Virus record (IMG/VR): IMGVR_UViG_3300014208_000012
Location: 1 to 48,404 of that record
From: a virus
Lineage: Duplodnaviria > Caudoviricetes
DNA: 48,404 nucleotides
Reading direction: 5' to 3' (one strand)
Within the stretch, counting starts at the first letter, position 1, and each line of letters opens with the position of its first letter. The notes under the pieces were generated by a model, which worked only from the letters and a program-made list of their open reading frames with translations, had not been told where the DNA came from and made no database searches. Shown one piece after another: positions 1-48,404 of the stretch. The position numbers were made by a program, and so were the translations under genes.

Positions 1-123
1 CACCTGCGGCGGCTTTTCCCTGGTGCGGACCCTCAACGCCGTGGGCTCGTTCACCCTACGCCACGGCCTGGACCGTTCCCTGCTCGTTCCCGACCACCGC
101 TTTCTGTTCAAGCGCGACAAGAG
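1..123. repeat. Terminal direct repeat (identical to 48282-48404); circular assembly overlap
   Basis: First 123 nt (cacctgcggc...gcgacaagag) recur exactly at the window end; the ORF starting at 48226 continues in frame into 1..1024. Confidence 0.97.
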
Positions 124-1024
124 CCTGGAGCTCGTCGGCTTCCTGCGCCGGTGGCGCCTGGACGGAACCGGGATGACCTTGTCCGGGCCGGATCAGAACG
201 TGCTGCTCAAGCGGCGCCTCGTCGCCTACTACGCCGGCACGACCCAGGCGCAGAAGAGCGCCGCGGCCGACGACCTGATCAAGGAGATCATCGCCGAGAA
301 CCTGGGCGCCTCGGCCACTGATACCGACCGCGATCTCACCGCGGCCGGCCTGACCGTGCAGGGGGATCTCTCCCAGGGGCCCACCGTCGACAAGTCTTTT
401 GCCTACGCCAACGTGCTGCGCATTTTTCAGGAGGCGGCCGACGTGGCGCGCTCCAATGATAGCGAGATCTATTTCGCCGTCGTACCCACGTCGGACACGG
501 ACTTCCAATTCCGCACCTGGACCGGGCAGTGGGGCCGCGACCGCCGCGAGACGTTGACCCTCTCCGAAGAGATGGGCAACCTGACCGACGTCGTCGTCGA
601 AGAAGACTACAGCAGCGAGGTGAACTTTGTCTACGCCGGCGGCCAGGGCGAGGAATCGGCGCGCGTCGTCGTCGAGGTCTGGGACCCGGCGCGCCTGGCC
701 TACCCCTGGGGCCGCTGCGAGGCTTTTGCCGACGCGCGGCAGGCGACGACGACCGGCGAGGTCGAGGACGTGGGCCGGGCCGCGCTCCTAGAGGGCCGGC
801 CACGGCTGAAATTTGCGGCCACGCTCCTCGATTGCGCCGGCGCGCGCTACGGGGTCGACTGGAACTTTGGCGAACGCGTGCGCGCCTCGGCCTACGACCA
901 GGAATTTGATTGCCTGGTCCGCACGGTCAAGATCGACGTCGATGCCAAGGGCAACGAGACGATCACCGCCCGGCTGGAGTGCGATCTGCCCCTCGGGCAG
1001 GCCGTCCAGGTCAACGCCTGGTAG
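1..1024 (+). CDS. Siphovirus ReqiPepy6 Gp37-like minor tail/baseplate hub protein, 3' part (true start ATG 48226, across the junction)
   Basis: Follows the Dit-like gene; motifs NFVYAGGQGEESAR, RCEAFADAR, YGVDWNFGERV typical of Gp37-like proteins. Confidence 0.8.
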   Translation, partial: TCGGFSLVRTLNAVGSFTLRHGLDRSLLVPDHRFLFKRDKSLELVGFLRRWRLDGTGMTLSGPDQNVLLKRRLVAYYAGTTQAQKSAAADDLIKEIIAENLGASATDTDRDLTAAGLTVQGDLSQGPTVDKSFAYANVLRIFQEAADVARSNDSEIYFAVVPTSDTDFQFRTWTGQWGRDRRETLTLSEEMGNLTDVVVEEDYSSEVNFVYAGGQGEESARVVVEVWDPARLAYPWGRCEAFADARQATTTGEVEDVGRAALLEGRPRLKFAATLLDCAGARYGVDWNFGERVRASAYDQEFDCLVRTVKIDVDAKGNETITARLECDLPLGQAVQVNAW

Positions 1025-1033
1025 GAGAAAACT

Positions 1034-1471
1034 ATGTCGGAAGAGATGCTGCGCCGCATGCAGGCGCTGGAGCGTGAGATCGAGCGACTAAAGGTGATCG
1101 AGATCCCGGCCGCTGGCGCGACCTGGACCTGGGGCGTGCCGTTGGACGGAACGGTCGGCCACGCCATGTGCTGGGACTACGATGGCGTGGACGGCACGGC
1201 GCGGACGATCATCGCCCATGGCACAGGAGATGTACTCTACCTGCTTGACGGCTTCTCGGCGGTGCGGGCCAGTGACGGTAATGTCGCGTTCAAGTATTCG
1301 ATCAGCGGCGGCGTGGGAACGTTGGCTCCCGGGGGCTCGGCGGCGCTCTACAGCGCCGGCGGGGGCGCCAACGTGCTGACCCTGGCCGTCGCCGCCGACG
1401 GCTCGGTAACCGTGCAGCGCACGGCCGGGGCGCTGACGTACAAGGTGGCCTTGTTCCTGCTCTGGCTCTAG
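1034..1471 (+). CDS. Small tail-associated protein (N-terminal coiled coil, beta-rich C-terminus)
   Basis: AGGAG RBS; LEREIERLK coiled coil; position after Gp37-like gene. Confidence 0.6.
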   Translation: MSEEMLRRMQALEREIERLKVIEIPAAGATWTWGVPLDGTVGHAMCWDYDGVDGTARTIIAHGTGDVLYLLDGFSAVRASDGNVAFKYSISGGVGTLAPGGSAALYSAGGGANVLTLAVAADGSVTVQRTAGALTYKVALFLLWL

Positions 1472-1477
1472 GGTGTC

Positions 1478-2239
1478 ATGAGGAAAGCAATGCCGAACAA
1501 GGTGGGGATGGTGGTCGGTTACTATCCGGCGCAAATTGACTGGGTGCAGCTCTGCGCCCTACACGCCAATGGTCTGATTATCCTGGACGAGTACGACTTG
1601 CCCGGGGATTGGCTGCCCGGACACATCGTCGTCTATCGCGGCGGGAGCGACAAGAAACACGTTGTGCTCAACTGGAATCCGGCCGGGTATGCGCAATACC
1701 TCTACGCCTGGCATCGACAGAAGGGCAATCGCTTCTGCAACGACCTGCTCTGGCTCAACGAGCCGAACGTTCCTTTGGAATCCGGCTACAATGACCCATC
1801 CGAGGCGATTGCCCATACCGTGAATTGGGGGCTGGCCGGCGTGGAGGAGCTACGGCGTCTCTACCCCGGCAAGCGTTTGCACAGCCCGCCCCTTTCCCCT
1901 TCCCCCGAGTACGGCGACTGGCGCGCCTTGTACACGCAGATGCGCCCGCTCGTCGAGGCCTGCGACGTGCTGGACGTGCACGACTATTTGGACTGCGGCG
2001 TGGACCTGGAGTATCTACATAGTCTCTACCCCGACAAGCCGGTGATCGTTAGCGAGTGCGGGCGGCCCGGGCAAGGAATGGCGGAGTACGGGCGGCAGCT
2101 CGTGGACTACTGGCGGCATTTGCCTGGTTTTGTGGAGTTTGCCGCGCCGTTCATCTGGTGCGCCCCGGGCGACGATTGGCGCGACTGGCGGCTGCAGGGA
2201 ACGGCGGCGGCGCGGGTGATCCTGGAGGCGGGGCTTTGA
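1478..2239 (+). CDS. Clan GH-A (TIM-barrel) glycoside hydrolase-like protein
   Basis: WLNEPN acid/base motif, DVHDY, and PVIVSECG nucleophile motif. Confidence 0.7.
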   Translation: MRKAMPNKVGMVVGYYPAQIDWVQLCALHANGLIILDEYDLPGDWLPGHIVVYRGGSDKKHVVLNWNPAGYAQYLYAWHRQKGNRFCNDLLWLNEPNVPLESGYNDPSEAIAHTVNWGLAGVEELRRLYPGKRLHSPPLSPSPEYGDWRALYTQMRPLVEACDVLDVHDYLDCGVDLEYLHSLYPDKPVIVSECGRPGQGMAEYGRQLVDYWRHLPGFVEFAAPFIWCAPGDDWRDWRLQGTAAARVILEAGL

Positions 2240-2251
2240 GAACTGCCCTCC

Positions 2252-2280
2252 TTGCCGGGCGGCTCAACTCATGGTATAGT
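2252..2280 (+). promoter_or_regulatory. Sigma70-type promoter firing antisense into the integrase 3' end
   Basis: TTGCCG-17 nt-TATAGT with extended TG (TGgTATAGT). Confidence 0.6.
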
Positions 2281-2294
2281 GTATGGGCGGCGGG

Positions 2295-3896
2295 CTAGTC
2301 CGCCACGGGAACGAACAAGGGGATTTCCAGGACAAAGGGAATCCCGCTATTTTGTTCTGCTTTTGCTGAAGAAGCGGACAATTCAACCGGGCAGTTCACG
2401 GGGAACACTCCCGATAGGTGCCCCCAGGGTACGGCGCCACGCCATTCGATTTGCACGAGCAGGTGCAGCTGTTGCAGGGTGGTGCGCTTTTCCTGGGGCG
2501 TGAGCAAGTCGATACGCCGGCCGATCTCGTAGGCCAGGTCGTGCGCGCCCTGTAGCTGCCCGGTCGTCAGCGGGGCGGGCGGCGTGCGTTCCTCCAGCTC
2601 GTGCAGCTGCCGGCTGAGCTCGTCGATCTCTGCTTGCAAATGGGCCCGCCGGCGCAGGTACTCCGTGCGGCTAAGGCCGCCCTCCGGATCCAGGTACAGG
2701 TCGACCAGGTTGGTCATCCGCGCGGCCGCCTTTTCCTGCTGCCGGCGCAAACCAGCTTTTTCCGCCTCTTGCTCCTGGCCTTGCGCCCCGGCCTGCTGCT
2801 GCAGCTGCTGATAGCCCAGGAGGAGCGAATCCGGATCGAGTAAGAGGCTGCGCATCGCGGCCCACACGGGTTCCTCTACCCGCCGGGCCCCGATGTCCTT
2901 GTGCTTTCCTCCGCCATCGCGGTAGGCTCGCCAGCGCTTGCTGACCCGGCCCGAATACGCTTTCTTGCATTCCCAGCAGCGGACCATCCCGGACAGCAGG
3001 TAGAAGGCCCGTGGCTTGCGGCGGGAAAAGTGGCTGCATTCCTCGAGACGGACCTGGGCGGCCTGCCACAGGGCCCGGTCGACAAGCGGCGGCGTCGGGT
3101 AGGCGATCCACTCGTCGCGCGGGCGCAGCCGGCGATAGTTGGTGCGCGACTCCAGCGTCTGCATCTTGTTGTAGTAGCCCGTTCCGGCATAGGCCTCGTT
3201 TTGCAGGATGTGATAGACGGCCGTGCGATACCACGGCTTGAGCCGGCCGTCCTCGTCGCGGTGCTGCTGGTGGGTCGGGAGGCCTCGTTCGTTGAGCGCG
3301 CGGGTGATCTCATTCAGCGATTCCAGCCGGTGCACGTAGCGGTCAAAAATCTCGCGCACGACGCTGGCCTGCTCGGGCACGATTGCCAGCGCGTCGCCGA
3401 CGTAGGCGTAGCCGTAGGCCGGCCGGCCGATCCCGGGCGGCGTGCCGCTCCGAGCCTTTTGCTTCTTTCCGGAGAGGGTCCGCTGCAAGGTCTTGGCCCG
3501 CTCGTATTCGGCGATCGAGGCGCGGATGTTTTCCTGCAGCCGCCCCTCGTCGTCTTTGCTGTAGGTCGCGGTCCAGTAATGGACCTCCAGGCCGTAGCCT
3601 TCCATCTCCTCGCGAAAGAGCAGCTGCAGCACCAACGAGCGGGCAATCCGGTCCACGTCGCGGGCGACGAACACGTCAAAGGCGCCTTGTTCGGCCAGGG
3701 CCCGCACGCGGTTCAGCCCCGGGCGGTCCAACGTCTTGGACCATTCGTCCGGGTCGGTGATTTCGGCGACGACGATCAGGCCGTGCTGGGCGCAGTACTC
3801 GCGGGCCTCGTGGAGCTGGCCGTCGATGCTGTAACTCGTGTGCTTTTCTTCCCTACGCGGGTCGGGACTCTTCCGGGCATAGATCAGCGCACGCAT
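2295..3896 (-). CDS. Large serine recombinase (phage integrase)
   Basis: IYARKS catalytic motif, DRPGL, DRIAR, YGY, recombinase domain, LLSGMVRCWEC zinc ribbon and coiled coil; ATG 3896 has a GAAAGGAAGG RBS. Confidence 0.95.
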   Translation of the reverse strand: MRALIYARKSPDPRREEKHTSYSIDGQLHEAREYCAQHGLIVVAEITDPDEWSKTLDRPGLNRVRALAEQGAFDVFVARDVDRIARSLVLQLLFREEMEGYGLEVHYWTATYSKDDEGRLQENIRASIAEYERAKTLQRTLSGKKQKARSGTPPGIGRPAYGYAYVGDALAIVPEQASVVREIFDRYVHRLESLNEITRALNERGLPTHQQHRDEDGRLKPWYRTAVYHILQNEAYAGTGYYNKMQTLESRTNYRRLRPRDEWIAYPTPPLVDRALWQAAQVRLEECSHFSRRKPRAFYLLSGMVRCWECKKAYSGRVSKRWRAYRDGGGKHKDIGARRVEEPVWAAMRSLLLDPDSLLLGYQQLQQQAGAQGQEQEAEKAGLRRQQEKAAARMTNLVDLYLDPEGGLSRTEYLRRRAHLQAEIDELSRQLHELEERTPPAPLTTGQLQGAHDLAYEIGRRIDLLTPQEKRTTLQQLHLLVQIEWRGAVPWGHLSGVFPVNCPVELSASSAKAEQNSGIPFVLEIPLFVPVAD

Positions 3897-4056
3897 CTTC
3901 CACCTTCCTTTCGGGGTCAATGGCCAGGATCATGGTATAGATAGCGGCCAACGCGCGAGCGAATTCAGCCTCATTATAGTCGCTTTGGGGCTCCACTTCA
4001 AGAGCCAGTTGCGGCGCGTGAGTTTCCATTTGCAGCAAATCCGCTCGTTTAGCCAC
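3853..4056 (-). CDS. Small hypothetical protein overlapping the integrase start
   Basis: GTG start overlapping the upstream gene end with AGGA RBS; helical AEFARALAAIYTMIL segment. Confidence 0.5.
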   Translation of the reverse strand: MAKRADLLQMETHAPQLALEVEPQSDYNEAEFARALAAIYTMILAIDPERKVEDACADLCPEESRPA

Positions 4057-4405
4057 GGAATTTCCTCCCGGCCTTGACGATCATCAGGCCGACGAACGTC
4101 ACGATCAGCACCCCCGGTATTCCCCACTGTCCGTACAGCACCCACCCGGCGAAGGCAAGTAGTAGCGCCGCCGGTATCCACTGGCGCAGCATCCCCCTCG
4201 TTGACCGCCACGGATGCATCAGCCAATGATGCCAGGGGCAGAGAACGACCAGGTCGCCCGCGCGCTCGTGGCCCAGCCTTTCGTACGTCGCATGGTGAGC
4301 GTGCAACTTGCCCCGACGGTGACAACGTGAGCAGCGGTAGCCAGCGCGGGCGTAGGCTTCCTTTCGAGTGGCGTCCCAGTTGGAAGGAAGGTAGCGGCGG
4401 GTCAC
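4049..4405 (-). CDS. HNH endonuclease with C-terminal transmembrane hairpin
   Basis: CSRC...LHAHHATYERLGHE...DLVVLCPWHH HNH motif followed by two hydrophobic segments; GTGA coupling at 4402-4405. Confidence 0.8.
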   Translation of the reverse strand: MTRRYLPSNWDATRKEAYARAGYRCSRCHRRGKLHAHHATYERLGHERAGDLVVLCPWHHWLMHPWRSTRGMLRQWIPAALLLAFAGWVLYGQWGIPGVLIVTFVGLMIVKAGRKFRG

Positions 4406-4539
4406 AAGTCCCCCTGTCGGCTTTTTATCCGCCGGACAATCCACCGGGCGAGGAATACGGGTATCTTTACCCGAAGTGGTACGCCGGGGTCAGATAGTAG
4501 CTCATCGGACAGGATAAGGAAATCGCGGACGGCTCTCAT
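4402..4539 (-). CDS. Hypothetical protein (45 aa)
   Basis: ATGA/GTGA translational coupling on both sides. Confidence 0.5.
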   Translation of the reverse strand: MRAVRDFLILSDELLSDPGVPLRVKIPVFLARWIVRRIKSRQGDL

Positions 4540-4799
4540 TTCTTGCCCTCTAGGGCAGGCGGAAGAAAACACCCGTCCTTGTTTTTGTCGTGCCGCCAAT
4601 TCGCCAGCGGCCCTTGCCAGTGATTCCACATCATATCGTAGGCCTGGCGTTTCGATCCGCTTGAATTAATCATCTGCTCGGCGGCTGCAATGAATCCGTC
4701 GCAATAACCACGCCGGTACGCATCCTCTAGGTCGCTGGCAGTAATCTCGCGTGGCGCGTAAGCGTCAACCAGTGTGTTTATTTTCCATTCGTTCATCAT
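4536..4799 (-). CDS. Hypothetical protein
   Basis: Coupled ORF; AYRRGYCDGF motif common in small phage proteins. Confidence 0.65.
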   Translation of the reverse strand: MMNEWKINTLVDAYAPREITASDLEDAYRRGYCDGFIAAAEQMINSSGSKRQAYDMMWNHWQGPLANWRHDKNKDGCFLPPALEGKK

Positions 4800-5122
4800 T
4801 TCCCCCTATACCGTACGTCCACCTTTGGCTTATACTGCCCCTGCGCGTCGGAGCTGTCAACGGTGGCACTCGCGCCCCCCTCTCCGCTGTCATCATCAGG
4901 CGCGTGAAAGCGGCAACCGAACTCATCTTCCCGGTAGTAGATGTGACCGTTGTCGCGGATATCCCGCAGGAGTTCGTGCACAGTTGAGCAACGTATTGCT
5001 TTGGCGGGGAAGTATCGTATCCACTGGGCATCCATCACGGTGGGGTTTAAGCACTCCCCCCACGAGTTCACGGTTGATACCTTGAAGTTGAAATGCTTAC
5101 ACGTCTTGCAGGTTGGTAACAT
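4796..5122 (-). CDS. Hypothetical Cys-containing protein
   Basis: CKTCKHF...GEC...FGCRFH pattern; coupled to neighbours. Confidence 0.65.
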   Translation of the reverse strand: MLPTCKTCKHFNFKVSTVNSWGECLNPTVMDAQWIRYFPAKAIRCSTVHELLRDIRDNGHIYYREDEFGCRFHAPDDDSGEGGASATVDSSDAQGQYKPKVDVRYRGK

Positions 5123-5284
5123 CTATTCCCCCTTCCCCCGCCATAAGGTGACGGCTTGCTCCAACGCATCGGCGCACCGCCGTACTTCCTTGCAGAGTAC
5201 GGCAAGGTTTGAGCCGATGATGGCTAGCATGAACAGGATGGCAGTCACCAAGACAATCCAGGTGAACGACAATAACCCGCCCAT
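5123..5284 (-). CDS. Small single-pass membrane protein (53 aa, MGGLLSFTWIVLV...)
   Basis: Fills the gap exactly; GGAGGGG RBS; hydrophobic N-terminus. Confidence 0.6.
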   Translation of the reverse strand: MGGLLSFTWIVLVTAILFMLAIIGSNLAVLCKEVRRCADALEQAVTLWRGKGE

Positions 5285-5628
5285 TATTCCCCCTCCGCCC
5301 GTTCGACGGCGAGGTCGGTGTGGAGCTTCCCGATTTCTATTTGCGCAGCAGCAACGGCGGCATAAAGACGTTTTGCCAATTTGTGCCAGCGCCTAGACCA
5401 CTTACGGGCATCCCGAACGCGAGCGCCAAGAGCGGCGCAGGTGGCTTCGGACAGGTCTCGCTGGCGTGTTATGCCCGCAACCCGATCAGCAATCGCGTCG
5501 ATTATCTGGTTACGCTCTTCATGCATTCGCTTAAAGGCATAGAGCGCGCTTCGTCCGGCCTCGTTCTCGTGCGTAACGCTGTCCTGTAGCGTAATCAGGT
5601 CGCGCAACTGCTCTCGAATGTCGCTCAC
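5284..5628 (-). CDS. Coiled-coil hypothetical protein
   Basis: Coupled ORF with heptad character; ARKWSRRWHKLAK. Confidence 0.65.
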   Translation of the reverse strand: MSDIREQLRDLITLQDSVTHENEAGRSALYAFKRMHEERNQIIDAIADRVAGITRQRDLSEATCAALGARVRDARKWSRRWHKLAKRLYAAVAAAQIEIGKLHTDLAVERAEGE

Positions 5629-5969
5629 GGCTCACTCTCCTTGACTATCACGGGTAAATACTGCTGACGCCAGGGATAGAATGGCACCGTCGGCTCTGGC
5701 GTCCGGGACGGTCTCCGTGTGGGCATCGGATAAGCTGTACTCGGCACCGTCGGCAGCGGCGTCCCGGTCGGGCAGCACGGCGTCGGGCTAGGGAACCGCG
5801 TTGGCTTGCCCGTCGGACACGGGCGGGCGGCCACCGTCGGGGTCGGGGTCAGAGGCGGCATCGGCGGATGGGCGGATGCAACGAGTAGCGAACCGACGCA
5901 TAATATGAGCGCCAATAGTGCCACCACCAGTATTTCCAAAGCCGTGAATGCGTCCAAGACGTGGTACAT
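5625..5969 (-). CDS. Secreted/membrane Pro-Thr-rich protein with C-terminal YLPVIVK motif
   Basis: AAGGAG RBS; hydrophobic signal, PT repeats, terminal QQYLPVIVKESEP. Confidence 0.75.
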   Translation of the reverse strand: MYHVLDAFTALEILVVALLALILCVGSLLVASAHPPMPPLTPTPTVAARPCPTGKPTRFPSPTPCCPTGTPLPTVPSTAYPMPTRRPSRTPEPTVPFYPWRQQYLPVIVKESEP

Positions 5970-5979
5970 CGGCTTCTCC

Positions 5980-6723
5980 TTATTCACAATGAACACTCTC
6001 AAACTTGCAGACTTCCAGCGGAAACATCTCATCTTGTTGCACCCCGGCGGGCAGGGATGACAACCCAATCGATGTCCGCAGGGCGCGTAACTCGGCACAA
6101 CGCGCCGGGTACATCTTCTCATCGCGAATCAGGTCGCACAGTTTGTGATTGACGCACCACACGCAGCCAACGCGGGCGCGGCCTCTGCCATAGGCAGGAT
6201 GCGCCATAATCCCATAGTCGGCAAGGCCTTGAAACATCGCCTGTTTATCGAAGTCTAGCGCGGGCCGGTAGGCGGAGCGCCCCGAGCGCACAATGGGTGA
6301 AAAGTCGGGCAGTTCTGAACGCTTGCGGCTTTCATCCCGGCGCTGGCCTAGAATAATCAGCGCGTCGGGGGGCGTGCCGGTTGCCTCCAGATACCACTTG
6401 AAATTGTCGATCTTGACGGCGCGGCTCACCATGCACTTTCCGTGCATCGGCCACATTCCCCGGCGGCGTACCATTTCATCGAAGCTATAGCCGTCCCGCT
6501 TTTCTACCTCCGCCTTGACGCCGGTTGCCCGCTCGATATAGTGCAGATATTCGGGCGTGTCGGGCGGCTCGTTGCCCGTATCGGCCATAATCGCGCGGAT
6601 AGGCTTGCCGGTTTCCAGCGCCCACAGCAGACACCACGTTGAATCCACTCCGGCGCTGTAACTGACAATGACCTGGCTGAAATAGGACAGTACCTCGCGG
6701 TCGCGGTCGGTTATGGCAATCAC
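5980..6723 (-). CDS. PAPS reductase-family (PP-loop, DndC-like) protein
   Basis: VSYSAGVDS PP-loop, ADTGNE, GQRRDESRKR, HPAY..G..RVGCVWC. Confidence 0.85.
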   Translation of the reverse strand: MIAITDRDREVLSYFSQVIVSYSAGVDSTWCLLWALETGKPIRAIMADTGNEPPDTPEYLHYIERATGVKAEVEKRDGYSFDEMVRRRGMWPMHGKCMVSRAVKIDNFKWYLEATGTPPDALIILGQRRDESRKRSELPDFSPIVRSGRSAYRPALDFDKQAMFQGLADYGIMAHPAYGRGRARVGCVWCVNHKLCDLIRDEKMYPARCAELRALRTSIGLSSLPAGVQQDEMFPLEVCKFESVHCE

Positions 6724-6815
6724 CGCGCCACCTCCAGCAACAACGATGCGGCCAGGATGCCGGCGGGTAGACAGGCCAGGAGGAGGAGGGAGAGAAGGAA
6801 GAAGCGGCGGGTCAT
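6720..6815 (-). CDS. Tiny membrane peptide (31 aa, MTRRFFLLSLLLL...)
   Basis: ATGA/GTGA coupled; GGAGG RBS; hydrophobic. Confidence 0.5.
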   Translation of the reverse strand: MTRRFFLLSLLLLACLPAGILAASLLLEVAR

Positions 6816-7120
6816 CGTAGCGCCTCCTTGATTTGTGCCACTACCGCCGGCACCATCTCCGGCGTGGCGCGGAATACCCGCCAGCCCAGCAGCGCGGCAG
6901 AGTTGTACTTTTCACAGTCCTTGGCATACCCGGCGGCGCGGTTGTGACGACCGCCTCCTTGGAGCCACGTCCCGCCCTCCACTTCGAGCGCGACCTTGCC
7001 GTGAGCAGGCCAGGCGAAATCAAAAAGCCAGCGGCGTACCGGATGAAAGCGATACTCGGCTTCCGGTTGCGGTAGGCCCATTTGAGCGCAGAGCATCGGC
7101 ACGAGGTAGTTATTGGGCAT
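6812..7120 (-). CDS. PD-(D/E)XK endonuclease (DUF559/Vsr-like, possible resolvase)
   Basis: EYRFHPVRRWLFDFAWP...VALEVEGG...DCEKYNSAALLGWRVFR signature. Confidence 0.8.
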   Translation of the reverse strand: MPNNYLVPMLCAQMGLPQPEAEYRFHPVRRWLFDFAWPAHGKVALEVEGGTWLQGGGRHNRAAGYAKDCEKYNSAALLGWRVFRATPEMVPAVVAQIKEALR

Positions 7121-7328
7121 CGCCCACCTTCCTCTCGTACTTCTCCAGCAGCTCAATCACGCCGATAACGTCGTTCTTGCAGCATCCCCAGTTTCCGCCC
7201 GCCAGTGACCAGCACAAACTAGTGAGCCCAGCGGCCTCGATGCGCGGATCGTCGCGTAGGATGTAGGCGGCGAGGCTGGGGTCAGTGTCCAGCAGGAAGC
7301 GGGCCTCGACAACCACGTCTCTAGGCAT
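7110..7328 (-). CDS. Hypothetical protein
   Basis: RBS and overlap coupling. Confidence 0.55.
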   Translation of the reverse strand: MPRDVVVEARFLLDTDPSLAAYILRDDPRIEAAGLTSLCWSLAGGNWGCCKNDVIGVIELLEKYERKVGDAQ

Positions 7329-7533
7329 CGCTTCCCCCTGTCACAAAACGAGATGTTTCTAAGTTGAACATCTTGCGGTCCCTGAACTCTTCTTTCTTGC
7401 CAATGTTGAAATCCTGAACGGCGGCGTAATAACCGACCACCCTGGCCATTACGAGGCAAGGAACCTTGACCTCGCCCTGTTCCAATCCCTCGGAAGATGT
7501 AGCAATCTCACTATTCAATGTAACATTGTCCAT
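7321..7533 (-). CDS. Stand-alone C-terminal glycyl-radical domain of class III (anaerobic) ribonucleotide reductase
   Basis: CLVMARVVGYYAAVQDFNIGKKEEFRDRK matches the NrdD C-terminal RxxGY...FNxGKxxEFxDR motif; only 70 aa. Confidence 0.8.
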   Translation of the reverse strand: MDNVTLNSEIATSSEGLEQGEVKVPCLVMARVVGYYAAVQDFNIGKKEEFRDRKMFNLETSRFVTGGSDA

Positions 7534-7582
7534 TTATGCCACCTCACATCTAAGTTCTAAGTCTAAGAAAGTTGCCGCAAAC

Positions 7583-8287
7583 TCACGCTTTTGCCGTTTC
7601 CGCCCGGTTGCTTGACATATAACCGTCGTCCCATTGCGCGTTGAACTCCTCTACCGCCTCTTCCTCTGGCAGCGCCAGCCGCCCCTTGCTTTTCGGCTTT
7701 CTGTCAACCACGAGGCCCATCAAAACGAGGATCCCCCGGCGGCTATCTAAGGCATAGTCGAAAAGCTCGCGGCTGAAATGCCCCGACGCCACCAGCGCCT
7801 CTTCCGTCAGGCCATAGCGATAACAACCGCGTAGCAGTTGCTCCAGGTCCGTTTTCGTCGTGTCGGGGCGCGGCGCATTTTGGCGGTTGCCGTGAATCAC
7901 CAGTGGCTCGGGGCGGCCTGTGCCGATCACGCCGTCGCCGTCCAAGTCCCGGTTGAGCTGGCGCTCCAAGATAGCAATCTGTACATCCTTCTCTTCCTCG
8001 CTCATACAGGCGACGTTGGCCAGGGCGACGCGGACATTGCGGCGGTCTATGGCCGCGTCAACGGCCTCCCAGCCCAGATACCCGGTTGCCCCCAGGAATC
8101 CGGCGCAAGCGCAGACTAGAAGCCAACGCAGAGCGCCGGATGTCCACGGGTCAAAGATGATTGGCACGAGTAGACCGGTGATACAGAGGCAGGCGACGGT
8201 GACAAACCAGCGCCCGACGATTCCCGATGCGCCCGGGATTCCCGGCAATTCCCGCAGAGCCTTATTGACTAGCCGTTTTTCTTCCAT
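7583..8287 (-). CDS. Two-TM membrane protein with DxDxDG loop and C-terminal soluble domain
   Basis: Two hydrophobic helices, RDLDGDGVIG motif. Confidence 0.7.
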   Translation of the reverse strand: MEEKRLVNKALRELPGIPGASGIVGRWFVTVACLCITGLLVPIIFDPWTSGALRWLLVCACAGFLGATGYLGWEAVDAAIDRRNVRVALANVACMSEEEKDVQIAILERQLNRDLDGDGVIGTGRPEPLVIHGNRQNAPRPDTTKTDLEQLLRGCYRYGLTEEALVASGHFSRELFDYALDSRRGILVLMGLVVDRKPKSKGRLALPEEEAVEEFNAQWDDGYMSSNRAETAKA

Positions 8288-8288
8288 G

Positions 8289-8396
8289 TTATCCCCTCGT
8301 GGCCAGGATGAAGGCCACGGCAGAGACCAGGGCCAGGGTGCCGACCAGTATGAACAGGAACCAGAACAAGAGTGAGACTAACCGTTTATCGCTCAT
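8289..8396 (-). CDS. Tiny membrane protein (35 aa, MSDKRLVSLLFWFLF...)
   Basis: ATGA coupling, GAGGGGG RBS, hydrophobic. Confidence 0.55.
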   Translation of the reverse strand: MSDKRLVSLLFWFLFILVGTLALVSAVAFILATRG

Positions 8397-8539
8397 TGTG
8401 GCCCCCTCGTGTCCCAGCCGATGACATAGCCCGACAGCAGGGAAAGCGGCACCAGGGAAAGAAAGGGCGAGGCGTAGACGGCCGCGATAACGGATAGCGG
8501 CAGCGCGATAAGCGCCAGTAGAAAGATACGGAAACGCAT
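8393..8539 (-). CDS. Tiny membrane protein (48 aa, MRFRIFLLALIALP...)
   Basis: Fills the gap; hydrophobic; coupled. Confidence 0.55.
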   Translation of the reverse strand: MRFRIFLLALIALPLSVIAAVYASPFLSLVPLSLLSGYVIGWDTRGPQ

Positions 8540-8547
8540 TTGTCGTG

Positions 8548-8781
8548 TCATCTCTCCAACCTCATCCCGTTCGCCCTCGCAAACCTCGCCAGCGCTTCCA
8601 ACTCATCCTTCTCCGCCACCTCGGCAATGGTACGGAGCATCAGTTGCAAATCCTCGTGCGACCACACGGCGCGTTCGCGGATGACATCGGCGGTGGCCAG
8701 TAGCAGCTTGCTGCCCGGTAGGTGGCGGCAGAAGAGGTCATAGGAAGCGAAGAGTTCGGAGGCCATCCAGGTTGTTTGCAT
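8548..8781 (-). CDS. Hypothetical protein
   Basis: RBS; abuts upstream stop. Confidence 0.6.
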   Translation of the reverse strand: MQTTWMASELFASYDLFCRHLPGSKLLLATADVIRERAVWSHEDLQLMLRTIAEVAEKDELEALARFARANGMRLER

Positions 8782-9225
8782 CTACATTCCCCCTGCTTCC
8801 CATAGCAGCTTTTGACCAGTCGGATGCGTATCAACTCGTGGCCGGGAAGCGCGTGACCATCCCCCGCCCTTCGTCTCGTAGAGCACTTCCCACCCAGCGG
8901 CTATCAGGCTCGTTCCCTTTTCACTTTTCAGCGTGTAAGTAATTACTCGCTTGTATCCCATCGCCCGCGCTGCCCGGAAAGCGGCGGCATAGAGCTTACT
9001 GGCAGCGTGCGGGGTGCCGTCAGTGCAACAGCGCGTTATCTCCGCCGTCCAGCCATTGTCAAGGTTACGACTCACCGGCCTGCCGACGGTGACAACGCCG
9101 ACAATGCCAAATTCATCGGCCACACCAATGCAGAACTTACAGCCCCGCACAATGCCGTGGTGGCGGTGATGCTTTTTGATAAAGGCGTTAGCTTCCCTGA
9201 AGGTGATGGGAACAAGTTCTAGCAT
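8782..9225 (-). CDS. XF1762-family (GNAT/Mom-like) protein
   Basis: PITFREANAFIKKHHRHH, GRPVSR, EITRCCTDG, MGYKRVITYTL, SLIAAGW motifs. Confidence 0.8.
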   Translation of the reverse strand: MLELVPITFREANAFIKKHHRHHGIVRGCKFCIGVADEFGIVGVVTVGRPVSRNLDNGWTAEITRCCTDGTPHAASKLYAAAFRAARAMGYKRVITYTLKSEKGTSLIAAGWEVLYETKGGGWSRASRPRVDTHPTGQKLLWEAGGM

Positions 9226-9326
9226 CAGCGTTTACGCCCCTGATCCAGTTCGTCTAATATCGCCACCACTAGAACCATAAAAGCCCCGAGGATTAACTGT
9301 AGCCAACAGGTTGTTTGTGCGTCCAT
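9225..9326 (-). CDS. Tiny membrane protein (33 aa)
   Basis: TGATG coupling on both sides; hydrophobic core. Confidence 0.5.
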   Translation of the reverse strand: MDAQTTCWLQLILGAFMVLVVAILDELDQGRKR

Positions 9327-9952
9327 CAGTCCCCCCTCTTGCAGCTTTTACTATGCCCCGCCCACGCTTGCCGGTTGCGCGCTACAAAGCCGCACTTGCA
9401 GCGGCGCGGGTAGATGCTGCCGGCTACAACCGGCTTTTTCTCGGCTGCAACCGGATGCGCCTTTTGTGCAACGGGCGGTTGCTGTGGCTGCGCAGCGCGG
9501 GCAGTGGCCAGCGTTACTAGCGCCAGGACGGTTGCAAGATGCACCAGGCTGGCCCAGGCCCATTGCAGGCCGCCGCTCAGGATGCTGGCCAGTTGCACGC
9601 CCTGCACCTTGGTCATCAGCACGGGTACAACGATGCACGCGCCTACAAGCGTTTGCACACCGGCGGCTGCAAGCGGTACATACCACAGCACGAGCTTGCG
9701 ACGCTTGGCTGCAAAGGATACCTTGAAGCCGATGTAGGCGGCCAACTCGTAGCAGAAGCCGAACACCAGGCCGGTGATGGGCGTCGCCGGCACGTTCCAG
9801 CCGAATAGTTGCAGGTCGGGCTCGGCAAACTGAAACGCCAGGGAAAAACGCACGACGGGCACAATCAGCAACGCCAGGACGATAAGCTCGAACCAGTCCA
9901 CCGGGCCGAGTAGTTGGCGAGCATCGTCTAGAAAGCGGCGTAGGTGAGTCAT
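9326..9952 (-). CDS. Multi-pass membrane protein with C-terminal C2HC zinc finger
   Basis: About four TM segments then RCKCGF...AGHSKSC. Confidence 0.7.
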   Translation of the reverse strand: MTHLRRFLDDARQLLGPVDWFELIVLALLIVPVVRFSLAFQFAEPDLQLFGWNVPATPITGLVFGFCYELAAYIGFKVSFAAKRRKLVLWYVPLAAAGVQTLVGACIVVPVLMTKVQGVQLASILSGGLQWAWASLVHLATVLALVTLATARAAQPQQPPVAQKAHPVAAEKKPVVAGSIYPRRCKCGFVARNRQAWAGHSKSCKRGD

Positions 9953-10146
9953 CTCCCCAACTCCTTTAGCTGGTTAGTTACCGTGTTGCGGTGGACATGC
10001 AAAAACTCCGCAATCTCTCCGACCTTGTAGCCATCGGCGCGCATCTTTAGGATCAGCATCTGCCCCAGGCTGAGACAGCGGATCGCATCGCGGCGGTCGA
10101 TCCAGTCCACGAGGTCGCGCTCGAAGGGATTGCTAAAGGTGTGCAT
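9949..10146 (-). CDS. Small HTH protein (sigma70 region 4/LuxR-like)
   Basis: LSLGQMLIL...GYKVGEIAEFLHVHRNTV. Confidence 0.8.
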   Translation of the reverse strand: MHTFSNPFERDLVDWIDRRDAIRCLSLGQMLILKMRADGYKVGEIAEFLHVHRNTVTNQLKELGR

Positions 10147-10149
10147 TGG

Positions 10150-12441
10150 CTAGGCCTCCAGCGCCAGCGCCTCTTGCGGTAGCAGGTCAAACAGTGTCAT
10201 CTGCTTCCGTTCCGTGACCAGTCGCAGATTCTTGACCGCAATCTCAAAGTAGCTCGGCTTTAGCTCGATGCCAACGAAACGACGCCCCAGGCGGCGGGCC
10301 ACATAACCCTCGCTGCCGATGCCCATAAACGGGCTGAGGATCATCTCCCCAGGATTCGAGTACAACTTGACGCAGCGCTCGATTGTGCCAAGCTGGAGCG
10401 GGCAAATATGCTTTTCGTCGTCAGCGGCGCGGGCGGTAGAATACTGGAGCGTGTCCGTTTCCTGGATGCCAATCCAGATCCCGTGCGCCCATTCGATCCA
10501 GGTCTCGTTGTCCATTTCCCCGTTCTGTACCGGCGTAACCGGCACGGCATTATCGCCCGGCTTCTTGAAGATGAGCACTTGGTCAATCAGGGCCGGGCGG
10601 CTATCGCTGCTGTCCTTGGCCAGTTGGACAAATAGCAGTCCTTTGCTTTTCGTGCGGATGGCCTGCGCCTGGGGATTCTTTTGCACAAAGGCGCGTCCGG
10701 TAAATACCCAGCCCTCTTTCTCATAGGCGCGGATGACCTCGCCGGGAAAGTCCTTGATGCCAATGTAGCCGTCCCGCTGTGACATAGCCGGGATGTCGGA
10801 GGTGTGGACGCAGGTCAAGCGGCCCGGTTTTGTCACGCGCAGTACCTCGCGGATGATAAAGGCGTAGTGATTGAAAAACTGCCCCCAGCCGCAGTTATTG
10901 CCCAGGTCGTGGTCGCTGGCGCTGTAGGTGTACAGGTCGGCAAAGGGTGGGCTGTAGACGCTCAGGTCAACGCTGTTTTCTTCCAGCTCCTTCAGCCGCA
11001 AGCAGGAATCCCCAAGCAGTGCGGTAAACCCGTTGCCCGTAACAGTGTCCTCTTGGTATTCTTCCTCAACGTTGCTCTCGCCCATGATCTCCTCCTTCTC
11101 ATAGTCCTTCATCGCTTCCAGCAGGCCGGCGCGCAAGTGCTGATTCAGGTTGTCTTTCCGCTGGATATTGTGCCAGATCTCTTCTTCCACGTCAGCCAGG
11201 AGTGTGTGCACGTCAACCGGGAATTCCTGCCGATAGCGGTATTCGCGGCGGATGCACTGATAATAGGCCTCCCAGCTATCGGACAGGCCAAAGAAGGCCA
11301 TGTGGTGGGCATTCTGAAAGTTCATACCGAATCCGCCGATACGCGGCTTTGTAATCAGAACGCGGTATTTGCCGTCCTGGAAATCCTCAAAGGCCTGCGC
11401 CTTGAATTCGGGAGAGTCGGCGCCTGCCACCTCAATGGCCTGGGGGAGTAGGCTCGCCAGCATCCGGCTTTCCGCTTCCAGTCCACACCAGATAATCCAT
11501 TGGCCCTCGCCTTTTTCCAGCAGGTCCAGGAGTACGGCTACCTTGTTTTCAGCCGTTCCCCGCCGTACCGTGTGCCGATCCGCTACGCCGTGCATATGCG
11601 TGAAGAATAGTTCGCCCTCGGGGATGTAATCGGTCGGTACAAAGTGCGGCGTAATGGTCAACTCGGGCAGGATAAAGCCGTCGTCGTCGTAGTCCAGGTC
11701 GGACGGCTTGACAATGGTCATGGCCCACGTGGCCAGCCAGCGGTAGAAAGGCTTTTCCGCGTGATGCTTCAGCCGCCATTCCTGCCCGCCCTTGTTGCTG
11801 CCCTTGCGGCGGAAGAAGCGCCCGTCAGCGTCCTGGAGTTGGTGCTCCTTGTTGGCATTGATAAAGAAGCGGGCCAGCATCTCGGCGCGGGTACAGATGC
11901 CCAGGAATTCGGCGTGGTTGCCCAGTTCAATGTGGTCATTCGGCGCGGGTGTGGCCGTGCAGCAGAGGCGGTACGGCGTCTCGGAAAACATCTCCGTCAG
12001 CCGCTTGCGGGTCTTGCCGTCCAGACCTTTGAGGATGCTGCTTTCGTCCAGCACCACCGCGCCAAAGTCGGCGGCGTTGAAATTGTCGAGCATCTCATAA
12101 TTTGTGATAAACAGGTTGCCGTCGTCGGGGAGGTCGATCCCACTGCGAACGTACCGCACCTTTATCCCGAGGTCATTGGCCATCCGCGCCGTCTGCCGCG
12201 CCACGGAAAGCGGGGCCACGATCAGGGTCCGCTTGCCCATCAGCCGCGCCCATTCCAGTTGTATGTACGTTTTCCCCAGGCCGGTATCCGCAAAGATGGC
12301 CGCGCGGCCCTTACCGCAGGCCCAGCGGACCATATCCCGCTGGAATTGAAACAGCGCCGGGTGAATATCGGCGTCCTGTACCTTGATGCCAGCCGCAGGA
12401 ACGATAGCTAACTTTGCCGCTAGAAACTCATCGTAGTTCAT
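10150..12441 (-). CDS. SNF2-like helicase fused to an amino-DNA methyltransferase (beta class)
   Basis: DTGLGKT, LDESS, TATP, GFGMNFQ helicase motifs; then LGDSC, SVYSPPF, HICP, SPFMGIGS MTase motifs in one ORF. Confidence 0.9.
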   Translation of the reverse strand: MNYDEFLAAKLAIVPAAGIKVQDADIHPALFQFQRDMVRWACGKGRAAIFADTGLGKTYIQLEWARLMGKRTLIVAPLSVARQTARMANDLGIKVRYVRSGIDLPDDGNLFITNYEMLDNFNAADFGAVVLDESSILKGLDGKTRKRLTEMFSETPYRLCCTATPAPNDHIELGNHAEFLGICTRAEMLARFFINANKEHQLQDADGRFFRRKGSNKGGQEWRLKHHAEKPFYRWLATWAMTIVKPSDLDYDDDGFILPELTITPHFVPTDYIPEGELFFTHMHGVADRHTVRRGTAENKVAVLLDLLEKGEGQWIIWCGLEAESRMLASLLPQAIEVAGADSPEFKAQAFEDFQDGKYRVLITKPRIGGFGMNFQNAHHMAFFGLSDSWEAYYQCIRREYRYRQEFPVDVHTLLADVEEEIWHNIQRKDNLNQHLRAGLLEAMKDYEKEEIMGESNVEEEYQEDTVTGNGFTALLGDSCLRLKELEENSVDLSVYSPPFADLYTYSASDHDLGNNCGWGQFFNHYAFIIREVLRVTKPGRLTCVHTSDIPAMSQRDGYIGIKDFPGEVIRAYEKEGWVFTGRAFVQKNPQAQAIRTKSKGLLFVQLAKDSSDSRPALIDQVLIFKKPGDNAVPVTPVQNGEMDNETWIEWAHGIWIGIQETDTLQYSTARAADDEKHICPLQLGTIERCVKLYSNPGEMILSPFMGIGSEGYVARRLGRRFVGIELKPSYFEIAVKNLRLVTERKQMTLFDLLPQEALALEA

Positions 12442-12626
12442 TTGCTTTCCTTTCCTTCCACCGGCAGCAGTTCCTCCGGCCTGAAATACATTTCGTAGTC
12501 ATTCTGCCCCACGTGTACCTTGACGCGATGTTGGCCCAGGATGCAGGAATCAGCGCCCAGGTCTTCGGCGAAGAGGCCGCGGAAGATAGAGTCCGGCTCG
12601 CGAGGGGCCAGTACAACGGTGGTCAC
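12438..12626 (-). CDS. Hypothetical protein
   Basis: GGAGG RBS; coupled at both ends. Confidence 0.6.
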   Translation of the reverse strand: MTTVVLAPREPDSIFRGLFAEDLGADSCILGQHRVKVHVGQNDYEMYFRPEELLPVEGKESK

Positions 12627-12871
12627 GGCTTGCCTCCTATCCGCCCAGCAGCCGCACGCAACTCGTACTCATCAGCCTGCAACTGGGCAACGCGGGTCGT
12701 CGTCGATGTTCCGCCGGCCAGGGCCAACGCGACGACGTGACAGGCGCCGGCGGCGCGCAGCAGGACCTGGGGATCGATGGTCAGATGGCGGACGTCGACG
12801 CCGTTCGCCGTCATCTCCACGGTGGCGGGCGCGCCACAGATCGGGCAGTTTCGAGGCTCAACGGGTGTCAT
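12623..12871 (-). CDS. Hypothetical protein with CPICG zinc-ribbon start
   Basis: RBS; coupled. Confidence 0.6.
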   Translation of the reverse strand: MTPVEPRNCPICGAPATVEMTANGVDVRHLTIDPQVLLRAAGACHVVALALAGGTSTTTRVAQLQADEYELRAAAGRIGGKP

Positions 12872-12874
12872 CGG

Positions 12875-13732
12875 CTAGCTCTCCCTGGCGCCGGCGAGTG
12901 CGCCCGCGCGCCGGCGCTGATAGTTCGCGGCCGAGAGGCGGCGGCTGAGTTCTTTGCGGCAGTTGGGCCCGCAGATCGTCGCGTTTTTCGACATGTCCGC
13001 CGGGATCGGCGCGTCGCAGACGACGCAGTGGCGAGCCGTTTCGCGCTCGCGGACTTGCAGACAGGGGTAGCAGAGCGATCCCCCGCCGTTACCGTCGACC
13101 TTGTACAGGTGGGCGGCCGTCTTGCCGCAGACCGGGCACGTGCCGGCGCCCGTTTCCCGGCCGGCCAGGCGCTTGCTCAATCCGTTGACGTAGCCGGGAT
13201 CGCGGGCCAACTCTTGGCGGCTGCGATAGGCCGCGTAGTCACGGCGGGCGGTTTCCCGGCGCGTGTCTGCCCCGAGGTCGACCGCAGCCACAGCCGGCCC
13301 GCTGTCTTCCCCTCCGCCAGGAAGCGGTACTGCCGCGCCGTCGGATACGGCACTTCCGCGATGATCTTCCGGCTGCGGATCGTCTCCAGGTCCTCGGGGC
13401 TCGCACAGTCCGCTATGACGACGGGAATAACCCGTGTACCATTCAGAGAAAGGTAGCCCGTCCTCCCCAGATCCGCGCAACTCGGCGTCGCGATCGGCGT
13501 CAGTCCCGGCGGGATCGTCACGTGTTGGTTGGCCGCAATCTGCCGCCAATCCCAATTCTCCGCGTAGTAAACCACGGTCCCGGTTGAGAGCGGTAAAGCG
13601 CTGAGCAAGGCTAAAAGGTAGATCCACATCGGCGGCTCCTTTCGCAGGGCCGGCCAGGTGAAGCACCAGGTCGACCAGTTTCCGGTTCGTTTCCAGCAGG
13701 TCCAGAAAAGCCTTGGCTTCTGTTGCGCTCAT
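12875..13732 (-). CDS. 285-aa ORF ending in a double zinc-finger domain (the zinc-finger part may also start at TTG 13180)
   Basis: ATGA-coupled start with AAGGGG RBS; no stop until 12875; CPVC..CYPC..CVVC..CGPNC. Confidence 0.55.
   Translation of the reverse strand: MSATEAKAFLDLLETNRKLVDLVLHLAGPAKGAADVDLPFSLAQRFTALNRDRGLLRGELGLAADCGQPTRDDPAGTDADRDAELRGSGEDGLPFSEWYTGYSRRHSGLCEPRGPGDDPQPEDHRGSAVSDGAAVPLPGGGEDSGPAVAAVDLGADTRRETARRDYAAYRSRQELARDPGYVNGLSKRLAGRETGAGTCPVCGKTAAHLYKVDGNGGGSLCYPCLQVRERETARHCVVCDAPIPADMSKNATICGPNCRKELSRRLSAANYQRRRAGALAGARES
13177..13629 (-). CDS. Secreted double-psi beta-barrel (RlpA/3D-like) protein
   Basis: AAGGAG RBS, signal peptide, GTVVYYA...IATPSCADLG...VVIADC pattern. 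Confidence 0.65.
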   Translation of the reverse strand: MWIYLLALLSALPLSTGTVVYYAENWDWRQIAANQHVTIPPGLTPIATPSCADLGRTGYLSLNGTRVIPVVIADCASPEDLETIRSRKIIAEVPYPTARQYRFLAEGKTAGRLWLRSTSGQTRAGKPPAVTTRPIAAAKSWPAIPATSTD

Positions 13733-13896
13733 CGTGTCCCCTTTCGCCGCTCTTGCCGCGGCTTTGCTACACTTGGTTTTCCAACTCCGGCAACCTTGCA
13801 GTCTTCCCGTTGCGGCTTGTTGCGGTCTTTGCGCTGTTCGACCATTTGCCGCCTGAGCTGCTCGATGACGTCGCGAATCGGTACAAAGTCGGCCAT
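13729..13896 (-). CDS. Small basic hypothetical protein (55 aa, MADFVPIRDVIEQL...)
   Basis: AGGAG RBS right after the dnaB stop; coupled to the next start. Confidence 0.55.
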   Translation of the reverse strand: MADFVPIRDVIEQLRRQMVEQRKDRNKPQREDCKVAGVGKPSVAKPRQERRKGTR

Positions 13897-13899
13897 GGT

Positions 13900-15255
13900 T
13901 TACTCCTGAAAGAGAAAACGGGGGCCGTCGAAAAAGATCGTGCCCTGGCCCAGCGGGCCGTTGCGGTTCTTGCCCACCTTCCAGTGGACGATGCGATAGC
14001 CGGCCTCTTCTACCCAGTGGCCCTCCTTGTCCTTCTCGCTCCACAGGAAGATCACCGCGTGGGCGTCCTGCTCGTACTGGCCCGACTCGCGCAGGTTTTC
14101 CAGCTCCGGCTCGCCGTTCTCGGTCTTGCCGCGGTTGAGCTGCGAGATCCCCAGGACCGGGATCTCCAGGTCGCGCGCCAGTTTCTTTAGCGCCTTGGAG
14201 ATGCGCGTGTTGATCTCGACCAGGCTGCGCCCGTCCTCCTCGATGATCTGCACATAGTCGACGATCAGGAGATCGAGCCGCTCGGCCGCTAACCGGGCCA
14301 TGCACTCCAGCCGCAGGGCGGCCAGGTCGGCCGAGGTGTCCAGGTAGGAAACCGACCCGGGCCAGTCCTCGACCTCGGCCAGGACCTGCGCCACCAGCGC
14401 CTTTTTGTTGGGCCCCAGGTCGCGCAGGTTGCAGGCCTCGCCCCACGATAGTCCGGCCAGCCGGCAGAGCCGCCGCCGGCCCAGGTCCTCGGCCAGCGTC
14501 TCCAGGGAAGTAAAGAGCACGTGGCGGCCGGCCATGGCGTTGGCGTCGGCGATGCACTCGCCGGCCGAGGTCTTGCCGATCGAGGGGCGGGCGGCCAAGA
14601 GCAGCAGGGCGCCCGGCCGCATCATCACGACCTCATCCCACACCGGCAGCCCCTCGCGCACTTCGCTTTCGCCGTCGGGGCCATCGACGGTGTAGCGATA
14701 GCCGAACGTCGGCAGGCAGACCGGGTTGCTCGATCGCATCTCGTCCAAGAGCGTCCCGGCTACCTCGGCCGACGACTTGGCCGCGAGCAGCTCAGCGCTT
14801 TCGGCGGCCTGGCTGAGGATCTCCATCGCCGCGGCGAAGGGGTCGGGCACCTGGTCGGGGTCGGCCGCCGCCAGCGGGCCGATCTGCGCCACGGCCGAGA
14901 CGAAGCGGCGCAACCGCGCTTCCCGCTGCACGATGCCGACGTAATACTCGACATGCACGGCGGTGGGGACCGCCTCGCTCAGCCCGGAAAGGTAATCCAT
15001 CCCGCCCACGTGCTCCAGCTGCTCGCGCTTGTCCAGCTCCGCCCCCACCGTGACCAGGTCGGGCGGGACGCGGCGGTCGTAACAGGCGCGCGCGGCGGCG
15101 TAGATCAGGCCGTGCACGTCGCGGTAAAAGTCGGTCGCTTTGAGGAGAGGCGCGACGGCGATAATGGCGTCGCGGTGCTGGAGGATCGCCCCCAGGACGG
15201 CCCGCTCGGCCTCAATGTTGTAGTAGGTCAGCTTTCTATCCGGTTGCTGCGGCAT
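13900..15255 (-). CDS. dnaB: Replicative DNA helicase
   Basis: EAERAVLG N-terminal domain, AARPSIGKT, IVDYVQ, SQLNR, LRESGQYEQDA, KNRNGP. Confidence 0.95.
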   Translation of the reverse strand: MPQQPDRKLTYYNIEAERAVLGAILQHRDAIIAVAPLLKATDFYRDVHGLIYAAARACYDRRVPPDLVTVGAELDKREQLEHVGGMDYLSGLSEAVPTAVHVEYYVGIVQREARLRRFVSAVAQIGPLAAADPDQVPDPFAAAMEILSQAAESAELLAAKSSAEVAGTLLDEMRSSNPVCLPTFGYRYTVDGPDGESEVREGLPVWDEVVMMRPGALLLLAARPSIGKTSAGECIADANAMAGRHVLFTSLETLAEDLGRRRLCRLAGLSWGEACNLRDLGPNKKALVAQVLAEVEDWPGSVSYLDTSADLAALRLECMARLAAERLDLLIVDYVQIIEEDGRSLVEINTRISKALKKLARDLEIPVLGISQLNRGKTENGEPELENLRESGQYEQDAHAVIFLWSEKDKEGHWVEEAGYRIVHWKVGKNRNGPLGQGTIFFDGPRFLFQE

Positions 15256-16201
15256 GGATCGGCTCCTTTCTCTGGGCGGCCAGGGCCTGCGCCCGGGCCT
15301 TCGTGGCCTCGTCGACGTGGGGCTCGGTTCCGTTACCGTTTTTCTTTCCATCCCCGGCCCTACCCTCCAGAGTGGCCCGGATGTAGCTCATGCTACACTT
15401 CTTGCCGCTCACGGCCTGATCGGTAGCTATTTTGACCTCGTCGAGTGGCCACAGGAAGAGGAGGGATAGAAACGCCACGACATCATCGGTGGACAGGCGT
15501 TTCCCGTGGTCCAGGTTACGGGCAAATTTCGGCAAATATTCTACCAGGACAGTCAGGGCCGCGGGGGTAGGTGGGTATTCCGTTACTGCCGCTTCGATGT
15601 GTTCGGATTCGACGTAGCTGGAGAATATCATCCCGGCTGACTCGCAGGCCTGGTAAACGATTTGCAGCGCCGTCGCGGCTACATAGCCTTCACCTTCTAC
15701 TTCGCCTTCACCTTCGCATTCACCTTCAACTTCACATTCAACTTCGTTACTAGGTAGGGGCAAGGTAGGCGCTACGTAGGCGCTAGGTAGGGGCGGGGTA
15801 GCAACTGCGAAGCCACCAGGATGCGACCAGTTAGAGGTCTGGATAGCATTCCCCAGGCCGTGATAGCGGACGCGGTCAGTCCACCCCTCCGGCGCGGGCA
15901 GCTTGGACGGCGCGGCCCATGAGGTGCGGTGTTGGTACTGCCACCACTTGGTGATCTGGATGCAGCCCTCGTAGAGTAGGATCATCTCTTGCTCAGCCAT
16001 CTCTGCCAACAGGTCAGGGATATCGGCCCTGGTGATTTCGTCGACGTTGGGACAGACGCCCCACTTCAGCGCCTGGGCGTCGGCCTGCAAGCGGCCCTGA
16101 TCGTCGGCGGCCGCCAGCAGCATGGGCCAGAGCACTTTGGCTTTGAGAGAAAGGCGCCCGAAAGAGAGTGATTGTCCCAGTGGCTCGATCATCCTACTCA
16201 T
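15236..16201 (-). CDS. Phage replication initiator (replisome organizer, DnaD-like C-terminus)
   Basis: ADDQGRL N-terminal wHTH-like region, low-complexity EGE linker, SYIRATLE motif; directly upstream of dnaB. Confidence 0.8.
   Translation of the reverse strand: MSRMIEPLGQSLSFGRLSLKAKVLWPMLLAAADDQGRLQADAQALKWGVCPNVDEITRADIPDLLAEMAEQEMILLYEGCIQITKWWQYQHRTSWAAPSKLPAPEGWTDRVRYHGLGNAIQTSNWSHPGGFAVATPPLPSAYVAPTLPLPSNEVECEVEGECEGEGEVEGEGYVAATALQIVYQACESAGMIFSSYVESEHIEAAVTEYPPTPAALTVLVEYLPKFARNLDHGKRLSTDDVVAFLSLLFLWPLDEVKIATDQAVSGKKCSMSYIRATLEGRAGDGKKNGNGTEPHVDEATKARAQALAAQRKEPIHAAATG
15750..15801. repeat. Putative replication-origin iterons inside the initiator gene
   Basis: GTAG at 15754, 15765, 15776, 15787 and 15798 (exact 11-bp period); CTAGGTAGGGGC twice, GTAGGCGCTA twice. 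Confidence 0.7.
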
Positions 16202-16228
16202 AGTGTTTTATCCCCGTACACGTGTGCG

Positions 16229-16813
16229 CTATACATCCGGCTCGGCGACCGGCTCGATCCGGATGCGGATCCACTTGCCCTTGTAGGCGTCCAGGACCTG
16301 TTTCAGGTTCACCGTCTCGGAGAGGATATAGCCGCCTTCCCCGTCCTCCTGGAGCAGCCCGGTCGCGTCGAACTTGTAGGCATTCAGGAGGTACTGGCGA
16401 AAATCGCGGATGCTCAGCTCGCGGTCGGCGGCGACTGCTACTTCCTTCCAGGCCGCGCGGGGATCCGGGCAGATCAGCACGGCCTCGCGGAAGAAGCTCC
16501 ACTCCAGCTCCTCGGCCAGCTCGCGGTGCTCGCGCGTGAACCACTCGGCGACCTGGGCGTGCTGGCGGACGTAGGACTCGCTGCGCCGGCACTGGGAGGC
16601 CACGTAGCGAAGCGTGCCGGCCACGGCGCGGCGGCCGTCGCGAGCGGAGAGCCGGCGCTCGGAGGCGATGACCTCGGCCTGGCGCTTCACCTGCAGCGCA
16701 ATGTCCCCTCGCCGCCAGTGGGTGCCGGCCTCGGTTTGATCTTCGCTGATGAGGAGGCTAATGACTTCCTCTAAACTGTCAGGATCAAGAAGAACGTTTT
16801 TATTGTCGCTCAT
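16229..16813 (-). CDS. Hypothetical protein
   Basis: GAGG RBS; globular composition (HWRRGD...LEWSFFREA). Confidence 0.7.
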   Translation of the reverse strand: MSDNKNVLLDPDSLEEVISLLISEDQTEAGTHWRRGDIALQVKRQAEVIASERRLSARDGRRAVAGTLRYVASQCRRSESYVRQHAQVAEWFTREHRELAEELEWSFFREAVLICPDPRAAWKEVAVAADRELSIRDFRQYLLNAYKFDATGLLQEDGEGGYILSETVNLKQVLDAYKGKWIRIRIEPVAEPDV

Positions 16814-16916
16814 TGTTGTCACACCTCTTGCTCATCGCCAGGCAGCTCCAGAGCACGAGGCCGATGGCAATCCCGGCCAGTAGCCCACCGATGCAGGCGA
16901 AGACAGTGGCGGTCAT
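16800..16916 (-). CDS. Tiny membrane protein (38 aa)
   Basis: ATGA coupling; hydrophobic. Confidence 0.55.
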   Translation of the reverse strand: MTATVFACIGGLLAGIAIGLVLWSCLAMSKRCDNNERQ

Positions 16917-17020
16917 CGGCCCACCACCCCGGCGATCACGAACTGATGCTCCAGCACGATGGTCAGGTAGAGCAGCAGGAGGCCCATCAGGAAGAAGAAA
17001 ACAACGATCCCCTTTGACAT
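16913..17020 (-). CDS. Tiny membrane protein (35 aa, MSKGIVVFFFLMG...)
   Basis: AAAGG RBS; hydrophobic. Confidence 0.5.
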   Translation of the reverse strand: MSKGIVVFFFLMGLLLLYLTIVLEHQFVIAGVVGR

Positions 17021-17175
17021 CGCCTTTGTCCTTTCTGTTTAATCCCCGGGCCCTGCCGGCCTCCCGAGCCCGGGGCGTTTTTTCCTTCGCGGCTCTGCTG
17101 CCGCGTCGGTTCCCCCTCGGGGCCAGCGGGGAAGTTACCTTTGTCACGTCTGCCGGTATACGACACCCGGCAAAG

Positions 17176-17248
17176 TGGCGGGGGGCGGTTACGATCCGCC
17201 GATCTCTGGCGTATGAGGCCAGCGTGTTAGCCACTACACTACCCCGCG
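17176..17248 (-). tRNA. tRNA with CAT anticodon (Met/fMet-like, atypical)
   Basis: Hand-folded cloverleaf: CGCGGGG/CCCCGCC acceptor (1:72 mismatch), GTGT/ACAC D-stem with GG in loop, CTGGC-CTCATAC-GCCAG, GGCGG-ATCGTAA-CCGCC; no encoded CCA. Confidence 0.85.
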
Positions 17249-17249
17249 A

Positions 17250-17490
17250 TGTTGCCGGTTACGTTTCCGGCGTAGCAGGTGCGCGCTTCCTGCTACCGTG
17301 CGGTTGCCGTGGGCCTGTAGCCCACGCGGCCCGGCTCCTCCCGCCGCAAGTCCTACCATGTCGTTCTTGGCACGGGCCAGCTTGTGGAACTATTCAGCAG
17401 CGCGGCGGCGGGATTATGACCAGGCCCGTTGACCAGGGTACCCGCCGGTGTGGATTGCTTGCAGCCCTTCACCGGAGCCGCGCTTACTGC
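17250..17490 (-). ncRNA. Putative structured RNA upstream of the tRNA
   Basis: No convincing gene; many GC stems and a possible 7-bp pseudoknot. Confidence 0.45.
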
Positions 17491-17492
17491 CA

Positions 17493-17509
17493 TCAGTTGT
17501 TAAAGGTGC
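17493..17509 (-). promoter_or_regulatory. boxA-like antitermination element
   Basis: GCACCTTTAACAACTGA resembles the rrn/nut boxA consensus and precedes the RNA block. Confidence 0.6.
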
Positions 17510-17524
17510 TGTGTACTACTTGCC

Positions 17525-18094
17525 TTATCTGCTGTAGCAAGTTACCTTCAGGTCGTCGGCCAGCACGTACACGGCGCAATGGTTGTTACCGGCGCTCCAC
17601 CAGGCGCACCGCTCGCTGAGGCACAGGAGACTGTCGTCGTCGTTGTTCGGCCGTACCAGGGGGCAGCGCTTCGGCCTGGGCAACGCGGGCCTCTCTGGCT
17701 CTTCGCTCTTTTCCTTTTCCTGGCAGCTATAGCCCAGGTGGACGACCTCTTGCGGATCGGTCAGGAGCAGCCCGAGAGCGACCAGGTTGGGCACATCCTG
17801 CCAGCACGGCTCACCGCAGAGGTGACAGGGCAGCGCCACCTGTAGGGTCACCCGGCCCTCACCGCCGCGCGGCCGGTGTACGCGAAAACGCAGGCCGTCG
17901 ATCATGATCGCGTCGTCCGGATCGATCTGGTCCAGCCGCGGGTCGTCCGCGGGGATCTCCAGCACGCGCGGGGCCAGCTCGTGGATGTAGCGGCGGTAGA
18001 CCTCGACCTCGCGTAGCAGACGCTCGTTCTCCGCCACGGCGAGGTATGCCTGGTGTTCAATCAATGCCTTCTGCGCTTCTTCTTGGATAGTCAC
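17525..18094 (-). CDS. Cys-rich hypothetical protein
   Basis: GTG start with GAGGAGGAG RBS; CHLC, CPL..CLSERCAWW..CA motifs. Confidence 0.7.
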   Translation of the reverse strand: MTIQEEAQKALIEHQAYLAVAENERLLREVEVYRRYIHELAPRVLEIPADDPRLDQIDPDDAIMIDGLRFRVHRPRGGEGRVTLQVALPCHLCGEPCWQDVPNLVALGLLLTDPQEVVHLGYSCQEKEKSEEPERPALPRPKRCPLVRPNNDDDSLLCLSERCAWWSAGNNHCAVYVLADDLKVTCYSR

Positions 18095-18105
18095 GTTCTC
18101 CTCCT

Positions 18106-18642
18106 CTAGTCCTCGTACTCCGGTGCCTTGACGTTGACGGATACCTTTTCCTCGAACTTGACGAAAGGCAGCGCGCCCGTTTTCTCGACCGCCCGAGCGT
18201 GCTTCGCCAAGAGCTTTTCGTTGAACGTCTCCGGGACCAGGATCCCCGGGATCTCGCCTGCGTGCGAGCGGGCGTAGGTGAGGGCCGCGGCCGGGTCGGT
18301 GATGCGGGCGACGCGGTCCACCCGGAAGCTGATGCCGGGGAGCAGGTGGCGATAGGTCGGGCTGCCGCTGTAGAGCAGGCGGGCCACGTCCTCGATGCGG
18401 GCGTCCAGCGTGCCGGCGATGGCCAGGGCCGCGCAGGACTCGTCGACGCGCTGCCGGAAGGTCTGCCACTCCACGGTGGCCTGCGCTGCCAGCTCGGCGG
18501 CGTGCGCCGCGGAAGCGGCCTGATCGGCGGCGGCGCGGGCCTCGCACCACTCCAGGTAGAGGTCGCCCAAGGCGATCTCAGGGTCGTTCGGGCAGGGCGG
18601 CGTCAGATCTAGCTCGAGCAGTTCCGTCGTTATCTCAGCCAT
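18106..18642 (-). CDS. Gam/Gp157-like coiled-coil protein (putative host nuclease inhibitor)
   Basis: Coiled-coil N-half, PGISFR..ITDPAAAL..IPG..FNEKLL C-half; next to the recombination gene. Confidence 0.55.
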   Translation of the reverse strand: MAEITTELLELDLTPPCPNDPEIALGDLYLEWCEARAAADQAASAAHAAELAAQATVEWQTFRQRVDESCAALAIAGTLDARIEDVARLLYSGSPTYRHLLPGISFRVDRVARITDPAAALTYARSHAGEIPGILVPETFNEKLLAKHARAVEKTGALPFVKFEEKVSVNVKAPEYED

Positions 18643-20206
18643 TGGAGGCCTCCTCTTCCGGCGCTTCTTCCGTCGCGGCCGGCTCTTCCGCGGGGAAGAG
18701 GGGCTGCTGGCCGTTTTCGGTGTTGACGTACGCCAGCGTCTCGCGCACATACTGCGCGGACACCTCGTCCAAGGGGCCCTCGGGGGCCAGGCGGATGTTG
18801 AGCATCAACAACTGCCCGTTTCCCCATTGCTTCAAGCTGGCCACGCCCTGGGGGTGGACGATGTGCAGGAACTGGTGCCGCAGGTTGTCGATCGATTCGT
18901 CGGGCAGGTCCGGCCAGATTTCCCGGAAGAGGATGGCCGCCTTGGTGATCGGCCCCTTTTGCGGTGGCTCGTTTCCCGGCATGTCGGCGACGGCCTTCTC
19001 CAGGTCGGCCAACCAGGTGATCCGGGCCTCGTTGTGCCATTCGCAGCCGAGATCCCGGCAGTGGGCGATAAAGGCGTCCTGCTGTCCCTTGGCGATGATG
19101 TCGAGGAGGGAAACGGGCCCGAGCGTATCGAGGAAAGCTCGTTCGCTCTTGCCGTCGTTCGGCCATCCGGCGGCGCGGGCCTCGGCCAGGCCGGTCTGCC
19201 AGAGCACGCTGCAGGCGGCCTTTTGCTCTTCCGTGACTTCGGGGCGGGCAGGCTTTTCTTCCCGGGGCTCTTCCTGGGCGGCGGCAAAGCCCGGCTTTTC
19301 CTCGACGAATTCAGCCTCGATTATTTCCCGGGCCTGACGCTCCTGGTCGGCTGTGCTGGCGTCGACCCAGTCGGGCTCTTGTCGTGGGCCGTGGGTCTCG
19401 TCGAGCAGCCCGGCGATCTCGTTCTGGGCGGCCTCGATCTGCTGATTAACCCAGGTAACGACCGGCTCGATCTCGACCATGTGCTTGAGCTGGCGGGCCC
19501 GGCCGCCGTCTTCCAGCGGCATCGAGACCATCCGCGGCACCCGGCGCAGCGTGCAGCGCATGTAGTACAGCGGCCAGTCGCTGCCTTCGAGGCGCCTCTT
19601 TTCCTCGATGTCGGCGAGCTGCGCGCAGAGGCCCAAGTCGTCGTTCTTGGAGGTGGTGACCAGGGAGACGAGCCCGGGCAGGTTGGCCTGCAGCAGTTCC
19701 AGCACGATCACGTAGAGACGGCCCACCCACTTGCAGCCCGGATTCTTCTTGGTCCGCTTCTCGGGATGGCCGTAGTACGGGCACGGCTCCGGCTTGGCCG
19801 GCGGGGAGACGTGAAAGACGCCCTCGGCGTCGCGCCAGAGGCTCATCTCGACGCCGTCGCAGCGGTGGGTCAGCCCGCCGGCCGTCCATTCCTCACTGGT
19901 GGTCTGAAAGACCTCGGCGGTGGTGGGGAAGGGCAGGATCACGTTGAGGGCGGTCGGCTTGTCTCCATAGGCGGCCTTGAACGCGGCCATCACCTCGGGC
20001 CGGTCGCTCTCGAAGCGAAAGTACGGCAGCTCGGCGCCGGGGTAGCGGGCGATCGAACCGTCGTCACGCTTCTTTTCGCGCATCGGGCCGCCCTTGTGCA
20101 GCCGCCCGATCGTCGCCTGCATCGGGATCACGCTCTCGGAATCGGTGACGCCGCGAATGCCCCTCATCGTGCGGTTGGTTCGTGGCGTCCAAGTTGCGGT
20201 GGTCAT
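18635..20206 (-). CDS. phiC31 gp3-like (recombination directionality factor-like) protein with long C-terminal extension
   Basis: IGRLHKG, YFRF, HRCDG, CP...CKWVGRL, LVTTS pattern. Confidence 0.7.
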   Translation of the reverse strand: MTTATWTPRTNRTMRGIRGVTDSESVIPMQATIGRLHKGGPMREKKRDDGSIARYPGAELPYFRFESDRPEVMAAFKAAYGDKPTALNVILPFPTTAEVFQTTSEEWTAGGLTHRCDGVEMSLWRDAEGVFHVSPPAKPEPCPYYGHPEKRTKKNPGCKWVGRLYVIVLELLQANLPGLVSLVTTSKNDDLGLCAQLADIEEKRRLEGSDWPLYYMRCTLRRVPRMVSMPLEDGGRARQLKHMVEIEPVVTWVNQQIEAAQNEIAGLLDETHGPRQEPDWVDASTADQERQAREIIEAEFVEEKPGFAAAQEEPREEKPARPEVTEEQKAACSVLWQTGLAEARAAGWPNDGKSERAFLDTLGPVSLLDIIAKGQQDAFIAHCRDLGCEWHNEARITWLADLEKAVADMPGNEPPQKGPITKAAILFREIWPDLPDESIDNLRHQFLHIVHPQGVASLKQWGNGQLLMLNIRLAPEGPLDEVSAQYVRETLAYVNTENGQQPLFPAEEPAATEEAPEEEASNG

Positions 20207-20436
20207 TTTGTCGCTCCTTTCTTTCTCTCTCGGTCGGCCTCTCGTTCGACGATGAGCCGGCCCTTGTCGTGGATCGCCTCTAGCTTTTCCCGGGCCAACT
20301 GTAGCTCCAGTTTGGCCCGGGTGTCGGTGTTCGTGTGCGCCAGCCGGGCCAGGGCGAGGGTGACGTTCTCGCGGGCGGCGAAGGCCAGGCGGCAGATGTC
20401 GCTGGCGGTGTCAGTGTCCTTCCTCGGCCTGGCCAC
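20203..20436 (-). CDS. Hypothetical helical protein
   Basis: GTG start with GGAGG RBS; ATGA-coupled. Confidence 0.6.
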   Translation of the reverse strand: MARPRKDTDTASDICRLAFAARENVTLALARLAHTNTDTRAKLELQLAREKLEAIHDKGRLIVEREADRERKKGATK

Positions 20437-20761
20437 GGCGTACCTCCAGCTCGGCCGCGTCCGCCGCGGCCGTGAGTTTCCGGTCCAGCTCGTAGGAGCA
20501 AAGTGTGGCCGTGCCCAGAAGGAGGGCCACGATTACCAGGGTGGGGATGGCGGTGGCCAGGCCTTGCAGCGCCAGGGACAGCGAAGCGCAGAGCAGCAGC
20601 GTGGCCGTGCCCAGACTGTAGCGCATCAGGATGGACGTCCGCGGCCAGTAGTGCCGGACCAGCAGGTGCTGAACAAAGATGATCGGCGCTCCGGCGATGA
20701 TGACCACGGCGACGGGAATCCAGGTCTGGGCTAGTAGTAAGACAATTCCGGTGTTATCCAT
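20411..20761 (-). CDS. Three-TM membrane protein
   Basis: GAGGG RBS; three hydrophobic segments. Confidence 0.65.
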   Translation of the reverse strand: MDNTGIVLLLAQTWIPVAVVIIAGAPIIFVQHLLVRHYWPRTSILMRYSLGTATLLLCASLSLALQGLATAIPTLVIVALLLGTATLCSYELDRKLTAAADAAELEVRRGQAEEGH

Positions 20762-20812
20762 GGCGATTCGTCCCTCGTAGTAGAATGGTGCTGACAACAG
20801 CACCTTACCAAC

Positions 20813-21307
20813 TCAGCGATGAGCCAGCAGCCGCCCGGTGCGCGGGCTCCAGCGCTGGCCGCCGTAGCGACCGGGGCCGTTCGGGTTGACCAGCAGCCGG
20901 CTATCCCGCAGCTCCTGCCCGCAGGCGCAGAAGAAAAAAAGCAGCCTCTGGATGTTGTAGTGCGGATCGTCCAGGCCGAAGGTCAGCATCTTCTCGCCGC
21001 AGCTCGGGCAATTCCGGCGGCCGCGGCGCAGCTTCCAGGAGTGGCCGCCGGCGCAGACCGCGCAGCCGTCACGGTATTCCAGCTTCTGCCCACACTCCGG
21101 GCAGAGCACCGAGCTCGGCCGCTTGGCAGGAGCGGGAGGATCCTGCCGCGGCTGGGCCTGCGACTGGTGCGCCTGGCGCAGGGCGTCGAGCACGTCGCCG
21201 TATTCGGTACACGTGTACGGCGTGTTGTTATCGCACGGCCGGCCGAGCTTGCAGCGCAGGTCGATGACGCTCCAGTTGCGGCAGTAGGTGCGGCGGCGGT
21301 CTTCCAT
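20813..21307 (-). CDS. Multi-zinc-ribbon protein
   Basis: CPEC..CAVC, CPSC..CAC motifs; GGAGG RBS; TAATG coupling. Confidence 0.65.
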   Translation of the reverse strand: MEDRRRTYCRNWSVIDLRCKLGRPCDNNTPYTCTEYGDVLDALRQAHQSQAQPRQDPPAPAKRPSSVLCPECGQKLEYRDGCAVCAGGHSWKLRRGRRNCPSCGEKMLTFGLDDPHYNIQRLLFFFCACGQELRDSRLLVNPNGPGRYGGQRWSPRTGRLLAHR

Positions 21308-21999
21308 TAGCGTGCCTCCGCCTGACCCGAGGGCCAGATCACGAACAGCGGTGTCGCATCGATGATGCGCGCCGCAAGAAGGCGAGGGTCCCCGCCGGCA
21401 GCGCCCGGCGCGTCGCCGGCGGGGGTGACACTGGGAGAGAGAGGAGTCTCGCGCTCTTCGGGCGCGAGAGAGACGGCACCACGAACCTCGGCAGATACGT
21501 CGTACCGTCTCTCTCGCGTACAAGCAGGGTCGTCGGGTTCGAGCGGTATATCGTTCAATCGGGCAAATTCGCCGTGATATTTCAAGGCGGCCTCGTTGTA
21601 GGCAAGGGCGGCGTCGGCTGGGTCAGCGAAGAGGCCTAGCCAGCGCATCCGCCCGGCGACCTTGATCTTGGCCTGGTATTTCCCGCTGGCGCGATGAAAC
21701 GATACGCCTTTGAATCCGCTGTTGTTGTTCCTTGACCGTCTGCGGTTGGCCTGGTTCTGTGAATCCGTGCAGACCCTAAGATTCCGCCGCCGATTGTCGA
21801 GGCCATTCCGATTCTTATGATCGACCTTTTTGCCGTCACCAGTGACTAGGCCCGACAGAAAGCGGTGCATAGAAATTCCGTTATGGCCCTTGACGGCATA
21901 ACCGTTGCTGTGGCACCACGGCCCCGCTGCCATCACGCGCTCATAATCAGCGTCGTCAACGAGGGCAGCTTTTCCTTGGGTCAGCGGGATTTCACGCAT
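21307..21999 (-). CDS. HNH-AP2 homing endonuclease-like protein with C-terminal extension
   Basis: IPLTQGK..VDDADY, VDHKNRNGLDNRRRNLR, SGFKGVS...LGLF...AYNEAALKYHGEFARLN. Confidence 0.9.
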   Translation of the reverse strand: MREIPLTQGKAALVDDADYERVMAAGPWCHSNGYAVKGHNGISMHRFLSGLVTGDGKKVDHKNRNGLDNRRRNLRVCTDSQNQANRRRSRNNNSGFKGVSFHRASGKYQAKIKVAGRMRWLGLFADPADAALAYNEAALKYHGEFARLNDIPLEPDDPACTRERRYDVSAEVRGAVSLAPEERETPLSPSVTPAGDAPGAAGGDPRLLAARIIDATPLFVIWPSGQAEAR

Positions 22000-22001
22000 C
22001 G

Positions 22002-22193
22002 CTATTCCTTCCCTGCGCTCACGGGCGCGGGTTCGTCGCCGTCGCGCCGGTTCAGATATTCCAGGAGGGCCTCGTCGATCATCTCGGAGCGGTTCTTGGA
22101 GACGCCCGAGCGCCGCAGTTGGGCGAGGTAGACATCCACCTCGTAGAGTGTTTCGGCGTTGAAGGTTACGGTGGTTTGGATCTGCTCGGTCAT
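22002..22193 (-). CDS. Ribbon-helix-helix (Arc/CopG) regulator in the Cro-like position
   Basis: TTVTF beta strand and NRSEMIDEALLEYL helix. Confidence 0.8.
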   Translation of the reverse strand: MTEQIQTTVTFNAETLYEVDVYLAQLRRSGVSKNRSEMIDEALLEYLNRRDGDEPAPVSAGKE

Positions 22194-22238
22194 TTCTTTT
22201 CCTTCCCTGCGCGTGAGGTGCGCGGCCCCTGTCGATTC

Positions 22239-22580
22239 TTACCAGCCTGCCCGCTTGCAGATTCGAGAGTCGCGACCGAGGACTTCCATTACGAACCCAT
22301 CGGCAGCGTCCCAAATGGCCCATTCGAAATCGTCGCCCGTGTAAGAGGATAACCACCGTGCCCGAAGTTTGCAGGCTGCTGATTCCAGGTCGGCAACGGT
22401 TTTCCCGGTGCGGTTGAGCGCGTCCTTTACCAGTGAGTAATTGTGGTAGACGTTCTCGGTAATGGCTTCGATCAATTCGCCTTCGCGCAAGTTGTCCTGA
22501 AAGAGGCCGCGCTTGAAATCGTTTACCGTCCAGGTGATCTCGGCTTCTTCGATTTGCTGTAAGATTTCTCTGGCGTCCAT
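22239..22580 (-). CDS. Acidic hypothetical protein, first gene of the early operon
   Basis: AAAGGA RBS; directly downstream of a strong promoter. Confidence 0.7.
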   Translation of the reverse strand: MDAREILQQIEEAEITWTVNDFKRGLFQDNLREGELIEAITENVYHNYSLVKDALNRTGKTVADLESAACKLRARWLSSYTGDDFEWAIWDAADGFVMEVLGRDSRICKRAGW

Positions 22581-22631
22581 TTCATCGGTCCTTTCGTTGC
22601 TGCTCTCGTTTCGTGTGTGTGTACGTATGTG

Positions 22632-22660
22632 AGTATAACAGATAATTGAATTATTGTCAA
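22632..22660 (-). promoter_or_regulatory. Early lytic promoter with operator palindrome
   Basis: TTGACA-17-TATACT; spacer holds ATAATTGAATTAT (22642-22654); related copy at 22728-22740. Confidence 0.8.
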
Positions 22661-22757
22661 TCCCCTGTACTTCAAATAAAGCACCAGTTTCAACATTATC
22701 GGAAGTAGAAAGGCAAATTGCTCACAGGTGATTGAATTATGCTAAACGCTCTGTCAC

Positions 22758-22786
22758 TTCATCCAGTGGTTGAACTTTGCTATACT
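22758..22786 (+). promoter_or_regulatory. Repressor promoter giving a leaderless mRNA
   Basis: TTCATC-17-TATACT with extended TG; ATG 6 nt after the -10 and no RBS. Confidence 0.65.
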
Positions 22787-22792
22787 TCCTGT

Positions 22793-23158
22793 ATGAGCGA
22801 AGTCGGGGTTGTGCTGCGCCAGATAAGAAAAGACGCCAGGATGACACAGGAGGAGGTTGCCGAGGCGCTTGACATATCGGCTAACTATGTCAGCCTAGTA
22901 GAACGAGGCGACCGCACGCCCTCCTGGCGCTTCCTGGCGTCCTTTGCCAACCTGCTGAAGATTCCCGTCAACAGCTTGCTCACGGCCGCTGGGCTCGTGG
23001 ACACACCGGCGGTCAACGAGGAAGAGATTACCGCCCTCGTGGCGGTCAACCCCGACATGGCGGTCATCTTCGAGTTGGCGCGCAAGAACCCCCGGCAGCT
23101 ACCGGAGCTGGTCAAGTTTGCCAAGTACCTCATGAGTAAGGGTGAAGAAACCGAGTAG
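22793..23158 (+). CDS. XRE-family HTH immunity repressor
   Basis: LRQIRKDARMTQEEVAEALDISANYVSLVERGDRTPS; divergent from the early operon; no S24 peptidase domain. Confidence 0.9.
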   Translation: MSEVGVVLRQIRKDARMTQEEVAEALDISANYVSLVERGDRTPSWRFLASFANLLKIPVNSLLTAAGLVDTPAVNEEEITALVAVNPDMAVIFELARKNPRQLPELVKFAKYLMSKGEETE

Positions 23159-23164
23159 GGAGCC

Positions 23165-23431
23165 ATGCACCGCAAGTGGACCATCTCCACCGAAGAGGAC
23201 ATCCTCAAGACGATCCGCCGCTATCGCCGCGCCGCGTCCTGGGTTGTGGCCGGGCTGTGCGGCCTGGTGGTAGTTGTATCTTTCCCTTTTCGTGGTATAT
23301 TAGCAGTGTGGTACGGCGTCGTCGGCTGGGCCTTGTGTGCAGCCTGGCTGCTGGCGCTGGGGGAAACAGCGGAAAGGCGCGTCCACCAGGCGCTGCTCAG
23401 GTATATGCTGGCGATGTGTGTAAGGTGGTAA
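23165..23431 (+). CDS. Two-TM membrane protein (lysogeny unit)
   Basis: GGGAG RBS; two TM segments. Confidence 0.65.
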   Translation: MHRKWTISTEEDILKTIRRYRRAASWVVAGLCGLVVVVSFPFRGILAVWYGVVGWALCAAWLLALGETAERRVHQALLRYMLAMCVRW

Positions 23432-23443
23432 CGGGAGGACAAC

Positions 23444-23629
23444 GTGACTGAAAAGAAGAAAACATCGTGGAACAACGTCAAAGGCGGGGCCTTGTGCATG
23501 GTCGTCGGGATCGTGCTGCTCGTGCTCAATAACCCGCTGGGCAATTACTTTGGGTACGGCCTGCTGGCGCTGGGACTGATCGGGATCGTCTGGGGCGCGA
23601 TCGGCATGGTCAGGGGGAAGGTGAAATAG
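23444..23629 (+). CDS. Two-TM membrane protein (lysogeny unit)
   Basis: GGAGG RBS; TM hairpin. Confidence 0.7.
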   Translation: MTEKKKTSWNNVKGGALCMVVGIVLLVLNNPLGNYFGYGLLALGLIGIVWGAIGMVRGKVK

Positions 23630-23640
23630 CACGTCTGCTA

Positions 23641-23673
23641 TGTTTGCGCGCAAACGTCTTCCTTTGCTATAAT
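23641..23673 (+). promoter_or_regulatory. Promoter of the MTase-nuclease gene with an overlapping palindrome
   Basis: TGcTATAAT extended -10; perfect GTTTGCGCGCAAAC palindrome over the -35 region. Confidence 0.65.
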
Positions 23674-23707
23674 GCTCTCACCAGATCATTGAAAGGAAGC
23701 AAACGGG

Positions 23708-25360
23708 ATGCCCTCACCCATCACCGACAACACCCTCTTCTACGGCGACAACCTGCCCATCCTGCGCGACTACATCCCCGACCAGAGCGTCGATCTCGTT
23801 TACTTGGATCCGCCGTTCAACTCCAACCGCAGCTACAATGTACTCTTCAAGGACGAAAGCGGCCAGGAATCGGAGTCGCAGATCGAGGCCTTTGACGATA
23901 CCTGGCACTGGGACGAGCGCGAGGAGCGGATCTACCGCCAACTGGTCACGGAACTGGGCGGCCAGGTGGGGACCATGATCGGGGCGCTGCGGCAGTTCAT
24001 CGGGACCAACCAGATGATGGCCTACCTGGTCAACATGGCGGTGCGGCTGGTGGAGCTGCACCGGGTGCTCAAGGATGCGGGGAGCCTGTACCTGCACTGC
24101 GATCCGACGGCGAGTCACTACCTAAAGATCGTGTTGGATACGGTGTTTGGGCCGGAAAACTTTCGTGGTGACATCACCTGGTTGCGGCATAACGCCCGCA
24201 GCACCACGGGACGGTGGCCACGAGTCCACGATATTCTCCTGTTCTACTCCAAGGGCGACAATTTCGCCTTCCAGCCAATCTTAGTCAAGGCAGATCAGGG
24301 CAAACTGCCCCACACCCTGATTACGGGCCCGGATGGATTGAAGTATCAGACGTACGAGCTCACGGCACCGGGTCTGACCAAAGAAGGAGAAAGCGGCAAG
24401 CCATGGCGTGGTTTTGATCCGTCAGCCATGGGCCGGCATTGGGCCAATAATTCGGTCATGATGGAGCAATGGGACCAACACGGCCTGATCCACTGGCCCA
24501 AGCAGGGGGGATTTCCGCGGCGACGAGCTGAACATCCTTTTGTGGCCGATGCACGAATGATCACAATCGGCGACGTTTGGACAGACATTGACCGTATCAA
24601 CCAATCGGCCGCCGAGCGCCTCGGCTATCCGACTCAGAAACCCGTCGCCCTCCTGGAGCGCATCATCCAGGCCAGCAGCAACCCCGGCGACGTCGTCCTC
24701 GATCCTTTCTGCGGCTGCGGCACAGCCATCGACGCTGCGCAGCGACTCGGCCGGCGCTGGATCGGCATCGACATCACCCACCTGGCCATCTCCCTGATCC
24801 GCTACCGGTTGGAGGCCGCCTTTCCCGGGATCCAATTCCAGACGGTCGGCGAGCCGCAGTCCCTGGGATCGGCCCGGCAGCTGGCCTCAGAGGACCGCTA
24901 CCAGTTCCAATGGTGGGCCCTGTCGCTGATCCGGGCTCGCCCCCTGGGCGGCCAGGCCGGGGACAAAAAGGGGAAGAAGGGCAGCGACAAGGGCATCGAT
25001 GGGGTGATCCTGTTCGTCGACGAGGCCGGCGGAAAACCGCAGCAGGTCCTGGTCCAGGTCAAGAGCGGGCATGTGTCGTCGGCGACCATTCGCGATCTAA
25101 GTGGGACGATCCAGCGGGAGCAGGCCGCCATCGGCGTGCTGATCACCTTGGAACCGCCGACGTCGGAGATGGTCAAGGAAGCGGCCAGCGCGGGCTTCTA
25201 CGACTCGACGCTCTGGCAAGGGGAATTCCCGCGGGTCCAGATCCTGACCATCGAGCAGCTGCTGGCCGGGGCCAAGGTGCGGATGCCGGCAGCCCATGGG
25301 ACATTCCAGCAGGCGCAGCGGGTGCAAGAGGAAGGGAAGCAGATGGAGATGGAGATGTAG
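23708..25360 (+). CDS. DNA adenine methyltransferase fused to an Mrr-like restriction endonuclease domain
   Basis: YGDNL, YLDPPF, YPTQKP, LDPFCGCGT; C-terminal DKGIDG...VQVKSG nuclease motif. Confidence 0.9.
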   Translation: MPSPITDNTLFYGDNLPILRDYIPDQSVDLVYLDPPFNSNRSYNVLFKDESGQESESQIEAFDDTWHWDEREERIYRQLVTELGGQVGTMIGALRQFIGTNQMMAYLVNMAVRLVELHRVLKDAGSLYLHCDPTASHYLKIVLDTVFGPENFRGDITWLRHNARSTTGRWPRVHDILLFYSKGDNFAFQPILVKADQGKLPHTLITGPDGLKYQTYELTAPGLTKEGESGKPWRGFDPSAMGRHWANNSVMMEQWDQHGLIHWPKQGGFPRRRAEHPFVADARMITIGDVWTDIDRINQSAAERLGYPTQKPVALLERIIQASSNPGDVVLDPFCGCGTAIDAAQRLGRRWIGIDITHLAISLIRYRLEAAFPGIQFQTVGEPQSLGSARQLASEDRYQFQWWALSLIRARPLGGQAGDKKGKKGSDKGIDGVILFVDEAGGKPQQVLVQVKSGHVSSATIRDLSGTIQREQAAIGVLITLEPPTSEMVKEAASAGFYDSTLWQGEFPRVQILTIEQLLAGAKVRMPAAHGTFQQAQRVQEEGKQMEMEM

Positions 25361-25392
25361 CGTTGCTAGAGTTGAGAAACTAAGCGTAGCAA

Positions 25393-25418
25393 CGCCCCCG
25401 GTCAATGGGCCGGGGGCG
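25393..25418. terminator. GC hairpin between convergent units
   Basis: CGCCCCCGG-8 nt-CCGGGGGCG; no clear U-tract. Confidence 0.5.
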
Positions 25419-25430
25419 CTGTAGGCGGCT

Positions 25431-25886
25431 CTACAGCTGGACGATCCACTTCCACTCACTCCAGACGTCGTGTTTGATCTCCTGAGCCTCGTCCAGGACG
25501 TCTTCCTCAATCCGGTCGGCGCTCTTGGCCCACTCGCGGCTCGCGCCGATCTGCGCGTCCAGGCTGATCTCATAATCCGGGAAGGCGGCCTTCAGCGCCG
25601 CCTCCAGCATCTCCTGGTATTTCTCGATGCTGGCCCGGGCGTCGACGCCGACCAGGTTGTCGGGATCGCTGCCGAACATGGCCTCGTCCGAGGTGTCGAT
25701 GGCGAGGCGGATGTAGTTTTCGTGCTTCATCGTGCGCTCCTTCGGCGCTGCTGTCCTGAGCGCCCAGTCGATTGCCGAGGCTTGCCCCTTCTCCGAATCG
25801 ATGTGTAGGACGTCGGTGCAGATGCGGCCGATCAAGGCGGCCCGTTCCTCGGTGATGCGGTAGTTCAGGTATCCCTCTCGCGGCAT
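25431..25886 (-). CDS. RHH-like N-terminus fused to an acidic domain (internal in-frame start at 25730)
   Basis: GGAGG RBS at 25886; YLNYRI..QASAIDWALR; second AAGGAG-ATG at 25730. Confidence 0.65.
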   Translation of the reverse strand: MPREGYLNYRITEERAALIGRICTDVLHIDSEKGQASAIDWALRTAAPKERTMKHENYIRLAIDTSDEAMFGSDPDNLVGVDARASIEKYQEMLEAALKAAFPDYEISLDAQIGASREWAKSADRIEEDVLDEAQEIKHDVWSEWKWIVQL

Positions 25887-25896
25887 TGCGTCCTCC

Positions 25897-26118
25897 CTAC
25901 AGGCAATCATCACACAGCCCGGTGCTCGGGGCCGTGCTGAACGGATACTCACCGGCGTAGCCAGTTTGCCCGCAACTCCGGCAGCGCATCTGTTTACGGT
26001 TGCTCGGGCGGGCGACCAGTTTGCCTCGGGCGACCAGTTCCGCCGTTTCGCTCTCTACGTTGTGGCGGCCCGCGCCGCCGATGCCCAACCCTGACTCGCT
26101 GAAATCTCGCTCGCTCAT
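25897..26118 (-). CDS. Small zinc-binding protein
   Basis: GAGGAGG RBS; CRSC...CDDC. Confidence 0.7.
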   Translation of the reverse strand: MSERDFSESGLGIGGAGRHNVESETAELVARGKLVARPSNRKQMRCRSCGQTGYAGEYPFSTAPSTGLCDDCL

Positions 26119-26132
26119 TGGATCCTCCTCTG

Positions 26133-26483
26133 CTATCGAATCGTCCGGCCCGAGTGATTCTTGACAATCCGGGCGGCGGCCTCGTGGCCGTATTTGTGCT
26201 CCAGGGCCCGGACCCCGGCGCGGCGGTTGTATTGGCGCGTCTTGGCGGCGGCGATTTCGGCAATCCGCTCGCGGCCAGCCCCGAACTCGATTTTACCGGC
26301 GTCTAGGGGGCAACCGTACTCGCGGGCGACCTCGTCCACCAGGCGCAGGTGAGCCTCGATTTGTTCCAGCGTGGCGCGCTGAATCGGGGCCAGGGCAGCC
26401 TCGCCCATCATTTTCACCGTGCGCGGATCGGGACGGGTCTGGTTGTAGATTCGTTCGGCCTGCTCGTGGATTTTGTCGCTCAT
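26133..26483 (-). CDS. Hypothetical protein
   Basis: GAGGAG RBS; first gene after a strong promoter. Confidence 0.65.
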   Translation of the reverse strand: MSDKIHEQAERIYNQTRPDPRTVKMMGEAALAPIQRATLEQIEAHLRLVDEVAREYGCPLDAGKIEFGAGRERIAEIAAAKTRQYNRRAGVRALEHKYGHEAAARIVKNHSGRTIR

Positions 26484-26528
26484 TTCGCCGCTCCTCTGCT
26501 CGCTCAACCGTTCCTTTACTGTGTCTAT

Positions 26529-26557
26529 ATTGTACCACACTGTGGTACATCTGTCAA
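26529..26557 (-). promoter_or_regulatory. Strong promoter with perfect operator palindrome
   Basis: TTGACA-17-TACAAT (TG-extended); TGTACCACA-C-TGTGGTACA at 26531-26549. Confidence 0.8.
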
Positions 26558-26656
26558 GCGGCAGGTGTTCTAAAGCAGGCCGGAAAGTAGAACCTTGGGT
26601 GACGGTTTCTATTGTTCGCGCGCAAACATTCTGCTACCTCGCCCCGTTTTCCATAG

Positions 26657-26685
26657 TTGCACCCGCGTTCTAACGCTGGTATAAT
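26657..26685 (+). promoter_or_regulatory. Sigma70-type promoter
   Basis: TTGCAC-17-TATAAT with extended TG. Confidence 0.75.
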
Positions 26686-26729
26686 GTGTACGACCTCGGC
26701 AGGCCACGTGGCATGCCGAGGTCTGTTCT

Positions 26730-26939
26730 TTGCTAACAGAAAGCGACAAGGCGGCTTACTGGACGCGGTTCAAGCAGCTCGTGGAAGCGATCGGCTACGG
26801 CCATCTCCAGGAGGTCGAGATCCGTGACGGCGTACCCATCAGCGTCGCCTTGGCCGTGGCTGAAATTGACCTAACCAGGGAAAGGGCGCCGGCGAGGCGG
26901 GCCGCTATTATCAACATTGACAATAGCCGCAAGAAGTAG
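26730..26939 (+). CDS. Small DUF2292/YezD-like protein, candidate late regulator
   Basis: IGYGHLQEVEIRDGVP motif; TTG start with GAGGT RBS; ends inside the late promoter. Confidence 0.55.
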   Translation: MLTESDKAAYWTRFKQLVEAIGYGHLQEVEIRDGVPISVALAVAEIDLTRERAPARRAAIINIDNSRKK

Positions 26940-26945
26940 TATACT
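26917..26945 (+). promoter_or_regulatory. Late promoter
   Basis: TTGACA-17-TATACT near-consensus. Confidence 0.8.
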
Positions 26946-27019
26946 TAAGACGTTGAAAGTATCATAAGGTGCCGTTGCCGTACACGAGTACGGCGACGGG
27001 GACGCAGCAAAAACCGGAG

Positions 27020-27050
27020 AGCCGGAGGCGCTAGAGCCTCCGGCTTTTTC
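27020..27050 (+). terminator. Intrinsic terminator in the late leader
   Basis: AGCCGGAGGC-6 nt-GCCTCCGGCT followed by TTTT. Confidence 0.75.
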
Positions 27051-27068
27051 TATTCAGGAGAAACCAAT

Positions 27069-27293
27069 ATGGGAGCACTCGAAGGCACGCAGTTACTGAT
27101 GTGGCTCGGCATCAATTTCGGCTTCGCGGCGATTGTCTGCATCGTGCTCCTGGTGATGTACCAGAAGCTAGTGAACATCCTCTCTGACATTATCAAAGGC
27201 AACACGACGGCGATGACGGAGTTGAGGGGCGTGATCGCCGCGGTGTGTGACCGGCTGGACCGACTCGAAGGACAAGGCGGCAATCGGAGGTAG
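27069..27293 (+). CDS. Holin-like protein (BhlA/UviB-like, one TM)
   Basis: N-terminal TM and NTTAMTEL coiled coil; first late gene. Confidence 0.6.
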   Translation: MGALEGTQLLMWLGINFGFAAIVCIVLLVMYQKLVNILSDIIKGNTTAMTELRGVIAAVCDRLDRLEGQGGNRR

Positions 27294-27295
27294 CA

Positions 27296-27628
27296 ATGGA
27301 ACAGTGGTGTACCTGGCTCGCGCAGTTCTGGGCTCCCGGCGTCCTGGCGACGCTGATCACGCTGGCCGTCTCGTGGGCCGTCGACGGCTGGACCTGGTGG
27401 GCGCAAATGCCCGGCAAGGCGAAGGCGGGCATCTTCGCCGCCCTCTGTATCCTTGTCTCCCTGGGAGCATGGTTCGCCGGCAGCAAACTCAACTGTGAGC
27501 AATGGCCTACCCTGGGCAGCGCGCTCTACGTGGCCTTCCTGGCCGCCCTGACCTTCCTGGCCGGCGCCTATCAGCATGAAAATGAAAAAGAGAAGGGTAG
27601 CCTTCTCCTGCCGCGGTCCTCGCGTTAG
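27296..27628 (+). CDS. Holin-like three-TM protein
   Basis: Three TM segments, charged C-terminus. Confidence 0.6.
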   Translation: MEQWCTWLAQFWAPGVLATLITLAVSWAVDGWTWWAQMPGKAKAGIFAALCILVSLGAWFAGSKLNCEQWPTLGSALYVAFLAALTFLAGAYQHENEKEKGSLLLPRSSR

Positions 27629-27750
27629 AGAACCGAGCTGTAGTCCTTTCTCGCCCCGGTCGATCAACTCTTTTGGCCGGGTGACCACAAAAAGTGGCCG
27701 GCAATGCCCAATCGGCAACGGCGGCCGGGGCGAGATGACTTGGAGCGGTG

Positions 27751-29103
27751 ATGGCGCCTAATACAGGCAGCCGGAGCTGGCGCACCTTAACACCTGAAGA
27801 GCAGGAGGATCTCCTGCATGGTAGCGGCACCCTGGCCGATCGCTGCCGGCGCCACAACGCTCGCTACAAGAGCGTGTCCAAGGCGGTAGGCAGACGCGGA
27901 AGCGGTGGAAACCCGCCGCTGGCGCCGCAGCCCGAGAGCGCAGCGACCTCGACGTCGTTCGAGCAGCACACCGACGGCACGGCGGCCGCGGAGGCGCGCA
28001 CGTCGTTCTACCTGACCGACGAGGCGCAGCGGGTCAAGACGCTGGACCAGCTGCTGGACGCCTGCCAGGTCGACCGCGAGGCGTGGAGCGTTCGCGACTA
28101 CCGGGTCAACGCCTGGGAGCAAAACAGCGTCCGGGGTGGGCTGATCACCCTCTTCCAGGTCCGGGCGAACCTCATTCCCAACCCGGACGCCGCGGCGGAA
28201 GACGCGCTGGAGCAGCTGCTCGAGCAGATCGCCGCCTACGCGCCGCGCTACGAAGTCCCGCCGGCGCTGCCTGGTAAAGGTTCCTATTTGCTGGTGCCGT
28301 GCTTCTTCGACGTGCACCTGGGCAAACGGATCCTTTCCAAGGACTCCCTGGCCGACGTCGCGGCGGGGTTTCTGGACGCGGCCGTGCAGCTGGTGGCCCG
28401 GGTGAAAGCGGCCGGCTACGAGATCGACCAGATCCTTTTCCCGGTGGGCAACGACCTCCTCGAGGCCGACACCTACCAGGAGACGACGACGCACGGCACG
28501 CCGATGCCGCTGCAGGCGCGGCTGGCCGAGGTGGAAGAGGCAGCGTGCTGGGTACTGGTCAAGATCGTCGAGCTGCTGGCCACGTTGGCGCCGGTGCACG
28601 TGGTCGGGATCTCGGGCAACCACGACTTTCACTCGATCTGGTGGCTGGTGCGGTTTCTGGCGGCCTGGTTCAAAAACCATCCACGGGTGACGGTCGACAG
28701 CGGGGACCTGCCGCGCAAGTACTTCGCCTGGCGGAGCATCTTGCTGGGGTTGGCCCATGGCAAGGAAGAAAAACCGCCGCAGCTGCCGCTGATCATGGCC
28801 ACCGAGGCGCCGCAGCCCTGGGCCCGCAGCACCTGCCGGGAATGGCTGATCGGGCACAAGCACACCCAGGCCCTGCAGGTCCTGGAGGTGCGCGAGAACC
28901 GCGGGGTGCTGGTCCGGCTGGTGCCCAGCCTGGCCGATCACGACGCCTGGGAGTTCTTGCACGCTTATACGAGCAACCAGCGGGCGGCCCAGGGGATCCT
29001 CTATCACGAGTCCGGGGCGGTCGACACGATGACCATTCCGGCCGGGCCTTCAGGCTTAGACGAGTCTCGTTTTGTGACGGAAGCAGTCACGAGAAAAACT
29101 TGA
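27751..29103 (+). CDS. Calcineurin-like metallophosphoesterase with N-terminal extension
   Basis: DVHLG, GND, GNHD, HG and GHKH motifs. Confidence 0.8.
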   Translation: MAPNTGSRSWRTLTPEEQEDLLHGSGTLADRCRRHNARYKSVSKAVGRRGSGGNPPLAPQPESAATSTSFEQHTDGTAAAEARTSFYLTDEAQRVKTLDQLLDACQVDREAWSVRDYRVNAWEQNSVRGGLITLFQVRANLIPNPDAAAEDALEQLLEQIAAYAPRYEVPPALPGKGSYLLVPCFFDVHLGKRILSKDSLADVAAGFLDAAVQLVARVKAAGYEIDQILFPVGNDLLEADTYQETTTHGTPMPLQARLAEVEEAACWVLVKIVELLATLAPVHVVGISGNHDFHSIWWLVRFLAAWFKNHPRVTVDSGDLPRKYFAWRSILLGLAHGKEEKPPQLPLIMATEAPQPWARSTCREWLIGHKHTQALQVLEVRENRGVLVRLVPSLADHDAWEFLHAYTSNQRAAQGILYHESGAVDTMTIPAGPSGLDESRFVTEAVTRKT

Positions 29104-29114
29104 GGTAAGAAACC

Positions 29115-29810
29115 ATGAGAGTTGACGTCGCTCCACGAATGAGCAAAGAGGGCTTCATAGAAGTTCTACAGCAGGCCAAGTCGCCGGCGGCCGCTGTGGC
29201 CGGTGAGTGCTACGACGAGTTTGTCGCCGCCGGTCTGGATCCGGCCGTGGGGCTGGCTTTTTTCGAGCACGAGAGCACCTATGGCCGCAGCGGCGCGGCC
29301 ACGTCATCGCACAACTGGGGGAACATCCGGCCCACACGCACGGGCTGGTTGGAACGGCTCGGCTGGCACGACGGCTTCTACAAGTCGACCACCACCGGGA
29401 GCTTTCTGCTGTTCCGTGACCGGGACGGCGAGCCGGACGGCAGCGCCTGGATCCGCTCGGCGCGGATGTGGGCCCGGCTGATCTCCGAGCTGTACGTGCA
29501 GGACTGGCAGCTCAATGAGGTCCGGCCGATCCTGGTTAAGTACGCGCCGGGGCGGGACCGCAACAACCCGGGCCACTACGCCGACGTCGTCGAGGAGGCG
29601 GTGGCAAGCTGGGCGGAGGAGTACCCGGCCGAAGACGAGGTGACCCGCCTCCGCCGGGAGATCGCCGAGCTCGAGGAGCAGCTGAAGGCCAAGTGGCAGC
29701 GGCTGATCGAGCTGGTCCCGACCGAAGCGCGCGCTCTCCCGCCGAGCGGGGATGTTCGGGAGACGGCCACGCAGCCGATCCTGTGGACGGGCCCGGCGGG
29801 GCGAGCATGA
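29115..29810 (+). CDS. Lysozyme-like (glucosaminidase/GH73-type) endolysin candidate
   Basis: FEHESTYG, HNWGNI, KYAP..NNP..Y motifs; near the holins. Confidence 0.7.
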   Translation: MRVDVAPRMSKEGFIEVLQQAKSPAAAVAGECYDEFVAAGLDPAVGLAFFEHESTYGRSGAATSSHNWGNIRPTRTGWLERLGWHDGFYKSTTTGSFLLFRDRDGEPDGSAWIRSARMWARLISELYVQDWQLNEVRPILVKYAPGRDRNNPGHYADVVEEAVASWAEEYPAEDEVTRLRREIAELEEQLKAKWQRLIELVPTEARALPPSGDVRETATQPILWTGPAGRA

Positions 29811-29817
29811 GGGTGAA

Positions 29818-30345
29818 ATGGCCCTGAGTCTGAAACGGCGTAAGTTTGTTGAGGAATATCTGCGCTGCTGGAACGCCAGCGAGGCAGCCCGGCAGGCTGG
29901 GTACACCCATGCCGATCGGCAGGGCTCACGCCTGTTGAGTTTTGTTGAGGTCCAGGACCTCATCGGCAAGCGCATTGCCGAGGTGGCCATGTCGGCGGAT
30001 GAGGTCCTGCTACGGTTGGCCGGGCAGGCGCGGGGCTCGATGGAAAGCTTCCTGACCATCGGCGAAAACGGCAGCGTCAAGATCGACCTGGCCAAGGCCC
30101 AGGCCCTGGGCTGCCTACACCTGGTCAAGGGTTTGACGGAGGCCGAGTTCGGGTTCAAGCTCGACCTGTACGATGCCCAGTCGGCCCTGGTGCAACTGGG
30201 TAAGGGCCACGGACTTTTCACCGACCGGCACGAGCACAGCGGTCCGGCCGGCGGGCCGATCGAGATCATCGAGGTTGTAGGCGAGGACAGCGCGCCTGCA
30301 GGCGCGCCTTCGGGCGCGGCAGTGGACGAGGACAGTGGCTCATGA
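29818..30345 (+). CDS. terS: Terminase small subunit
   Basis: FVEEYL..NASEAARQAGY..GSRLL; precedes terL. Confidence 0.9.
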   Translation: MALSLKRRKFVEEYLRCWNASEAARQAGYTHADRQGSRLLSFVEVQDLIGKRIAEVAMSADEVLLRLAGQARGSMESFLTIGENGSVKIDLAKAQALGCLHLVKGLTEAEFGFKLDLYDAQSALVQLGKGHGLFTDRHEHSGPAGGPIEIIEVVGEDSAPAGAPSGAAVDEDSGS

Positions 30346-31618
30346 CCTGGTCGAGATTGTCGGCAACCGAATGCGGCTGCACCTCCATCCCGGGCAGAAA
30401 CGCGCCTGGGACAGCCGGCGTCGCATCGTCGCCGTCCTCGCCGGCACCCAGGGCGGGAAGACGTCTTTCGGCCCGCATTGGCTGTACCGGGAGATCAAGG
30501 AGCGGGGGCCCGGCGACTACATCATCGCCACGCCCACCTTTCCACTGCTCGAGCTCAAATGCCTGCCCGAGTTCCGCGGCCTGTTCGAGGACCGGTTGGC
30601 CCTGGGCCGCTACACAGCCTCGCCGGTGCGCAAGTTCTCTTTCAGTGCGGCCGGCCAGAAGCGCACCTTCAGAGATTCCGGCATCGACTACCGTACCAAC
30701 GTCTACTTTGGCTACGCCGCCGATCCAGAGAGCCTCGAAAGCGCAACCGCCAAGGCGGCCTGGTTGGACGAGGCCGGCCAGAAACGGTTCAAGCTCGGCT
30801 CGTGGGAAGCGATCCTGCGCCGGCTCTCGCTGCACCTGGGGCGCCTGCTCATTACCACGACCATTTACAACCTGGGTTGGCTCAAGGCCAAAATCTGGGA
30901 CCGCTGGAAGGCCAAGGACCCGGACATCGACGTCATCCGTTTCGAGAGCATTCAGAACCCTGCCTTTCCACTCGCGGAGTTCGAGCGGGCCCGACGCGAT
31001 CTGCCGCGCTGGAAGTTTCGGATGTTCTACCAGGCTCTGTTCGAGCGACCGGCCGGACTCATCTACGATGCGTTCGACGAGGCGCTGCACAAGGTGCCGC
31101 GATTTGCCATTCCCGAGGATTGGTCGCGCTACGTGGGGCTCGACTTTGGTGGAGTCAACACGGCCGCGCTGTTCTATGCCAAGGACCCGACCAGCGGACG
31201 GCTGTTCCTGTACCGCGAGTACAAGGCCGGCGGGCGGACGTCGGCCGAGCATGCCCGCTTCCTCCTGGAGGGCGAGCCGGGCCGGCCGTTTTGTGTGGGC
31301 GGGTCCAAGTCGGAAGGCCAGTGGCGCCGTGAGTTCGCCTCGGGGGGACTGTCGATCAAGTCGCCGGCGATCGCCGACGTCGAGGTCGGCATCGACCGTG
31401 TCTACGGCGTGCACAAACGGGGGACCCTATATGTCTTTGACGACCTGGACGGTTACCTGGACGAGAAGCTGACCTACAGCCGTGAGCTCGACGAGAACGG
31501 CGAGCCGACCGAGGCCATCGAAGACAAGGAGACCTTTCACTTTATGGACGCCGAGCGCTACATTCTGGGCTATTTGAATCAACCGGAAAAGTCCAAGGCG
31601 ACGAGCCGACAGGGGTAA
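30335..31618 (+). CDS. terL: Terminase large subunit
   Basis: GTQGGKT, WLDEAG, GLDFG, HFMDAERY. Confidence 0.92.
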   Translation: MAHDLVEIVGNRMRLHLHPGQKRAWDSRRRIVAVLAGTQGGKTSFGPHWLYREIKERGPGDYIIATPTFPLLELKCLPEFRGLFEDRLALGRYTASPVRKFSFSAAGQKRTFRDSGIDYRTNVYFGYAADPESLESATAKAAWLDEAGQKRFKLGSWEAILRRLSLHLGRLLITTTIYNLGWLKAKIWDRWKAKDPDIDVIRFESIQNPAFPLAEFERARRDLPRWKFRMFYQALFERPAGLIYDAFDEALHKVPRFAIPEDWSRYVGLDFGGVNTAALFYAKDPTSGRLFLYREYKAGGRTSAEHARFLLEGEPGRPFCVGGSKSEGQWRREFASGGLSIKSPAIADVEVGIDRVYGVHKRGTLYVFDDLDGYLDEKLTYSRELDENGEPTEAIEDKETFHFMDAERYILGYLNQPEKSKATSRQG

Positions 31619-31633
31619 CGACAGGGGTAACCG

Positions 31634-33013
31634 ATGGCCGTTAGCGACGATCTGAAGAAAGCCTACACGGTGCTCAGCGGGAAACAGAGCCTCTACACCA
31701 CGCTCTGGTCTTACTACGACGGCGACCAGCCGCTGGTCTACAGCTCGCAGCGCCTGCGCGAGGTGTTTCGCGGCCTGGAGGCGAGGTTCGTGCAGAACTG
31801 GTGCGCGGTCGTCGTCGACAGTTGCCTGGACCGCATCCAGCTCACCGGCTTTCAGGTCTCCGGCGACGAGGAGGCCCAGGCTGCGCTGAACGCCGCATTC
31901 GTGGCCACCGAGCTCAGCCTCGACGCCGACGACGCCCACCTGGCCGGCCTGGTCACGGGTGAGGCCTTCCTGATCGCCTGGCGCCAGGACGCGATCGACG
32001 GAGAAGGGGAGATCATCCCGGACGCGGGCGAGATCGAGGCCTTTTACAACGACCCGCGCCTCTGTCACGTTGAGTACTCGCCGGACAACCCGCTCAAGAA
32101 ACTCTGGGCGGCCAAGTGGTGGGTCGCCGTGGACGGTAGGTACCGGCTCACGATGTACTACCCGGACCGGTTGGAGTACTACGCCAGCGCCAAGCCGGCC
32201 GCCGAGGTCGGCGATGCCGAGTCGTTTGGGCCGGATCCGAATCGCGAGACCGCGCCCAACCCGTTCGGCATGGTGCCCGTGTTCCACCTGCGCAAAGAGC
32301 GGCGCCGGATCAAGAGCGAGCTGGAAAACGTAGTGACGCTCCAGGACGCCATCAACAAGCTGTTCGCCGACATGATGGTCTCGGCCGAGTTCGCCGCGTT
32401 CCGGCAGCGCTACATCATCAGCAACGCCGACACGTCGTCTTTGAAAAACGCGCCCAACGAAATCTGGAACATCCCCGCCGGCGACGGCGTGGGCCAGGGG
32501 ACCGCCGTCGGCGAGTTTGGCGAGGCCGGGTTGGGCAATTACCTGACGGCCATGGACAAGCTGGCCGGGTCGGTGGGCATCATTACCCGCACGCCGCGGC
32601 ACTACTTCTTCAACCAGAGCGGCGATCCCTCGGGTGAGGCGCTGATCGCCCTCGAAGCTCCCTTGAACAAGAAGTGCACGCGCTTCATCGGTCGCTTCGG
32701 CCACACCTGGCAGCAGATGGGCTCATTCCTGCTGTCCCTCCTGGGCTACGACGTTGCGCCCGAGTCGATCACGCCGCAGTTTGCCAAGCCCGAGACCGTG
32801 CAGCCCCGGACGCAGGCGGAGATCCGGCAGATGAACACCGGCGCCGGGATCCCGATCACGACGTCCCTGCGCGACGAGGGGCGCAGCCAGGAGCAGATCG
32901 ACCAGGTCCTGGCCGACAAGGCGGCCGAGGCCGCGGCCGGCCAGGCGGGACTGGCGAAAGCGCTACTCGACGCGCAGCGCAACTTTGATCAGCAGAGTGG
33001 AGGCAAGCAATGA
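31634..33013 (+). CDS. Portal protein (SPP1 gp6-like)
   Basis: YYDGDQ, NWCAVVVD, NPFGMVPV, SGEAL. Confidence 0.9.
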   Translation: MAVSDDLKKAYTVLSGKQSLYTTLWSYYDGDQPLVYSSQRLREVFRGLEARFVQNWCAVVVDSCLDRIQLTGFQVSGDEEAQAALNAAFVATELSLDADDAHLAGLVTGEAFLIAWRQDAIDGEGEIIPDAGEIEAFYNDPRLCHVEYSPDNPLKKLWAAKWWVAVDGRYRLTMYYPDRLEYYASAKPAAEVGDAESFGPDPNRETAPNPFGMVPVFHLRKERRRIKSELENVVTLQDAINKLFADMMVSAEFAAFRQRYIISNADTSSLKNAPNEIWNIPAGDGVGQGTAVGEFGEAGLGNYLTAMDKLAGSVGIITRTPRHYFFNQSGDPSGEALIALEAPLNKKCTRFIGRFGHTWQQMGSFLLSLLGYDVAPESITPQFAKPETVQPRTQAEIRQMNTGAGIPITTSLRDEGRSQEQIDQVLADKAAEAAAGQAGLAKALLDAQRNFDQQSGGKQ

Positions 33014-33309
33014 AGACGGTTCGCATTGGGGCCCTGGACTACCAGGTCGTCGAGGTCGAGCGGCTGCAGGCCGACGATCGCAGCGCCTTGATCGGCCTGA
33101 TCAACACCCACGAGCTGGTGATCCAGGTCGAGACGCGGCTGGACCCGCAGATGAAACTGACCACGGTCTGGCACGAGACGCTACACGGGCTGCTCTGCCA
33201 GGCCGGGATCGACGAGCACGACGAGAAGACGCTGGAGGTACTGAGCTACGGGATCGTCCAGGTGCTGCGGGACAATCCGCAGCTGGCGCCGGCAGACAAA
33301 CAAGAGTGA
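33010..33309 (+). CDS. Small HExxH metallopeptidase-like protein
   Basis: TVWHETLHG...DEK motif. Confidence 0.75.
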   Translation: MKTVRIGALDYQVVEVERLQADDRSALIGLINTHELVIQVETRLDPQMKLTTVWHETLHGLLCQAGIDEHDEKTLEVLSYGIVQVLRDNPQLAPADKQE

Positions 33310-33317
33310 GGTGAACG

Positions 33318-33833
33318 ATGGCTAACAAAGATGCAACGCTCCTGGGGAAAATGGTGGAACGGTTCGTCAACTATGCCGGCAGTCGCTTCGCGCGGCTGGG
33401 GGCGACTATCCTCTACAATTCCAGCGAGGTCGAGCTGGGCACGGCGGCCAGTCCGCTGTACACGTCGCCGGCCACGTCGCCAAACAATCAGCCGGTGGAC
33501 CTAACGGGCGGCAAGACGATCCTGCGCGCGGCCATCTCGGCGGCCTCCAGCGGCGACAATACCGTCGTCGCCGCCGTGGCGTCCAAGAAGATCAAGGTGC
33601 TGGAGGTCGTGCTCATCGCCGCCGGCGACGTCGACGTGCGCTTTGAGTCCGCCGCCGGGGGCACGGCGTTGACCGGGGTGATGAGCCTGGCCGCCGACGG
33701 CAACGGCTTCGTTGCCCCGATGGCCACGCCGGGGCTGCATCACTTCGAGACGGCCGCGGCGGCGCTGCTCAACCTGGAGCTGTCGGCCGCCGTCCAGGTG
33801 TCGGGCTGGCTTGTGTACTACACGGAGGCGTAG
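33318..33833 (+). CDS. Putative virion structural protein (beta-rich)
   Basis: Ala/Thr/Gly-rich; in the head operon. Confidence 0.6.
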   Translation: MANKDATLLGKMVERFVNYAGSRFARLGATILYNSSEVELGTAASPLYTSPATSPNNQPVDLTGGKTILRAAISAASSGDNTVVAAVASKKIKVLEVVLIAAGDVDVRFESAAGGTALTGVMSLAADGNGFVAPMATPGLHHFETAAAALLNLELSAAVQVSGWLVYYTEA

Positions 33834-33835
33834 CC

Positions 33836-34492
33836 GTGAAACTGCGCGGAGTGGGTGACAAGGTCATCGCGCTGGGCTCTCAGCCCTGGCAGTTCTGCCG
33901 GGGCCTCTACACGGCCTCGCAAATCGTTGCGGCCTACGATTGCACCGGCCTCACACTGGCCAGTGCCTTGGTGGACATCACCGGTAACGGGAACGACCGC
34001 ACGGTTGGATTGATTCCTGGGCATACAGCGGGCGACGGTGTAGTTTACAACGGTGTGAACCAGTACTTAGTTACGCCAGTGACTCCGCTCTCCACTAACT
34101 GGACCCTGGTGCTGAAATGCCACGACGCAACCACGGGCGGCAACACCTTCGCTTGCGGTTGCTATGACGTAACCGGGAATAAGTTTTTCTTGGTCAGCCC
34201 TGATTTTGTCGGTAGTGGTCGAATCTATGGAAACGGGGCCTATGTCCAGGTTGCCCCGCCGGTCACTTCTGGTGTATTAGGTGTTGCTGGCAACCAGGGC
34301 TATCTAAATGGCGCTCCCGACGGGGCGGCTATTGGCGCGGGAACCGTGCCGGCATACGCAATTTTCACCGGTTGTCTGAACAATGCGGGAGTTGCTGCTT
34401 ATCATATGGCCCTTACTGAGTCTAGTCTGCTTATTGCCAATACACCACTTTCGGCTACCGCGATGGGGTACCTGGCGACGGACATGCCGTGA
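33836..34492 (+). CDS. Putative virion protein with LamG/concanavalin-like fold
   Basis: DITGNGND...YNGVNQYL...GYLNG pattern; lower-GC core. Confidence 0.55.
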   Translation: MKLRGVGDKVIALGSQPWQFCRGLYTASQIVAAYDCTGLTLASALVDITGNGNDRTVGLIPGHTAGDGVVYNGVNQYLVTPVTPLSTNWTLVLKCHDATTGGNTFACGCYDVTGNKFFLVSPDFVGSGRIYGNGAYVQVAPPVTSGVLGVAGNQGYLNGAPDGAAIGAGTVPAYAIFTGCLNNAGVAAYHMALTESSLLIANTPLSATAMGYLATDMP

Positions 34493-34499
34493 GGATGCG

Positions 34500-34982
34500 A
34501 TGAAGAAAGTTTGGCTCTGCGCTCTGCTCCTGATCATGGTGCTCCCCGCATTCGGAAACGCGGGCGCGAGCGGGCGCTGTTGTTTGACCTTCGCCTGGGA
34601 GCGGGCGACGGGCATCAGCGAGGGCACGTTCTACACGGAGTCGCCGCAGTACCAAGGCGGCTATGGTTGCCCGTCGAGTTGGGGCGCGGCGGTAGTGGCG
34701 GAGCAGCACGGCTGGACAGTAGAGACCGCCGGCCGCTGGAGTTGGAACTGGGTCGTCGATTGGGCGAGTCGCGGCGGGCTCATCATTTATGCGCTGCCGG
34801 GCGATGGATACAGCGGCCCGGACGGCCTGATGCACGCGTACTATTGCGACACCTATGACGTCTCTCCTCCCGACTACGGGGCATTCTGGTGCTATGACAT
34901 CTGTAATCAGGACGGGCGCTGGTGGAACGCACAAGCAATGCGGGATTACTGGTCGGGTTGGGCTGTGGGGGTGTTTCGGTGA
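34500..34982 (+). CDS. Secreted Cys/Trp-rich protein, possibly papain/C39-like
   Basis: MKK signal peptide; GRCC, MHAY, CYD order; C-terminal YWSGWAVGV. Confidence 0.55.
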   Translation: MKKVWLCALLLIMVLPAFGNAGASGRCCLTFAWERATGISEGTFYTESPQYQGGYGCPSSWGAAVVAEQHGWTVETAGRWSWNWVVDWASRGGLIIYALPGDGYSGPDGLMHAYYCDTYDVSPPDYGAFWCYDICNQDGRWWNAQAMRDYWSGWAVGVFR

Positions 34983-35995
34983 GCGATCCTAGAGTCGTCG
35001 TGGTCATGCGTGAATTCAAAGCGCAGCTATTGGCGCGCGAAACGGCGCAGCAGATAGAGATGGCCCGGCGCTGGTTAAAAACCGAAGAGGAATTGGAAGG
35101 TAAGATCGAGGCGCTGGCCCAGCAGCTGGCCGACATGCGCGAGGCCGGCGAGACGGTGGCCTCCTGGCGCGTGTACGAGCTCGACCGCTATCGCTCCCTG
35201 CTCGCCCAGGGCCGCGAGGAGTTCCGCAGCTATGCCGGCTACGCGGCCGGCCGCATCGAGCAGGGTCAAGAGGAGTTTGGGGCGGTGGGCCTGGAAAACG
35301 CGACCGAAGCGATCACGGCCAGCTACTCGCCCTACGGCGTGGGGGCGATGTTCAACCGGCTGCCCTTGTCGGCGATCGAGAACATGGTCGGCCTGTCGGC
35401 CGGCGGCGCGCCGTTGGGGGAGCTGCTGCGCGAGCGCATGGTCGGATCGAGCATCGACGTCTGGCAGCGCCTGACCCAGACCCTCGTCGACTCGACCGCC
35501 CTGGGCCGCAACCCGCGGGTCACCGCCCGACTGATGCGCGACGACCTCTCCGGCGGGTTGGACAAGGCGCTGGAGATCGCGCGCACCGAGCAGCTGCGCG
35601 TTTATCGCTCGGCCAGCTCGCAGCAGTACCAGGCCTCGGGTGTGGTCCAGAAGCAAAAGCGCCTCTGCGATCACAGCGGGCGGGTCTGCGCGGCATGCCT
35701 GGCCGACGAGGGGCGGGGGTACCCGCTCGACGCGCCGATCAGCGATCACCCGCGGGGCCGCTGCACGGGAGTGCCGGTGGTCGTCGGCCTGCCCGAGGTC
35801 CAGTGGACGCAAGGCGAGGACTGGCTCCAGACCCAGGACGAGGAGACCCAGCGCCAGATCCTGGGCCCGCAGCGCTACGAGCTGTGGCAAAACGGCCAGC
35901 TCGACTTTGGCGCGATTGCCACGCATACCTACGACGACACGTGGGGCTGGGGCCTGGGCGTCACCCCACTGCGTGAACTAGAACCGACCGGGTGA
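34979..35995 (+). CDS. Minor head morphogenesis protein (SPP1 gp7/MuF-like)
   Basis: IARTEQLR, RVCAAC, HPRGRC motifs. Confidence 0.85.
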   Translation: MSDPRVVVVMREFKAQLLARETAQQIEMARRWLKTEEELEGKIEALAQQLADMREAGETVASWRVYELDRYRSLLAQGREEFRSYAGYAAGRIEQGQEEFGAVGLENATEAITASYSPYGVGAMFNRLPLSAIENMVGLSAGGAPLGELLRERMVGSSIDVWQRLTQTLVDSTALGRNPRVTARLMRDDLSGGLDKALEIARTEQLRVYRSASSQQYQASGVVQKQKRLCDHSGRVCAACLADEGRGYPLDAPISDHPRGRCTGVPVVVGLPEVQWTQGEDWLQTQDEETQRQILGPQRYELWQNGQLDFGAIATHTYDDTWGWGLGVTPLRELEPTG

Positions 35996-36021
35996 GAGGC
36001 CCGGACAAGGAGATTGGCGAG

Positions 36022-36342
36022 ATGCCGGCAAGGAAGAAAGAAGAATCACCGCTCGTCGAGACGGGCGCCATGGTCGCGGAACAGGAAGCGCCGGGCGTCA
36101 CGGACAACGTGGCCGTCCTATGGTCCGAGACCACGATCTACGGCCTATGGTCGCCCAGCCTACAGCTGTGGTGGCCACCGCAGGCCGCGCACAGCGCCAC
36201 GGTTTTTCACACGCCGCACCTGGGTGTGGCCCATGCGCAGCTGCGTAACGTGCTCAGCGCCCGGAACGGCGGGTATCGCCGTGACTGGGTCATTCAGCAG
36301 ATGGTCGAGACGCCGGGCGCGGAGAGCGCGTCCAAGGAGTAA
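36022..36342 (+). CDS. Hypothetical protein
   Basis: AAGGAG RBS; alternative GTG start at 35992. Confidence 0.55.
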   Translation: MPARKKEESPLVETGAMVAEQEAPGVTDNVAVLWSETTIYGLWSPSLQLWWPPQAAHSATVFHTPHLGVAHAQLRNVLSARNGGYRRDWVIQQMVETPGAESASKE

Positions 36343-36348
36343 GGCGAG

Positions 36349-36930
36349 ATGCCAACGGAAAGCAACCAGCAACAGCAGCAACAGCAGGACCCACCGGCCG
36401 GACAGCAGCCCGGCCAACAGCCGCCTGCAGGTGGGACAACCCCGCCGGCAGACTTTGAGATGTGGCTCAAAGAGCAGACGGACGACGTCCGCAAGCTCTA
36501 CGAGCAGCACACAACCGGCCTGCGCAGCGCGCTGCAGAGCGAGCGCACGCAGCGAAGCGACCTGGCCCGGCAGTTGCGAGACGCGGCGACCAAGGCCGAG
36601 GCCGGCAGCGAGGCCCAGAAGAACCTGGCCGAGACGGCCGCCAAGTTGGAAGAGGCTGAAGCCCGCGCCTCTTTCTTCGAGGAAGCCACTAAGCCGGAGA
36701 TCGGCTGCACCAACCCGCGCCTGGCCTACCTGGCAGCGAGAGAATCGCAGGCCATCGACGGCAAGGGCAGGATCAGCTGGGAGGAGCTCAAGGGCGCCTA
36801 CCCGGAACTATTCAAACCGAAAGCATCTACGTCTGCCCCGGCCGGTAATGCCGGGGCGGGGACCGGCGCGCCGCCGGCGGCCTCGTTCGATATGAACGCG
36901 ATCATCCGCAAGGCGGCCGGCCGACAGTAA
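36349..36930 (+). CDS. Capsid scaffolding protein
   Basis: Q/P-rich N-terminus, coiled coil, YPELF, MNAIIRKAAGR end; directly before the MCP. Confidence 0.8.
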   Translation: MPTESNQQQQQQQDPPAGQQPGQQPPAGGTTPPADFEMWLKEQTDDVRKLYEQHTTGLRSALQSERTQRSDLARQLRDAATKAEAGSEAQKNLAETAAKLEEAEARASFFEEATKPEIGCTNPRLAYLAARESQAIDGKGRISWEELKGAYPELFKPKASTSAPAGNAGAGTGAPPAASFDMNAIIRKAAGRQ

Positions 36931-36951
36931 GAAACTCGAGGAGGTTTTTCG

Positions 36952-37923
36952 ATGCCCTACAATAGCCTGATTTCCCGCACCGACATGGCCGGGTTGATCC
37001 CGGTCGAATACACCGACGAGCTGCTCGCGCGGACCGCCGAACAGTCGGCCGTTCTGCGCCTGGCCCGCCGGCTCCGCGATATGCCCACCAGCACGCGGAC
37101 GATGCCGGTCATCTCCAGTCTACCGACGGCCTACTTTGTGTCCGGCGACACCGGGCTCAAGCAGACCACCGAGATCAACTGGGAAAACGTGACCCTGACC
37201 GCCGAGGAACTCGCCGTCATCGTCCCCATCCCGCAGTCGGCCCTGGACGACAGCGGTTACCCGGTTTGGGACCAGGTCAAGCCGCTCATCGAAGAGGCCG
37301 GCGGCCTGGCCATCGACCAGGCGGTGATGTACGGCACCAACATCCCGGCTTCCTGGACGGTCGCCTTCGGCGCCCACGCCGGCATCGTCGCGTTGGCCAC
37401 GGCCCACAGCGCCACCGTCTCCCTGGCCGCGTGCCTCGACGTCTACGACGCGCTCTTCAACGAGACCAACGGCGTCGTCTCCCTGGTCGAGGCCGACGGC
37501 TTTGCCGTCACCGGCCACATCGCCCACTCCTCGCTCAAGGCGCGCATCCGCAACTGCCGCGACGCCGACGGCCAGCCGATCTTCAAGTCCGGCGGGAACA
37601 TCGGCGTTACCTTTGCCACCGGAGAAATCGACGGCGCGCCCATCCTGTACCCGCTCAACGGGTCGGTCGACAGCGCGCAGTCCCTGGACATCGCCGGCGA
37701 CTGGCGCCAGCTGGTCTTTGCCATGCGCAAGGACATCACGTACACCGTGGCCACCGAAGCGGTGATCACCGATGCCGCCGGCACCGTCGTGTACAACCTC
37801 TTCCAGCAGGACATGGTCGCGCTGCGCATGGTCATGCGGCTTGGCTTCGCCCTGCCCAACCCGATCACCCGCCTGCAGGGGACGGTCGGCAGCCGCTCGC
37901 CGTTCGCCGTGCTGACGGCGTAA
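36952..37923 (+). CDS. Major capsid protein (HK97 fold)
   Basis: LIPVE, LAVIVPI, DADGQPIF, GDW, NLFQQDMVALR. Confidence 0.92.
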   Translation: MPYNSLISRTDMAGLIPVEYTDELLARTAEQSAVLRLARRLRDMPTSTRTMPVISSLPTAYFVSGDTGLKQTTEINWENVTLTAEELAVIVPIPQSALDDSGYPVWDQVKPLIEEAGGLAIDQAVMYGTNIPASWTVAFGAHAGIVALATAHSATVSLAACLDVYDALFNETNGVVSLVEADGFAVTGHIAHSSLKARIRNCRDADGQPIFKSGGNIGVTFATGEIDGAPILYPLNGSVDSAQSLDIAGDWRQLVFAMRKDITYTVATEAVITDAAGTVVYNLFQQDMVALRMVMRLGFALPNPITRLQGTVGSRSPFAVLTA

Positions 37924-37933
37924 GGAGGCTTTC

Positions 37934-40327
37934 ATGAGCCTATTTCCGAAAAACCTGAATGAATACCTGGCGCTGATCGGCGTCCCGCGCGGCACGAACG
38001 GCCACATCTACCTGGTCGACAGCGTGCACGGCAGCGCCGGCGCGCCGGGCACCAATCCCGCTCAACCGCTGGCCACGCTGGCCGCCGCCATCGCCAAGTG
38101 CACGGCGAACCACGGCGACGTCATCGTCCTGGCGCCCAAGCATGCCGAGACGCTGACCGCGGCCATCACGGTTAACGTGGCCGGCGTGACCATCCTCGGC
38201 CTGGGGACCGGCAACGACCGCCCGGCCTTCACCGTCAACGGCGTCGTCGACGGCATCAGCGTCGAATCCGACGACGTGACGCTCGAGAACGTGCGCTTTC
38301 CGACGCCCTCGGCCGCGGCCACGGCCCAGCTCAACGTCGCCGCCGCGCGGGCAACCGTGCGCAAGTGCGGTTTTGCCCAGGGCGCCAACGCCGTCAACGC
38401 TGTGACCGTCACGGCCGCCGGCGAGCTCCTGACCGTCGAAGACTGCGACGTCGTCGTGTCGGCGAACGGTCCCTCAGCCTGGCTCAAGTTCGAGGGCGTG
38501 GTCGACCGCCCCGTCGTTCAGCGCAACGTGGTACTCGGGTCGGACGGCACGAACGCCTACGACCAGGGCGCGCTGGATTTCAACAGCCAGGCCGTGACCA
38601 ACCCGGTCGTCCGCGACAACGTCTTCCTGGGCGGCGGCACGGCCACGACCATCGTGGCCAATGCCAGCTCCGTCGTCGGTTCGTCCGTCGGGCCAAACGT
38701 GTACGGCGGCTCGGCGACCGGCGCGGACGACGTGTCCGGCGAGTCCGAGGTCCTCGATCAGCTGTCGGGCGCGTCCGGCGTCCCGACCTTCCCCGCCGCG
38801 GCGATCCCGGCCAACGGGGTCTCGCTGGCCGAGGTGATCCGCCAGCTCTACGCGGCCCTGGAAGGGACCGCGACCAGTCAGAACGGCGTGGCCACCTGGC
38901 CGACCGCGGCCGCTTACGCCAACAACGTCTCGATCGCGGAGGTCCTGGGCTACATCCAGGATGCGGTGCGCAACGGCTCGGGCGCGGCGATGGCGACGAA
39001 CAAGGGCATTGCCGACGCCCTGGGCACGAACGGCACTACCGTCACCGACTCGGCCGTCTCCGTCCTGGGCGCCATCGGCGCCAACAACGCCGACAACGCC
39101 TTTGCCTCCGGCAGCGTTGCCGCCAACGTGGACGGTTCGGTCCTGGAGCGCGAAGAGTGGCTGCAGGCCGAGATGGCCAAGGTGCCCAAGGGCGACGCCG
39201 CCGTCACCTGGAACGCCACCGCCCTGGCCTCGCTGCAAACCGAGGCCGAGGACGCCCTGGCCGCCGACAACCTGGACCACTGGCAGAAGACGGCCACGGC
39301 GGACGTCACCGATCCGGTGGACATGACCGCCGAGGTGGTCGACAACTCCGTCCTGGCTCACGTCCTCACCGACGACGGCGACGTCAGCGACTATGACCGC
39401 CGCTACATGAGCCTGGAAGCGCTGGCCAAGCTGCTGCAAATCGAGTTCGGCTACACCCTCAGAAGCGTGGCCGGTTCGGCCATGCCCATCGCCGTCTGGT
39501 ACGTGGACGCCAACATCGGCGCCTCGGGCGACGGTAAGACGCCGGCGACCGCCTTCAAGACCATCGCCGAGGCGATCACCGCCTGCTCGAATACCGTGGA
39601 CGACTGGGTGCTGATCTACGACTACAGCGGCGGCGAGACGGCGACCATCACCATCGACAAGGCGTTTGTGCACCTGATCGGCAACGCCAACCCCTGCATG
39701 CCCTACCCGCGTATCATGCCCACCGGGGCCTTTGACGGCCTGACGTTGGGCGACGCCGCCGACCGCGTGGAAATCGCTAACCTGGTCATCGGGGGCGGCG
39801 ACCAGACCGTCAGCGCCATCAACATCAACTCCGCCGCCGGGGCCTACGGCGTCTACATCCACGACTGTGTCATCGGCCGGGATGCGGCCGCCCCCGCGCT
39901 CTACGGCATCTACGTGCCCTCCGGCAGCGACGCCCCCTACCTGACCGTCGAGAACAACAAGTTTTACGGGGCGGACGGGGCGGGCATCGCCGCCGCCGGT
40001 TCGGCCATCCGCATCGCCGGAAACGCCACGCGCTGCAACATCCTGGGCAACTACATCCAGGACGTCGGGCGCACGGCGACCCCGGCCATCTGGTTGGACG
40101 GCAGCGTCACCAACCCGAGGATCGAAAACAACCGCATCAAGACCGACACGGACACCGGCACGGGCAGCGCCATCACCCTGGGCGCCGGAGTCGACGACGG
40201 CTGGATCGCGGGCAACCTGGCCTGTGACGGCAAGGACGCGCCGGCGCAGAACCCGTACGTCGACGGTGGATCCACGAACGGCTGGTCGCAGAACTACAGC
40301 GGCATCGTCGCCGTTCTGCCGGCCTAG
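37934..40327 (+). CDS. Large virion protein with two parallel beta-helix domains (putative head spike/fibre)
   Basis: Two YxVD...G...PxxTxxxAIxxC caps, each followed by beta-helix repeats. Confidence 0.7.
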   Translation: MSLFPKNLNEYLALIGVPRGTNGHIYLVDSVHGSAGAPGTNPAQPLATLAAAIAKCTANHGDVIVLAPKHAETLTAAITVNVAGVTILGLGTGNDRPAFTVNGVVDGISVESDDVTLENVRFPTPSAAATAQLNVAAARATVRKCGFAQGANAVNAVTVTAAGELLTVEDCDVVVSANGPSAWLKFEGVVDRPVVQRNVVLGSDGTNAYDQGALDFNSQAVTNPVVRDNVFLGGGTATTIVANASSVVGSSVGPNVYGGSATGADDVSGESEVLDQLSGASGVPTFPAAAIPANGVSLAEVIRQLYAALEGTATSQNGVATWPTAAAYANNVSIAEVLGYIQDAVRNGSGAAMATNKGIADALGTNGTTVTDSAVSVLGAIGANNADNAFASGSVAANVDGSVLEREEWLQAEMAKVPKGDAAVTWNATALASLQTEAEDALAADNLDHWQKTATADVTDPVDMTAEVVDNSVLAHVLTDDGDVSDYDRRYMSLEALAKLLQIEFGYTLRSVAGSAMPIAVWYVDANIGASGDGKTPATAFKTIAEAITACSNTVDDWVLIYDYSGGETATITIDKAFVHLIGNANPCMPYPRIMPTGAFDGLTLGDAADRVEIANLVIGGGDQTVSAININSAAGAYGVYIHDCVIGRDAAAPALYGIYVPSGSDAPYLTVENNKFYGADGAGIAAAGSAIRIAGNATRCNILGNYIQDVGRTATPAIWLDGSVTNPRIENNRIKTDTDTGTGSAITLGAGVDDGWIAGNLACDGKDAPAQNPYVDGGSTNGWSQNYSGIVAVLPA

Positions 40328-40350
40328 ATCAACTATTCTGGAGGAAAGTC

Positions 40351-40764
40351 ATGACCGCATCTCTGGACACCGAAGGCCGGGGCGGAACCCTGGCCATCGA
40401 CATCGCCGGCGCCGCGTCCACCGCGGCGGGCGGCATTGGCTCCGTGCTCAACCCGTGGGGTGAGGATGTGCTGATCCTACGGGCGACCCTGTATGTGGCC
40501 ACCCCGTCCACCGGGTCGGCCAACATCGACATCGGCGTCGGCTCGGCCGCGGCCACCGACGCCACCGACATCATCAACGCCCTGGCCATGAACGGCGCGA
40601 TCACCGGCAAGGTCTACAACGGCCACGCCATGCAGAACACGACCAAGACGGAGATTACCGCGCCGGTCGTCTGGCAGGACGACTACTACGTCTGCTTCAC
40701 CGGCAGCGCGACGACCGCGGGATTGGTCGCCAAGCTGTTCCTGGAGTGCGTGCCCTTGACGTAG
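40351..40764 (+). CDS. Putative capsid decoration protein
   Basis: Beta-rich; after MCP and spike. Confidence 0.55.
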   Translation: MTASLDTEGRGGTLAIDIAGAASTAAGGIGSVLNPWGEDVLILRATLYVATPSTGSANIDIGVGSAAATDATDIINALAMNGAITGKVYNGHAMQNTTKTEITAPVVWQDDYYVCFTGSATTAGLVAKLFLECVPLT

Positions 40765-40775
40765 AGGAGGCGTTC

Positions 40776-41111
40776 GTGGCCAAGCAGACGATTCCCATTC
40801 AACAGTTGGCTCGCGCCGGCGCCGCGCCGACATTCACGGCGGCGACACAGACCGACCTGCAATTCTCGAATGATGGAACGATCATTCTGGAATTAAAGAA
40901 CACCAATGGCGCGTCGCGCACGGTCACAGTGGCCACCCCCGGCACGATGGACGGGCTGGCCATCGCCGACTCGACGGCGACGTTGGGGGCCACGACGGGC
41001 GACTTGATCTTTAAGCCGTTTCCGCCACAGATCTACAACCAGTCCGATGACTACGTCTATGTGGACCTGACCGCGTTCGCCAATGTTACGGTCGCGGCGT
41101 ACCGGCCCTAG
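40776..41111 (+). CDS. Virion protein, paralog of 41959-42297
   Basis: Shares F.NDG, TPGT.DGLAI.D, PFP...YNQSD with 41959-42297. Confidence 0.75.
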   Translation: MAKQTIPIQQLARAGAAPTFTAATQTDLQFSNDGTIILELKNTNGASRTVTVATPGTMDGLAIADSTATLGATTGDLIFKPFPPQIYNQSDDYVYVDLTAFANVTVAAYRP

Positions 41112-41120
41112 GAGAAAGCA

Positions 41121-41555
41121 ATGACGGCGACGGCGGCGCAGATTTTGCAGGTGCGGAGAATGACGGGCCTGGTCGGCAGCGCGGACTACGACGACACTGC
41201 GGTCCAGACCTACATCGAGCGGTATCCCCTCCTGGACGAACGAGGAGAGCTCCCCTATACCTGGGTGCTCAATGTCCCGCCGACCCAGGAGGTGAATCCG
41301 TCTTGGATCGCCACCTACGATCTGGCCGCCGCCGCCGCCGACATCTGGGCGGAGAAGGCGTCCGTCCTGGCCGCCGACTTTGACTTTTCCGCCGACGGGG
41401 GCAGCTACACCCGCTCCCAGGCCTACGAGCAGGCGATGGCCCAATCCCGCTACTGGTTGTCGCGCAAGAGCACCAAAACGATCAAGCAGTACCAGTCGCC
41501 GAATCCCAACACGTCGGGTAACTCGTGGGTGACGAATCTCCCGGAGGGGGACTGA
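41121..41555 (+). CDS. Head-tail adaptor
   Basis: YDLAAAAADIWAEKA...FSADGGSY.RSQ; synteny. Confidence 0.7.
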   Translation: MTATAAQILQVRRMTGLVGSADYDDTAVQTYIERYPLLDERGELPYTWVLNVPPTQEVNPSWIATYDLAAAAADIWAEKASVLAADFDFSADGGSYTRSQAYEQAMAQSRYWLSRKSTKTIKQYQSPNPNTSGNSWVTNLPEGD

Positions 41556-41947
41556 TGCGCGTCTTTACGGCCGACGAGCTGACGAGGATGCAAGCCGCGC
41601 AAGAGGCCGCGATGCAGGATACCTGCTACCTCCTGGTCTATTCCACCCTCCGGGTGGATGACTACGGCAACCCCATCCCGTCCTACGAGCGGTCGACCGG
41701 CTACCCCCTGGCCTGCGGGTTCAAGCCGGTTAGCCCCGGCGAGCAGCACGGATCGGGCGAGGTGGGCACGCAAGGGGCCGAGGTCCGCCTGCCGCTCGAC
41801 ACGGACGTTACCAACGTGGACCGCCTCGAGCTCGTCTCGCGTTTTGGGACCGAGCTCGATCCCCACCTGTTTTATGAAGTCGCCGGGCCGATCGCCCCAG
41901 GGCCCAGCGGCCTGGTCGCATCCTGTAGACTCTGTGTCAAGGAGTAA
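41555..41947 (+). CDS. Head closure/stopper protein
   Basis: TGATG-coupled; MQDTC...DDYGN pattern; synteny. Confidence 0.65.
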   Translation: MRVFTADELTRMQAAQEAAMQDTCYLLVYSTLRVDDYGNPIPSYERSTGYPLACGFKPVSPGEQHGSGEVGTQGAEVRLPLDTDVTNVDRLELVSRFGTELDPHLFYEVAGPIAPGPSGLVASCRLCVKE

Positions 41948-41958
41948 GGAGTAACGAT

Positions 41959-42297
41959 ATGAGCCGAGCAACCGTAGCTGTGCAAGAGCTCTCCCGGGCC
42001 GGGATTACCCCGACCTACAACGCCGGGACCGTCACCGACGGCGACGGCTTTACCAACGACGGCGTGACGTTTATCCACGTGCTCAATACCGGCGGTTCCA
42101 CAACGCTGACCATCCAGACCCCGGGTACGGTGGACGGGCTGGCCATCACCGACCGCACGGTCACCATCCCGGCCACGACCGGCACCAAGCTGATCGGGCC
42201 GTTCCCGGTCGACAAGTACAACCAGAGTGACGGCAAGGTCTACCTGGACTGGTCGCAGGTGACCGGTATCACCTTCGCCGTGGTCCGGATGCCGTAA
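41959..42297 (+). CDS. Virion protein, paralog of 40776-41111
   Basis: Same shared motifs as its paralog. Confidence 0.75.
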   Translation: MSRATVAVQELSRAGITPTYNAGTVTDGDGFTNDGVTFIHVLNTGGSTTLTIQTPGTVDGLAITDRTVTIPATTGTKLIGPFPVDKYNQSDGKVYLDWSQVTGITFAVVRMP

Positions 42298-42334
42298 TGC
42301 GCCGGCGCCGGCGTGGGCCGCAAGCGAGGTCGCG

Positions 42335-42760
42335 ATGCCTGACGAGTTCGAGATCGACTGGTACACCGAGGACCTGGTCTTGGTCCTCGACGAGGCGACC
42401 GACGATATCGTGACCCGCCTGGTGATCCAGGGTGTAGCCTACGCTAAGGTCAATATCCAGGCGGACGGCCTGATCGACACCGGCTTTATGCTCAACGCGG
42501 TCTATGCGCTCACGCCCAAGGGGGCGGAGGGATCACCGCAGGGCGACGGCTACTACACGAACAAAGAGGGCCAGCGGGTCTACCGCGCGGCCGCCGGCGC
42601 GCCCGGGATCGAGCCGCACGCGGGGGCGATCCACGCCGCGGCGAACTATACGATCTACCAAGAGATGAAGCACAACTTCCTGTACCGGGCCCTGGACCAG
42701 CTGCGCTCGATCGCCCCCGGGGTGATCGAGACGGTCGGGCGGGAGAGGTTCAATGCTTGA
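42335..42760 (+). CDS. HK97 gp10-like neck protein
   Basis: IDTGFMLNA...ANYTIYQE..FLYRAL. Confidence 0.65.
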   Translation: MPDEFEIDWYTEDLVLVLDEATDDIVTRLVIQGVAYAKVNIQADGLIDTGFMLNAVYALTPKGAEGSPQGDGYYTNKEGQRVYRAAAGAPGIEPHAGAIHAAANYTIYQEMKHNFLYRALDQLRSIAPGVIETVGRERFNA

Positions 42761-43172
42761 CGCCCACAAGGTCATCCGTGACAACCTGCTGGCCATCGGG
42801 CCACTCTATGCCCTCACGGCCGGCCGCATCTACGGCGGCCGCGACGAGCCGCCGCCCGGGTGGAAGCCGGCTGACGGCGACTGCCTTTGCTTTAAGGTGC
42901 GCGGCGGGCCGGGTCCGGATTACGACGACGCCCTGCTCACCGTCTCGATCCAGTGCAAGTACTACCCCGGTGTGATGAAAAGCGCGGCCGGGGCGGAGGC
43001 CAGGGCCTGGGCCGGATACCGCGCCCTCTACACCGGCCTGCACAACCTGGCCTCGGGCACGATCCTGAACGCCCAAAGCGAGGTCGTCGGCCAGATCCTG
43101 GAGCAGCCGGAAACCGGCTGGCTCTACGTGTTGGCCCATTTCATCGCCATGATTCGGCAATCGGAGGAATAA
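42753..43172 (+). CDS. Tail terminator/completion protein
   Basis: LTAGRIY motif; directly before the tail tube gene. Confidence 0.65.
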   Translation: MLDAHKVIRDNLLAIGPLYALTAGRIYGGRDEPPPGWKPADGDCLCFKVRGGPGPDYDDALLTVSIQCKYYPGVMKSAAGAEARAWAGYRALYTGLHNLASGTILNAQSEVVGQILEQPETGWLYVLAHFIAMIRQSEE

Positions 43173-43173
43173 C

Positions 43174-43788
43174 ATGTCCAATCCAGTTGTAGCGCAAGTG
43201 CTTAAATCCGGCGCGATTCTCTACCAGGCGCCCGTCGGCGAAACCCCGCCGGCCATCACCACCGTCGCCTATGGCGGCGCCTGGGGCGGGAACTGGACGC
43301 GCGTCGGGTTCACCAAAGCACCCCTGTCCATTCTCTACGAGGACGAGCAGTTCGACGTCGAGGTCGAGGAGCATCTCGGCCCGATCAACCGCTGGCGGAT
43401 CAAAGAGGACGCAACATTGGAGACCGTCCTGGCCGAGCTGACGGCGACCTATCTGCAGCTGGCCGCGTCGGAAGCCTACGGCGTCACCACCGGGGCCGCC
43501 GGCATCGGCGTCGCCGGGTACGAGCAGACCGGCCTGGGCGATACCTCCGCCCTGGCCCAGCACGCCTGGGGCTTCGAGGGTCTCTACGTCGACGGCTCGG
43601 GCAACAGCCTGCCGGTCCGGCTCTTCGTGTGGAAGGGCACGGCTCGCTTCAACGGCGCGCTCGAGTTCTCCAAGAAGAGCGGCGACTACGTCGGGATCCC
43701 GCTGCAGATCAAGGCGCTCATGGACACGACTCAGACCGCCGGCGAGCGGCTGCTGCGCTTCCAGCGCGCGACCGCCCCGGCCACGTAA
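43174..43788 (+). CDS. Major tail (tube) protein
   Basis: W..VGFT motif, size and synteny. Confidence 0.8.
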   Translation: MSNPVVAQVLKSGAILYQAPVGETPPAITTVAYGGAWGGNWTRVGFTKAPLSILYEDEQFDVEVEEHLGPINRWRIKEDATLETVLAELTATYLQLAASEAYGVTTGAAGIGVAGYEQTGLGDTSALAQHAWGFEGLYVDGSGNSLPVRLFVWKGTARFNGALEFSKKSGDYVGIPLQIKALMDTTQTAGERLLRFQRATAPAT

Positions 43789-43797
43789 GGAGCGCCG

Positions 43798-44088
43798 ATG
43801 CGCACGATCAAGATCACACTCGACGGCCAGGAATGCGAGGTCCAGGAGCGCCGGGCCCAGGAAAACGCGGCCTGGCGCCAGAAGCTCAACTTGCCCGACA
43901 CCGTCGAAAGCCGCGTCGAGCTGCTCGTGGACTACGCGCCGGACCTGGCCGCGCCCCTGGAAAACGCCTATGACAGCGAGATCGTCGAGGCGTTCAAGGA
44001 GGTGCTGCGCTTGGCTGACCCTTTAGCGCAAGGGGCTGGCCCGCGGCAGCCGCCGACTACGCCGAGCTCGCCGCTCTCTACGGAGTAG
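43798..44088 (+). CDS. Tail assembly chaperone (gpG-like)
   Basis: Between tube and tape measure; carries a slippery site. Confidence 0.75.
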   Translation: MRTIKITLDGQECEVQERRAQENAAWRQKLNLPDTVESRVELLVDYAPDLAAPLENAYDSEIVEAFKEVLRLADPLAQGAGPRQPPTTPSSPLSTE

Positions 44089-44342
44089 ACGAGCAAGACG
44101 AGCTGCTGCCCGACCTGGCGCGCGCGCGCCGGCGGCGCCTACGGGCGGAGGCGGATCTCCTGGCCCGGCCGCTGGCCCGGGCCATTGTCCAGGCCCTGGT
44201 TGCCGCGGGCCAGGAGATCGCCCGGGCGGAGCCGGGGTCCGGGGAGCGGGCCAGTCCTGGCGGCCGGCGCTACCGGGAACTGAGCGCTGACGCGCTGCTG
44301 GCCCATATGGGGGTGAGGATCCATGCCGATCACGTTGGGTGA
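43798..44342 (+). CDS. Tail assembly chaperone long form (gpGT-like) via -1 frameshift at 44019-44025
   Basis: In-frame C CCT TTA slippery heptamer; -1 frame open to TGA 44340-44342. Confidence 0.7.
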
Positions 44343-45735
44343 TGCCCTAATCTACATCCGGGGCGACAACGACCCGGTGAAGAAATCAATTGCCGAGGCC
44401 CAGGCGGCCGTAGAAAGCGGCGCGTCGTCCATCGCCGACAACGTCAGCGGGGCAATGGACAAGGGGATGTCGTCTATCTCCGACTCGGTCGGCGAAGCCG
44501 CCGACGAGGTCAAGGAGGGGATGGACGACATCGGCCAAAGCGCCCAGGACGCGGGCGGAAAGGCCGACAAGGCCGGCGGGCAGCTGAAGAAGATGCTTTC
44601 GGTGGGCGCTATCCTCATGATCGCGCGCACCGGCGTGCGGCTGCTCAGCGAGTCGATCACGCGCATGGCCGCCGACGGCAACCCGGCCGCCCAGTCCCTG
44701 GCCGATAGCGTGGCCCACATCAAGGAAAACGCCGCGGAAGCCGGGGACGCGCTGCTCACCAAGCTGCTGCCGGCCATGAACACGGTGGCCGGCAACGCGG
44801 AAACCGTCAGCGAAGGACTGACCACGTTCTCCGCGGGCGATTGGTGGAACGTCATCACCGGCAACACCGGCGCGGTGGTGGAGTCCCAGGTCCAGGCGCA
44901 GCGGGACATCCAGTCAGCGCATGACGGCATCCAGAGCGGCCTGAACGCGACCCGCGATCGCTACAATGCCATGGCCGAGGCAGCCGGGCTCACGATTCAG
45001 CCCGTCGCGGCGATGGACAATGCCTTGTCCCTGGCTGGGCGCAACGCCGTCCTCACCGCGCAGCAGATGCAAGGCGTCGTCGCCGCGCAGTGGGCGGAGG
45101 TGGAAGCGGCCAACCAGCTGGCCCTGGCCACGGCCTCTGCCGACATCGGGATCTACCTGGCCGGCCAGGCCATCGACACAGCCCTGGCCGAGAACGCCCC
45201 TCTGACGGTCGAGCAGTTCAACAGCCTGGCTGCGGCGTTGTACAGCAGTACCCAAAATGCGCAGGAGCTGGGAGAGCAGCTGCCGGAAGAAGCGCTGCAG
45301 CGGGCCCGGGAAAAAGCCAACAATTTGCGCGATGCCCTGGGGCTAATGAACGTCCCTCCCGACGTGGCCGCGCAGCTGCTGAACATCCTGGGGCAAATCG
45401 AGAGCAACCTCAACGATATCGGCGCCGCGGCGGACTACGTCAACGGCCGGCTCGGCGGGATGCCAGTCCCCGGAGGCGGAGCGCCGGGTCCCGGCGGCAA
45501 TGAGAATGTGCCCATGGCGGAAGGCGGCAAGATCACCGAGCCGATCTTCGGGAGAGGACTGCGGTCCGGCCGAGGATACACGATCGGCGAGGCCGGCCCG
45601 GAGTGGGTGGTGCCGCAAGACAAGATGGGTAACACTACCAACAATTACTTCAACTTGACCATCCACAGCCAGGCCACGACCGAGCAGGTCGCCGGCGACT
45701 TTGCCATTCTGGAAGCGCTGGCGGCGGGAGGGTAG
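44323..45735 (+). CDS. Tape measure protein (short, 470 aa)
   Basis: LGDALIYIRGD start, Ala-rich helices, MAEGG..IGEAGPEWVVP C-terminal motif. Confidence 0.85.
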   Translation: MPITLGDALIYIRGDNDPVKKSIAEAQAAVESGASSIADNVSGAMDKGMSSISDSVGEAADEVKEGMDDIGQSAQDAGGKADKAGGQLKKMLSVGAILMIARTGVRLLSESITRMAADGNPAAQSLADSVAHIKENAAEAGDALLTKLLPAMNTVAGNAETVSEGLTTFSAGDWWNVITGNTGAVVESQVQAQRDIQSAHDGIQSGLNATRDRYNAMAEAAGLTIQPVAAMDNALSLAGRNAVLTAQQMQGVVAAQWAEVEAANQLALATASADIGIYLAGQAIDTALAENAPLTVEQFNSLAAALYSSTQNAQELGEQLPEEALQRAREKANNLRDALGLMNVPPDVAAQLLNILGQIESNLNDIGAAADYVNGRLGGMPVPGGGAPGPGGNENVPMAEGGKITEPIFGRGLRSGRGYTIGEAGPEWVVPQDKMGNTTNNYFNLTIHSQATTEQVAGDFAILEALAAGG

Positions 45736-45740
45736 GCACA

Positions 45741-48218
45741 ATGACGGCGGGAGCCATTTCCCTGATCGTTCCCGAGGCGACGATCAACTATAGTCCCAAT
45801 CCCAGCATGGAGATCAACTTTACCTCCAATTTCTCCACCATGGGCGCGGGCACCGCCCTGGCGCGTGTCGTCGGCAGCGCCCGGCGGGGCATTGCCAGCG
45901 GCCGGATAACGCCCGGCGCGGCCACGAATGCCGGGGTGATCCACACGGCCATCGGCGCCGGCAGCGCGGGGGTAGCGGCAACCGTCTCCGTCGATTTCAA
46001 GGGGGAGACCGGCATCCCGTATCAGCTCTACTTTTCCGACGCGGCCGGGGTCCTCAAAGCGGGCTGCACGGCGACGACCTTCACCGGGGATGGGGCCTGG
46101 CACCGCTACGAGTGCTCCTGGACCGCCGACGGGGCCGACCTGTACGTGACGGTTGATAAGAACAACAGCGCCTCGGTCGCCGTCTTCTACATCGACGGCC
46201 TGCAGATCGAGCGAAAAGCATACTCGACCACCTACTGCGACGGCGATCGCCCGGGCTGCAAGTGGAACGGCGTACCGGGGTCCTCGGCCTCGACGCGGTC
46301 GGCGCAAAGCCGCGCCGGCGGGCGGGTCTACTCCCTCTCCGGTTGGAGCATCACGGTCAATAAGAAGCAGGGCCTGGGCATGCCGCCACTGGCCCTAAAC
46401 AGCCGCCCCTATGCCCTCCTGCCCGGGGGTGAGCTGACCGGCGTCCACGTCGAGCCGCGGGTAATCCAGCTGGCCTGCACGGTGCACGGCAACGCCGACA
46501 CCGTCGTCAACGCGGGCCGGCAGTATCTGATCGACTACCTGGCCCCCGACGGCGTGGCCACGCTGCAGCCGGTCATTTTGCGCTACACCGGCGAGTCGTT
46601 CGAGCTGGACATTGCCTGCGTCTACGAGGCTGGCCTCGAGCGCAGCGTGACCCGCTCTTCGGGCGAGTCGTTCATCCTGCGCCTGATCTCCTTTGACCCG
46701 TTCTGGTACACCGAGTGGGAGGACAGCGCGGCCCTGGACAGCAACGACACGGCGACGCTGCGCTACGTCTGTGGACGCCTGGCCTCGACGGGCCAGTGGT
46801 CGGCCCTGGGCTTGACGGCCAATCCGACCTCGGACGGCGACGTCAACGCGCTGCTGATCACGCCGGACGGGACGCTCATTGTCGGCGGCAACTTTCACGG
46901 CTTCAACGGCCAGGCCAACTGGGATTTCTGCGTCAAGCGCGACCCGGACGGGACGTGGGGCCCGGTCGGCACGGCCGGGGATTTCAACCAGACGGTGCGG
47001 GCCCTGGCGATGAGCCCCGACCCCAACGTCGTCTACATCGGCGGCGGGTTCACCAACGCCGCCGGCGCGGCCACGGCCGACTATATCTGCACCTATACGA
47101 TCTCCTCCAATACTGTCGCCGCCCTCTCCGGGGGCGGAACCGGATCGGTCCTGGCCCTCGCCGTCGCGCCGAACGGCGACGTGTACATCGGCGGGGTCTT
47201 TGCCAACTGGGATGGGCTGGGGGCGGGCGTTGGAGACAACGTCGTCGTCTACGATCTCTCGGCGGGAGACTATGCCCTGGTAGCCAACGGGCTCAACAGC
47301 ACCGTAAATGCCCTGGCCATCCGCAAGAGCGACGGGATCCTCTACGCCGGGGGATCCTTCACCGCCGACGGCGCCGCGGCCGGGACCTATCGCAAGATCG
47401 CCTACTACAACGGCACGGCCTGGACGGAAATCGGGGGCGGATTGGACGATACCGTGCAGGCCCTCACCCTGGACGAGCTCAGCGACCTCTATGCCACGGG
47501 AGCCTTTCACGGCACAGCCGACAGCGCGATTACGGGCCTGGCCCACATCGCCATGTTCGACGGCACGGCCTGGCAGCCGCTGGGAGACGGGCTGCAGGCG
47601 GCCGGGTACCACCTCGAGCTGGCGCCCAACGGCGAGCTCTACGTCGGCGGAGTTTTTACCACGGCCGGGGGACTGGCCGTCGCCGACCGCGTCGCGCGCT
47701 GGACCGGCTACAGCTGGGCGCTGCTGGACGTGGACCTGCCCGGGTCGCCGGTTGTCTACGCCCTGGCCGCGGGCGCCCCGGATCCGGTCATCACGGATAA
47801 CTTTGATCTATTCTTGGGCTTCGACTCCACCGGAGCCGGCTACTTTGCCGGCGCGGCCACGGTGACCAACAGCGGTAAGGCGGCGGCCTGGCCGTACTTC
47901 CGGATCAAGCGCAGCGGGGGCACGACGGCCACGCTGCAGAGCATCAAAAACGAGACCACCGGGAAAGAGCTGCTATTCAACCTGGACCTCCTGGACGGCG
48001 AGACGATCACCGTGGACCTGCGCCCCGGGCGGCGGGCCGTGCGCTCCGACTTTCGCGGCAACCTGCTCGGCGAGCGGCTCTCGGGCTCGGACTTTACCAG
48101 CTTCAACCTCCTGCGCGGGGCCAACACGCTGACTTGCTTTATCTCCACCGCGGGCGCCCCCACGGTCGAGGCCGCTTGCGGCTGGCAGAATACCTATTGG
48201 AGCATCGACGAGGCGTAA
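45741..48218 (+). CDS. Evolved distal tail (Dit) protein with N-terminal CBM-like domain and inserted beta-propeller
   Basis: NPSME..IDGLQIE CBM-like region, DPFWY and N.G...AWP Dit halves flanking (L/V)Y.GG.F propeller repeats, L..GAN.L end. Confidence 0.75.
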   Translation: MTAGAISLIVPEATINYSPNPSMEINFTSNFSTMGAGTALARVVGSARRGIASGRITPGAATNAGVIHTAIGAGSAGVAATVSVDFKGETGIPYQLYFSDAAGVLKAGCTATTFTGDGAWHRYECSWTADGADLYVTVDKNNSASVAVFYIDGLQIERKAYSTTYCDGDRPGCKWNGVPGSSASTRSAQSRAGGRVYSLSGWSITVNKKQGLGMPPLALNSRPYALLPGGELTGVHVEPRVIQLACTVHGNADTVVNAGRQYLIDYLAPDGVATLQPVILRYTGESFELDIACVYEAGLERSVTRSSGESFILRLISFDPFWYTEWEDSAALDSNDTATLRYVCGRLASTGQWSALGLTANPTSDGDVNALLITPDGTLIVGGNFHGFNGQANWDFCVKRDPDGTWGPVGTAGDFNQTVRALAMSPDPNVVYIGGGFTNAAGAATADYICTYTISSNTVAALSGGGTGSVLALAVAPNGDVYIGGVFANWDGLGAGVGDNVVVYDLSAGDYALVANGLNSTVNALAIRKSDGILYAGGSFTADGAAAGTYRKIAYYNGTAWTEIGGGLDDTVQALTLDELSDLYATGAFHGTADSAITGLAHIAMFDGTAWQPLGDGLQAAGYHLELAPNGELYVGGVFTTAGGLAVADRVARWTGYSWALLDVDLPGSPVVYALAAGAPDPVITDNFDLFLGFDSTGAGYFAGAATVTNSGKAAAWPYFRIKRSGGTTATLQSIKNETTGKELLFNLDLLDGETITVDLRPGRRAVRSDFRGNLLGERLSGSDFTSFNLLRGANTLTCFISTAGAPTVEAACGWQNTYWSIDEA

Positions 48219-48225
48219 CCATACC

Positions 48226-48404
48226 ATGGCCTGGCAAATTGACGTGGTCAGCTCCCAAGGCGCAACACTGGAAACGCTCGACACCTGCGGCGGCTTTTCC
48301 CTGGTGCGGACCCTCAACGCCGTGGGCTCGTTCACCCTACGCCACGGCCTGGACCGTTCCCTGCTCGTTCCCGACCACCGCTTTCTGTTCAAGCGCGACA
48401 AGAG
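48226..48404 (+). CDS. 5' part of the Gp37-like tail protein (continues at 1..1024)
   Basis: ATG GCC TGG CAA... reads in frame into the terminal repeat. Confidence 0.8.
   Translation, partial: MAWQIDVVSSQGATLETLDTCGGFSLVRTLNAVGSFTLRHGLDRSLLVPDHRFLFKRDK
48282..48404. repeat. Terminal direct repeat (copy of 1-123)
   Basis: Exact match to the window start. Confidence 0.97.

Follow-up and report, generated by a model that had tools for sequence, protein, structure and literature searches.

The closest described systems to the element reported here are the boxA signals of rrn operons and the structured RNAs found beside phage tRNAs. In E. coli, boxA loads NusB:S10 and blocks Rho, and in B. subtilis NusB is bound by a different boxA consensus, according to the available part of PMC13753749. 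Recruitment of NusB/S10 and blocking of Rho are also described in the accessible sections of PMC12360218, which add that boxA is also able to promote Rho termination. The boxA consensus of gamma-proteobacteria may fail outside that group, as stated in the available portion of PMC5725501. As for structured RNAs, GOLLD and ROOL have been described in prophages in the vicinity of tRNAs, in one case downstream of a Met-tRNA (10.1101/2024.12.08.627333, available text). In the literature outside subscription journals and supplements, we have found no published account of the RNA described below or of a Chloroflexota boxA. The stretch which we have analyzed, 17250..17510 on the minus strand of a phage genome, is a real non-coding cassette with a credible boxA; its fold is unclassified and weakly supported.

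The window, the whole 48,404 nucleotides that were analyzed, corresponds to the complete record of a 48-kb temperate tailed phage, whose genes include those of a serine integrase and a repressor as well as portal, capsid and tail genes. The phage is present in two groundwater runs, which belong to two studies, and one of these runs is possibly its source. No RNA run is among the sequencing runs listed for the phage, which has no bearing on expression. Its immunity region is lambda-like. The host is likely to belong to the Chloroflexota: An alignment with the replication initiator found two genome loci, both in Chloroflexota MAGs. We consider this host likely rather than certain because the nearest named relative of the gene upstream of the element sits in a Phycisphaerae MAG.

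The order of genes on the minus strand is a recombination-directionality-like gene (18635-20206), two genes of unidentified family, a 275-nt gap (17524-17249), a tRNA-Met(CAT) gene (17175..17248) and a 154-nt gap, followed by small genes, the replication initiator and DnaB. The gene immediately upstream of the first gap (17525..18094, minus strand), which has no assigned family, codes for a Cys-rich protein of 189 aa. The boxA/tRNA stretch is found on the same strand as the recombination and replication genes which flank it. The early transcript is likely to begin at a near-consensus promoter (11/12) at 22632..22660 (minus strand), beside the repressor gene and 5.1 kb upstream of the element. 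Immediately before the element itself, no sigma-70-type promoter was found.

Other features of this genome should also be mentioned. Two imperfect 31-nt repeats extend across divergent promoters (22638-22754) and are likely operators. Five tandem 11-nt repeats within the replication-initiator gene (15739-15815) are likely origin iterons. DNA-modification genes are found at 5980-12441 and 23708-25360, including PAPS-reductase-like and Mom-like genes, a helicase-methyltransferase fusion and a methyltransferase-Mrr-like fusion.

The gap is non-coding. Its four overlapping ORFs (46, 41, 144 and 268 aa) score between -0.29 and -0.64 on a codon measure trained on 12 phage genes, while five of the six in-frame neighbouring ORFs score between +0.27 and +0.54 on the same measure, with the HNH ORF at -0.07; one out-of-frame row was left out of this comparison. 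Since the gap ORFs also have no Pfam match, peptide readings have been rejected. In a related phage described below, the 46-aa frame changes after five residues, as judged by eye.

The first-pass annotation described an unclassified ncRNA, and the comparison with Rfam agrees with this description: Only the tRNA is found at gathering level, and nothing credible appears in the 17250-17510 stretch at E up to 10. Neither ARAGORN nor Rfam finds a tmRNA; a tag-like frame near 17370-17344 has no following stop. There is no match to the aptamer models of known riboswitch classes, and no minus-strand U-tract terminator which could act as their platform. Group I and II intron elements, T-box, SRP and RNase P motifs, as well as a hammerhead core overlapping boxA, were considered and rejected after the comparison with Rfam and a motif search.

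The boxA-like site is found at 17494..17509 on the minus strand (17509-17493 in another delimitation), 15 nt past the stop codon of the upstream gene and ahead of about 490 non-coding nt which include the tRNA. It corresponds to the Chloroflexota rrn boxA with one extra U. In order to define the host signal, we have compared the pattern GCACCTT-NN-MAACTG with 101 Dehalococcoidia genomes: There are 56 matches, as opposed to 8 with reversed-pattern controls. These matches come from 35 genomes, with 13 of them in a single genome. Twenty loci were read, and 12 of them are located 28-88 nt before the start of 16S or 23S; because of this position, we consider the pattern to be the rrn boxA of these hosts. 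In the order to which genome G001 belongs, rRNA genes are preceded by this motif as well. Once a 1-nt insertion is allowed, the phage site equals the host rrn boxA at all 15 of 15 positions. Without a gap, it fits 7 of 10 fixed positions of the gamma-proteobacterial consensus (PMC5725501, available portion).

The spacing of the phage site is less satisfactory. The pattern with a 3-nt spacing, as in the phage, gives 72 matches in 301 genomes as opposed to about 85 controls by hand count, so it is not enriched, and the exact letters of the phage are not present among these 72 host matches. The extra U, with a spacing which is not enriched in hosts, is the main doubt about the boxA call. The earlier proposal of an rrn-style boxA ahead of an untranslated stretch with a tRNA is supported, with the reservation of the one-base insertion. 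A boxA-type pattern with two or three free bases, chosen after the sites had been seen, matches the window at 2 places, while 100 shuffles give no match. The motif is found in none of the 5 other virus records searched. Another boxA-like match in the phage, at 27782, lies inside a coding frame and has been taken as due to chance.

The NusB family is found in 41 of 41 Chloroflexota genomes and a Rho domain in 35 of 41 (40/40 and 34/40 if the unpublished G043 is dropped), which bears on the phage only if its host belongs to this phylum. G043 and G349 are also included in the tallies of 401 genomes for BLAST, of 301 genomes for patterns, and of covariance models; no claim depends on them.

A few host loci with this motif deserve mention on their own. 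A 1.7-Mb Dehalococcoidia genome (G062:C1) has 13 boxA matches, far above other genomes, and the one which was read (L039) is located away from rRNA. Contig ends of G494, G495 and G489 (L213-L217) contain a repeated element which starts with an exact boxA, probably a mobile element bearing the signal. In another Dehalococcoidia contig (L049 1501-1900, G426:C35), some 390 GC-paired bases, apparently without genes and unmatched in Rfam, come after boxA; this RNA candidate is not similar to the phage element.

The explanation which we prefer, with about an even chance of being right, is that boxA loads a Nus complex, which allows the polymerase to cross some 490 untranslated bases, and that processing of the tRNA frees a modular folded leader. 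Binding, folding in vivo, processing and the role of the freed leader, which we infer, would take place as follows. Ribosomes would come off the message once they reach the stop codon at 17525, and about 490 nt without translation would follow. By analogy with the rrn operons of E. coli and B. subtilis, NusB/S10 would bind boxA as it emerges, just past the upstream stop. The Nus complex would then shield the gap, and the replication genes beyond it, from Rho termination. Folding models of the growing transcript suggest that a first structure (fold A, described below) would form and might persist as a kinetic product, with the 3' hairpins following in order. As in general tRNA processing, RNase P would cut at 17248, releasing a leader of about 260 nt with the last hairpin at its end, while the tRNA would be separated from the message of the replication genes by 3' trimming. 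The leader would be a modular processing or protection element similar to an rrn spacer, neither a catalyst nor a sensor.

The tRNA-Met(CAT) mixes identity features. Position 1 is unpaired, as in initiators, but of the three G-C pairs next to the anticodon loop only two are present; no CCA is encoded, and the T-loop is unusual, with A at position 54. Its nearest match (77%) is found in Mycobacterium phage prophi86-1. Phages tend not to encode tRNA-fMet where VapC targets it (PMC10264068, available part), and it is possible that this tRNA evades nuclease. It is followed by a gene-free trailer with hairpins (17021..17174, minus strand), which reaches the next start codon. A terminator-like site on the plus strand of this trailer (17059-17076) would stop antisense transcription into the tRNA. 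The first 26 nt of the trailer resemble the 5' half of a tRNA, with GG at positions 18-19; they fold as an 8-bp hairpin.

All 12 motifs named in the first-pass annotation are present on the minus strand at the places described. The proposed P1 helix is formed by AGCGCGGC (17484-17477) and GCCGCGCT (17406-17399). It encloses CCGGTG (17475) with CACCGG (17450), and GGCGGG (17446) with CCCGCC (17412). In our model of this 5' domain (fold A, 17388..17498), P1 may be extended to 17498/17388, and it closes the P2 hairpin (17445..17475), with its CGGTG/CACCG stem, and the P3 arm (17407..17446). P1 can enclose both of them, although not with 6 bp in each case: The two G's at 17446-17445 are common to P2 and P3. 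An alternative pairing, TCCCGCCGC (17413) with GCGGCGGGA (17347), forms a 9-bp helix (17339..17413, 17413-17405 with 17347-17339) and is exclusive with P1 and P3, as had been suggested.

Which of these forms is preferred depends on the length of the RNA. Fold A is the lowest-energy form of the nascent RNA between 135 and 190 nt, and from 200 nt the alternative 9-bp helix takes over in the model. For the full-length RNA, folds A, B and C are all within 6.5 kcal/mol, which is the distance between fold A and the best fold. Pair probabilities are then 0.01 for P1, 0.42 for P2 and 0.94 for the alternative helix, which dominates the equilibrium model.

The candidate pseudoknot is unsupported. It would pair ACGGGCC (17429-17423), in the P3 arm, with GGCCCGT (17372..17378, starting at 17378). 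The first strand, described earlier as a loop, is not free in the model, which buries it in a 4-bp tetraloop hairpin. Opening would cost 10.2 kcal/mol, with a gain of 13.3 kcal/mol before any loop penalty. A 7-bp complement to this segment is found in 7.1%, 11.0% and 11.9% of three controls. Because such a complement is at chance level, the pseudoknot is not evidence of anything.

Three predicted hairpins complete the element (17254..17326: 17326-17308, 17296-17272 and 17271-17254), the last one ending 5 nt before the tRNA. Its resemblance to the tRNA T-arm is limited to one shared 8-mer, and no acceptor stem can be read in the sequence. A tRNA or anticodon-arm mimic in these hairpins has been rejected by eye, both for want of an acceptor stem and because only 3 nt are left in the loop of the first hairpin when it closes. 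The whole 261 nt are not unusually stable (folding z -1.25, 20 of 200 shuffles; -0.46 for the plus strand). Sub-regions which were picked after inspection give z -1.86 for the P1 domain (7 of 200 shuffles) and z -2.95 for the three 3' hairpins (2 of 200 shuffles). Nothing in these results shows a function of the RNA body of its own.

A single related phage allows a comparison. In run X2, the four longest pieces listed match the window phage without differences, for contigs compared over 16000-19000, and record 12 is a 6.4-kb contig of a related phage. This relative matches 17746-17597 in the upstream gene with 16 differences in 150 nt, diverges over the next 66 nt, and matches again at 17530-17477. 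This last block (17477..17530) keeps 51 of 54 bases and includes the upstream stop codon, the spacer, boxA and the 5' strand of P1. The match ends at 17477, the final base of AGCGCGGC, which is a helix-strand boundary. The next 30 bases of the relative, as read by eye, contain the CGGTG/CACCG stem of P2 with a shorter loop, and then TACC as in the window. Such a 5-bp stem is shared by chance in 90 of 95,488 control 30-mers (0.1%). The CGGCTCC strand, required by fold B, which was obtained independently of the first-pass annotation, is not kept. Among the pieces listed, there is no match of at least 80% past 17477, and none which would join the remaining 2.4 kb of the relative to the tRNA or to other parts of the element.

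Conservation of the block does not significantly exceed that of the matched part of the gene (3/54 against 16/150 differences, p 0.41). Compared with the diverged 66 nt, Fisher's test gives p 0.017, if this stretch is less than 80% identical. The relative speaks for selection on P1 and P2 of fold A, insofar as a single sequence with no compensatory pairs may do so. A conserved helix-forming 5' domain thus finds weak support in this relative, in which boxA, the 5' strand of P1 and the P2 stem are kept and which gives no covariation.

A different possibility, clearly less probable than the Nus reading but the best of the others, is that the freed leader (about 260 nt), or the P1 domain of 110 nt within it, has a role of its own as a stable small RNA, like the tRNA-linked GOLLD and ROOL but much smaller, with boxA and the tRNA as the frame for its expression and processing. 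The element is rich in helices: It contains 9 perfect helices of at least 7 bp, compared with 2.6 ± 1.6 in shuffles, and none of 300 shuffles reaches 9. The P2 stem kept with an exchanged loop in the relative would also fit, as would the 3' hairpin immediately before the likely RNase P site and the precedent of GOLLD and ROOL in prophages near tRNAs (10.1101/2024.12.08.627333, available text). Against this idea, the similarity to the relative stops at 17477 in the pieces listed, the overall z is unremarkable, no covariation is observed, and no homologue is found in any collection searched.

These searches covered several collections. In viral contigs, single-protein scans found no homologue; alignment scans found one unrelated locus in one case, 4 loci with no tRNA or element match in another, and none in a further scan. 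DNA patterns gave 2 chance loci in one search of these contigs and none in another, while a further pattern gave 79 loci, none of them element-like or with a tRNA downstream, 78 of them inside long open frames. A metagenome scan for the element found only the contig of the window itself. Genome contigs gave nothing in one search and 2 loci without the element in another. BLAST against 401 Chloroflexota genomes found only scattered matches of 18-44 nt, and in two orders, none of 14 genomes and none of 202 gave a match with E of 5e-4 or less. A single-sequence covariance model had hits with E of 0.05 or less in 3 of 151 genomes, which does not exceed chance, with many broken pairs, and none in 41 loci. 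A phage collection contains only matches to the tRNA, and plasmids contain none. A distant relative (L224 3509-3671, G713:C141) has tRNA-Tyr and tRNA-Gly downstream of a recombination-directionality-like gene, with neither boxA nor a long leader.

The next explanation, which we find rather unlikely, is that boxA and its short conserved stretch form a linker at a point of mosaic exchange, followed by a replaceable GC-rich spacer whose helices are mostly incidental. In fact, 17 of 350 same-length tiles of the genome also reach 9 perfect helices of at least 7 bp, which together with the whole-region z agrees with an ordinary spacer. The relative diverges right past 17477 and shares just 150 nt of the upstream gene, as would be expected at an exchange point. 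Nevertheless, the match stops exactly at a helix-strand boundary with the next stem kept, the 3' hairpins are more stable than most shuffles, and a 500-nt gap would be costly in a densely coded operon.

A second boxA-type site, with the spacing found in hosts, is located at 20800..20813 on the plus strand, in a 51-nt intergenic gap. It is found 13 nt after a TAGAAT hexamer (20781-20813 region), a distance within the range of host leaders as judged by eye, and it overlaps a 7-bp hairpin. Its direction is antisense, towards the repressor gene at a distance of 1.9 kb. The lambda pRE transcript is an antisense, repressor-directed transcript of this kind, and by this analogy the 20800 site is a candidate for the start of a transcript similar to that of repressor establishment. 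The same place may also be read as a complement of the first boxA: On the minus-strand transcript, 20814-20797 is its best partner among 48,305 tiles (-22.1 kcal/mol), not matched in any of 60 shuffles over the upstream transcript. However, this complement is upstream of boxA, the reverse of the order in rrn operons, and half of it is hidden in its own 7-bp hairpin (-14.0). We favour the antisense-boxA reading over pairing with boxA. In host rrn operons (L210-L212), the 16S and 23S trailers pair with boxA at -56 and -49 kcal/mol. No specific downstream trailer was found for the phage boxA: Its best downstream partner, at -37.3 kcal/mol, is equalled with 3 of 25 shuffled queries. Another long-range partner, at 4172, is within the null and has been discarded.

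This complement could add control to a co-transcriptional switch, in which fold A would give way to the fold with the 9-bp helix and gate tRNA processing or read-through into the replication genes, with a ligand, a protein or polymerase speed as input. Such a switch, which had been suggested earlier, is unlikely. The lowest-energy fold does change between 190 and 200 nt of transcript, the three folds are close in energy, the 20814 site is the best partner of boxA in the whole genome, and boxA is one arm of the leader-trailer stem in host rrn operons. What is missing is something to gate: There is no minus-strand U-tract terminator in 17021-17524 and no start codon to hide. In addition, no riboswitch family is recognized, alternative helices are common at 65% GC, and the complement, placed upstream and partly hidden, may equally be a second boxA on the opposite strand. 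The two computed folds are what stands of this claim.

A wider combination of these ideas is also conceivable, although we give it little credit: The phage would encode a small RNA of a new class, with a pseudoknot and two alternative folds, made by rrn-style antitermination and released by RNase P, and the upstream boxA complement would decide read-through into the replication genes. If true, its reversed-order leader-trailer stem would take the place of N-type control by means of RNA alone, in a phage whose phylum has barely been studied.

Finally, a self-cleaving ribozyme cutting the tRNA precursor out of the message is very improbable: Theta ribozymes are linked to tRNAs in phages, often to tRNA-Met (PMC10879173, available part), and a candidate pseudoknot exists, but it is at chance level, no Rfam ribozyme appears at E up to 10, a loose HDV-like descriptor has no match on the minus strand of 17021-17540, the hammerhead CUGANGA and pistol cores are absent, and a lone twister-like 8-mer at 17416 and a GAAAC at 17267 have no partners, so every core tested has failed.

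Among known systems, theta (HDV-like) ribozymes also adjoin phage tRNA-Met (PMC10879173, available part). They differ in topology, as no HDV-like arrangement is found on the transcribed strand on either side of the phage tRNA. Besides, theta ribozymes sit 3' of the tRNA and the phage element is 5'. GOLLD and ROOL share with our element the presence of a structured RNA (here a predicted fold) beside a tRNA in a temperate phage. On the other hand, many GOLLD members exceed 800 nt, compared with about 260 nt here, in a 275-nt gap; there is no Rfam match, and the many pseudoknots of these RNAs are not in evidence (10.1101/2024.12.08.627333, available text).

N-type proteins are short and poorly conserved, and no N-type family was found among the 51 of 270 ORFs scanned. 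As in the lambda nut site (available sections of PMC12360218), boxA belongs to the early operon of a temperate phage, here one whose immunity region is lambda-like. It differs from nut in that it is not promoter-proximal, and no short boxB hairpin comes right after boxA in fold A.

If our preferred explanation is correct, the rRNA antitermination signal of a host from a poorly studied phylum has been borrowed twice by its temperate phage: once in the middle of an operon, where transcription would be carried over the tRNA cassette into the replication genes, and again on the opposite strand, perhaps for a repressor-establishment transcript. The action of boxA and Nus is itself textbook; the outcome is a testable Chloroflexota boxA consensus and an uncatalogued leader with a predicted fold. 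The closest likeness is with the rrn boxA/Nus system of E. coli and B. subtilis (PMC13753749 and PMC12360218, available parts): a boxA-type motif before an untranslated stretch with a tRNA, which matches the rrn boxA of the likely host phylum. The phage differs in its extra U, its location in the middle of an operon, 5.1 kb from the promoter, and the lack of rRNA. Host boxA is an arm of a 26-30-bp leader-trailer stem, while that of the phage has no downstream trailer partner. Although it is not an rrn operon, the cassette has the layout of an rrn spacer unit, with a boxA, a folded spacer and a tRNA.
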